Positions 1-64,000 of a stretch of DNA of 64,000 bases are shown here, one piece after another (the stretch's first letter is position 1; every line of letters begins with the position of its first letter). A program made the translations under genes and the position numbers. A model generated the notes under the pieces. It ran no database searches, was not told the DNA's origin, and saw only the letters and a program-made list of their open reading frames with translations. The stretch is from Spirochaetae bacterium HGW-Spirochaetae-5 (GTDB lineage: Bacteria > Spirochaetota > UBA4802 > UBA5550). The stretch spans positions 1,248 to 65,247 of the forward strand of contig PGXT01000004.1 of NCBI GenBank assembly GCA_002839285.1, written 5' to 3'.

Positions 1-2
1 TT

Positions 3-299
3 AATAATCCGGTTTTTAAATTAAGGAGCCGTTCACCGGTTATATTTAGTCACGGCAATCATATGATGATTGAAGATTTATCCTGCCGCGACTGCCACCA
101 CCGGTTTGAAAACGGGATTAATGTTCTCGACGAGGCCGAACTTGACAGCGATAACAAAGATATATACTGCAGAAGCTGTCATACCGGTGAAACAGAGCTG
201 AAGAATGCCTATCACAGATCATGCATAAGATGTCACGACGCCATGATCAAAAAAAACAAGTCCGCAGGTCCGAGACTCTGCGGAGAATGCCACAAATAG
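3..299 (+). CDS. Class III (c3-type) tetraheme cytochrome c, 5'-truncated by window edge
   Basis: Frame is open from base 3 (NNPVFKLRSRSPVIFSHGNHMMIEDLS...), giving the c3-type 'F-S-H-x-x-H' motif plus four CxxCH (CRDCH, CRSCH, CIRCH, CGECH). Confidence 0.85.
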   Translation, partial: NNPVFKLRSRSPVIFSHGNHMMIEDLSCRDCHHRFENGINVLDEAELDSDNKDIYCRSCHTGETELKNAYHRSCIRCHDAMIKKNKSAGPRLCGECHK

Positions 300-318
300 T
301 AAATCTCCGGAGAATATA

Positions 319-996
319 ATGATAAAGGCAAAACGGAAACCTCTTGAAGAGTTATTCGATCTCACTAAAGGCTTTCAGCGTATACTCTGCGTCGGATGCG
401 GCGGCTGTACATCAGTCTGTCTAGCCGGGGGGCAGCGGGAAACTCAGATGCTGAAAACAGATCTGTCTCAGCTATTCAGAGAGAACGGCAAAAGCGCACA
501 TATCTCTGTCTTTGTTATAGAGCGCCAGTGCAGCCCGGAATATATTTCTGATATTGAAGACATGATTAAAGATTATGGCTGTGTAATATCCGCCGCTTGC
601 GGAGCAGGCGTACAGCTTCTTGCAGAGAGGTACAGATCAAAACCGGTTTTCCCTGCGCTGAACACCATGTTTGTCGGGTTAGACAGAAGCACAGGATTAT
701 ATCAGGAGAGATGCCGTACATGCGGCGACTGTCAGCTGGGATACACCGGCGGGATATGCCCGGTAACATGCTGTTCGAAAAGTCTCTTCAATGGCCCATG
801 CGGCGGCACAAACATTAACGGCAGCTGTGAAGTCAGCAGAGAGACACCATGTGCCTGGAATGAGATATACGAAAGATTAAAAATGCAGAATCGTGTCGAG
901 AACATTCTCTCCATACATCCCCCGATGGACTGGACTGACAAGGGTCCGGGGACACTTATTCAAAGCGGATATGAGAGCAGATATATAAAGAAGTAG
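319..996 (+). CDS. metV: MetV-type methylene-THF reductase small subunit (MTHFR C-terminal domain, Cys-rich)
   Basis: Motifs CVGCGGCTSVCLAGG, CGAGVQ, CRTCGDC..GGICPVTCCSKSLFNGPCGG..CEV..CAW; immediately upstream of metF. Confidence 0.85.
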   Translation: MIKAKRKPLEELFDLTKGFQRILCVGCGGCTSVCLAGGQRETQMLKTDLSQLFRENGKSAHISVFVIERQCSPEYISDIEDMIKDYGCVISAACGAGVQLLAERYRSKPVFPALNTMFVGLDRSTGLYQERCRTCGDCQLGYTGGICPVTCCSKSLFNGPCGGTNINGSCEVSRETPCAWNEIYERLKMQNRVENILSIHPPMDWTDKGPGTLIQSGYESRYIKK

Positions 997-1019
997 AATA
1001 TTATGGAGAACAATATATA

Positions 1020-1985
1020 ATGAAATCAGGTAGCAATCTGGAGAGAGTATTAAAGGCCGGACATTTTGCTGTAACAACGGAGTTTGGTCCGCCGAAGGGT
1101 ACCGATCTGTCTATAGTTAAAAATAAAGCTGAATTTATACGGGGCAATGTTGATGCGGTAAACGTTACCGATTGCCAGACCGCAGTTGTACGGCTGTCAA
1201 GTATAGCCACATCGGCAATTCTTGTCCAAATGGGAATTGAGCCTGTAATGCAGATGACTTGCCGTGACAGAAACAGAATAGCAATTCAGAGCGACATATT
1301 CGGCGCATCGGCATTGGGTATTAAAAACATGCTGGCAATTTCAGGAGATCATCACAGTTTCGGGAACCAGAAAAATGCGCGCAAAGTTTACGACATAGAT
1401 TCGATGCAGATGATTTCGCTTGTGAAAAGAATGCGTGATGAACAGAAGATGCTCAGTGAAGATAAACCATTCCAGGGTGAAGTCCCCATGTTCATCGGAG
1501 CGGCTGCGAATCCCTTCGCGCCTCCGGTTGAATTCCGCGCCATGCACCTTAGAAAAAAAATTGAAGCAGGCGCCGACTTTATACAGACTCAAAGCATATA
1601 CGATGTTGATAAATTCCGGCAGTGGATGAAGATAGTCTGCGACATGGGATTGGACAGACAATGCGCAATACTTGCAGGACTGACTCCTCTGAAGTCTGCC
1701 GGTATGGCAAGATATATGGCTGATAATGTACCGGGGATGCAGATACCGGAATCGTTGTTGACCCGAATGGCAGGTGTTCCAAAAGAGAGAGCTGCAGAAG
1801 AGGGGATCAGAATTTTCTGTGAACAGGTTGAACAGATACGGGAAATTCCGGGAATCGCAGGTTTACATATAATGGCAATTGAATGGGAACATAGAATTCC
1901 CGAAATTACTGAACGGGCTGGACTCCTCCCCAGACCGGTTATGCAAGGAAATGACTTTTTCAGTGGGGATCCTCAATGCCGATGA
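1020..1985 (+). CDS. metF: Methylenetetrahydrofolate reductase; C-terminal ~12 aa possibly derived from a fusion
   Basis: TTEFGPPKG, DAVNVTDCQ, MQMTCRDRNRIAIQSD, KKIEAGADFIQTQ motifs. Confidence 0.92.
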   Translation: MKSGSNLERVLKAGHFAVTTEFGPPKGTDLSIVKNKAEFIRGNVDAVNVTDCQTAVVRLSSIATSAILVQMGIEPVMQMTCRDRNRIAIQSDIFGASALGIKNMLAISGDHHSFGNQKNARKVYDIDSMQMISLVKRMRDEQKMLSEDKPFQGEVPMFIGAAANPFAPPVEFRAMHLRKKIEAGADFIQTQSIYDVDKFRQWMKIVCDMGLDRQCAILAGLTPLKSAGMARYMADNVPGMQIPESLLTRMAGVPKERAAEEGIRIFCEQVEQIREIPGIAGLHIMAIEWEHRIPEITERAGLLPRPVMQGNDFFSGDPQCR

Positions 1986-2019
1986 CATCATTGAGGATCT
2001 TCGCCAGGCGATGTCTTAG
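1951..2019 (+). pseudogene. Orphan C-terminal remnant of a Cys/Met-metabolism PLP enzyme
   Basis: Alternative frame reads MTFSVGILNADDIIEDLRQAMS*, aligning by eye with the C-terminus of MetY in this window ([20 protein letters not shown]). Confidence 0.6.
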
Positions 2020-2085
2020 ACTGAAGTTCTGAAATTATTTGTTCAGTAGGATCGATTTATTCCGGCATAGAGTATTGATTTAAAT

Positions 2086-2446
2086 CTACTCTGCGCCGGT
2101 TTTGTCCCCGTTCTCTATCTTTATTTCACATTTGTCGCACCAGCGGCTCTCAACATAATTAAGCACTGCAGCTGTCAGTAGTGCAATTACACCTGCATAA
2201 AGGAATAATTTATTATAGCTGATAAAAATTCCATAAAAGACACTTAGTGTGCCTGAAACCCCGATAAGCAGCGGCAAAGAACATAAAGATATAAACGATT
2301 GTCTTCTCCTCAAACGGAAAGAGTATGCCTACTCCTAAAATGCTGCCTAGAACAGAAAAAAGAGGGAAACAGACCGGGCAGGCCATTGCAGAAAGCAGAG
2401 CACCAAAGCTTCCGGCCTTATCAAGAAATCTTAAATTAATATCCAT
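2086..2446 (-). pseudogene. merC: MerC-family membrane transporter, split by frameshift and internal deletion
   Basis: N-half LDKAGSFGALLSAMACPVCFP (MerC-like Cys pair) in ORF 2213..2446; C-half PLLIGVSG..LFLYAGV..RWCDKCE in ORF 2086..2313; frames switch near 2280. Confidence 0.7.
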
Positions 2447-2609
2447 AAACTCCCCTTCTGGAAGAGAACTATATTAAACCAATTCCAACCATCTTTTAAT
2501 AAAATTTATTATCTGTTTAAAACTAATTCCATTAATCTCTCTAATATACTTTTGTATATATTCCCGGGATATAGTTACCCAATTTGTTTAAATGATGTTT
2601 ACAGCAATT

Positions 2610-3395
2610 CTAAAGACGGGTTATACGATCTGAATGTGAATATACATTAAAGCTGTCACCTCTGATAAAACCTGCAATGGTAATCCCGAACTCCTCAGCA
2701 AAATCCACAGCAAGCACCGTAGGAGCAGATCTCGATAAAAGAAGCGGCGCTCCTATCCGGGCAGCCTTAATCAGCATCTCCGATGATATCCGTAAAAGCA
2801 CAGCCTTATCGGAGGTATCTATCCGGTTAAGAAATGTATATCCCATTATACGGTCAAGGGCATTGTGACGGCCGATATCCTCATACCTGATAATAATATC
2901 GCTGTCATCAGCAAGTCCGGCTGAATGAACCCCGCCTGTTCTGCGGAAGGTATCAGATGAAGTTTCAAACTTTCCCATGAGTTCAAGTATACTTTTCGCT
3001 GAAAATTCAGCACTACCCGTGACCGGACTAACCTGGTTCTGATCATTGATGTAATACAATGACGGCCGCCCTTTGCCGCAGCAGCTTGTAAAATTGCGGC
3101 ATAGAAAAGTTTCAATCTGCGGAGTCGGATTAACGGTCTCCACCCATACCACGCCCTGACTGTCCCGATGAAAGTAATCCCTGATATCATCGGGATTTTT
3201 TATAAGCCCCTCACCTGCAAGAAAACCGATTACCAGTTCCTTTTCTGATATCGGAGAACAGACAAGTGTTGCGAACTCCTCACCATTAAGCATTACAGTG
3301 ATAGGTTTCTCTATTACAACAGAATCATCTTCAATAAAGCTGGTTCCGTTTCTATATTTTCTGATTTTCTTTGTTTCAAACATCTCTGCCTCCAA
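2610..3395 (-). CDS. fdhD: Formate dehydrogenase accessory sulfurtransferase FdhD
   Basis: EKPITVMLNG, FTSCCGK, RTGGVHSA, EDIGRHNALD motifs; the usual SGR motif reads only R (LL-RISSEM). Confidence 0.9.
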   Translation of the reverse strand: MEAEMFETKKIRKYRNGTSFIEDDSVVIEKPITVMLNGEEFATLVCSPISEKELVIGFLAGEGLIKNPDDIRDYFHRDSQGVVWVETVNPTPQIETFLCRNFTSCCGKGRPSLYYINDQNQVSPVTGSAEFSAKSILELMGKFETSSDTFRRTGGVHSAGLADDSDIIIRYEDIGRHNALDRIMGYTFLNRIDTSDKAVLLRISSEMLIKAARIGAPLLLSRSAPTVLAVDFAEEFGITIAGFIRGDSFNVYSHSDRITRL

Positions 3396-3462
3396 TTCTG
3401 AAATTGTGCTGACTGTGCAAACAAAACAGAACAGAACAAAGTCCGGAAACAGACTATCGGTT

Positions 3463-4749
3463 CTATAACAGCCTGTTCTCTATTATATCTATCAGTGAAT
3501 CGATAAAATAATCGATCTCATCGATTGTATTGTATATATAAAAACTTATCCTCAATGTCCCTGAAATTTTCATCTCATTCATCAGCGGATAGGCACAGTG
3601 CCCCCCCGCCCTTGCTTCAATCCCGCAGCTGCTTAAAAACTCTGAAATAATATGAGCATCAGTCATCTCTCCGTCTTTGTATACATTAAATGAGATTATA
3701 CCTGAACGATTTTCATGGGTACGCGGACCGTATACTTTCACACCTTCAACATCAGCCAGTTTCTCAAGAGCATAACTGCTGAGATGCTGTTCATATTTTA
3801 AAACATTCTGCATACCTATCCTGGAAAGATAATCCATTGCTCCGGTGAGCTTAATTCCCTTTAATATGTTTTCTGCACCTGCGAGAGCAACGGCACCGCA
3901 CATATCGGGAGTTCCAGCTTCAAACTTCCACGGCAGGTCATTCCACTCAACGGATAAGCCCTTGACACTCTTTACCATCCCGCCGCCGTAAATGAACGGA
4001 GGGAGCTTTTCGAGAAGAGACTCCCTCCCCCATAGAACCCCTGTCCCTGCCGGACCGAGCATCTTGTGCCCTGAAAAAACAAAAAAATCACAACCTATAT
4101 CCTGTACATTTACAGGCATATGCGGAACAGATTGATTACCATCAACAAGGAAGAGCGCCCCCGCATCCTTTGCTGTAATTGCCATCTCTTTTACTGGATT
4201 AATAATCCCGAGAACATTGGAAACGTGAGCACAGCAGATCAGTTTAGTCTTATCTGTTATCAATGATTTAAGAGCCGGCAGATCAATTAAACCATCAGCG
4301 TTGAGCTGCAGATTTTTTATTACAACACCGGAGGTTTCAGCCATTCTCATCCATGGGATATAATTGGAGTGATGTTCCGAGAGAGGGATAATTATCTCAT
4401 CACCCGAAGAAAGATTAATTCCGCTCTCTCTGCTTTGAACGAGAGCGTATGCAAGAAGGTTAATCGCTTCAGTTGCATTTTTAGTAAGAACAATTCCGCG
4501 GTAGGAGGGTGCACCGATGAACCGCGCAATGTTTTCATGTGCCTTCAGATAAAGTTCAGTTGCAGTTCCGCCGGATGAGTATGCCGACCTGTTAACAGGT
4601 GCGTTGTACTTCGAGTATATTTCAGAGATAGTATTTATAACCTGTACAGGCTTATGCGTAGTTGCGGCGCTGTCAAAGTATACGGGAGGTCTGCCGTTTA
4701 TTTGCGAATCAAGATACGGGAAGTCTTTTCTTATATTTAATGTGTCCAT
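3463..4749 (-). CDS. sufS: SufS-type (group II) cysteine desulfurase
   Basis: YFDSAATTHKP, EHHSN, FSGHKMLGP (PLP Lys), FEAGTP, RAGGHCA (catalytic Cys). Confidence 0.92.
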   Translation of the reverse strand: MDTLNIRKDFPYLDSQINGRPPVYFDSAATTHKPVQVINTISEIYSKYNAPVNRSAYSSGGTATELYLKAHENIARFIGAPSYRGIVLTKNATEAINLLAYALVQSRESGINLSSGDEIIIPLSEHHSNYIPWMRMAETSGVVIKNLQLNADGLIDLPALKSLITDKTKLICCAHVSNVLGIINPVKEMAITAKDAGALFLVDGNQSVPHMPVNVQDIGCDFFVFSGHKMLGPAGTGVLWGRESLLEKLPPFIYGGGMVKSVKGLSVEWNDLPWKFEAGTPDMCGAVALAGAENILKGIKLTGAMDYLSRIGMQNVLKYEQHLSSYALEKLADVEGVKVYGPRTHENRSGIISFNVYKDGEMTDAHIISEFLSSCGIEARAGGHCAYPLMNEMKISGTLRISFYIYNTIDEIDYFIDSLIDIIENRLL

Positions 4750-4814
4750 CTTTTACCATCTTTAAACAATTCCACTCCGGGCTGCGGAGGATGATTATGA
4801 TCATGAAAATGTTT

Positions 4815-5849
4815 TCAATATCCGATATACTCCGCATAAAGCGACTTGCCTTCCGACTCCTCTACAGCGCCCTTGATTATAGTCCTTCCATCGGGAAATA
4901 TTGTAAACTCATACCCGGGGATTGTAAACTTCATCATGTAGTTATTAAACTTAACCTCACCCGATTTTTTTAATCTTAATGCCAGATCTTCGAATGGTAC
5001 ACCAATCAGAGAAGCAGGTGTAACTTGTACGGAGTTATGCCCGCACAACGACACAGCTTTAACTCCCGTCTCACCCTTGAGCAATTCATATTTGTGCTCA
5101 TCACATATGCGGCATAGTGATTCTTCGCTCTTTTTAATAACAAAATTTTTAGTAATATTATGCCATACATCTACATATATCAGTTTTTCCGAGATTGCGC
5201 TTTTTCTCCCCATGAGAATTTTAAGTCCCTCAGTAGCTTCAATGGAAGTTACCATACTTACAGCTGTATTGAGGACACCGGTTGTTGCACATGTGGGAAA
5301 ACTTCCCGGAGCCGGTATATTATTTATAAAACAGTTCAGGCATGGAGTTTCGCCGGGAATTGTTGCATATATCATACCGTAAGTTGAGACAACTCCGGCA
5401 TATACCCATGGTATCTTCATCTTGTCGCAGGCTTCATTTATCAGAAATCTTGTTTCAAAATTATCAGTCCCGTCAAGAATCAGGTCTGCCCCACTGAAAA
5501 GCTCCTCGATATTTGAAGATGTCAGATCCGCGACAACAGGGACAATATTTACAGAGGAGTTCACCAGCCGGAGTTTTTCTGCTGCAGCAACAGATTTCGG
5601 AAGCCCCCTGCGGATGTCCTCTTCATCAAAGAGAATCTGCCTGGGGAGATTATCGTAATCGATATAATCCCGGTCTATAATAACCACATTCCCTACGCCT
5701 GATCTTACCATAGTATTTGCAAGTGAGGTTCCCAGGGCCCCGCAGCCTGCTATTACCACTGTTGATTTGCCGAGAAGCTCCTGACCATCCGCACCGATCA
5801 GCGGTAAAAGAGTCTGCTTGTAGTATCTGCTGATCTCTTTATCATTCAT
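4815..5849 (-). CDS. ThiF/MoeB-family adenylyltransferase (E1-like)
   Basis: GCGALG, DRDYIDYDNLPRQ, LDGTDNFETR, TPCLNC, PTCATTGV, Zn-binding Cys pairs. Confidence 0.88.
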   Translation of the reverse strand: MNDKEISRYYKQTLLPLIGADGQELLGKSTVVIAGCGALGTSLANTMVRSGVGNVVIIDRDYIDYDNLPRQILFDEEDIRRGLPKSVAAAEKLRLVNSSVNIVPVVADLTSSNIEELFSGADLILDGTDNFETRFLINEACDKMKIPWVYAGVVSTYGMIYATIPGETPCLNCFINNIPAPGSFPTCATTGVLNTAVSMVTSIEATEGLKILMGRKSAISEKLIYVDVWHNITKNFVIKKSEESLCRICDEHKYELLKGETGVKAVSLCGHNSVQVTPASLIGVPFEDLALRLKKSGEVKFNNYMMKFTIPGYEFTIFPDGRTIIKGAVEESEGKSLYAEYIGY

Positions 5850-6925
5850 ATCCGGTTTTCCTGTTCAATAATTCCGCCGCCTATAACTGTATCACCGTCA
5901 TAGAATACCGCTGACTGCCCCGGGGAGATGGATTTACTGCTGTTTGTAAGTGTAACCTTTACATAAAACGAATTTATAAGTTCAATTACCGCATCATCAC
6001 CGGTCTGTGTTGATCTGGTCTTGACCGAGGCTTTAAAGCTTTTTGAAACTTTATGAAGAGCGATCCAATTAATATCCTTAACGAAAAATGATGAACCGCA
6101 TATATCTCTTTTTGTACCTGCAACTACACGGTTTGAGCTGCTTTCAAGCCTTACAACATACAAGGGCTCACTTGCGGCTATGCCGAGTCCCCTTCTCTGC
6201 CCGGGGGTATAGTTCCATATTCCGTTGTGTCTCCCTATAATCCTGCCGCTCATGTCCACTATTTCGCCATCTGTATTGGTTACATTGAGCAGTTCCCGGT
6301 AATCTCCGCTGTAGAAGTCCTGGCTCTCCTCTTTGTCGGATACAGTTAAACCTGCTGACCTTGCAAGCTCCCTGACTTCAGATTTTGTCATATCGCCAAG
6401 GGGAAGCAGTGTACCCGCCAGCTGCTGCTGAGATAACTTATATATAAAGTACGACTGATCCTTATGTATATCTATTCCCCGTTTAAGAAGAAACCGGTCG
6501 GTCTCTTCATGATGCTCTATCTTTGCATAATGGCCCGTTGCGAATTTATCAAAATCCAGTCCGGCTGCCTTCGCCGTAGTGAGCAGGTTACCGAACTTGA
6601 TCTTCTGGTTGCAGACAATGCATGGATTCGGTGTTCTGGCATTGAGGTATTCATTCCGGAAATATTCAATTACAGTATTTTTATACTCGCCTGAACAGTC
6701 GATAACATAAAAGGGGATATCAAGCTGGCTGCATATCTGCCGCGCCGCTTCTATATCATCCTTTTCATCAGGACCGTAACATGCGTTCTTCCCTGAATGA
6801 GTATACGCAAATGAGCCATCCCATATCGACATTGTAATGCCGATTACATCATGTCCCTGCTGCTTCAAAATCAATGCGGCAACTGATGAATCTACTCCGC
6901 CGCTCATTCCAACTGCAATTTTCAT
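5846..6925 (-). CDS. mnmA: tRNA 2-thiouridylase MnmA
   Basis: GMSGGVDSS, TPNPCIVCN, ATGHYA, DQSYF, YTPGQRRGLG, PGQSAVFY. Confidence 0.95.
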   Translation of the reverse strand: MKIAVGMSGGVDSSVAALILKQQGHDVIGITMSIWDGSFAYTHSGKNACYGPDEKDDIEAARQICSQLDIPFYVIDCSGEYKNTVIEYFRNEYLNARTPNPCIVCNQKIKFGNLLTTAKAAGLDFDKFATGHYAKIEHHEETDRFLLKRGIDIHKDQSYFIYKLSQQQLAGTLLPLGDMTKSEVRELARSAGLTVSDKEESQDFYSGDYRELLNVTNTDGEIVDMSGRIIGRHNGIWNYTPGQRRGLGIAASEPLYVVRLESSSNRVVAGTKRDICGSSFFVKDINWIALHKVSKSFKASVKTRSTQTGDDAVIELINSFYVKVTLTNSSKSISPGQSAVFYDGDTVIGGGIIEQENRI

Positions 6926-7040
6926 TCTCTTAATCCATCTTTATAACTTAATTAATATCCCTTACATCTGCATTCAGTTTAACAGCAGGTTGAGTCAAAT
7001 GCAGGCGGGCATAATAATATACAGTTCCTCATTCAGCTGA

Positions 7041-7490
7041 TCATATCGAATAATCCGATCCGTTCTTTTGAGAATTTTTAATCTTGCCCGATTTTCTGAT
7101 CAGGTCTTCAAGAGTAAATGTATCAAGGAAATTCAGGAGAAGTGAACTCATCTCATCCCAGACCTCCCGTGTTGCGCACTCATTGGCCTTGCCGCATACC
7201 GCGGGATTACCCACACAGTCCACAAGACTCAGATCCCCCTCCAGAGGCTCAATTATATCTCTAAGGGTTATTTCCGAAGCCGGTCTGCTGAGAAGATAAC
7301 CTCCATGTGCCCCTCTGAATGTTGTAACTAAACCTTTAGCCTTCAGGGGAATAATTATCTGACTTAGATACTTCTCCGAAATCTCTTCAGAACTTGCTAT
7401 ATCCTTGAGAAAAAGCGGTTTACTCAGTTTGTTAGCTCCCAGAGCAAGCATTAATCTCACTCCATATCTTGATCGTGTTGAAAGACGCAT
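7041..7490 (-). CDS. Rrf2-family regulator (IscR/CymR-like), three Cys
   Basis: MRLSTRSRYGVR, YLSQI, RGAHGGYLL, Cys triad in LVDC..AVC..NEC. Confidence 0.9.
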   Translation of the reverse strand: MRLSTRSRYGVRLMLALGANKLSKPLFLKDIASSEEISEKYLSQIIIPLKAKGLVTTFRGAHGGYLLSRPASEITLRDIIEPLEGDLSLVDCVGNPAVCGKANECATREVWDEMSSLLLNFLDTFTLEDLIRKSGKIKNSQKNGSDYSI

Positions 7491-7538
7491 ATAAGACTCC
7501 TTAAAAAAAATTACTGAAATACTTCTCCGTTAAAACTA

Positions 7539-8468
7539 TTACACCTGTTCAAAAAGCCATGTTGAGAGATAGCGCTCACCTGTATCGGGCAAAATAACAA
7601 CAATAGTTTTCCCCTTAGACTCTTCTCTTTCAGCCACAGATAAAGCCGCAAATAGAGCCGCTCCGCCCGAGATCCCTGCAAGAATCCCCTCTTCTTTCGC
7701 GAGTCTCCTTGATGTGTCCCCTGCATCGATATGAGAAACGGTAATTATCTCGTCAACAATACCCTTGTTAAATATCTGAGGAACAAATCCCGCGCCTATC
7801 CCCTGAATTTTGTGCGGTCCCGGAGCTCCACCGGAAAGAACCGGAGAATCAACAGGTTCAACTGCAATTACTTTAACAGAGGATTTCTTCTTCTTAATCG
7901 CTTCGCCGATTCCGGTAATAGTTCCCCCAGTACCAACTCCTCCGATTATTATATCAACAGCACCATCAGTATCGTTCCATATCTCTTCAGCTGTTGTCTT
8001 CCTGTGAATTTCAGGATTTGCCGGATTATTGAACTGCTGCGGAATAAATGATCCGGGGATCTCTTTCTGCAGCTCCTCTGCTTTAGCTATGGCTCCCTTC
8101 ATTCCAAGCTTTCCATCTGTCAGCACAAGCTCTGCGCCGAAGATTTTAAGAAGCTGTCTTCTCTCTACGCTCATTGTTTCCGGCATTGTGAGAATAAGCC
8201 TGTATCCTCTTGAAGCCGCAACAAAGGCAAGAGCAATCCCGGTATTGCCGCTTGTCGGTTCAATGATAGTTGTCCCCTCTTTGATCAGCCCGTCCCTCTC
8301 AGCAGCTTCAATAAGAGCAACGCCGATTCGATCTTTAACGCTCGAAAGAGGATTGAAGGATTCCAGCTTTGCCAGCACAACCGCTCCCTTCGACTTATTG
8401 AGCTTATTTATTTTTACGAGAGGCGTGTTACCTATCGTTTTTGTTATGTCTTCGAATATTCTTGCCAT
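7539..8468 (-). CDS. cysK: Cysteine synthase A
   Basis: [37 protein letters not shown]. Confidence 0.96.
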
Positions 8469-8610
8469 TTTAATTCCTCCTTTTTTTGAGCAGGTACAGT
8501 CAGCAAGTCACTAGCCTGGGCTGCACCTGCATGGTAGCATCTGACTACCGTGGACAGGCTCGGGCTGTGGAAAGCATGCTGACCTGCCGGGACAGACTCT
8601 GAGAGTGGGG

Positions 8611-8675
8611 TACGGTCTCCAGCTGTCAGGTACGGACTCCAGCTGGAAAGTATGGTCTCCAGCTGGAAAGTATGG
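8611..8675. repeat. 20-bp tandem repeat, about 3 copies (TAYGGWCTCCAGCTG...)
   Basis: tacggtctccagctgtcagg / tacggactccagctggaaag / tatggtctccagctggaaag / tatgg. Confidence 0.85.
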
Positions 8676-8693
8676 GCGAATGATTATTCGCCC
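8674..8693 (-). repeat. REP-like palindrome GGGCGAAT-N4-ATTCGCCC
   Basis: 8-bp perfect stem preceded on the minus strand by GTAA; same palindrome recurs twice at 55885-55937. Confidence 0.75.
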
Positions 8694-8839
8694 TTACGGT
8701 GAGTCTGCACTACCGTGACTCCGCCTCTACCGTGAGTCCGTGCTACTGTGTGTCCGCCTCTACTGTGAGGCTGCCTCTACTGTGAGGCTGCCTCTACTGT
8801 GAGGCTGCCTCTACTGTGAGGCTGCCTCTACTGCGCACT
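8694..8839 (-). repeat. 17-bp tandem repeat array, about 8 units (4 exact CTACTGTGAGGCTGCCT)
   Basis: Exact units at 8760, 8777, 8794, 8811; degenerate units at 8694, 8710, 8727, 8743, 8828. Confidence 0.92.
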
Positions 8840-8905
8840 CTCCTCTCTCCCTGTGTACTACGCCTCTTCCGTGCCTTCTGCTCTGTTTACTGTCCGTTCA
8901 CTCCC

Positions 8906-10219
<1,314 letters not shown>

Positions 10220-10520
10220 TTAATTACTACCAATATAGTAGTATAACTAGTGATTATTTGTCAACAATAAAGATATTTTTTTTAAGCTTTTTATGAAAAA
10301 TTTATTCTCTTAACAGAATTTTAATAATTAATACATATATATTCTATAAATAACAATCATAACCGGATATATCGTGGAGATTTAGCATGAATAAAAAATT
10401 CTTTAATTCTGCTTGTAAAATCAGCAGCAGATAGTAAAAAGACTCATTGACTCGTATCCCGTAAATTCCGGGTGAATATATTTTTAGTAAAACGTCAAAA
10501 ACAGAGCGGAGAAGAATAAA

Positions 10521-10883
10521 ATGTCAACAAAACAGGAAGTAACACAATCTACTGAACAGAAACTATCTCATCAGTTATCCATGCAGATCATGGAAGTGGG
10601 ACAGACAATACTTGAACTGGAATCAACATATCACGATTCATTCAGCAGACAGATGAGAGAAAAAATCCAGCGCGCTAAAGAAATTCTTGATGAACTTGCA
10701 AATGACTGCATGACTGAACTGACATCTGAAAGAATGAAAAACTGGCAGAAAGAGAGACTTCAGGAAAAAGAAAAATTGAAATTCACAAGAAAAAAAGATG
10801 CATGGGAGATTCTATCCCCGCAGCAGGAAGAGGAATACAAGGCAAGAGTGACCAGAAGAATGCACCAGGGATTCGGAAGATAA
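10521..10883 (+). CDS. Hypothetical coiled-coil protein
   Basis: 120-aa charged helical ORF with plausible RBS and downstream hairpin; no family recognised. Confidence 0.7.
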   Translation: MSTKQEVTQSTEQKLSHQLSMQIMEVGQTILELESTYHDSFSRQMREKIQRAKEILDELANDCMTELTSERMKNWQKERLQEKEKLKFTRKKDAWEILSPQQEEEYKARVTRRMHQGFGR

Positions 10884-10893
10884 CAATAAACCG

Positions 10894-10914
10894 CCCGGCA
10901 TTTTCAATGCCGGG
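10894..10914 (+). terminator. Hairpin after hypothetical gene
   Basis: cccggcatt-ttc-aatgccggg 9-bp stem; weak U-tract. Confidence 0.5.
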
Positions 10915-11022
10915 TATCATAGCTGATTAAGGTTTTGTAAGCCGGAGTCCTAAAACAGATAATGCTCAAAAATGACTCTGTTTTTATTAAACCGGATTAA
11001 ACTGCTTTTAAAATGAGGCATT

Positions 11023-11673
11023 ATGAACTTTTTCATAATATCAGCAGTCCTGTCTCTGCTTGCGGGTCTGCTTTATTTCGAAAAGAAAGAATCGGTCAAA
11101 GGTCTTTTAATCGTTAAACCTCTATTATCATCACTCTTTATAATTACGGCACTTATCCAGAATCACCAGAATATGATATATTTCTATATTATATTATCGG
11201 GACTGCTGCTCTGTCTGATCGGAGATGTGTGCCTAATATTCTTTTTTAATAAAAAAATATTCACTTCCGGTCTGGCCGCATTTCTCGCGGGACATATAAT
11301 GTACATGATAGCTTTCTTTAAATTCGGAGAGAGCGGAACAGCTGTTTACGCCGCGGGAATACTTTGTCTTACAATAAGCAGCTTTATTTTCATAAAACTG
11401 AAACCTCATCTCGGAAACATGAAAAAACCGGTCATAGCCTATATTGCAATAATTACCGTGATGGTTATAAGCGCTTTTTCATTTCATGAGAATTCTATTG
11501 TGAGCCAAACCATAAGAAATACCATAATTGCCGCAGCACTGATATTCTATGCATCTGATATATTTGTTGCACGGCACAGGTTTGTGAAAAAAGAATTCTT
11601 AAATCGGGCAATAGGTCTTCCGATGTACTACACGGCACAGTTTATGCTGGCACTGTCTACAGGAATGTTCTGA
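11023..11673 (+). CDS. YhhN-family lysoplasmalogenase-like membrane protein
   Basis: KP near N-terminus, GDVCL, F.SGLAAFLAGHI.Y, Y(A)SD.FVA, YYTAQ. Confidence 0.85.
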   Translation: MNFFIISAVLSLLAGLLYFEKKESVKGLLIVKPLLSSLFIITALIQNHQNMIYFYIILSGLLLCLIGDVCLIFFFNKKIFTSGLAAFLAGHIMYMIAFFKFGESGTAVYAAGILCLTISSFIFIKLKPHLGNMKKPVIAYIAIITVMVISAFSFHENSIVSQTIRNTIIAAALIFYASDIFVARHRFVKKEFLNRAIGLPMYYTAQFMLALSTGMF

Positions 11674-11686
11674 TAGAGATTAAAAG

Positions 11687-12061
11687 ATGTTAAACGTGAA
11701 AATCTCCGGTATTGCTCTCTTTCTTCTCATACTTCTGTCCTGTTATCCGGATGCTGAATCGGAGAAATCTGAAATGGAAAAAACAGATAAATGTTTTTCA
11801 GAAATGAATTTAAGTATAGTGCATAACTATTTAAAGCAGCAAATCAGTACCGGAAACACACCATATTACAAATATGACGGGTATGAACTGTATATTGATG
11901 AAGAAATAACAATTTTCCTTAAAGATAAAGGATACACTCTTGCCGTAATAAATAAAAAAAACGGGATCGTTTCATTAGCTGTATTACAGAAAAATAATGA
12001 AAGAATAGTAAAAACAGCAACGGGTATATTCTGCAGAATACTCCTGATGGCTAAAGAATGA
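11687..12061 (+). CDS. Hypothetical lipoprotein
   Basis: Hydrophobic signal ending in lipobox-like ILLSC. Confidence 0.6.
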   Translation: MLNVKISGIALFLLILLSCYPDAESEKSEMEKTDKCFSEMNLSIVHNYLKQQISTGNTPYYKYDGYELYIDEEITIFLKDKGYTLAVINKKNGIVSLAVLQKNNERIVKTATGIFCRILLMAKE

Positions 12062-12249
12062 CCCGGCCCGTTTTTTTACATCGGCTCTAAAAAGATATTC
12101 CGTATAATTCTTCAACATGTTGCATTATTGATACACAGTTAAACTGATTTCTTCAATACAAAAAGTTTTTCAACAGAAACGGTTCACCCATATCCTCTTA
12201 ACTCCTGATTATATCAGACATAACAGAATAAAAAAATAAAAAATAACTT

Positions 12250-12265
12250 TGGCACAAATAATGCT
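12250..12265 (+). promoter_or_regulatory. Putative sigma-54 (-24/-12) promoter of ino1
   Basis: TGGCACAAATAATGCT has GG and GC at consensus spacing, 46 bp before the start codon. Confidence 0.6.
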
Positions 12266-12310
12266 TATTATATAATCAGTTATGTTTATAAATTATTAAG
12301 GAGTTTCATT

Positions 12311-13630
12311 GTGGAACCTAACAAAATTGAAATTAAAAGCCCCGAAGGTAAACTGGGGGTTCTTATACCGGGTCTTGGCGCGGTAAGCACCACATTTATT
12401 GCCGGAGTTATGATGATAAGAAAAGGGCTGAACAAGCCCATCGGGTCACTTGCACAAATGGGAAAACTCAGAACCGGAACCGGGGCTGACGCCAAAGAGG
12501 TTGATATTAAGGAATTCATCCCTCTTGCAGCACTAAGCGATATGGAGTTCGGCGGATGGGACATCTTTGAAGATACGGTGTACGAATCTGCTGCAAATGC
12601 CCAGGTTCTGACAAAAGATGATCTTGAATCTGTTAAAGATGAACTCGCAGCGATCAAACCGTGGAAAGCCGTATTCAATAAACATTTCGTTAAAAATCTT
12701 GACGGTGTAAACGTCAAGCAGGCGCCGACACACTGGGATATGGTTCAGCTTGTCAAAGAGGACATTGCTAAATTCAAACAGGAAAAAAATATATCAAGAT
12801 TCATTATGGTATGGTGCGGGAGTACAGAAATCCATCAGGTAATGGTTCCTGGAGTTCACGACACTCTGGCTAATTTTGAAAAAGCATTGAAGGAGAACCA
12901 CCCTGCAATTGCGCCGAGTATGATTTACTGCTACGCCGCGCTTGACCTTGGAATACCATACGCCAACGGCGCTCCGAACCTCTGCAATGATATCCCGGCA
13001 TTCTGGGAACTGGCAGATTTAAGAAAAACCGCCATGGGCGGTAAAGATTTTAAATCTGGCCAGACATTCATGAAAACTCTGCTTGCTCCCGGATTCAAGG
13101 CAAGAATGCTTGGGATGAAGGGGTGGTACTCAACAAACATTCTCGGCAACAGGGATGGAGCCGTTCTTGAAGATCCGGAATCATTCAAATCTAAAGAAGT
13201 GAGCAAGCTTTCTGTTCTTGAACAGATATGCCAGCCGGAGCTTTACCCCGATCTTTATGGTGATTTCTATCACAAAGTAACAATCAACTACTATCCTCCA
13301 AGAGGGGACAATAAAGAGGGATGGGACAACATCGATATATTCGGATGGCTCGGTTATCCAATGCAGGTAAAAGTAAACTTTCTCTGCCGTGACTCCATTC
13401 TCGCGGCTCCGATAGTGCTAGACCTTGTTATTTTTCTCGATTTAGCTCAAAGATCCGGACTTTTCGGAAACCAGGAGTGGCTTTCATTCTACTGGAAGAG
13501 CCCCATGCATCTGCCGAATCAGGAACCGGAACACGATCTCTTTGTACAGCTAATGAGATTTAAAAACACTTTAAGATGGCTCCGAAACGAACCGCCGGTA
13601 ACAACACTCGGGCACGAAACTTACAATTAA
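12311..13630 (+). CDS. ino1: myo-inositol-1-phosphate synthase
   Basis: GLGAVSTT, FGGWDIF, WCGSTE, GKDFKSGQT, NILGNRDG, GDNKEGWD, RDSILAAP. Confidence 0.93.
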   Translation: MEPNKIEIKSPEGKLGVLIPGLGAVSTTFIAGVMMIRKGLNKPIGSLAQMGKLRTGTGADAKEVDIKEFIPLAALSDMEFGGWDIFEDTVYESAANAQVLTKDDLESVKDELAAIKPWKAVFNKHFVKNLDGVNVKQAPTHWDMVQLVKEDIAKFKQEKNISRFIMVWCGSTEIHQVMVPGVHDTLANFEKALKENHPAIAPSMIYCYAALDLGIPYANGAPNLCNDIPAFWELADLRKTAMGGKDFKSGQTFMKTLLAPGFKARMLGMKGWYSTNILGNRDGAVLEDPESFKSKEVSKLSVLEQICQPELYPDLYGDFYHKVTINYYPPRGDNKEGWDNIDIFGWLGYPMQVKVNFLCRDSILAAPIVLDLVIFLDLAQRSGLFGNQEWLSFYWKSPMHLPNQEPEHDLFVQLMRFKNTLRWLRNEPPVTTLGHETYN

Positions 13631-13658
13631 ATAAAACCTTATCCCATTATTCACATCC

Positions 13659-13760
13659 TTTTGAGTTCCCCCCATCAAGGGGGAACTCAAAATTAGAAAC
13701 GGCAGCAATCCCCCATTTCCGGAGTAAGCTTTGCCCCCTCCGGGGGTGCGGGGGCTTCGG
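13659..13760. repeat. GC-rich hairpin/miniature repeat element
   Basis: 14-bp stem ttttgagttccccc/gggggaactcaaaa followed by a ccccctccggggg hairpin; aatcccccatttc recurs near 13917. Confidence 0.55.
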
Positions 13761-14023
13761 TGTGTGAATATCTTATTGCCCCCAAAAAATAAGCAGTTAC
13801 CTGGAAACCAACAAAAAATTAAAATTTAATAGTTGCCATTTTATAAAAATGTTCAACACTAACTCCCTCTCCTGTAGTTGAAAGCTATTGGAACTGAAGG
13901 GGCGCTGCCCTCGTAATCCCCCATTTCAGGCGCAGCGCGAAGCGCTGTGCCCGCAAAAATAAACCGCTACCACTGATGGTAAATTATATCAGTACAAAAA
14001 TATCTGAACAGGTAAAACATTAA

Positions 14024-15104
14024 ATGGACAGTAACTCTATAATTCTTCTGTTATGCGGGCTTGTGATAATATCATATCTGTTCGAAATTTTCTCTAAAAA
14101 AACAGGTATCCCATCTGTTCTTTTTCTTATAACCCTGGGTATACTGCTTAACAAACTTACAGTTTTCTATGAAATTCCGGCCGTAGATTTTCTACGGCTT
14201 ATACCTGTTATAGGCACAGTAGGTCTTATACTTATTGTATTTGAAGGATCCCTTGAGATTGAATATCACAGTGATAAAAAAAAGATATTGTTCAAAGTCC
14301 TTGCTGTTTCGATAATTATTCTTGCAGCAAACTCTGTAATTATGGCGATTATATTTCAGCATTTTACCGGTCTCGGTTTCCATCAATGTTTTGTTAACGC
14401 AATACCATTAAGCGTAATCAGCTCGGCAATAGCTATCCCATCGGCTGCTCACCTTTCATCGGAGAACAGGGAATTTATTACAATGGAGAGTTCGCTATCC
14501 GATATTCTGGGGATTATTCTTTTCAATTACGCAATTATCAACAGCACCCTTACATTTTTTCTTACGGGTAAAATCATCATAGAGATTATCGTTGTTACAA
14601 TTGTATCATTTATTTTCTGCCTTATACTGCTCTATCTACTCAGAACAATAGGCCACAATATCAAATTTGTACTTATTCTGTCTGTTATGGTTTTTTTATA
14701 CTCACTGGGAAAATCAATACACGTCTCTTCAGGGGGTTTTTCTTGTAAAAACTTTTTTCTTTATCATATTCGGTTTTATTTTAACACCCGGATCTTTACT
14801 CTCCCCGGTGAATATTATAACAGCATCCGCAATTCTCGGAGCTATCTATGGAGTTCGAATCATCACTCTTCTGATTGTAAAACAAAGTGTCTTCCCTGGA
14901 ATTTTTTATGCTCCCAGGGGACTCATAACAATTCTGCTCTACGCCAGCATCCCCGCGGTCCTGCAGATGGATAGAATCAACATTGATGTGCTTTTCATTG
15001 TAATTCTGGCAACAAGCACTATCATGATACTCGGTTCATTCTGGAAAAGAGGCGCCCCGGAAAGCGGCGGGGAGAAATGCCTTTCCAATTCTGAACCAAA
15101 ATAG
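14024..15104 (+). pseudogene. Cation:proton antiporter (CPA-type), frameshifted with internal deletion near 14730
   Basis: GIPSVLFLI..G, GTVGLILIVFEG, SSAIAIPS, ESSLSDILGI in ORF 14024..14974; continuation GVFLVKTFFFIIFG..APRGLITILL in ORF 14667..15104. Confidence 0.8.
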
Positions 15105-15108
15105 CTGC

Positions 15109-16764
15109 TCATGAATTGTCCCGCTGCTCCAGCATAAATATCAGAAAGGAGTGATGAGACAGTGTTATTATATAATTTTCATTTTCGGGAATTACCGGAA
15201 AAGCTGACCCCCCGAGAAGCTCAACAGGTGTTAAACCGGTATATTCCTGAAGATCAAGTTTTACAGCCTCGGCCTTTGAAGAAAGATTAAAAACACAAAG
15301 GGCTTTTTCTTCATTATCAAACCTGATATAAGCCAGAATCTTTTTATTATTTGTTTCAATAAAATCTATATAGCCGTTTCCGAAAACCATATGCGATTTA
15401 CTCTTGTTTATCAAACGCTTTATAAAACTGAGCAGAGATGACGGACTGGAAACCTGAGCCTCCACATTGACCGCATTATAATTATACTCGGGATCTATTA
15501 TTACCGGAGAATAAAGCATAGACGGTTTACTGTCTGAAAAGCCGGCATTCCTATCCTCGTTCCACTGCATGGGTGTCCTTACTCCGTTGCGGTCACCAAG
15601 ATAGATGTTATCCCCCATTCCAATCTCATCGCCATAATATATAACCGGCGTACCTGGAAGAGTAAAAAGCAGAGCATAAGCCAGCTCCACTTTTCTCCTG
15701 TCATTATCGAGAAGAGGATTAAGCCTTCGCCTTATCCCCATATTGATCTGCATCCTCTTATCTTTTGCATAGAGGTTATACATATCATCCCTCTCCTCAT
15801 CTGTGCACATCTCCAGAGTCAGCTCATCATGGTTTCTCAAAAATACCGCCCACTGACAGTTAGAAGGTATATCAGGAATCTGTTTTATAATATTGATAAT
15901 CGGCTCACTGTTCTCCTTCTGGAATGCCATAAAGATTCTGGGCATAAGAGGAAAATTAAAAGCCATGTGAAACTCATCACCATCTCCAAAATATTTGATC
16001 AGATCTTCGGGCCACTGATTCGCCTCGGCGAGAAGTATTCTGTCAGGATATTCCTCATCAATTATTTTTCTAAGCTCACGGATATACTGGTGAGTTTCAG
16101 GAAGATTCTCGCAGTCTGTCCCCTCGCGCTCAAATAGATAAGGCACAGCATCGACACGGAATCCGTCAAGTCCCAGTTCAAACCAGAATCTGAACACTCT
16201 CTTCATCTCTTCACGGACCTTCTCATTTTCAAAATTCAGATCGGGTTGAGATGAGAAAAATCTATGCCAGTAATATTTCCCGCATTCATCACACCATGTC
16301 CAGTTAGACCTTTCAGTATCGCTGAATATTATACGTGCGTCCTCATATTTTTTATATGTATCTGACCAGACATAGTAGTTATGATACTCTGACTCCGGGC
16401 CTTTTTTCGCATCAAGAAACCATGGATGCCGGTCCGAAGTATGATTTAAAACAAGCTCCCCGATAATCCTTATTCCCCTGAGATGAGCCTGGGCAATCAG
16501 TTCCTTAAAATCATCCATAGTCCCGTATGCGGGATCTATCGAATAGTAATCTGAAATATCATAGCCATCATCAAGCCCCGGTGACGGGTATATCGGAAGC
16601 ATCCATATGCAATTGATCCCGAGCCAGCAGAGATAATCCAGTTTTGATATGAGTCCCGGAATATCCCCTTTACCATCACTGCTTGAATCTTTAAATGCCT
16701 TAATACTTAATTCATAAATTACGGCATTTTTATACCATAGATTATCCATTTTACACTTCTCCAA
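15109..16764 (-). CDS. treS: Trehalose synthase (maltose alpha-D-glucosyltransferase), GH13
   Basis: [60 protein letters not shown]. Confidence 0.95.
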
Positions 16765-19000
16765 AATTTTTCAAAAGTTTCCTGAATTCTTCCACATCAT
16801 AGAGGTTATATTTCGCCGATGTATTTCCTAAGCCTATTTTCAGAGTATAAGCATTTTCAGGCAGCTTTTCGAACATCGTTTCATCGGTTATATCATCTCC
16901 GGCAGCAAGTATGAAGTCATAATTTTTTCCGGAGAGAATCCGTGAAGCGGTTATGCCTTTGCTGTTTTCAAGACTTTTTATCTCAATCACTCTATTCCCC
17001 TCCATCAGCCCTATATTCAGATTTGAAATAAAATCCAGAAGCTGGAGTTTCAGCTCCTTGGAATTCACAGAGGAAAATTCCGGATCAGCGTCTCTATAAT
17101 GCCAGGCAAGAGAAAAATCCTTCTCTTCAATAAATGTTCCGGGAGTGTGTCTTACATATTTCTCAAGTAGAGGCCGTATAAGTTTTTTCCATCCCGTATC
17201 AACTTCAATTGTCTGCTGCCAGTCCCCTCCGGAATACCTGATCCATGCCCCATGCTCGGCAACAAGAGATAAATTTTTACTGCTGCTGAAAATTTTTTCA
17301 AGAAAACTCCTGCTCCGTCCGCTGATAACCACAATATCATTACCCTCTTTTGCGGCAATATTGTCAATTATGCCGTACAGCTCTTCATCGGGGAGCGCAT
17401 CCTCGGGCTTTGAACTGAAATTTACAAGAGTGCCGTCATAATCGAGAAACAGAACTCTTGACTCTCCCTTTTTGTAATCATCAAGAATCCGGTTCTGAAT
17501 TTTTCTGGTAAGAATTATCTTTTCATATTTAGTATTATCAGCTGGAGCGCTCTGAAGTTTAGCAATAAAATCATCGGCCCATTTGAAAACATCATACTCT
17601 TTCACCCTCTCTTTGATCTTTGCCATACGGGCATTACGCTCATACTCGGGCATTTCAAGGGCTCTTTTAATTGCATCTGAAATTCCGGCCCTGTCGTTGG
17701 GATTAACAATAACCGCCTCACCCATCTCTTCAACAACACCTGCCATCTCGCTTAAAATTATCACCCCGCTTTTTACTGTCTGAGCCGCAGCATACTCCTT
17801 CGCAATAAGATTCATCCCATCCCTGAGCGGAGTAAGGAGAGCAACATCAGCCTGATTATAAAATGCAAGAAGTGTATTAAAGGGAATTGACCTGTACATA
17901 TAGCGGATGGGGCTCCATGAGATTGTCGAATATCTTCCGTTTATACTGGCGATAAGCCTGTCAACATCACTCTTGAGATGCCTGTAGAGCTTTATCTCGG
18001 TACGAGTGGGGACGGCAACAAGTATCATTACAATTTTTTCATGATAGCCGGGATTCTTTTCAAGAAAATAATCAAAGGCCTCAAGCCTCTGGAGTATCCC
18101 CTTGCTGTAATCCAGCCGGTCGATGGAAAGAATAATTTTTAAATGCTCCGACTTCTCCCGTATCTTCTCAATCTCTTTTTTTACTCCCGCTTTGTTAACT
18201 CCCGAGTACTTATTGTAATCAATCCCCATGGGGAAGACATCGGCTTTAACCATTCTGTCTTTCAGGTCAATCTCGCCGAATCTGTTTTCATGACCGCAAA
18301 TTCTCAGAACACTGCTTAAAAAATGCCGGTAGTAATTATATGTATGAAAGCCTATCAGGTCGGCGCCGAGAAGCCCGAGAAGCAGTTCCTTTCGATAAGG
18401 AAGAAGTCTGTAAACTTCAGATGACGGGAAAGGTATATGAAGGAAAAAACCGATTCTGGCATCGGGAAGACGCTCCCTGATCATCTGAGGAAGAAGCATA
18501 AGTTGATAATCATGTATCCATATTGTATCATTATTTGAGGCATGTTTAAGTATTTCTTCACAAAACTTTTCATTAACCTCTTTATAAACCAGCCATGTCT
18601 TTTCAGAATACGTTGTATAAATAGGGAAATAATGAAAAAGCGGCCAGATGGTATTATTACTGAACCCATTATAATACATTTTTATTTCGTCTTCCGTCAG
18701 ACTCACAGGCACACAGTTATAGCCATCCGATAATTTTTCAGAAATATATGATCTCTCCTCCTCTCCGATCTTATCCGAGGGGATTCCGCTGAATCCGATC
18801 CAGGTGAAATTATTTTTTTTACTGTAAGAGGACAAACCTGTAGCAAGACCGCCGGAACTGTGGGTGAATGATATTTTATTATTACCGGATGTAACTGTTA
18901 CCGGTAACCGGTGCGACACAATTATTAATTTTGAACTGCTTTCTTTTTCTCTACTCAAAAAAACCTCCTGAACTGAACTATGAAACTGCCTCATTGACAT
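16751..19000 (-). CDS. otsAB: Bifunctional trehalose-6-phosphate synthase/phosphatase
   Basis: [42 protein letters not shown]; C-terminal [18 protein letters not shown]. Confidence 0.93.
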
Positions 19001-19508
19001 ACTGAAAACTGAATGGATATAACTTTTGAAAAAAATCCCTCTGCTATGTAAATATTAAAAATTTTCAATATTTTTTAAAGGCATAGAAAGATCAGTTTAA
19101 TTTTATAATATTAAGTTACACTTAAAAAAGTTGCAATCAAGCAATTAAGGAAATTATCCCTCTATTTTTTATAATAACCGCCATATATCTTATAATTAAA
19201 CAGTAAAAAGCCGGGATTTTGCTAAAATTTTATAGCTAAAGTATATTTAATTAAAAATAACTAAAAAAACGTTGTAACAGAAGGCTGTTTATTATAACTT
19301 ATTTATAGATTACCTGGTATAGACCATTAAGTACCCATTCGAAAAAGTTTAAAGTCTCCATGAATATTATATTATAATGATATATAATCCATCGGAGGTA
19401 CAGCATCAGAATAAAAATTATAACTGTTCCACCGTACCGCAGATTATAAAAAAATCATATTTTTTTATTCCCGGAACAGCCTTACAATTTTTACAAAAGG
19501 AGTTTTAT

Positions 19509-21296
19509 ATGAAAGAAAAATTTACACCTGAACTATTCCTGTCAATATCAGACAAATGGAGTTCAATACTGAAATCCGGAGCAGACCTTGACGAGATAAG
19601 GCATAATCTGCTCAACCATATCAATGAAAAACACTTTATCACATACTCGGGTAAAGACAATGACATGCACGACCTCGACCTTGTAATTATCCGTGACTGT
19701 GCCAGAGTGTGGAGAGGGATACTGCATCCAAGAAGTGAAAATCTTTCGAGCCGCAGTGTCCTGAGCGAACTTGTTAACGCCGCCAAAGGGAAACCTGATC
19801 CGGCACTGTCCGAGGCTTTCTGGGGTGAAATCTGCCATCTGGTTAGAGGTATAGAGGGGCAGTTCAGATTCCACGAGAACAGCGAATTCTCTTTTGCCGA
19901 CTCGGGGGAACTCAAGGGGCGTGATGCAGCCCAGGTCCGTTCCGATGAACTTGATCTTATCCATACACATCTGGAGTGTAGAATGTCCAACTACAGATCC
20001 GGCATCAGCGATTCAGTCCTGGGACAGAGAGCTGAGAATAAAACCAGAATACTATCACAGCTTAACGAAACCGATGAGAACTGGAATGACTGGCACTGGC
20101 AGCTCAGGAACATTGCTAAAGATGAAAAAAAGCTGTCTCAGTTTGCTGAACTGTCTGAACAGGAAATCGAAAACATAAAAGAGGTGAACAGGCTAGGTAT
20201 CCCCTTCGGAGTCACTCCATATTACGCGTCTCTTTTCGACAAACCTGATTCGGGAAATGATAAGGCAATCAGAATGCAGGTACTCTTCCCGGAGAGCTAC
20301 ATAAACTCATCCCAGGGTGAATGCCGTGATGAAAATATTAATGATTTTATGCTCGAAGGTGACACCTCCCCTGTTGACCTCATTACAAGACGGTACCCCA
20401 ACATTGTAATTTTAAAACCATACAACTCCTGCCCGCAGATTTGTGTCTACTGCCAGCGCAACTGGGAGATTAAGGGTCCTCTGGAGCATGGAGCTATGGC
20501 CAGTGATGAAAAGATAAATACTGCTGTAAAATGGATTGCGGACCATGAAGCGATTAAAGAGGTTCTGATCACCGGCGGCGATCCCCTTGTGATGTCGGAT
20601 CTTAAGATCAAGGAAATTCTGCAGAAACTTGCAGATATAAAACATGTTAAACGAATCCGGATCGGTTCAAGAACTCCGGTAACTCTTCCGATGAGGTTCA
20701 CCGATGAGCTATGCGATATAATCGCATCATTCAGAATTCCCGGAAAAAGAGAAATTGCTCTGATGACACACATACAGCACCCACTTGAGGTAACACCGGA
20801 TTTTATCCGCGCTGCAGAAAAAATTAAATCACGGGGAATTTCAATTTATAACCAGCTTGTTTTTACTTTTTACATATCAAGACGATTTGAAGCGGCAAGA
20901 CTGAGAAGTCTCATAAAGCTCTGCGGAGTTGACCCCTACTACTCATTTTACCCTAAGGGCAAACTTGAGACTGCCGATTACCGGATACCGATAGCCCGAA
21001 TGCTGCAGGAGCAGAAGGAGGAATCCAGGCTCATGCCGGGTCTTGCCCGCACCGATGAACCGGTTTACAATGTTCCGGGACTTGGTAAAAACAATCTCAA
21101 TGCATGGCAGAACCGGGATTTTATTTCGATTAATCCGGATGGCTCACGTGTTTATGAATTTCATCCGTGGGAAAAGAAGATTGCAGATCAGAAAACATAC
21201 GTCGGAACAGATATGCCGATTCTCGATTATCTGAAAAGGCTTGAAGATATAGGGGAATCTGCCGAACAATATGAAAGCATCTGGTACTATTTTTAA
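19509..21296 (+). CDS. KamA-family (lysine 2,3-aminomutase-like) radical SAM protein with long N-terminal extension
   Basis: RBS AAGGAG before ATG 19509; WNDWHWQL, CPQICVYCQR, VLITGGDP, RIGSRTP, PGLGK (PLP Lys position). Confidence 0.88.
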   Translation: MKEKFTPELFLSISDKWSSILKSGADLDEIRHNLLNHINEKHFITYSGKDNDMHDLDLVIIRDCARVWRGILHPRSENLSSRSVLSELVNAAKGKPDPALSEAFWGEICHLVRGIEGQFRFHENSEFSFADSGELKGRDAAQVRSDELDLIHTHLECRMSNYRSGISDSVLGQRAENKTRILSQLNETDENWNDWHWQLRNIAKDEKKLSQFAELSEQEIENIKEVNRLGIPFGVTPYYASLFDKPDSGNDKAIRMQVLFPESYINSSQGECRDENINDFMLEGDTSPVDLITRRYPNIVILKPYNSCPQICVYCQRNWEIKGPLEHGAMASDEKINTAVKWIADHEAIKEVLITGGDPLVMSDLKIKEILQKLADIKHVKRIRIGSRTPVTLPMRFTDELCDIIASFRIPGKREIALMTHIQHPLEVTPDFIRAAEKIKSRGISIYNQLVFTFYISRRFEAARLRSLIKLCGVDPYYSFYPKGKLETADYRIPIARMLQEQKEESRLMPGLARTDEPVYNVPGLGKNNLNAWQNRDFISINPDGSRVYEFHPWEKKIADQKTYVGTDMPILDYLKRLEDIGESAEQYESIWYYF

Positions 21297-21325
21297 AATA
21301 AATCCAGGACAATTAAGAGGTAAAG

Positions 21326-22654
21326 TTGAATATGAGCGAAAACAGTAAAACAATTATTGAAAAACTGACCCATCCTCTGCAAAATTTTCTGCATCAGGAG
21401 GCTTCAGGGGGAATCCTTTTAATTATCTGCACGATAATAGCATTAACATGGGCTAACTCACCCTTCGCTGCGTCGTATCATCACCTGTGGCATACCTATC
21501 TCTCAATTGACCTGGGCGGAGCCGCTTTAAAATACACACTGCACCACTGGATAAACGACGGACTCATGGTTATATTTTTCTTTGTTGTAGGTCTTGAGAT
21601 TAAGCGGGAACTGATTGCAGGCGAATTATCATCTGTAAAACAGGCTTCACTGCCCATTGCTGCTGCACTTGGCGGAATGATTGTGCCCGCGGCTATCTAT
21701 TTTGCTTTAAATTCAGGGGAAGAGGGTTCAGCAGGATGGGGAATTCCAATGGCAACTGATATTGCCTTTGTCGTTGGAATCCTTGCCCTTCTGGGGAAAC
21801 GTGTACCCCTTGCATTGAAAATATTTGTCCTGGCTCTTGCTATCGTTGACGACATCGGCGCTGTTCTTGTTATCGCCGTGTTTTACACATCGGATATTTC
21901 TGTAAACAGTCTTATACTGGCCGGTATTATACTTCTGGTATTGATTCTTATGAACAGAATAGGGGTGAGAAATTTATTACTCTATTCGCTTGCGGGGATT
22001 GTTCTATGGCTGGCTTTTCTGAAGTCAGGTGTCCATGCCACTGTGGCCGGAGTTCTCCTTGCATTTACCATTCCGGCTTCATCGAGAATCAACACAAAAA
22101 AGTTTACCGGAGATACCCAGCTTCTTCTCCATGAATTCAGCAATGCCGGTGAACATGGCGAAAATACATTGTCAAACAGTGAAAGACTTTCAATCATTGA
22201 TGAGATTGAAAACAACTGTGAAAAGATTCTGACACCGCTTCAGAAATTTGAGCATGGGCTTCATCCATGGGTTGCATTTGCCATCATGCCGGTTTTTGCA
22301 CTTGCCAATGCAGGTGTATCTATCGGAGAAGGGCTTGATTCCGCCCTGCTGCATCCGGTAAGCCTTGGAGTTATTCTTGGATTATTTTTCGGGAAACAGA
22401 TCGGAATTTTTTCTTTCTCCTTTATTGCAATTAAACTTGGACTGGCGGCTAAGCCTGAAGGTGTAAGCTGGACAAAGATCTACGGAGCATCAATACTGGC
22501 AGGTATAGGTTTTACCATGTCGCTGTTCATAGCAAATCTGGCATTTAGTTCACCGGAGCTGCTGGATGTTGCCAAAGTGGGGATTCTCACAGGTTCACTG
22601 ATTTCAGGTATAACGGGATTTTTCATTTTAAAATCGGCGCTGAAGCCGGAGTAA
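21326..22654 (+). CDS. nhaA: Na+/H+ antiporter NhaA
   Basis: WINDGLM, GLEIKRE, GWGIPMATDIAF, ALAIVDD, ANAGV, AGIGFTMSLF. Confidence 0.96.
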   Translation: MNMSENSKTIIEKLTHPLQNFLHQEASGGILLIICTIIALTWANSPFAASYHHLWHTYLSIDLGGAALKYTLHHWINDGLMVIFFFVVGLEIKRELIAGELSSVKQASLPIAAALGGMIVPAAIYFALNSGEEGSAGWGIPMATDIAFVVGILALLGKRVPLALKIFVLALAIVDDIGAVLVIAVFYTSDISVNSLILAGIILLVLILMNRIGVRNLLLYSLAGIVLWLAFLKSGVHATVAGVLLAFTIPASSRINTKKFTGDTQLLLHEFSNAGEHGENTLSNSERLSIIDEIENNCEKILTPLQKFEHGLHPWVAFAIMPVFALANAGVSIGEGLDSALLHPVSLGVILGLFFGKQIGIFSFSFIAIKLGLAAKPEGVSWTKIYGASILAGIGFTMSLFIANLAFSSPELLDVAKVGILTGSLISGITGFFILKSALKPE

Positions 22655-22666
22655 TAATTTTATATA

Positions 22667-22691
22667 TTCCCGCCGCCACCGGCGGCGGGAA
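22667..22691. repeat. GC palindrome family copy 1 (CCCGCCGCC-N3-GGCGGCGGG)
   Basis: ttcccgccgcc-acc-ggcggcgggaa just after nhaA. Confidence 0.85.
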
Positions 22692-22771
22692 TGAAGTCTG
22701 AGAGTCTGCTTTCCTCTCTGGAACTACATCACGGTATTTATCTGAACTTCTTTATAAAAAAAGTTCCGTCA

Positions 22772-23140
22772 TTAAGGATTCAAGGGTGAATTTATCTTTC
22801 TTAACCTGATTGTTTCGGGTGTTACAACAGTAAATGCGTTAAGCAGTTCATCTCCATGTTCCCTCATAACGCGTACTGCAAGCGCTGCTTTTTCGGAATT
22901 GGCAAGGCCGAAAACCCTGAATAATGCAACACCGGTTGAAATCATTTTTTTTCTGAAAACAAGTTCTCCAAAATCCTTGTCTGCAGTGAGTAAAAGAGCA
23001 TCATTTGAATTAGCTGCAGCTAAGACTTCATTATCCGGTATTCCACGTTCCATATCGAGAATATACCATATCTGATAACCTTCATTCATAAGCGCATCAG
23101 CAACCTGTCTCTCTATACTTTCATCCAATACAAGTTTCAC
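22772..23140 (-). CDS. DUF5615 PIN-like toxin
   Basis: MKLVLDESI, GIPDNEVL..A, LLTADKDFGEL. Confidence 0.88.
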   Translation of the reverse strand: MKLVLDESIERQVADALMNEGYQIWYILDMERGIPDNEVLAAANSNDALLLTADKDFGELVFRKKMISTGVALFRVFGLANSEKAALAVRVMREHGDELLNAFTVVTPETIRLRKINSPLNP

Positions 23141-23141
23141 T

Positions 23142-23369
23142 TTACGCGCTGACCGGGTATATTATATCTGATTTTAATGCCTTCGCAGCAAAATTAAGCG
23201 CTGCGTATATTGCTTCCTGTGTCAGCTGCGGATGTGCTTCAAGTATCTGGCCGATAGATTCTCCATATGAAAGCTTTTCCAGTATCAGCTCTACTGTAAT
23301 TCTTGTACCCGCGATTACAGGCTTCCCCATCATTATTTCAGGGTCGGATGTTATTAAATTTAAATTCAT
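23142..23369 (-). CDS. DUF433 antitoxin
   Basis: ITSDPEIMMGKPVIAGTRITVELIL..HPQLT.EAIYAAL. Confidence 0.9.
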   Translation of the reverse strand: MNLNLITSDPEIMMGKPVIAGTRITVELILEKLSYGESIGQILEAHPQLTQEAIYAALNFAAKALKSDIIYPVSA

Positions 23370-23622
23370 CTTAATTACCTTTTTAATAATTTAATGAACT
23401 CAACTTTAGATACTATGTCAAGAATATTTATCTGCGAAAATGTCCGAATCCGGATGGAGTTTTGTTCAACGTTCTGAATATTCTGAAAATTTTCTATAAA
23501 AAACGTTAAATCATAGAGAAAAAATACTAAACTCAAACATGCTGACGGAATGGACTGAAGTTTTTTGTATGAATATGAGTAGAGGTGATAGAATGTTAAC
23601 CTGAAAAAATAGAAGTATATAT

Positions 23623-23649
23623 ATCCCCGCCGCCACCGGCGGCGGGGAT
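23623..23649. repeat. GC palindrome family copy 2
   Basis: atccccgccgcc-acc-ggcggcggggat. Confidence 0.85.
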
Positions 23650-23676
23650 GATAAAATCTTTCCGTAAATAATAAAT

Positions 23677-24552
23677 CTATTTCTTAAACAACTGCTTGGC
23701 AGATTCAAGAAGGTCCGGAGGAAGTAATACAAATTTGCTGTTCGCGGACTCTCCCAGTTTTACAAGGCCCTTGACATACTCCTGACCTAGAAGATAAGTA
23801 ACAGGGTCCCCTCCGCTGGTTTTGAGGGATTTTGAAACCATTTCAATCGCATTAGCTTCAGCCTGGGCGAGCCTCTCTCTTGCCTCGGCATCACGCTCAG
23901 CTGACTCTTTACGTCCTTCAGCAGCAAGTATCTGCGCACGCTTCACACCCTCAGCCTCACGCTCGGCAGCCTCTTTCTTTGCTTCAGCTTCAAGAATCCG
24001 GGCTCTCTTCTCTCTCTCGGCTTTCATCTGAAGTGTCATTGCATTTACAATATCATCAGGGGGCTGAATATCTTTGATCTCGACACGGGTAATTTTAGTC
24101 CCCCAGGCATCTGTTGCTTCGTCAAGAGTTACAAGAAGATCGGCATTAATCTTTTCCCGCGATGACAGAGACTCATCAAGGGTCATTCTTCCCAGAATTG
24201 AACGGATATTGGTCTGCGCAAGATTCTGAATAGCGTAATGAAGATTCTGAATTCCGTAATAAGCCTTGTAAGTATCCATAATTTTAAAATAAACAATACC
24301 ATCAACTTCAAGAGATGCATTATCGCTTGTTATTGTACCCTGCTTCGGTAAATCAAGAACACTCTCTCTTATATCGATCTTTACAGCTACCCTTGAGAAA
24401 ATCGGATTTATAAGATTAAGTCCGGGATTAAGCGTTTCGGCATATTTACCGAATCTTTCCACGATCCAGTTCTCGGCCTGAGGAACGATGCGAACACTCT
24501 TCATGATAAGGAAAAGAACAAACAATCCAATTGCTATGGGGAAATACAACAT
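23677..24552 (-). CDS. SPFH/band 7 (QmcA/stomatin-like) protein
   Basis: IVERFGKY, ITSDNA, LAQTNIRS.LG.MTLD, WGTKITRVEIKDI, QMKAEREKRA. Confidence 0.93.
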   Translation of the reverse strand: MLYFPIAIGLFVLFLIMKSVRIVPQAENWIVERFGKYAETLNPGLNLINPIFSRVAVKIDIRESVLDLPKQGTITSDNASLEVDGIVYFKIMDTYKAYYGIQNLHYAIQNLAQTNIRSILGRMTLDESLSSREKINADLLVTLDEATDAWGTKITRVEIKDIQPPDDIVNAMTLQMKAEREKRARILEAEAKKEAAEREAEGVKRAQILAAEGRKESAERDAEARERLAQAEANAIEMVSKSLKTSGGDPVTYLLGQEYVKGLVKLGESANSKFVLLPPDLLESAKQLFKK

Positions 24553-24569
24553 AGAGACCTCCAGTTATT

Positions 24570-25022
24570 TTAAACATGTTTTACAATAAGTTTGATGCCG
24601 TTGGCATCGGTGACAAGAACTTCATCTCCGGCCTCGATAATTTCAGCCGATTCTGCCTGCCATTTTTTTATACCGTGATAACCGGTATAAAGTTCAACCT
24701 CTCCGGGTATCCCCGGAGCAATTTTTGATACCGCTTTGCCCCTTATGTTCTGAAGGGTTGCATCACGTGATGAATCGATTACTCTGCTCTGGAATCTTTT
24801 TTTTAAGATCAGCTGCCATAAACCGAGCATTGACAGTGAAGCAAGAAAGAAAAAGATCCATTGCCACTCTGCGCTCACTGGCGACAAAACACCGATGAAC
24901 ACAAAAAGAGCAGTCAAAAGTCCCCCTGCCCCGAACCAGAAGATAATAAATCCCGGCATAACTATTTCAAGAGCCATAAGAATTATGCCGATTGCAAGCC
25001 AGGTGATTGGTGAAAAAGCCAT
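24570..25022 (-). CDS. NfeD-family membrane protein
   Basis: WLAIGIILMALEI..PGF..FWFG; C-terminal OB-fold-like W.AES; paired with SPFH gene. Confidence 0.85.
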   Translation of the reverse strand: MAFSPITWLAIGIILMALEIVMPGFIIFWFGAGGLLTALFVFIGVLSPVSAEWQWIFFFLASLSMLGLWQLILKKRFQSRVIDSSRDATLQNIRGKAVSKIAPGIPGEVELYTGYHGIKKWQAESAEIIEAGDEVLVTDANGIKLIVKHV

Positions 25023-25086
25023 TCTCTTTAATCTCCATTCAGTAGTTATTACTAATTATAACTTTCGGTGTAAAAAATAATTATAT

Positions 25087-25113
25087 ATCCCCGACGCCTT
25101 CGATGGTGGAGAT
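25087..25113. repeat. GC palindrome family copy 3 (degenerate)
   Basis: atccccgacgcc-ttc-gatggtggagat with the same ttatatatcccc left flank. Confidence 0.65.
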
Positions 25114-25473
25114 AATAAGACCTTTTTTATTTTCGAAAAGTTAAGGTATAAATTGTTACTGACTTAATAATGGTTAATGAAATGTATAATTGCAACAAAA
25201 AAAGTGAGTCATATACTCTTTATTCAACGGAGATTGATTAAGACAATTCCTATCACGATCTTTCCACCGTCGGCATTAACAGATCATTACAGGAAGTTAG
25301 TGCCGGTTATCACTCAAAGTTACATATTATATATTTTTTATCGTGATTTCTGATTATATAAAATTACTATAGATATGAAGAGATTATTGTTTCACGGGAT
25401 TTTTATTTAATTTTTTAAGTAGTTATTCCTAAATATAATTTTTAGTGTAAAAACAGGAATTATATATCCCTGC

Positions 25474-25641
25474 AAACTTTCCGAACTCACCCCCGACCCC
25501 TCTCTTTGAAAAGAAAGAGAGGGGAGTTTAAGGAAAAGAATTCATTGTGTTTTTCAGGAGAGTGTTTTGTTTTACGAAGCCCCTCTTTTTTTCATCAAAG
25601 AGAGGGGCGCGGCGGCAGCCGGGGGTGAGTGTGAAAAGTTT
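25474..25641. mobile_element. MITE-like miniature inverted-repeat element
   Basis: 11-bp perfect TIR actcacccccg/cgggggtgagt (22 bp imperfect) enclosing two cccctct..agagggg hairpins. Confidence 0.6.
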
Positions 25642-25781
25642 TTAAAAAAAATCTATCCGGTCAAAGCACTGGTCAATTCAAGATTATAAAAAATGAATTG
25701 ATTAACATAAACATATCCTATCATGTCTCACTGTGTTAAAATACTGATTCAGCAGTTTTAAAATAAACAACCGGAGTTCAA

Positions 25782-25979
25782 ATGGAAATTGAAGAAAAAA
25801 TAATATCGCTGGAGACAAAAATCGCCTATCTTGAAAACTTTATCGCCGATCTTAATCAGGTGGTAATCGATCAGGAAAGAATGATAAAAGCACTCTCTCT
25901 CGAGACCGAAACGATAAAAAAAGAGATTGAAGAGAAAAAGGAGAAACTTCCGGAAGGGGAGAAACCGCCGCACTACTGA
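25782..25979 (+). CDS. slyX: SlyX-family protein
   Basis: LETKIAYLE..I.DLNQVVIDQ...EKPPHY. Confidence 0.9.
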   Translation: MEIEEKIISLETKIAYLENFIADLNQVVIDQERMIKALSLETETIKKEIEEKKEKLPEGEKPPHY

Positions 25980-26042
25980 TAAACGGGAAATTATAATCTT
26001 CCCGGGCAATGCCATACACCAGGGAAGATTATATTAATAATA

Positions 26043-26993
26043 CTATTTTGTTGACCCATGCGTTCCTGATCCGTCAGGAGCATATTTTATACCGGTTCTT
26101 GCGTCTTCAAAAAACCACTCCATCCAGTCCTCTTCCCCCTCTTCCCATATCTGAACGTTTGAATCATTTCTGTAACTCTTTGCTGTGCAGACAACAGAAC
26201 CGTTATGTGCATAAATTTTCCATCGTCCATCTCCAATATATTTAAAACCGAAAATCTGATTGCTCCCTCCATGGCCGCTCCAGATGAGAACATTAGTTCC
26301 ATTCTCTTTTTTATTCCCGGCCACATCAACCACTCCGCCGTTTCTCGATTCTATATAATACATTCCATTCCCGGCACTTCTGAATCTGAACTGCTGATCC
26401 AATCCTCTATCCTTCGAATATAAAGCGAGGTTATCCCCTCTCTTGTATATTCCAGGGTTTCCCGGCTGATCCCAGTACCCGAGATTTTCACTCCCCGACT
26501 GTACTGATTTTATGTAGAAAAATCTGTTTTCAGGCACAGAGTCAAATTTCTGCGGCTCTTTATTGTCAGAGGGGATATCTTCATCTGTATATATATCAGG
26601 TCTGATGTCCGGTTTAATATCAGGTATAATATCCGGCTTGATCTCTGTTCCGGAACCGCTCCCGCCTGCTGCAAGAAGCGAAGGTATGGATTCAGTAAAC
26701 CCTTTCAGATCGGGCATACTGAAATAGGTTTGACCATTAATGACGACCACCGGCATGGAGATACTTCTCGCCGGTTTGCCGGAATCACTTATCGCTCTCC
26801 ACATTTTCATATTGTTATCTTTATCAGATGTTGAATATTCAGTATAAGGAATATTATTCTTTTTAAGATAGCTGATTGTATAGCTGCATCGTCCGCATCC
26901 CGGCATTGTATATATTGTCACTTCCGCCTTTCCCTCTGCAAACAAGGTAATTGAAGTTAAAACAAAAAATGCAAAAAATATTATTCTTTTCAT
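26043..26993 (-). CDS. Secreted glutaredoxin-like + ricin-type beta-trefoil protein
   Basis: Signal peptide MKRIIFF..LFA; IYTMPGCGRC..MPVVVING; (IKPD)n linker; trefoil with GYWDQPG, QQFRF, QIFGF, WMEW. Confidence 0.8.
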   Translation of the reverse strand: MKRIIFFAFFVLTSITLFAEGKAEVTIYTMPGCGRCSYTISYLKKNNIPYTEYSTSDKDNNMKMWRAISDSGKPARSISMPVVVINGQTYFSMPDLKGFTESIPSLLAAGGSGSGTEIKPDIIPDIKPDIRPDIYTDEDIPSDNKEPQKFDSVPENRFFYIKSVQSGSENLGYWDQPGNPGIYKRGDNLALYSKDRGLDQQFRFRSAGNGMYYIESRNGGVVDVAGNKKENGTNVLIWSGHGGSNQIFGFKYIGDGRWKIYAHNGSVVCTAKSYRNDSNVQIWEEGEEDWMEWFFEDARTGIKYAPDGSGTHGSTK

Positions 26994-27190
26994 GTGACCT
27001 CTCCATTTTCTCATAAATCAAAAATATATGATTATATTAAACAATCATTTCTAATGGAGTCAGGCAATCATAATTTCACTATCGCTTTGAAATTATATCT
27101 ACTCAAGTATTAGTGTTAAAACCGCTTTACACTGCACTGGAACACTGCGCAAACATATACAACTGCAATTTACCGGCTGCTGAAGAAAAT

Positions 27191-27226
27191 AACATCCCGG
27201 CCAGAGCACAATCCGGCCGGGATGTT
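27191..27226. terminator. Inverted repeat downstream of the transglutaminase-like gene
   Basis: aacatcccggcc / ggccgggatgtt 12-bp stem. Confidence 0.6.
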
Positions 27227-27233
27227 TACACTT

Positions 27234-29186
27234 TCACTTTTTAACCGTCAGAGTAAATCCATCCTGCTCACCGGACATATCAAGAACCGTCCCTGTTTTA
27301 TCAACCTTTCCGCTATAAAGATAATCATCGGCTGCACCAGAAGTGTAGATCCCGTTTTTAAACGTAATGGTTCTGATAAATTTAGAGGATCTCTTTACCA
27401 TCCCCTTCGGTCCCTCGACCATACCGACGCTTGAAATTTCAACATCTACCGAATTTCCATTTATTTTTTTTACAACGGCAGTGCCTTTACTGCTGTATAC
27501 CATCCCGCCGGCTGAATATGTAAATTTTTTATTTTTTATGAAAAACTCCGGCTTATTTTTTTCGGCAATCAATGCTCTGACTTTAGCAGGATCTCCGCAA
27601 TAAGGGACTTTAGTAATTGCTGATCCGGGAAGAAGAACAGCCTCGAAGCATTTTGTAAAATCATAGCTTGTGTTTTCATTTGTAAAGTAGGGATTCACTG
27701 CAAATGTCTCCGGCGTTGTCCCGAGGTTTACACCGGCTGCCTGCGGATCGATTGAGTACCATCTGTTATTGATATTCACTGCAATAACCCAGTGTTCAAC
27801 AATCCAGCTCATATCGTAATTGAATTTAGAGATAAAGAATTTGTCGGCAGGTAGTCCTGCAGCATACAGCAATGTCGCCGCACCCTGTGAATGGCTTGTG
27901 CAGTTTCCAAGCGGGATGAATCCGTATTTTGCATAAGTATCGGCATACTCTTCGATTGTAGGCCAGCGTTTTACCGATTTTAATCCCCCTGCCTGAGCCG
28001 GATTATTGTATGCATTACGGAAAAGAAACTCCATTGCTTCAGTCACTTTCGGATCCTTTGTTCCCATTGAAGGTTTTACATTCTTTTTTAGAAAACTCCA
28101 CACACTGTTAACTCGTGTAACCATTTCGGCATCAGTTGACACTTTACCATTACCGCCGAGTTCTTTTATCAGCGCATTCACCGATGGTGTTCTTTTATTA
28201 ATATCTGTAAAGAAAAAGTCATCTCTTCTTGTGATGATTCCATTTTTAAAATAAAAGACACCATTCTCTTCATAATAATACTTTTTTCCTCTGTATCTTG
28301 TATCAAGAAGAATATAATTCTCCGCATCATAAGATTCCGATGCAATTTCTACTGTTCTGTCCCCTCTTGACGGGTAGATTAAAGTCTGTACAGTCTCACG
28401 ATCGGGGTGATTGGCAAGAAGCATAAGAGTCTGTTCTGCAGAGTACTTTTCAGGCAGAATAAATTTACCTGTATTATCAGTTTCAATCGTCTCACCCTTA
28501 ACATATTGGTTTTTCGGATCTTTCGGATTGAAGTACCAGACATCTATAGAATAGGAATCTACACGCTGCGTGCGTCTGGTTCCGCTTTTTGAATCAATGC
28601 TGTATGTTTTTACAACACCGGTTATCTGCGTTGCGGGGGGAATGTATTTCCGGTTCTGCGGATTTATAATGTACCACTCCATCCATGGCCCGTTATGGTC
28701 AGCCCAGGTGTGGACATTGGATCCGTCTTCAAAATTGCGCGGAGTGCAGAGAACCCTCCCCCAGTACGTGAATATTTTCCATCGTCCTTCGCCAAGATGT
28801 ACAAACCGGAATTTCTGGGAAACGGTTCCATTGGGACTCCACATCTGAACATTAACTCCGTCACCGTTTTTACCTCCTGCAACATCGACATAACCCTTGT
28901 TAGCTGAAACAATATTATACCATCCGTCACCTGCAGGTATAAATCTGTAAAACTGGTCATTGGTGGACTCCCGGCTCCATAGACCAAGATTGTCTCCCTG
29001 CTTGAACTGATTGTTTCGCCCGGGCTGGTCCCACTCCCCCTTTAAAGAAGACTCTCCGGCCTGTACTGATTTGATACGGAAATATCCATCAGGAGCCTTG
29101 TCGAACTTCATCTGGGCAATGGCTGCATTAATTGAAAGAATGAATACAACTGAGAAGAATAAAAATCTTAATTTTTGAAAATTCAT
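27234..29186 (-). CDS. Secreted ricin-type lectin + transglutaminase-like domain + unknown C-terminal beta domain
   Basis: Signal peptide; trefoil GEWDQPG..QFYRF..QKFRF..WMEW; putative Cys-His-Asp in GNCTSHS / EHWVIAV / WYSIDP. Confidence 0.75.
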   Translation of the reverse strand: MNFQKLRFLFFSVVFILSINAAIAQMKFDKAPDGYFRIKSVQAGESSLKGEWDQPGRNNQFKQGDNLGLWSRESTNDQFYRFIPAGDGWYNIVSANKGYVDVAGGKNGDGVNVQMWSPNGTVSQKFRFVHLGEGRWKIFTYWGRVLCTPRNFEDGSNVHTWADHNGPWMEWYIINPQNRKYIPPATQITGVVKTYSIDSKSGTRRTQRVDSYSIDVWYFNPKDPKNQYVKGETIETDNTGKFILPEKYSAEQTLMLLANHPDRETVQTLIYPSRGDRTVEIASESYDAENYILLDTRYRGKKYYYEENGVFYFKNGIITRRDDFFFTDINKRTPSVNALIKELGGNGKVSTDAEMVTRVNSVWSFLKKNVKPSMGTKDPKVTEAMEFLFRNAYNNPAQAGGLKSVKRWPTIEEYADTYAKYGFIPLGNCTSHSQGAATLLYAAGLPADKFFISKFNYDMSWIVEHWVIAVNINNRWYSIDPQAAGVNLGTTPETFAVNPYFTNENTSYDFTKCFEAVLLPGSAITKVPYCGDPAKVRALIAEKNKPEFFIKNKKFTYSAGGMVYSSKGTAVVKKINGNSVDVEISSVGMVEGPKGMVKRSSKFIRTITFKNGIYTSGAADDYLYSGKVDKTGTVLDMSGEQDGFTLTVKK

Positions 29187-29451
29187 ATTTAAACACCTGT
29201 AGAATTAAATTATACAAAAAAGAAACAAATCGCGGGATGCAATTCATACAGATTCACATCCCGCTTCAGAGATTGCCATTAACTGATTTTTATAATACTA
29301 TTATTTTTAAGGCGCTGCTGTCCATATGAACACCTTGAGTTTATTTTAAATTGTTAACTATTGAGTTTTTAATAAAAAAAGGGATAGAAGGTAACTCTTA
29401 CTAAACGAAACCATCTATCCCCATAATCAATTCTGCATCAATCTATATCAG

Positions 29452-30438
29452 TTAATTAATTTTCTCTGCAGTTACAGTGATATAACCCTTTGCAGTAGAA
29501 TCTTTTTCACTGCGTGCCACATCATTAATCTGCTCAACGAATTTTCCTTTAAGGAGGTTCTCCGCAAAATTGCTTCCGGCCTTTACCTCCGCTTCAGAGA
29601 TGGCTTTGTACATACTTCTTCTTGCTTCAACATCCTTGTTATCCTTAACCGCCTTGACAAGATTAAGAATAGCAGCCCATTGATCAGAAGTCTTCATATC
29701 ATTTAGATATGCCTGAAGCTCACCATTTGCATTTTCATTTTTAAATTTTTCTCCATCAGCCATCTGAAAATACTGTGTCCCGGGAGTCTTATACGAAATA
29801 GAATCTTTCAAAACACCTTTATAAGATGAGTTAGTCGATGATGAACTTCTAGTTGAAGCAGGAATAAAAGATTTTAGTGTTGCAAGATCATAGAATACCC
29901 AGACTGCATCATTGCCGTTATGATCCGGTTTTACAACAATTTTTGAACCATTCTTAGCACTGTTATTATCAACACACATTACATACCCGGGTTTAACATA
30001 TATTTTCCATTTATCCCCGCCGATATTCTTCAATTCAAAAGCATCAATTCCGGAACGTGCTTCAATTTTTCCGTTTCCTGGAATATAATTAACACCCCAG
30101 TTCATTTCTCTGGCAAATCTTATAAAATATTTACCTGCCGCACTATTCTGGCCGGGACTGAATGAAAAAAGTCTGTCATCAGGATCTCCCTGCTCTCTCT
30201 GATAGACACCCATTTCCATCCATTTGGTTCCTTTCAGGTTGCCGTCAGTTTTTCTTGCCGTACCCGGTACATCCCAGAATCCATATCCTGACTTGCCTGC
30301 TTCAAGAGCCGATTGTATTAAAAATGCTCTGTTGCTGAATCCGTACTGATCAAAAGCCTGCTGAGCGTAAATGTTTACAGCTGACATCATAAAGATTGAA
30401 ATTGAAACTATAAATAATCTGATTCTTTTGTTTTTCAT
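29452..30438 (-). CDS. Secreted protein with divergent beta-trefoil and helical C-terminal domain
   Basis: Signal peptide ending IYA-QQ; IQSALE..GFWDVPG..NGSKIVVKPDHNG.DA.WVFYD shared with 30648..31631. Confidence 0.75.
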   Translation of the reverse strand: MKNKRIRLFIVSISIFMMSAVNIYAQQAFDQYGFSNRAFLIQSALEAGKSGYGFWDVPGTARKTDGNLKGTKWMEMGVYQREQGDPDDRLFSFSPGQNSAAGKYFIRFAREMNWGVNYIPGNGKIEARSGIDAFELKNIGGDKWKIYVKPGYVMCVDNNSAKNGSKIVVKPDHNGNDAVWVFYDLATLKSFIPASTRSSSSTNSSYKGVLKDSISYKTPGTQYFQMADGEKFKNENANGELQAYLNDMKTSDQWAAILNLVKAVKDNKDVEARRSMYKAISEAEVKAGSNFAENLLKGKFVEQINDVARSEKDSTAKGYITVTAEKIN

Positions 30439-30528
30439 GCTGACCTCTTATTTTTTATTTAAAACCGGATTTTACTTATTAAATCAGTATTTATACCTTA
30501 ACTTTTCCAATGTAAAACAAGCTCAATT

Positions 30529-30555
30529 ATCCCCGCCGCCGAAGGCGGCGGGGAT
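30529..30555. repeat. GC palindrome family copy 4 (inverted relative to copies 2-3)
   Basis: atccccgccgcc-gaa-ggcggcggggat. Confidence 0.85.
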
Positions 30556-30647
30556 ATAATTTTTTTGTTTTTTACTCTAAAAATTATATTAGGAATAATT
30601 ACTGTTATTAAATTATATTTTATTCAGGACAAAGCAGATCCTTCAAA

Positions 30648-40740: not shown

Positions 40741-41514
40741 TTATCTCCTTTTCAGATTCTGCAGAGTAAAGACAGAGGGCGGGATCTGCTCGTTGAATTT
40801 TACATACAGAATATTCATCATGGTATAACGGTCATCCTTACCCACGGTCTGCATTTTATAAGTGGTGGGGATTACCCTGTCGTGCATTGTTTTAAATCCG
40901 CCGCATGTCATAATTTTCTTTTTAACTCCATGCTCATTATAAAACTCCTCCAGCACGGGGAGATAGTCGCTCTTCCTGGCGTAATATACAATCCTGCCCC
41001 ACACCACAGCAGCTTCAGGCTTCGGCTTCAGAATTACTCTGTAGCATTGATGCCCGTCAATAGTTTCATCCCCGTCAAGAGTATGAAAATAATCTTTTGT
41101 GATTGATGATTCCTTTATAATATCATCATTTGTAAAATCCGAGCCCATCCAGGACTGAAGCATCATCGAAGGAGAGATTTTTATATCTTTTTTAAGACGG
41201 GGATTATACTGACGCATCTCCTGATCTATAAGGAGGAAACGGTTGCCGGCATCCTTTTCCGGAGAAGTAATTTCAGAGAATGATTTTTTCTGAAGACGGT
41301 TTTCCCAGCTCTTCATCTCTAAAGTTCTGGTCCACCTTCTGGTCTTTATTATAATCTGCAGAAATGCAGTCTGGGTATCTCCTCTGACAGCCTCTTCTGA
41401 TTTTTTTATAATTTCAGCAGCATCAACGGCATAGGCTCTGACCCCGGGAAAAATCAGCAGTATTGACATTGTAATTATTTTAAAATACACTATAAACCTC
41501 CGGTTCACCCGCAT
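40741..41514 (-). CDS. Outer-membrane lipoprotein-sorting (LolA-like) protein
   Basis: Signal peptide, KDAGNRFL, SWMGSDFTNDD, WGRIVY, FTLQNLKR. Confidence 0.85.
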   Translation of the reverse strand: MRVNRRFIVYFKIITMSILLIFPGVRAYAVDAAEIIKKSEEAVRGDTQTAFLQIIIKTRRWTRTLEMKSWENRLQKKSFSEITSPEKDAGNRFLLIDQEMRQYNPRLKKDIKISPSMMLQSWMGSDFTNDDIIKESSITKDYFHTLDGDETIDGHQCYRVILKPKPEAAVVWGRIVYYARKSDYLPVLEEFYNEHGVKKKIMTCGGFKTMHDRVIPTTYKMQTVGKDDRYTMMNILYVKFNEQIPPSVFTLQNLKRR

Positions 41515-41542
41515 ATTACATATATTTTTTCATCCATAAAAT

Positions 41543-41571
41543 TTGATAAGCAGATTTACTTTCAGTATAAT
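41543..41571 (+). promoter_or_regulatory. sigma-70 promoter preceding a non-coding structured region
   Basis: TTGATA-17 bp-TATAAT. Confidence 0.65.
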
Positions 41572-41613
41572 GGATTAATAGAACGGAGCAAGAAAAAAAG
41601 ATGTAAAAAGATA

Positions 41614-41745
41614 TCTTACTAACTACAGGTGAGTCCGGGTTACATTATCTTTACAGGGCCTAAAAGGCGGAAACCCGCAACGGTATGCTGAACTCGCCAA
41701 AGTAGGTCCTGCATTCATAGAATGTGACCGGCCCGTATGATAAGG
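41614..41745 (+). ncRNA. Unassigned structured RNA candidate (long interrupted hairpin)
   Basis: Nested stems ccgggttacatt/aatgtgaccgg, cagggccta/taggtcctg and ggcg/cgcc; G-U pairs favour the plus strand; locally GC-rich in an AT-rich spacer. Confidence 0.35.
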
Positions 41746-41915
41746 AATTACAGTCAAGCGGATGGAACATTAAACAAAGTTGATTTTATGTTTACTTTTA
41801 GGATTAATTTTATGCCATTTAATAAAAAATTTTATAAAATCTAAAATAAAACGTTGACATTATTTAAGCATTTCATTAATTACTAAAATATAGTTTATAC
41901 AAAGGGGTACCAGCT

Positions 41916-43292
41916 ATGAAAAATAACCATCAAAATCTGTTTAAATATCTTATTATGATTACAGTTTTTACGTTTGCGGGAACATCAAATCAGCTTTACT
42001 CTCAGGATACTAACAGCTCTGAGACTTTACAGTTCAGCCGGATATGGGAGAAGATTAAAACAAACTCCCCGTCTCAGAAAGCGGCGCTGTCCGAAGCAGA
42101 AGCTGCTGTAATTTCTAAAAACCGTTCGGGAAGACACTGGCTGCCGACAATTTATGCCGATGCAAAAGCATATGCCACCAATGATCCGGCTGTTACATTC
42201 ATGTCAAATATGGGGCAGCGGGGAGTGACGCAGGAGGATTTTATTCCCGATAACCTGAACAATCCCGGCAGCGGCAATTACCAGAAGGGGACTCTGGGAC
42301 TCGACCTCCCTTTATACGAAGGTGGCGCAAAAACAGAAGCGGCCAGGTCGATGGAAAAACTCGCCGAGGCAAAAAAATATCAGAGCAGCTCTATTTATTT
42401 AAACGAGTTCAGCAGTGCAGCATCGGCCTACGGCCAGATTATTGTTTTAATGAATATCACCGAAGAACTGAAATCCATGTCAGCGAGAGTGGATGCCGTA
42501 CTTGCCAACTATCAGGGTGGTCTCCGTTCCAATCTCGTTGAATACTCGGGAATCCTCTCACTGAAAACTCTGCAGAACAGAATTAAAGTTCACATGGCCG
42601 AAAACGATTCGAGAATATCTGCACTAAGGGTATATCTGGAAAAGATGTCCGGGAACACCCTGACTGAGGGATGGCTTCCATACAAAGAGGATGTTACAGA
42701 ATACGCAGTTACCTATCTGAAAGCGGAGAATCTCTCAGCAGAGGGATCTTACAGCGTCAAGGCATATCAGGCCCTGGCTGAAAGCAGTTCAAACAGAGCT
42801 GAAGCTGAAAAAGCGGTCTTCCTTCCGAAGATCGGAGTATTTGCAGAGACAAATATATACAACGGAAAACGCGATACCGCAGATTCTTATACCGCGGGAT
42901 TTTATATACGGATGAATATCTTTTCACCGACGGATTACGGTGCGGTTAAACAGGCCGAGCTTGAGAGCGATGCCTTCAAATACAGGGCAAAAGACGCAAA
43001 ACTTAAAGGTGAGATTGAACTTAACAGACTCTATACATTTGCAGATATTTTAAAAAAGAATATATCACTTATGAAAGAGAATACAACGCTGATGAACGAG
43101 CTTGTAAGAAATTCGCAGAGACTTTTTTCAAGCGGATCGATAAAGGCATTTCAGCTTGTGGATGTCTTCTCAAGAAAAACGGATCTTATCATCAATCTTG
43201 CGGGCGCAGAGGAGGAATATCTCTCTGTAATGGCCGGCATATATAACTATTCAACAGATGATCTTCAGGGGGCCGAACATGAAACAAAATGA
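41916..43292 (+). CDS. TolC-family outer membrane efflux protein
   Basis: Signal peptide, HWLPTI, LDLPLYEGG, AVFLPKIGV, helical repeats; upstream of RND gene. Confidence 0.85.
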   Translation: MKNNHQNLFKYLIMITVFTFAGTSNQLYSQDTNSSETLQFSRIWEKIKTNSPSQKAALSEAEAAVISKNRSGRHWLPTIYADAKAYATNDPAVTFMSNMGQRGVTQEDFIPDNLNNPGSGNYQKGTLGLDLPLYEGGAKTEAARSMEKLAEAKKYQSSSIYLNEFSSAASAYGQIIVLMNITEELKSMSARVDAVLANYQGGLRSNLVEYSGILSLKTLQNRIKVHMAENDSRISALRVYLEKMSGNTLTEGWLPYKEDVTEYAVTYLKAENLSAEGSYSVKAYQALAESSSNRAEAEKAVFLPKIGVFAETNIYNGKRDTADSYTAGFYIRMNIFSPTDYGAVKQAELESDAFKYRAKDAKLKGEIELNRLYTFADILKKNISLMKENTTLMNELVRNSQRLFSSGSIKAFQLVDVFSRKTDLIINLAGAEEEYLSVMAGIYNYSTDDLQGAEHETK

Positions 43293-46200
43293 AAACGGAG
43301 AAATAAGTAAAGGCTTCGCAGGTATTCTTGCGGAGAAGTTCATCAATTCAAAACTCACAGTAATAATTGCAGCTGTAAGTATACTTCTCGGAATATTCGC
43401 TGTAATACTTACACCGAAAGAGGAGGAGCCGCAGATTTCAGTCCCCATGATCGATATACAAATCGGTGCACCGGGCTACGAGGCTGAAGAGGTGGAGCGT
43501 AAAATCACCGAACCGGTTGAACGCGGAGTATGGGGGCTCGACGGGGTGGAATATGTCTACTCGGCAAGCCAGACACACGGATCTCTTATTACTGTAAGAT
43601 TCAAAATAGGCGAGCCCATTGAACCGTCGCTTGTAAAAGTACATAACAAACTGATGGAGATACGAAATCAGCTTCCTTCATCAATAATGCAGCCTCAGGT
43701 TAAATCATATACAATAGACGATGTCCCCTTTCTTATACTTACTTTCAGTTCGGCAGAAAGGGATGACTACGAACTTCGCGGACTTGCCGCCCCTCTTGCA
43801 CGAGAACTGTCAAGCACACCGGACCTGGGGAGAGTTGAGCTTCTGGGAGGGAGAAAGAAAAGCGTAAGAGTTATTATCAATCCGATGAAGACTTCCGCAT
43901 ATGGAATATCTCTCCCGGAAATTGCCGGAGCTATGAAAGCCAATAATGCCTCTGCGCCATCGGGTAAAAACTGGAGCAACAGCAGTGTCTACGATATCGA
44001 GGTAGGCGGCAGAATTACAAACACTGAAGATCTTGCCAACATTTCAATAGGTCTCCGTGCGGGAAGAATCATCCGCCTGAAAGACGTGGCAGACATAAAA
44101 GAGGGCCCTGAAGAACGGACAAGAATTTCATACCTTCTTGAGAAGAAGAGCGGTTCTGTTGAAAAGAATGCAGTATCAATTGTATTCGCAAAACGAAAGG
44201 GCACAAACGTCGTTGTTCTTGCAAAAGAACTTGTGGAGAGAGCGGCGATTTTCTCTAAAACTCTCCCCGCTGACGTATCCCTCTCTATAGTGAGAGACTA
44301 CGGTGAAACTGCCGGTGAAAAATCTACAGAGCTGATTGAACACCTTCTGATAGCCACACTATCCGTTGCCGCGCTTATTGCAATATTCATGGGACTCAGG
44401 GCCGCACTTGTCGTATCAATAGCAATTCCGGTAACACTCTCACTAACACTTGCCCTTTACTACTTCATGGGATACACGCTTAACCGCGTTACCCTCTTTG
44501 CACTTATATTCTCAATAGGTATACTTGTCGACGATGCAATCGTTGTAGTTGAGAACATCGAGCGCCATCTTAAAGAGAATCACAAACTCAGCCTAATCAA
44601 AGCGACGATCAATGCGGTATCCGAAGTTGGAAATCCGACTATACTTGCAACATTTACAGTTATTGCTGCCATACTCCCCATGGCCTTTGTCCGTGGACTC
44701 ATGGGGCCATATATGAAACCGATACCCGTCGGCGCCAGCCTTGCAATGATACTTTCACTCTTTGTTGCGTTCATCGTAACACCATGGGCCAGCGCACGTA
44801 TTTTAAAAAAGCATACACACAAAGAGGATGAAACTAAAAAGCTCAGCAGGCTTGACGCACTCTATGTCAAGTTTGTTACAAAGCTGATAACAAAGAAAAA
44901 AGATGCCATGATCTTCGGAGGAGTAAGCATTCTGCTTCTTCTTATGACAATGAGTCTGTTTCTTTTCAAAGCAGTTAAGGTTAAACTCCTCCCCTTTGAC
45001 AACAAGAACGAGTTTCAGATTCTTCTGGACTACCCTGTAAACACATCACTGAAACAGAGTGCCGCATGGTCGAAGGAGCTTGCAGTGGAGCTTCTGAAAA
45101 ACGAAAATTTTGAAATGATACAGATTTTTGCAGGTGAACCGGCTCCATATTCATTCTCCGGCATGGTAAAGCATACTTTCCTCCGGAATAACGACTACAT
45201 GAATGACCTTCAGGTAGTTCTAAAAACGAAGCATGAGAGAAAAATATCCAGCCACGAGATAATAGAACAGATACGTCCAATGGTTGCCGATTTCGCGAAG
45301 AGGAAAAAAGCTGTTTCAAAAGTACTGGAGATACCGCCGGGACCGCCTGTACTTGCAACAATGGTTGCCGAGATTTACGGGCCCGACAGAAAAACACGTG
45401 AAGCCGTCGCCCGCGAAGTCTACAATATTTTCGCAGACGAAAGCAGTGTTGCCGATCTCGATTACTCATGGAGACCTTTCCGGAGCAGAATTGTATACGG
45501 ATTCAACTCACAGACCGGCGGACTCTACGGAGCGAGTGCAGAACAGGCTGTAACCTCGGGATATCTTACATTCTCCGAAAGCCCCATGTTCTCTCTTGCA
45601 GATGTAACATGGCCCGAAGATGTAAATGTAAATCTGTCGGTTAAGCAGAGTCACAGATCATCACCTGAACCGTTCACAGGTATCACCATACCCACGTTCG
45701 AAAGCGGTTTTGTACACATGGATCAGATATTAAAAAATGGCGAGAAAAAAGAGAACATAACACTTCACAGAAAGAATCTCAAACCGGTTAACTATGTAAT
45801 GAGTGAACTTACAGGATCGGAAGAGGCTCCGGTTTACGGGATTTTAAAATTAGCTCCGAAGATAAACTACCCTATCCAGACAGCTGAGGTTCCGTGGAAT
45901 ACGCAGAATCCTGTAGTTAAATGGGACGGCGAATGGTTTATCACCTACGAAGTATTCCGTGACCTTGGAGCTGCATTTGCAGTTGTACTTATTCTCATCT
46001 ATATTCTTGTCGTGGGATGGTTTAAAAGTTATATAGTGCCGCTTGTAATTATGGCCCCTATTCCAATAAGCCTTATCGGTATTATCCCGGGGCACGCACT
46101 TGCAGGTTCATATTTTACTGCAACATCAATGATCGGCTTTATTGCCGGAGCAGGAATAATAGTCCGGAACTCCATCATTCTTGTCGACTTCATTGAACTG

Positions 46201-46461
46201 GAGATTAAAAACGGAGTAGGACTGAAAAAGGCTGTAATCAATGCGGGGGTTATAAGATTCAGGCCCATGCTCCTGACAGCAGCTGCAGTTGTTGCGGGGA
46301 GTTTTATTATGCTCTTTGATCCCATCTTTCAGGGACTTGCAATAAGTCTGATGTCCGGAGAAGTTGCGGCGACCATACTGAGCAGATTTGCGGTTCCGGC
46401 CCTTTACTACTGGTTTGCCGGTAAAAAAAGAGTTAAATATCTCACCACTGAAGCAGCATAA
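43279..46461 (+). CDS. RND efflux permease (AcrB/AcrD/AcrF family)
   Basis: PKEEEPQI, IPVTLSLT, GILVDDAIVVVENIERH, GIIVRNSIILVDF, RFRPMLLT; likely start ATG 43279. Confidence 0.93.
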   Translation: MKQNENGEISKGFAGILAEKFINSKLTVIIAAVSILLGIFAVILTPKEEEPQISVPMIDIQIGAPGYEAEEVERKITEPVERGVWGLDGVEYVYSASQTHGSLITVRFKIGEPIEPSLVKVHNKLMEIRNQLPSSIMQPQVKSYTIDDVPFLILTFSSAERDDYELRGLAAPLARELSSTPDLGRVELLGGRKKSVRVIINPMKTSAYGISLPEIAGAMKANNASAPSGKNWSNSSVYDIEVGGRITNTEDLANISIGLRAGRIIRLKDVADIKEGPEERTRISYLLEKKSGSVEKNAVSIVFAKRKGTNVVVLAKELVERAAIFSKTLPADVSLSIVRDYGETAGEKSTELIEHLLIATLSVAALIAIFMGLRAALVVSIAIPVTLSLTLALYYFMGYTLNRVTLFALIFSIGILVDDAIVVVENIERHLKENHKLSLIKATINAVSEVGNPTILATFTVIAAILPMAFVRGLMGPYMKPIPVGASLAMILSLFVAFIVTPWASARILKKHTHKEDETKKLSRLDALYVKFVTKLITKKKDAMIFGGVSILLLLMTMSLFLFKAVKVKLLPFDNKNEFQILLDYPVNTSLKQSAAWSKELAVELLKNENFEMIQIFAGEPAPYSFSGMVKHTFLRNNDYMNDLQVVLKTKHERKISSHEIIEQIRPMVADFAKRKKAVSKVLEIPPGPPVLATMVAEIYGPDRKTREAVAREVYNIFADESSVADLDYSWRPFRSRIVYGFNSQTGGLYGASAEQAVTSGYLTFSESPMFSLADVTWPEDVNVNLSVKQSHRSSPEPFTGITIPTFESGFVHMDQILKNGEKKENITLHRKNLKPVNYVMSELTGSEEAPVYGILKLAPKINYPIQTAEVPWNTQNPVVKWDGEWFITYEVFRDLGAAFAVVLILIYILVVGWFKSYIVPLVIMAPIPISLIGIIPGHALAGSYFTATSMIGFIAGAGIIVRNSIILVDFIELEIKNGVGLKKAVINAGVIRFRPMLLTAAAVVAGSFIMLFDPIFQGLAISLMSGEVAATILSRFAVPALYYWFAGKKRVKYLTTEAA

Positions 46462-46483
46462 ATTTTAAACAGATTATAATCAT

Positions 46484-46518
46484 AAAGAGGAGATTCCGTC
46501 AATACGGATCTCCTCTTT
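46484..46518. terminator. Bidirectional terminator between convergent genes
   Basis: aaagaggagat(t)ccg / cggatctcctcttt stem. Confidence 0.7.
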
Positions 46519-46554
46519 CTTTTATACAGCATCATATAACCTTTCCGGAAATAA

Positions 46555-46887
46555 TCAGATCATGGAGAGCAGAATACAGGCTATTCCCAATATAGCGGAA
46601 ATAACCGGGGTAAGTTTAATCCGGTCTGTTTTTCTTTTAAGACGGGTCACATTAAAAATTATCCCTGAAATGCTGAGGAAGATCTGAATAACCAGCAGAC
46701 CGTAAATCAGATTTGTCGCCCATTGACCGGCACCTTTTAGTCCCGGACGGCCCGCAGCCATGCCGGGTTGTGTGGGATTTGAAATTGCAAATAGTATTAT
46801 TACAGACGCAATAATAACCCATAGGACTATTGAAATAGTGCCTACTATTTTAAGTATTGTATCCGGTCCGACTCTTTTATTTTTCAT
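46555..46887 (-). CDS. Hypothetical three-helix membrane protein
   Basis: Three hydrophobic segments; RBS-like GGTGG before MKNKRV. Confidence 0.7.
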   Translation of the reverse strand: MKNKRVGPDTILKIVGTISIVLWVIIASVIILFAISNPTQPGMAAGRPGLKGAGQWATNLIYGLLVIQIFLSISGIIFNVTRLKRKTDRIKLTPVISAILGIACILLSMI

Positions 46888-47053
46888 TCTGCCACCCCGA
46901 AAATAAAATCTCACTGAGACCGGTTTTCTAAAACTTCATTATTTTTGTAAAGCAATTTGTTTTTAGTTTAAACTCATATTAGTAAGACATACTAAATATG
47001 TTAGAGATTTGACCGGATGATTCTTTATTAATAATTTATCAGCCATAAACTTG

Positions 47054-47165
47054 AAATCCCCCGGTTTCGCTTAGCTCAACATCCCCCGTTAATAAAGGGG
47101 GTTATAAAGTCCCCGAAGTCTAAACCCTCTTTATCAAAGAGGGTGGCCGATAGGCCGGGAGATTT
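47054..47165. mobile_element. MITE-like element with the same architecture as 25474-25641
   Basis: TIR aaatcccccgg/ccgggagattt (1 mismatch) enclosing hairpins ccccc..ggggg and accctct..agagggt. Confidence 0.5.
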
Positions 47166-47312
47166 TTCGGTATTAAATAACACCCCCGTTAAACCGTCAA
47201 ATAGAAGCATTATCCTCAAAATTGAATATATTTTCCGGAAAACAGTCAGAATTATTTGACAATACCGCATACTATTTTATTTTATATTAAAAACTTCTGG
47301 AGAGAATAAATA

Positions 47313-48827
47313 ATGAAAAAAATTCTCATTTCACTTATTGCAGTTTCTGCAATACTTCTTCTTTCTCCGCAAATATTTAATACAAAAGCCGGGGCTTCAC
47401 AACCGGATGTTAAAGTTGAAAACAGTACTCATACAACAGATCAGGCAAAAACCGGGACTGCCGGGGATCACGGATCGGGTCACGCTGCGCCTCACATTGA
47501 CGGGAAGAGCCTGAGCCTTCTGTGGATTATCCCCTTTGTAGGGATTCTCCTGTCAATTGCTCTTTTCCCGCTTCTTACACCCCACTTCTGGCATCACCAC
47601 TACGGGAAGGTATCTCTTTTCTGGTGGATAATTTTCTTCGGCGCGTTCTGTGCAAACTTCAGTATCGGGACAGGATTCTATTATCTGCTTGAAGTCTATA
47701 TGCTTGAATTTATTCCATTTATAACACTTCTTCTTGCACTCTTTACCGTTGCAGGTGGGATACAGCTGAAGGGTGATCTTGCCGGGACACCTAAAGTAAA
47801 CACAATAATGATCTTAATCGGCGGATTTCTTGCAAGCTTTATGGGTACAACCGGAGCTGCAATGCTCCTTATAAGACCTATCCTTAAAGCTAACGAATGG
47901 AGAAAAAACAGAACCCACATAGTTGTATTTGTAATATTTGTTGTGGCAAATGTCGGAGGGGGACTGACACCTCTCGGAGACCCTCCCCTCTTCCTTGGAT
48001 TCCTTAAAGGGGTAGACTTTTTCTGGACAATGAAGCATATGCTTCCGCTTGTATCATTTATAATTGGGGTACTCCTTGTAATTTTCTTCATCATGGATAC
48101 ATATTATTACAGAAAAGAGGAGAATAAACCGGTTAAGAAAGCTGATGGAGAGAAACTAAGACTTGTCGGTATACCCAATATGCTTTTAATACCATGTATA
48201 ATCGGAGCTGTAATAGTCTCCAGCCTTAAACTTGGAACAGCATTCACTCTGCACTATGTTGAAGTTCCTCTTGCGTCGGTTCTTCAGGTTGCATTCCTGC
48301 TGATCATTACAATAGTGTCACTCAGAATTTCAGACCCTTCAATAAGAGAGGGGAACGGTTTCAACTGGGAACCTATCAATGAAGTGGCAAAACTTTTCGC
48401 TACAATATTCATGACCATGGTTACACCAATAGCAATGCTCAGAGCGGGAGCAGACGGTCCAATGGGTATGGTAATAAAAGGAGTTGTTGACAGCAACGGC
48501 GAATTTATAAATTCCCATTTTTTCTGGGCAACCGGTATTTTATCGAGCTTCCTTGACAACGCGCCGACATACCTTGTGTTCTTCAACACAGCCGGCGGAA
48601 ATCCCGCAGACCTTATGGGGGTTCACGCGGGGACACTCCTTGCAATCAGTGCGGGAGCGGTTTTTATGGGTGCAAACACATACATCGGTAACGCGCCTAA
48701 TTTTATGACAAAATCGATCGCGGAAGAATCGGGAGTACCGATGCCGAGCTTCTTCGGTTATATGTTCAAGTATTCCATTCCGATTCTTATACCGGTTTTT
48801 ATACTTGTAACATTTATATTCTTTTAA
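47313..48827 (+). CDS. Putative Na+/H+ antiporter or citrate-type transporter (IT superfamily)
   Basis: PFVGILLSIALFPL..PHFWHHHY, GTTGAAMLLIRP, NVGGGLTPLGDPPLFLGF, SSFLDNAPTY, TYIGNAPN. Confidence 0.85.
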   Translation: MKKILISLIAVSAILLLSPQIFNTKAGASQPDVKVENSTHTTDQAKTGTAGDHGSGHAAPHIDGKSLSLLWIIPFVGILLSIALFPLLTPHFWHHHYGKVSLFWWIIFFGAFCANFSIGTGFYYLLEVYMLEFIPFITLLLALFTVAGGIQLKGDLAGTPKVNTIMILIGGFLASFMGTTGAAMLLIRPILKANEWRKNRTHIVVFVIFVVANVGGGLTPLGDPPLFLGFLKGVDFFWTMKHMLPLVSFIIGVLLVIFFIMDTYYYRKEENKPVKKADGEKLRLVGIPNMLLIPCIIGAVIVSSLKLGTAFTLHYVEVPLASVLQVAFLLIITIVSLRISDPSIREGNGFNWEPINEVAKLFATIFMTMVTPIAMLRAGADGPMGMVIKGVVDSNGEFINSHFFWATGILSSFLDNAPTYLVFFNTAGGNPADLMGVHAGTLLAISAGAVFMGANTYIGNAPNFMTKSIAEESGVPMPSFFGYMFKYSIPILIPVFILVTFIFF

Positions 48828-48839
48828 AGGGAGATTACC

Positions 48840-49421
48840 ATGGGAAAAAATTATTACGAAGTAGTATTCGAAGGGAGTTACAATATAATATGCGGCATGC
48901 TTGAGGGGTTCATTCTTGGAAAAAATGTAAACTGGGAGTGGTATTCAAGCAAAGATGCGGGAATAGAAACAGAGACTTTTACCGAGATAATAAAAGAGTG
49001 GGCGTCGCTTAAAACAAGGCTTCACCACATTGTACTCGAAGAGGATTTCCACAATGCCCTTCAGAGCAGCCTTAAAGACAGAGGTGACCAGAAACACGTG
49101 AAGCTTAAATACACAAAGTCCGCAAGGCTGATAAAAAGCTGTTCGTTCAAATTTACAGCCAATGCTTTTGCGAAAAAGTACGGGGAGGAGATTAAAGCAA
49201 TCATTGCTTCTCCTCCGGCAGGAGTTGTAATTGAAGGCTACACACCGGTAGAAGAACTGGATACATCAGCAAAGGGTGTGGAACTGTATGCACCGGTTCA
49301 CGACTACACATTCAGAGGGGAAGGTACAGCCAAAGGTGAAGCCGGATCAATCGTCGCATTCAGAAAAGTTCTGAACGACCATCCGCTGGTACAGGTGAGC
49401 AGTATTAAGCTGGAATTTTAG
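48840..49421 (+). CDS. Hypothetical protein co-transcribed with the antiporter
   Basis: 193-aa ORF, RBS GGGAG, 12 bp after the antiporter stop. Confidence 0.75.
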   Translation: MGKNYYEVVFEGSYNIICGMLEGFILGKNVNWEWYSSKDAGIETETFTEIIKEWASLKTRLHHIVLEEDFHNALQSSLKDRGDQKHVKLKYTKSARLIKSCSFKFTANAFAKKYGEEIKAIIASPPAGVVIEGYTPVEELDTSAKGVELYAPVHDYTFRGEGTAKGEAGSIVAFRKVLNDHPLVQVSSIKLEF

Positions 49422-49438
49422 ACAATGCAGAATCTGTT

Positions 49439-49462
49439 TCCCGCCGCGCCAGCGCGGCGGGA
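49439..49462. repeat. GC palindrome family variant copy 5 / terminator
   Basis: tcccgccgcgc-ca-gcgcggcggga between convergent genes. Confidence 0.7.
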
Positions 49463-49479
49463 GATATCTCATATATTAA

Positions 49480-50202
49480 TTAAAAAGCATAACGCAGACC
49501 AAGTCTTATCTGCTGACGTGGAAGACCGTATTTCTCTGTGTATTCATAATCAGGCCCAGGGTTACCATTATTAGTATATTGCCCTTCCTCACTTCTATTA
49601 ACCTCACAACTATAAAAAGAATATTCAATCAAAATATATGAACTCTGCATAATTCTTTTTTCAATTCCGATTATGCCGCCTAAACCTATATTAAAATTTT
49701 CAGAATCGGATCTATATTCATGTTTGAGACCAATAGTTTTTACATAATCCTGCCTGATTTCAAATCGTGCCATTACTATTCCAATTGCAACGTATATATT
49801 AGTTTTGCCCTTATCAGGAGTTGCATTTATTCCAAAAAATAATGGAGAAACATACGATCTATAATTCATTTCATATTCTGAATATTCACTCAGAACACTA
49901 TTTGATGAAGATACTTTTCCTCCATACACAAGCTCATTATATTCAAAACCGGTTCTTATAAAAAGATTATTACTGAAATCATACCTGACAAAGACACCCC
50001 CTCCCGGAATTATTATTTCGTCACTCTCAATCTCATATTGAGGATCTGAAGAATATTCTTTGTCTCTGATAGTATCCTCAACACTCCCGCCATCAATGGC
50101 ATAAGAGCCGAAAACACCAAGTGAGAATCCGCTCTTTGCAAAAAGCTGTGTACTGAAAAATAAAGATAACAATGAAACAGATATAATAACGATTTTCTTC
50201 AT
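49480..50202 (-). CDS. Outer-membrane beta-barrel (OmpA/OmpW-like 8-strand) protein
   Basis: Signal peptide MKKIVII..LFA, alternating strands, terminal RLGLRYAF. Confidence 0.75.
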   Translation of the reverse strand: MKKIVIISVSLLSLFFSTQLFAKSGFSLGVFGSYAIDGGSVEDTIRDKEYSSDPQYEIESDEIIIPGGGVFVRYDFSNNLFIRTGFEYNELVYGGKVSSSNSVLSEYSEYEMNYRSYVSPLFFGINATPDKGKTNIYVAIGIVMARFEIRQDYVKTIGLKHEYRSDSENFNIGLGGIIGIEKRIMQSSYILIEYSFYSCEVNRSEEGQYTNNGNPGPDYEYTEKYGLPRQQIRLGLRYAF

Positions 50203-50523
50203 AATGTTGACCTTCTGCCATTTATTATTAGTACTATAATAGATAACAGAATTAGACGGTATATTACCGGTTTTGTCCAGCAAAATAATTGCCTTTCTTA
50301 TTTTAACATTTTACTTCATACAGCCAGCCCCCAGATCTCCCACACCACTATTTATCGTAAGGCCCGGCTACACGTTCTTTTTTAAATAATAGAATCTTTT
50401 TAATAACAACTAATATGATTTAAAACTCTTTATTAAAGTGCAATTTTTAACCCTGCAGGAAAAATAGTATTTACCGCATCCCTTCAAATTACCGAAAATG
50501 GAACAAGGAGATTCGGCAGGTAT

Positions 50524-52206
50524 ATGATGAGATCAAAAATTAGAGATATTTCAATATTTACGATAATACTGGTGAGTGTACTTTCACCATACTATATATT
50601 CAGATCTGAAAGTGTTGAAAAAAAGTATAAAGAGGGGATCATAAGCAAAGCGGAAATGATAAAACCCGCGGCAGAGATGTTTAACCGTGAACTGTCCCCC
50701 GGCCCGGACAAGGTCAAGCGGGTATTCAACGAAATTATGGCTAAAGAGCCATCGACGGCGGCTCTTGCTCTTACCGATAAATCTGACAATCTGAAATATC
50801 TGATAAAAAACGACCGGCTGATAATATCCGGAACAGTTGTCGATGCATTACTGAGCGACATTAAAGAGAAGAATTTCTCCTCCGGCAATAACAGTGAACC
50901 ATTTGTACGGAACTACAAAGACGGCAGAGGGGGGAGCGAAAAATTCTACATCACCCCGTATATCTCCGGAACAGGAAAAACTTTTGCTGTATTCGCATTT
51001 ACTCTCGAAAGAAGAGTGCTGACAAGACTTGCCCTTGAAGTTCTGCTTCTTATAAGCCTTACATTTCTCCTCACAGGTATAATACTTAATATTTTAAGAA
51101 AGAAAGGTATTACGGAAGATGTTCATGTAAGAACAATAGTTCTAGGCGCGAAGAAAAACCGCGATGAAAAAACGCAGCCGGATCTAAAAAACAGAAAAAC
51201 CTCCGGTTCAAAAATCTCCGGAGCCGAACAGATTGACGAGAATGACCTCTCTCCGATAATCGGAACCGGCACAGACCGCAGCAGCAGTGAAATGATACGT
51301 AAAAGCAATCCGGAAACAGAGAGCGCCGTAAACGCGCTTAACTCACGGATATTCGACCTGTTTAAACAGATCCACAGGGAGCTTAAACCGGAGTCCATCG
51401 CGCTCTACATGAAAAAAATGGAGGGGCGTCTCTCCAAATCATATGAGCTGAAAGAGAAGACTTTTCTGCGGATCGACTCATCACTCTTTGATAATATAAA
51501 AATATCTGAAATAGATAATGTAAAAAGATCCGGTGCAAGTATAATCGATAACGGGCGGGTTATACGAATCCCGCTCATCGATGATGAGTCGCTGCTGGGG
51601 CTTATTGAGATACGCCTGAAGGATACAGCCGCTTCACTCGATCTGGGGAGACTGCAGACTGAAGTTAAGGATATTTCAAAAGATATAAAAGAGTTTCTTG
51701 TAATCAACAATGTAATAGTAGACAGAGAAACCGGATTCTACAGCGCGTCATACTTTCACATGAAACTGGCCGAGCAGATCTACTCAGCTCAGAAGATCGG
51801 CACGCAATTTAATCTGCTTCTCATAGATATTTTCCGTAACGTTAATATTGACAAAGAACAGAAAAATACAGTACTGAAGATAATATTTCCTGTAATAAAA
51901 AGATCCGCCGGAGAGACACTTGAGCTGTTTATTCAGAACGGAAAGATCGCAGTCATACTCCCTGAAACAGATCAGAAAGAGGCCGAAAACATCGAACTTG
52001 CAGTATCAAAGGATATATCCAAATTCAGAATAAAACTCTCCGACGAAAAGACTATCCGGCTAAAACCGGTATCTGCCATCATGAATTCGGCAGAAGCGGA
52101 TAACGTGAAGGACGCAGGGCACCTTTTTATAAATACCGGGCAGCAGAGGTCAACATGCATCATCTGCCTGAATGGTTGCCCTATGAAGTTTTTCAGAAGA
52201 AAATAA
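50524..52206 (+). CDS. Membrane sensor with GAF-like and degenerate GGDEF domain; C-terminus probably fused or frameshifted
   Basis: Two TM helices; VDRETGFYSASYF..LLLIDI..QNGKIAVILPETD (GGDEF motif absent). Confidence 0.65.
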   Translation: MMRSKIRDISIFTIILVSVLSPYYIFRSESVEKKYKEGIISKAEMIKPAAEMFNRELSPGPDKVKRVFNEIMAKEPSTAALALTDKSDNLKYLIKNDRLIISGTVVDALLSDIKEKNFSSGNNSEPFVRNYKDGRGGSEKFYITPYISGTGKTFAVFAFTLERRVLTRLALEVLLLISLTFLLTGIILNILRKKGITEDVHVRTIVLGAKKNRDEKTQPDLKNRKTSGSKISGAEQIDENDLSPIIGTGTDRSSSEMIRKSNPETESAVNALNSRIFDLFKQIHRELKPESIALYMKKMEGRLSKSYELKEKTFLRIDSSLFDNIKISEIDNVKRSGASIIDNGRVIRIPLIDDESLLGLIEIRLKDTAASLDLGRLQTEVKDISKDIKEFLVINNVIVDRETGFYSASYFHMKLAEQIYSAQKIGTQFNLLLIDIFRNVNIDKEQKNTVLKIIFPVIKRSAGETLELFIQNGKIAVILPETDQKEAENIELAVSKDISKFRIKLSDEKTIRLKPVSAIMNSAEADNVKDAGHLFINTGQQRSTCIICLNGCPMKFFRRK

Positions 52207-52223
52207 ACTCTGCACGGGCATAG
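52104..52223 (+). pseudogene. Possible orphan C-terminal tail of another gene
   Basis: Alternative frame REGRRAPFYKYRAAEVNMHHLPEWLPYEVFQKKINSARA* has no start context and looks more protein-like than the annotated tail. Confidence 0.35.
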
Positions 52224-52259
52224 GATTTGAATTTATAAAACTCTCTGTTTAAATTAATT

Positions 52260-53150
52260 TTATTTTCCCTTCAGGCGCTTATCAAATTCATCAAAACGAT
52301 TCAGCAGATTTTTATACATATCATATCGCCCAAGAAAAAATCGAAGAATGTAGCGATCAAGCATCCTGATAACATTTGCCCCCAATAAAACAATTAGAAT
52401 TATAGAGCAAAGAAGTATTACAACATTTTTAGTTCCGGAAACATTATCCTTAAAAAACATACCGTCGGTATTCATACCAAAAAAACCGACAATCAGATTA
52501 AGCGGTAAAAAAAGACCCGAGATCACCGTAAGAATAAAAATAGATTTATTCAGGCGGTCATTTTTTATTGAAGCATAATAGTGATGAACACTGTCAAGCC
52601 GGGTTTTAATCATCTGAATATTTGAAATGTGAAAAGATATAGTATCTTCTATTGCCCGTAAATCATCAGGAAGAACCGGAAATTTTTTTTCAGTTTTTTT
52701 TAAAAAATCGAGATAAACATTGTTATTCCGGAGATAAAAATTTTCAATCTTAGCTATGTCTTTTTTATAATCAAACCAGAGATCCATAAATATTCCGGGT
52801 ATCTTTCTTTCATACAAATACTCTTCAAGGGTTTCAATTTCATATGAGTAACTTTCAATGAATTTATAATTATCGGAATAGAACTGTTCCAGCATTTCAC
52901 TCATTTGAATGATACCCTGATCGAGTTTAATAAAAAATTTTCCATCGCTTTTTAAATAGTAAACATCATCAGATTTCAGAAGGAATATCTCCGGTTGAAA
53001 ATGCATGGACTTTTTTTCAACAACCAACCGCCTTAATACAAGCAGCTGAAAGGATGCAAATTCATCGTAACGCGATACCGGATGATAGGCATGGATTATT
53101 TTATTAACGTCTCTGATATTCTGATCAATAACATCTTCAAGTTTATACAT
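52260..53150 (-). CDS. CorA-family divalent cation transporter
   Basis: RLNKSIFILTVIS.LFLPLNLIVGFFGMN. Confidence 0.85.
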   Translation of the reverse strand: MYKLEDVIDQNIRDVNKIIHAYHPVSRYDEFASFQLLVLRRLVVEKKSMHFQPEIFLLKSDDVYYLKSDGKFFIKLDQGIIQMSEMLEQFYSDNYKFIESYSYEIETLEEYLYERKIPGIFMDLWFDYKKDIAKIENFYLRNNNVYLDFLKKTEKKFPVLPDDLRAIEDTISFHISNIQMIKTRLDSVHHYYASIKNDRLNKSIFILTVISGLFLPLNLIVGFFGMNTDGMFFKDNVSGTKNVVILLCSIILIVLLGANVIRMLDRYILRFFLGRYDMYKNLLNRFDEFDKRLKGK

Positions 53151-53467
53151 AACTTCCCCTGACAGTTAAAAAGATTCCTCTTTCTCTCAGACTTAAGACA
53201 ATCAAACCTTAACCATACATTGAATTGTTCACATGCATGATTTTCAGTTTAGTTTTTCGGCATTTATTATGGCATGTCTGTTCCGGATAATTTTTTACAA
53301 ACATCTCTTTCCGGAACAGAGAATTGATTTTAAAGCCGTAATGCTGCGTAAACTGAAAACAGAAAATCAACCTGCAGATATGTACAAATACTTAACAGCC
53401 CGTTCCGCTGTGCCCCCTTCACTCTCTTGAAAGGGCCGGTCAAAACCTGAGTTGAAAATAATATTAT

Positions 53468-55864
53468 CTATTCAGTAGTCAGACTCTTCGCCAGCTTCAC
53501 TGCTTCCATGGCATCAATCGAGTAACCGTCAGCTCCGATCTCGTCGGCGTAATTCTGGTCAACTACCGCTCCGCCGATCATAAACTTCAGTTTAAGTCCT
53601 CTGCTTTGTGCAAGATTTATCACATTCGGCATTTCGGTCATCGTTGTGGTCATCAGCGCCGAGAGCGCAATAATATCGGCTTTCACTTCAACCGCTTTAT
53701 CGACTATCGTCTCTGCCGGAACATCCTTCCCAAGATCGATTACTTCAAATCCGTAATTACGGAGCATCAGCGTTACTATATTTTTTCCGATATCGTGAAT
53801 ATCACCTTTGACAGTTGCTATTACTACCCTTCCCGCTTCTTTATCTCCGGCCTTTTTTACAAGGAGAGGTTCAAGTACTGCAAAACCTTTCCTCATTGTA
53901 TCGGCACTCATTATAAGCTGCGGAAGAAAATACTCCTTCTTCTCGTACTTGTCTCCTACAAGAGTAATTGCCGGAATAAGAAAATCATCAACAAGCTTTT
54001 TCGCCTCTATCCCTGAATCGAGGGCTTTCTGAACTGCAGATTCAATACGATCGTCCCAGCCGCGGAGTACAGATTCATAAACCATCTTTTCGGGCGAAAG
54101 ATCGGCATTTGCTGCGGCAATCTTTTCACTGCTGCCGGAGAATCTCTCCACATAGCCTGTAAGATTTTTATCTCTCCCTGAAAGCGCGTCACATGAAAAT
54201 ACCGTATTCATGAGAAGCTCCGAAGCAGGGTTGGCAATAGCCATTGTAAGCCCCCGCGACGCCGCCATTGCAAGGAACGATGAGTTGATCCAGTCCCTTG
54301 ACGGAAGCCCGAAGGAGACATTGGAAAGTCCGCAGATTGTATTTATACCTATCTCGCGTGAACACCACTCGATAAGGTCCAGTGTCATAAGCGCGGCGTT
54401 TTTATCGGAACTCACAGTCATTACAAGTCCGTCAACTACCACATCCTCTTTTTTATATCCGTACTTCGCACCTTCGCTTAGTATAAACTCAACTATTTCT
54501 TTTCTCTCCTCAAGAGTCTGAGGAATTCCCTCATCATTCAGAGGGAGAAGTATAAACATCGCACCGTATCTGGCAGCTATCGGCAGGGTCTTCTCAATCC
54601 GCTCTCTCTCCGCGGAGATGGAGTTAACCAGAGCACGTCCCGGATATATGCGGAGTGCCGCCTCTACAACTTCAGGGATTGTCGAATCTATACATAATGG
54701 AAGATCGCTTGTTCTCGAAAGGAGCCGGACTGCTTTAAGCATCATCTCCTTTTCATCTATTCCCGAAAGCCCCATATTTACATCAAGAATTGCGGCTCCC
54801 TTAAGCTGCTGCTCCAGCGCAAAGTCCTGAACAATACCGGTTTTACCCTCGCGAAGTTCCGCCTGAAGAGCTTTCTTGCCCGTGGGATTAATTCTCTCTC
54901 CAACCACAGCAAAGGGTCTGCCGTTACCCATAAACACGCTCTTCCGTGCAGATGAAACCGCCGAAGTGAATTCAGAGGAATGAGTAAGAGTTTTGTGCCC
55001 GCGGGCCTTGACTGCAGCAGCTCCTATATGTTCAGGTGTTGTACCGCAGCACCCTCCAAGCAGATTGGCGCCTGCCGCAATAAAGGCTTCAACATATGAG
55101 GCAAATTCTTCGGGTCCCATATCAAACGAGGTGACACCGTTAATCAGCCTTGGAACACCGGCATTAGGCTTGGCAAGAAGCGGTACCCTGGCAAACTCTC
55201 TCATTGTGCTAATGACTTTCATCATGTCCGCGGGACCGGTTGAGCAGTTGCACCCCACAGCATCGGCTCCAAGAGACTGAAGCGTAATCAGCGCAGAAAC
55301 AGGGTCAGTACCGTTAAGCGTACGTCCGTCCTTTTCATATGTCATACTCACCATTACAGGAAGATCGCAGATTTCGCTGATGGCAATCAGTGCGGCTCTG
55401 GCCTCCTGAATATCGAGCATTGTTTCTATAACAAAACCATCCACACCGCCGTCAAGAAGCCCCTTCGCCTGATCCTTATAAATCACAACAGCATCCTCAA
55501 AGGAGAGATCCCCGAAAGGTTCAACAAATCTCCCCGTAGGGGCTATGTCTCCGAATACAAGAGCACTCCCGGCATTCATCTTTGACATCTGCGCCAGTGA
55601 AAAATTTATCTCGTAAACCCTCTCTTCAAGACCGAACTCCTCTAACTTGCATCCATTAGCACCGAAAGTCGGAGTATAAATAATATTACTCCCGGCGGAG
55701 ATATATTTATCCTGAAGATCTTTCACCGCAGCGGGATTTTCCATACACCACAGCTCGGGGCATACACCGGATGGCATCCCCCGTTTTACAAGCTCTGTAC
55801 CTGTGGCTCCATCGAGTATTACAAGTCCGCTGCTTAAAAAGTCTCTGAATTCTTTTTTATTCAT
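53468..55864 (-). CDS. metH: Cobalamin-dependent methionine synthase (Hcy-, pterin- and B12-binding domains; no activation domain)
   Basis: LDGATGT, GCNCSTGP, GGCCGTTPEH, VVGERINPTG, GLSNVSFG, VKGDIHDIGKN. Confidence 0.93.
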   Translation of the reverse strand: MNKKEFRDFLSSGLVILDGATGTELVKRGMPSGVCPELWCMENPAAVKDLQDKYISAGSNIIYTPTFGANGCKLEEFGLEERVYEINFSLAQMSKMNAGSALVFGDIAPTGRFVEPFGDLSFEDAVVIYKDQAKGLLDGGVDGFVIETMLDIQEARAALIAISEICDLPVMVSMTYEKDGRTLNGTDPVSALITLQSLGADAVGCNCSTGPADMMKVISTMREFARVPLLAKPNAGVPRLINGVTSFDMGPEEFASYVEAFIAAGANLLGGCCGTTPEHIGAAAVKARGHKTLTHSSEFTSAVSSARKSVFMGNGRPFAVVGERINPTGKKALQAELREGKTGIVQDFALEQQLKGAAILDVNMGLSGIDEKEMMLKAVRLLSRTSDLPLCIDSTIPEVVEAALRIYPGRALVNSISAERERIEKTLPIAARYGAMFILLPLNDEGIPQTLEERKEIVEFILSEGAKYGYKKEDVVVDGLVMTVSSDKNAALMTLDLIEWCSREIGINTICGLSNVSFGLPSRDWINSSFLAMAASRGLTMAIANPASELLMNTVFSCDALSGRDKNLTGYVERFSGSSEKIAAANADLSPEKMVYESVLRGWDDRIESAVQKALDSGIEAKKLVDDFLIPAITLVGDKYEKKEYFLPQLIMSADTMRKGFAVLEPLLVKKAGDKEAGRVVIATVKGDIHDIGKNIVTLMLRNYGFEVIDLGKDVPAETIVDKAVEVKADIIALSALMTTTMTEMPNVINLAQSRGLKLKFMIGGAVVDQNYADEIGADGYSIDAMEAVKLAKSLTTE

Positions 55865-56526
55865 TTATGGTATCCTTTTATATCGGGCGAATTATTATTC
55901 GCCATTACTTTATGTTCGGGCGAATTATTATTCGCCCCCTTCTCCGGCATAAAAATATATCTATCGGTAAGTTTTACGCCGAAATCTTCAAGTTTAAGCA
56001 GTTCAAAGAAATGCCTCTGATTTTCAAGAAGAAAATCTCCGTAACCGGGAGAAAATCTCATCGATGTAAGACTCTCCCCCCGCCGCTTCAGTTCGCCGCC
56101 GATATACATGTTGAGCCAGTCCACTGCAGCCTCGGCAGTTTCGCTCCCCACTGCATCATAGATCACAGCCGATGCGCCGTCTCCATTTTTAAATGCCTCT
56201 GCTGCAGCTTCAACAATCGCAGAGCCAGCCGTTGCCGAGAAAAAAACAGCCGCACTGCTGTTAACCAGAAGCTTGACTATTGACCTGCTCTTTATTGTAA
56301 TCTTATTTTCAAATGTTAAAGACTCATCCGATCTCTCCAGGATATTGCTCCGTGTCCAGACACCTTTAAGTTCGCAGAGAGCAAATCCTCTATTGACTGC
56401 AGAGAGTATCTTCTTCCGGCTCTCCTCATCTATCTCTGTTTTATGAATATTATACTTAAGCCTGGCGAATATCTCTTTTTCGGGGAGAGTTACCGGGATT
56501 CTATTGAATACTTTCAGTTTTTCCAT
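55861..56526 (-). CDS. Stand-alone methionine synthase activation domain protein with repeat-derived C-terminus
   Basis: SATAG, DAVGSETAEAA, RFSPGYGDF.L, FMPEK; ATGA overlap with metH. Confidence 0.88.
   Translation of the reverse strand: MEKLKVFNRIPVTLPEKEIFARLKYNIHKTEIDEESRKKILSAVNRGFALCELKGVWTRSNILERSDESLTFENKITIKSRSIVKLLVNSSAAVFFSATAGSAIVEAAAEAFKNGDGASAVIYDAVGSETAEAAVDWLNMYIGGELKRRGESLTSMRFSPGYGDFLLENQRHFFELLKLEDFGVKLTDRYIFMPEKGANNNSPEHKVMANNNSPDIKGYHK
55885..55937 (-). repeat. Two REP-like palindromes (33-bp period) inside a gene 3' end
   Basis: gggcgaattattattcgcc at 55885 and gggcgaattattattcgccc at 55918; same family as 8674. Confidence 0.85.
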
Positions 56527-56681
56527 AATTCATTATAGTTTAAATTTTGAATATCAGTCAACTTTTTTAAGCTTAACGATAAATAAAGTAGTAAGCGTTT
56601 TAAAAAACAGTGATGATACGTTTAAGCAAAAAAAAGCCCCCTGTCAAGGAGGCTCAAATTACCTGTTATATTAAACTAATA

Positions 56682-57764
56682 CTATGACCGTGTAATCATG
56701 CCCCGTTTTCTTTCCATTATTTCATGGGCTTCGTTAAGGTCTTTCGGAGGATCATAAAGTTCAGATTCCGGTTTCTTAACAAGCGATGCGGCATTAGTTG
56801 GACATGTTGTCACACAGAGACCGCAACCGATACAGCGATTAAGATCCACAACAGCTACATTATCTTCATTCATCCTGATTGCCTCTATCTGGCAGCGTTT
56901 AATGCACATTTCACAACCTGAACAGCCGCCAGGTTCAATCTTTGCGAAGTAGGAACTCCGCACTTCCTGCGCGGGATTCGGTCTCATTTTCAGTGACATT
57001 AAAATTGTACAGCAATCCCCGCAGCAGCTGCATAATGCGCCAATATCCTTACCATTAAACGGCTGCAAAACCATACCGTATTCATCGCTTTTAGTTATAA
57101 TATGAATTGCTTCATCTTTCGATATTTCCCGGGCAGAATTATTTTCAAGATAATATTCAGCCATCTTCCCGAATCCAATACATGACTCAAGCGGATTGAC
57201 ACATTTTTTCATTCCGATGCTGTTGAATATGGTCCGGCAAGTGCAAAGCCCGACAGCAATTTTATCATGACTGTTTATAATCCCGACGGCATCATCAAAG
57301 GTTGCAACAGGCCATTTCTCCACCAGCTGGCGATTGATCGGAATAGTTCTCATGTGCTGTTCACCTGCCGAGGCTAAGGACTTCATCAATCCCCCCACAC
57401 CGTATACAGCGACACTTTGTGCAAGCTTAGCATCTTCTGAAATGCGCTTTACCTGATATTCAAGGATTCCGACAACAAAGGGGGATGTTGAAAAGTATGT
57501 TTTGCCATTCTCCCTTTCCCGCCAGAGAATCCCTTTTCTTGCCATCGATTCAAGATCGTCTGAGAGGCTGTTTTCATCAAGATTAAGCCGGTTGGCCGCT
57601 TCTCTTGCTGTTTCTTTCCCAGGTCTCATCTTGAGAAATAGCCCGGCCTCTTTTTCAGAATACAGCATCTGTAAAACCTTGATCTCGGAACCCCCATCGG
57701 TTTTTGGAAACCCGCTGGCCATAGAATCGAAATAAACCTGCAGCTGCTGATAAATATCGCCCAT
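56682..57764 (-). CDS. 4Fe-4S binding protein
   Basis: GFP, PFVVGILEYQ, CTCR, CSCCGDCC, CSGCEMCIKRC, CIGCGLCVTTCP. Confidence 0.88.
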   Translation of the reverse strand: MGDIYQQLQVYFDSMASGFPKTDGGSEIKVLQMLYSEKEAGLFLKMRPGKETAREAANRLNLDENSLSDDLESMARKGILWRERENGKTYFSTSPFVVGILEYQVKRISEDAKLAQSVAVYGVGGLMKSLASAGEQHMRTIPINRQLVEKWPVATFDDAVGIINSHDKIAVGLCTCRTIFNSIGMKKCVNPLESCIGFGKMAEYYLENNSAREISKDEAIHIITKSDEYGMVLQPFNGKDIGALCSCCGDCCTILMSLKMRPNPAQEVRSSYFAKIEPGGCSGCEMCIKRCQIEAIRMNEDNVAVVDLNRCIGCGLCVTTCPTNAASLVKKPESELYDPPKDLNEAHEIMERKRGMITRS

Positions 57765-58521
57765 ATTCAAACTCCTGTTATTAATATTTTTCTGTAGCGA
57801 AAACTGCATTAAACTAAGGGGATGCCAATATTTACTAATAAAGATATATTGCAGCCCACAGTATGCTTTAGCGTATTATGCAGAATAATATACAAATTGG
57901 CTCATTTTGTATTGTTAATGCAATTTGTTGCATATTATGCAAATAATTGCATAATATGCAACAAATTTTTGCTTCCTCTCAAAAAAAGCAGAAATCCAAC
58001 ACAGGTAACTGTATTAGACAACCGTCACAATATTTTTCAATAAATATTCCGCCTTAAAACTCTTCCATCTCTCTTTCTAAAGTCAGAGGATAGAAGAGTT
58101 TTAAGTGTGAATTTTTATCAATCATTGCACAATCCGGATAAATCCGGCAGTGCTGAATGATTTATTTATGAAGCGGTTATTATTTCAAAAAACCGGATGC
58201 ATGGCGTCTCAATTATTCTAAAAATAAACATCGTCAAAAATTATCTCCCCGGTGTTGCTGCATTTCAGCCGGACTTAATCCGCATAAATACATATATAAT
58301 TACAATTTTAGCATATTAAAATTTTATTAAGTAATCCTCCCCCTAAATGGAATTTTTTTTAATTTTGGTTGACATTTAGTTAAAACGTTTTTACGAATTG
58401 AGTTGGATTACTATAAAAAAAGCATGGCTCTGCTATGCTGCCGGTTCAGTCTCTGAATCACTTTTTTCGGTTTTAAAGAATTACAACTCTTTCAAAAATA
58501 AAAAACAAAAGGAGAATTTTT

Positions 58522-59076
58522 GTGAGACGTTCATTGCTGCTTTTCTTTACCCCTTTTATTATTTTTACATGGATTTTCTTCGGAATATCCCAAAAGGGCT
58601 GTGACAGCGTAATGCAGGCTGATGCTGCAAAAAAAATCCCCTTTAACCACCAGAGTCACGTGGAAAAATACGGGATAAGCGACTGTACAACATGCCATGG
58701 ATATGAAGAAAACGGAAGATTTAAGGGACTTCCAACCATAGCCGAATGTACGACATGTCACGCCAGAGATGGTGTTTTGACTTCCGATGATCAAAGCATT
58801 CCGAGAAAAAAACCAATGTTTGATTCATACAAGGATACAGACCAGCCCTGGGAATCATTCGCAAAACAGCCCGATCTTGTTTATTTCAGTCATAGCGTTG
58901 TAATGACAGCGAAGTACGATGACGGCAGATTAAAAGCACGCTGCGGATCCTGTCACGGCGACAAGGCAGACTCAACAGGCACCAAAATGATCAAAGGCAA
59001 AATGCTCATGGGTCAGTGTATGGATTGTCATACCGCGCTTAATTTGAGCAACAAATGTGCCGTATGTCACGACTAG
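58522..59076 (+). CDS. qrcA: QrcA-like membrane-anchored pentaheme cytochrome c
   Basis: N-terminal TM helix, PFNHQSH, five CxxCH, KQPDLVYFSH. Confidence 0.82.
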   Translation: MRRSLLLFFTPFIIFTWIFFGISQKGCDSVMQADAAKKIPFNHQSHVEKYGISDCTTCHGYEENGRFKGLPTIAECTTCHARDGVLTSDDQSIPRKKPMFDSYKDTDQPWESFAKQPDLVYFSHSVVMTAKYDDGRLKARCGSCHGDKADSTGTKMIKGKMLMGQCMDCHTALNLSNKCAVCHD

Positions 59077-59106
59077 AAAGAAACTTGAGAGGAGTAAGTT
59101 AATCTT

Positions 59107-61044
59107 ATGAAAAAAATAGAACGAAAGGACTTCTTAAAATTAGGAGGGGGCGCAGTTCTTGGCGGTCTTTCCGGTTGGGTTTTTTCCGGTGCTCCTTTTC
59201 TGGGTTTTCAGTGGCTTGCGGAATGGACACAGGACCAGTATGTACCGGTTAAAGGTTTCGAAAAATATGCACAGGCTGTGAGCGATTCATGTCCTGCGGG
59301 ATGTAAAGTTTCCGTAAGAATGATTGGCGATAGAGCTGTAAAAATTGAATCAAAAGATGGAGTATGCCCTGCATGTCATAACGCTCTGCAGCTGACCTAC
59401 CATCCTGAAAGAATATCCACACCTCTTAAACGAAAAGGTGATAAGGGAGACGGAAAATTTGTACCTGTAACATGGGAGGAAGCGGTCAAAGAGATCTCTT
59501 CAAAAATGAATTCTCTTATTACAGAAGGAAAAGCAAATTCTATTGCAGCGATAAACAAAAATGAATCACTAAACGGTCAGTTAATGGAAAAATTCATTAA
59601 AGCTGCCGGAAGCAATAATGTTTATTACGAACCATCATTAAAATCTCTGACTTCATCAGCTCTCGGCGGATACATAAACTACGATTTCGCAAACACAGAT
59701 TATGTACTTAGCTTCGGAGCAAAACTTGTTGAAGGATGGGACTCATCAGCTGATATGCAGAAAGTTTTTACCCAGTGGAAAACAAAAGGGACTAAAATAG
59801 TTCAAGCCGACACTGTATGCTCGATGACAGCCTCTCTCGCTTCAGAGTGGGTTCCTGTTAAACCGGGCACAGAGGCAGTTCTTGCATTCGGTATAGCAAA
59901 CTACCTGATAACCGGCAGAAGACTGAACTCAACAGGCGAGGAGTTTGGAAAATGGTCCCAGCTGATCATCAACAAATTCCCTCTTGCAAAAGTGGCATCC
60001 TATACAGGTGTAAGCGAAGAGAGAATTAAAAAAATAGGTGATGATTTCAGTAAAGCCAAAAATCCCGTTGCAGTTTCAGGTAAAGGCGCTTGTGGAGTAA
60101 ATGCATCATCTGCTGAAATCATAGCTGTTTACTGCCTCAATACTCTTGTTAAATCAAAGGCTGCCACTCTTATGACAAACAGCTCTGTAACATACAAGGG
60201 TGAATTTGCGGGACTCGACAGTTTCATAAAAGACGGGAAATTCAGCATGCTCTTCCTTAATAATTCCGATCCGGTTTACAAAAGCGTACTTGGTGAAGAT
60301 CTGAAAAAGAAAATGGAAAAAGCATTTGTTGTTTCCATAAATCCTATTATGAACGATTCAGCAAATTATGCCGACATCATTCTTCCGTCTCTTTCATTTC
60401 TTGAAAGCGAAACTCCGGAGAATAAAGCTGTTGTCAGCAATTTTAAAGAGTCAAAAGACGCGAAAGATATAATTATAGCTCTATCAAAATCTTTAGATAA
60501 AACAAAGGACACATTCTCTTTCGCCAGCGGAATAGATTCATTCAAAGTTGCCGGAAAAGAAACAGCATCAGGAGCAAAATTCTCATTTAATGTTGATAAG
60601 ATAAAAAATGATATTGATGCACTTGATAAAAAATTTGCAGCAAACGCGGAATATCCTCTATTCATGATACCTGTTGAAGCTCCTCTTGTCGGCGATGGTG
60701 ATGGACTTGCTTTCCCGTATGTACTGAAAAGCATTGATCCTACTGTATTTTACAAAGGAAAACTCCTTGTTCAGATTAACAGGGAAACCGGAAAGAAATA
60801 CGGTCTGTCCGAAAATGAATCAATAGTGATTCGCTCAGCAAGAGGAAAGCTGGACAAAGTTTATGTACATTTAACAGATACTGTTGCACCTGACACAGTT
60901 GCCATGCCGCTCGGTTTCGGTCACGAATCGTACACTAAGTACGGTAGCGACAAAGGGGTTAATCCTAAAAAGATTATGGCTGCTGATGTTGATCCTCTTA
61001 CAGGAACAGCTGACTGGTGGTCAACACGTGTCAAAATTAGTTAA
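59107..61044 (+). CDS. qrcB: QrcB-like molybdopterin-oxidoreductase-family subunit with Tat-type signal
   Basis: ERKDFLK signal, CPAGC, YHPERISTPLKR, VTWEEA, IKPGTE-like VKPGTE, C-terminal MPLGFGH..GVNP. Confidence 0.8.
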   Translation: MKKIERKDFLKLGGGAVLGGLSGWVFSGAPFLGFQWLAEWTQDQYVPVKGFEKYAQAVSDSCPAGCKVSVRMIGDRAVKIESKDGVCPACHNALQLTYHPERISTPLKRKGDKGDGKFVPVTWEEAVKEISSKMNSLITEGKANSIAAINKNESLNGQLMEKFIKAAGSNNVYYEPSLKSLTSSALGGYINYDFANTDYVLSFGAKLVEGWDSSADMQKVFTQWKTKGTKIVQADTVCSMTASLASEWVPVKPGTEAVLAFGIANYLITGRRLNSTGEEFGKWSQLIINKFPLAKVASYTGVSEERIKKIGDDFSKAKNPVAVSGKGACGVNASSAEIIAVYCLNTLVKSKAATLMTNSSVTYKGEFAGLDSFIKDGKFSMLFLNNSDPVYKSVLGEDLKKKMEKAFVVSINPIMNDSANYADIILPSLSFLESETPENKAVVSNFKESKDAKDIIIALSKSLDKTKDTFSFASGIDSFKVAGKETASGAKFSFNVDKIKNDIDALDKKFAANAEYPLFMIPVEAPLVGDGDGLAFPYVLKSIDPTVFYKGKLLVQINRETGKKYGLSENESIVIRSARGKLDKVYVHLTDTVAPDTVAMPLGFGHESYTKYGSDKGVNPKKIMAADVDPLTGTADWWSTRVKIS

Positions 61045-61054
61045 GAGGTAAGTC

Positions 61055-64000: not shown

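Follow-up and report, generated by a model that had tools for sequence, protein, structure and literature searches.

A five-gene operon combining Tmc-like membrane cytochrome genes with metVF in a spirochaete, and its conservation in other bacteria

Introduction

For decades there has been debate over the way in which the reduction of methylene-tetrahydrofolate (methylene-THF), or the oxidation of methyl-THF (about −200 mV), is linked to the membrane and to the conservation of energy. This question is raised by the first genes of the spirochaete DNA analysed here (the window; 64,000 nucleotides, positions 1248–65247 of contig C240), where a cytochrome c3 gene is directly followed by metV and metF, the genes of a MetVF-type methylene-THF reductase (MTHFR). 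The original prediction read this arrangement as a coupling of c3 to MetVF within a haem-based conduit to a respiratory chain, possibly involving a Qrc complex encoded towards the other end of the window.

A review from 2021 stated that genome sequences gave no evidence of a membrane localization of MTHFR (PMC8578096). The one experimental membrane chain is that of Sporomusa ovata, whose membrane-associated enzyme has no identified anchor and whose membranes reduce methylene-THF with electrons from H2 (PMC9430772). No published description of a link between Tmc and MetVF was found in full-text searches of the literature, prior mention in some key reviews being possible. In the D. autotrophicum genome paper a 'MetF-ABC' and a further 'TmcBCA' are mentioned, but solely in the legend to a figure.

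Gene content and limits of the operon

The window opens within the c3 gene, with 1247 contig bases lying 5' of it. The genes at its start and those directly ahead of it are as follows.

Contig C240:2–703, + strand, ahead of the window: tmcC-like membrane protein gene, 233 aa (matches to TmcC, HmcE and PF02665)
Contig C240:768–1169, + strand, ahead of the window: short Cys-rich FeS gene, 133 aa (matches to the N-terminal part of TmcB/HmcF)
Contig C240:1166–1546, + strand: full c3 gene, TmcA-like, 126 aa, beginning 82 nt ahead of the window
Window 1–299 (ORF 3–299), + strand: 3' part of the same c3 gene, which the window edge truncates on its 5' side (PF02085, class III cytochrome c)
Window 319–996, + strand: metV, Cys-rich small subunit of MetVF-type MTHFR, 225 aa (PF12225, MetV C-terminal family, 118 bits)
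Window 1020–1985, + strand: metF, catalytic flavoprotein subunit of MTHFR, 321 aa (PF02219, 153 bits)

The ORFs and their Pfam matches confirmed exactly what had been predicted for c3, metV and metF, which are co-oriented with gaps of 19 bp (c3–metV) and 23 bp (metV–metF). These are the distal three genes of an operon with the order tmcC-like, short FeS, c3, metV and metF, in which the ATG of the c3 gene overlaps the stop codon of the FeS gene (ATGA). A spacer of approximately 180 nt precedes the tmcC-like gene and separates it from a divergent gene for a 167-aa protein, reached through the overlapping contig C87, which in reverse complement shares its last 99 nt with the start of C240. The divergent gene is 95% identical to the gene at the same position in a closed genome of the same genus (G006). 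Downstream of metF all genes lie on the minus strand. The operon is thus made up of exactly five genes, bounded by the divergent gene at its 5' side and by opposite-strand genes at its 3' side.

Inspection of the operon from end to end found neither TmcD nor Hdr/MvhD genes, and rnfC2 is not among its accessory genes either. Its accessory genes, the tmcC-like, short FeS and c3 genes, thus match none of the MetVF subtypes known so far (RnfC2-linked, HdrABC-MvhD-linked and stand-alone). A scan of window positions 1–2600 for promoters and terminators gave fewer sites than shuffled sequence and nothing informative. A search of sequencing runs returned DNA matches from groundwater and sediment metagenomes, of which one may be the sample of origin, with no RNA runs listed as having matching sequence.

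Predicted properties of the subunits

The first gene encodes a protein with approximately five hydrophobic segments and five invariant histidines (H95/H108 and H179/H191/H209) located in or beside them. Its best NCBIfam match was TmcC (NF045723), which aligned over model positions 2–213 of 218 with 157 bits, under the cut-off of 240, followed by HmcE with 144 bits, also under cut-off. The Pfam NarI-type family PF02665 was matched just above its cut-off (23.4 against 22.9 bits), and NarI was the sole solved relative obtained in a profile search of solved structures. Dihaem membrane cytochromes b of the NarI/DsrM type are marked by five transmembrane helices and by conserved histidine pairs in helices 2 and 5. 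The present protein agrees with this, haem binding itself being predicted, and it is probably a NarI/TmcC/HmcE-type cytochrome b with five helices and two haems.

The 133-aa FeS protein gave HmcF and TmcB as its best NCBIfam matches, restricted to model positions 33–152 of 457 and 27–137 of 430, respectively, both matches being under cut-off. Fer4_8 (33 bits) and Fer4_17 (30 bits) were matched over their Pfam cut-offs and no match to the CCG domain (PF02754) was found in this protein. In TmcB, HmcF, DsrK and HdrD it is the CCG domains that make up the site of disulfide reduction. The short length is kept across the orthologues; a full-length relative (P0018) does, by contrast, carry a CCG domain. 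Nine cysteines, found in the motifs CxxCxxCxxxC and CxxCxxCxCP and at one further conserved position, are invariant in 15 orthologues, and among 45 orthologues eight are invariant with the remaining one conserved in at least 90%. An AlphaFold model of the protein is all-helical (pLDDT 88.8), so that the two cysteine clusters lie in an all-helical domain as in helical ferredoxins of the HdrC/SdhB type. The top solved folds for this model were HdrC (5odc, probability 1.0) and then the C-terminal domains of SdhB/FrdB, these matches being weak (E of 0.05–1, TM of about 0.5) and consistently ranked. The C-terminal domain of SdhB/FrdB is the one seated on a haem-b membrane anchor. The FeS protein corresponds to the ferredoxin part of TmcB/HmcF alone, with the CCG domains having been lost.

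The c3 protein matched PF02085 (46–46.9 bits) and, as its best NCBIfam family, TmcA (NF045722; 79.9 bits, under the cut-off of 114). It possesses four CxxCH motifs at residues 56, 84, 102 and 121 which, together with four further histidines, are invariant in 15 orthologues, and its N-terminus has a hydrophobic, signal-like stretch. As c3 is predicted to be periplasmic it cannot contact MetVF directly, and any link would pass via the cytochrome b and the FeS protein.

MetV has thirteen cysteines that are invariant in the 15 orthologues, twelve of which remain so in 45. With a PF02219 MetF and an adjacent Cys-rich PF12225 MetV, both far above cut-offs, the pair is of the MetVF type. MetF carries a 12-aa C-terminal tail not present in relatives, and its orthologues are 53–95% identical. 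Solved-structure profile searches returned no match for MetV or the FeS protein. A complex prediction of MetV with the FeS protein, run on 45-row alignments of each and without controls, scored 0.25 against a mark of 0.32 and favours neither side. A search aimed at longer FeS relatives in which the protein would be fused to MetV gave nothing at E ≤ 1e-10, which is weak evidence.

Conservation and distribution

Using the FeS protein as query, a short orthologue was detected in 15 of 41 genomes, this genome included. At 14 of 14 loci in relatives the complete set of five is found in unchanged order, where metF always follows metV and where the identity of TmcC and c3 drops to 30–35%. A wider scan of species-representative genomes yielded at least 535 FeS-protein relatives, the best 80 loci of which were analysed. 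By record title these belong to Spirochaetota, to many Desulfobacterales, to Desulfohalobiaceae and to MAGs labelled Myxococcota and Acidobacteriota. Cultured carriers are Desulfoluna limicola, D. butyratoxydans, D. spongiiphila and Desulfocicer vacuolatum DSM 3385, with Desulfotignum being a further cultured sulfate reducer in which the module occurs. The FeS family is small: among 1.84 billion representative proteins, 14 clusters match at E ≤ 1e-30, a number that rises to 148 when the threshold is E ≤ 1e-10.

This set of 80 loci was seeded on the FeS gene only and not on metV, and a near-complete MetV was located within 4.5 kb of the FeS gene in 72 of these best 80 of at least 535. Together with the adjacency in all 14 relatives' loci, this places the linkage of c3 and metVF far beyond chance. 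Within the same best 80 loci the pair of FeS protein and TmcC accompanies MetV in at least nine different arrangements (with B' as the FeS gene, for example c3-V-C-B'-F, F-C-B'-c3-V and C-B'-V-F-c3). Since the linkage outlasts repeated rearrangement, a functional unit is indicated rather than an inherited operon order. Synteny, one of the points on which the original prediction could be checked, is thus conserved among the close relatives and, in shuffled form, across phyla.

The composition of the module varies around a constant core of cytochrome b, FeS protein and MetV. MetF was not within 4.5 kb in about a quarter of the best 80 of at least 535 loci, and c3, present within the module in about 65 of these, was not seen in the other 15. 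Several of the c3-less loci are full-length and hold no ORF with even two CxxCH motifs, and c3 is therefore a frequent yet dispensable component. One strong match among the 1.84 billion proteins, the 375-aa P0004, whose gene has a MetV fragment on one side and a c3 gene on the other, unites the TmcC-like protein and the FeS protein in a natural fusion, and gives direct evidence, at the level of sequence, that these two subunits would work as one.

MetV itself was found in 30 of the 41 genomes, extra copies lying behind MvhD and HdrA-like genes, the arrangement already known from Moorella and Sporomusa. Loci in which MetV (with or without MetF) is linked to MvhD coexist with Tmc-type loci in the same spirochaete order, and both this genome and the closed genome G006 have the Tmc-linked copy only. 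MetV thus seems to be a modular adaptor that accepts different electron modules, the Tmc-like one among them.

Metabolic setting

The genes examined within the window for the metabolic setting were the following.

Window 53468–55864: MetH-like gene
Window 58522–63162: Qrc-like ABCD set, QrcA–D being the best families of four ORFs

In the assembly of this genome, which is 95% complete, AcsB and CooS of the Wood-Ljungdahl pathway were not found, no match to dsrA above cut-off was obtained and no MttB-family methyltransferase was detected. Sulfate reduction by this organism was consequently rejected, as were MttB-type methylamine or betaine methyltransferases as a source of methyl groups. A full AcsB was likewise found in none of seven other genomes of the genus, one of them closed, and dsrA too is lacking in the genus. 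The genome does encode a second, canonical MetF (327 bits), Fhs and one GcvT, and on contig C266 there is one corrinoid protein with a URO-D/DUF1638 methyltransferase. With neither AcsB/CooS nor an MttB-type methyltransferase, no high-flux source or sink of methyl-THF was identified here.

Four of the 15 cluster-bearing genomes have AcsB and 11, from six genera, do not, while ten AcsB-bearing relatives are without the cluster; these genomes are kin, so that the counts are descriptive only. In one relative (G033) the genes cooS-acsB-acsC-acsE-DUF3786-cooC lie directly upstream of the cluster and in another (G021) the acs genes and the cluster share one contig. A strict link to the acetyl-CoA pathway was nevertheless rejected, with AcsB lacking from most cluster-bearing genomes. 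Descriptive as they are, the counts do show that the module also occurs outside the Wood-Ljungdahl pathway.

It should also be noted that possible periplasmic partners are at hand in this genome, namely a periplasmic-type c3-HycI-[NiFe] hydrogenase operon and the Qrc-like set. The four Qrc-like ORFs scored 89, 296, 272 and 305 bits for QrcA–D, all under the cut-offs of 180, 440, 400 and 570. QrcD is present in 12 of 15 cluster-bearing relatives and in 17 of 26 that lack the cluster, and the hydrogenase is similarly general and not cluster-specific. The Qrc partnership suggested in the original prediction is compatible with the genes present but not specific: a specific partnership was rejected on these counts, and Qrc might act further downstream by way of the c3 pool.

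Comparison with known systems

[quoted passage not shown] However, TmcB of the TmcABCD complex is a protein of about 430 aa with a ferredoxin and two CCG domains, compared with the CCG-free 133-aa subunit here, and TmcABCD has a TmcD subunit which has no counterpart in this operon. Its cytoplasmic end is a DsrC-reducing site, whereas here MetVF is co-encoded. In addition, all Tmc equivalog cut-offs were missed here, in a genome without a dsrA match above cut-off. The module would work like a Tmc complex but, with no CCG domains and no TmcD in the operon, it is not a member of the TmcABCD family.

The HdrCBA-MvhD-MetVF type of Moorella thermoacetica and S. ovata has in common with the present operon a core of MetV and MetF with an accessory module for electron input. 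That module is soluble and flavin-based (HdrABC/MvhD), whereas a membrane cytochrome b and c3 are found here. To our knowledge, no dedicated membrane anchor is known for this type. The same families (PF12225 and PF02219) also make up MetVF-RnfC2 of Acetobacterium woodii and the plain MetVF of Clostridium ljungdahlii; these enzymes are soluble and without haem subunits, unlike the membrane cytochrome module described here. Their electrons are provided by NADH via RnfC2, or by reduced ferredoxin or dyes in vitro (PMC8760232 and PMC8578096).

The arrangement predicted here, a helical two-cluster ferredoxin on a dihaem membrane protein, is also that of complex II (SdhB/FrdB on SdhC/FrdC) and, by homology, of HdrDE and DsrMK. 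In those systems the catalytic partner is either a dehydrogenase of the flavoprotein kind or a disulfide reductase with CCG domains, in place of the folate reductase encoded here.

Proposed mechanism and alternative explanations

It is considered likely that the five genes encode one membrane-bound redox complex, a Tmc-type conduit ending in MetVF. The membrane part of this complex would be the five-helix, probably dihaem cytochrome b, with the helical ferredoxin docked on it at the cytoplasmic face. MetV (Fe-S) and MetF (flavin) would provide the cytoplasmic redox site, replacing the CCG domains and their disulfide substrate, while at the outer face the tetrahaem c3 would join the complex to the periplasmic cytochrome pool. 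Electrons could pass from the c3 pool and/or menaquinone to the haems b, the FeS protein, MetV and MetF and on to methylene-/methyl-THF, in either direction. We infer from the sequences that MetVF would assemble with the complex, along with the electron path, its interaction with quinone and its direction; the contact between the FeS protein and MetV is suggested by gene linkage. The haem-based conduit of the original prediction is supported in this form by comparative genomics, with the 5' sequence supplying the signal-like c3 N-terminus, a putative membrane partner and a putative Fe-S partner.

Several other explanations may be given for this arrangement. The mini-Tmc could serve another cytoplasmic acceptor, with MetVF being fed by ferredoxin or a soluble carrier as is the case for C. 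ljungdahlii, and the genes would then be neighbours only since both are needed under the same conditions. Purified MetVF enzymes are indeed soluble and active with artificial dyes or reduced ferredoxin (PMC8760232; PMC8578096), and the variable composition of the clusters, not all of which include MetF, also fits such co-regulation. However, without CCG domains the FeS protein has no catalytic site of its own, the pairing with MetV outlasts many independent rearrangements of gene order in several phyla, and no other conserved gene accompanies the module, which makes co-regulation without electron coupling an unlikely reading. A further possibility is a purely anabolic role, in which a hydrogen- or c3-driven MTHFR would make methyl-THF for methionine synthesis by MetH, and which we regard as improbable. 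The missing AcsB/CooS in this genome, the lack of a full AcsB in its genus, the MetH-like gene of the window and the periplasmic-type hydrogenase with c3 are all in keeping with it. Against this, the canonical MetF is already there for methionine supply, a five-subunit membrane complex would be costly for a small biosynthetic flux, and the position of the cluster near acs genes in G033 and on one contig with them in G021 points to catabolic or autotrophic C1 flux.

The original prediction named one more case that would speak against it, namely that the c3 gene merely closes some unrelated operon from further upstream and so lies beside metVF by accident. This is extremely improbable and was rejected. 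Nothing was found in its favour, the window edge having only hidden the genes ahead of c3. The start codon of c3 overlaps the FeS stop codon, the gene stands between those for the FeS protein and MetV at all 14 loci in relatives, and among the best 80 loci from other species it belongs to the module in about 65.

Returning to a Tmc-type conduit ending in MetVF, in relatives with acetyl-CoA synthase the complex would serve as the MTHFR of the Wood-Ljungdahl pathway. For the present genome there is a slight lean towards methyl-THF oxidation feeding membrane or periplasmic carriers, as against methylene-THF reduction, because methyl-THF cannot reduce NAD+ at its potential. Its oxidation requires an acceptor more positive than NAD+, and a haem/quinone module is such an acceptor. 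The lean is only slight because, without ACS, no large methyl source or sink is evident. In the alternative direction, methylene-THF reduction would be driven by H2 and c3, comparable to what is observed with S. ovata membranes.

A more far-reaching proposal, which is possible though doubtful, is that the module acts as a free-standing respiratory methyl-THF:menaquinone/cytochrome c oxidoreductase, or its reverse, independent of both the acetyl-CoA pathway and sulfate reduction. Were this so, bacteria would conserve energy on folate-bound C1 units, either with methylene-THF as terminal acceptor for periplasmic H2 oxidation or through the oxidation of methyl groups with export of electrons to quinone or c3. 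The module would then be the site, long sought, at which MTHFR is coupled to the membrane, and would add a fifth type of wiring for this enzyme.

Under the proposed reading, the operon directly encodes a membrane anchor for MTHFR, and such a connection of the enzyme with the membrane is widely conserved but apparently has no earlier description. To this the spirochaete case adds a reach beyond the Wood-Ljungdahl pathway. The hypothesis is directly testable because the module is carried by cultured, tractable sulfate reducers (Desulfoluna, Desulfocicer and Desulfotignum). In public records its proteins bear generic names only, such as 'respiratory nitrate reductase subunit gamma', '(Fe-S)-binding protein', 'zinc-finger protein' and 'hypothetical'.

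Periplasmic electron carriers

Two gene sets of the genome under study (G000) encode candidate partners of the c3 pool, the second lying on another of its contigs:
window 58522-63162, Qrc-like set of four genes: multihaem cytochrome c, molybdopterin-like, FeS and NrfD-like membrane subunits
L120:388-3962 (excised from contig C262), minus strand, hydrogenase operon: c3, HycI-type maturation protease, [NiFe] small and large subunits

QrcD orthologues were found in 29 of the 41 genomes of the spirochaete order, and the genomes bearing them usually also carry a periplasmic-type [NiFe] hydrogenase. Together, the Qrc-like set and the hydrogenase represent a periplasmic electron network in the style of the sulfate reducers; the G000 genome gave no dsrA match above the cut-off. 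The hydrogenase, whose operon encodes a c3 of 128 aa, probably either delivers electrons to the c3 pool in the periplasm or accepts them from it.

Variation in the operon proteins and MTHFR types

The following features concern the five-gene operon (tmcC-like, short FeS, c3, metV and metF), its relatives or other genes of C1 metabolism:
window 1947-1985, metF 3' end, coding for extra C-terminal residues
L124:93-1220 (1832 bp contig of GCA_024449465.1), TmcC-like and short FeS fusion gene (P0004)
L134 (genome G004), L136 (G007), L126 (G017), L127 (G039) and L131 (G028), second MetV copies, 3' of MvhD and an HdrA-like gene
L035:10976-11842 (genome G022), strand opposite to the Tmc-linked metF, canonical MetF (PF02219, 315 bits)
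L121:7754-8923 (G000 contig C98), gene for a protein of 389 aa, CdhD/AcsD-like in one partial domain (49 bits)

MetF of G000 is 321 aa in length versus 308–315 aa for the orthologues of 14 relatives, the alignments of which cover only residues 1–309, and its 12-residue C-terminal tail was found in none of these. In P0004 (375 aa), the TmcC-like membrane protein and the short FeS protein are naturally fused, and the c3 gene overlaps the end of the fusion gene; P0006 and P0021 look like additional fused forms.

Each of the five second MetV copies comes after MvhD (FlpD) and a ferredoxin domain resembling that of HdrA. A MetF-sized ORF of 308 aa follows in L126 and L131, with none following in L134. 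In G022, the Tmc-linked metF is directly followed by the canonical MetF gene, which places the two MTHFR types side by side. The gene of G000 with the partial CdhD/AcsD-like domain lies approximately 3 kb from the canonical metF, with both AcsB and CooS being absent from this genome.

Neighbouring and corrinoid loci

Two further loci of G000 were noted:
L119:282-785 (contig C87), 167-aa protein gene, divergent from the tmcC-like gene
L123:292-2465 (contig C266), corrinoid protein and methyltransferase locus

The 167-aa protein has no Pfam match, contains a histidine-kinase-like ATPase N-box (ELLENAIKYG) and is 95% conserved in the closed relative. Genes of 465 and 447 aa follow it, the relative's counterpart of the former also having no Pfam match. 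This region, beside the operon promoter region, could possibly represent an anti-sigma or partner-switching module. On C266, the corrinoid protein, the only other B12-domain protein of the genome by tblastn, accompanies a URO-D-family methyltransferase fused to DUF1638, which is followed by two PAS/HisKA_2 histidine kinases.
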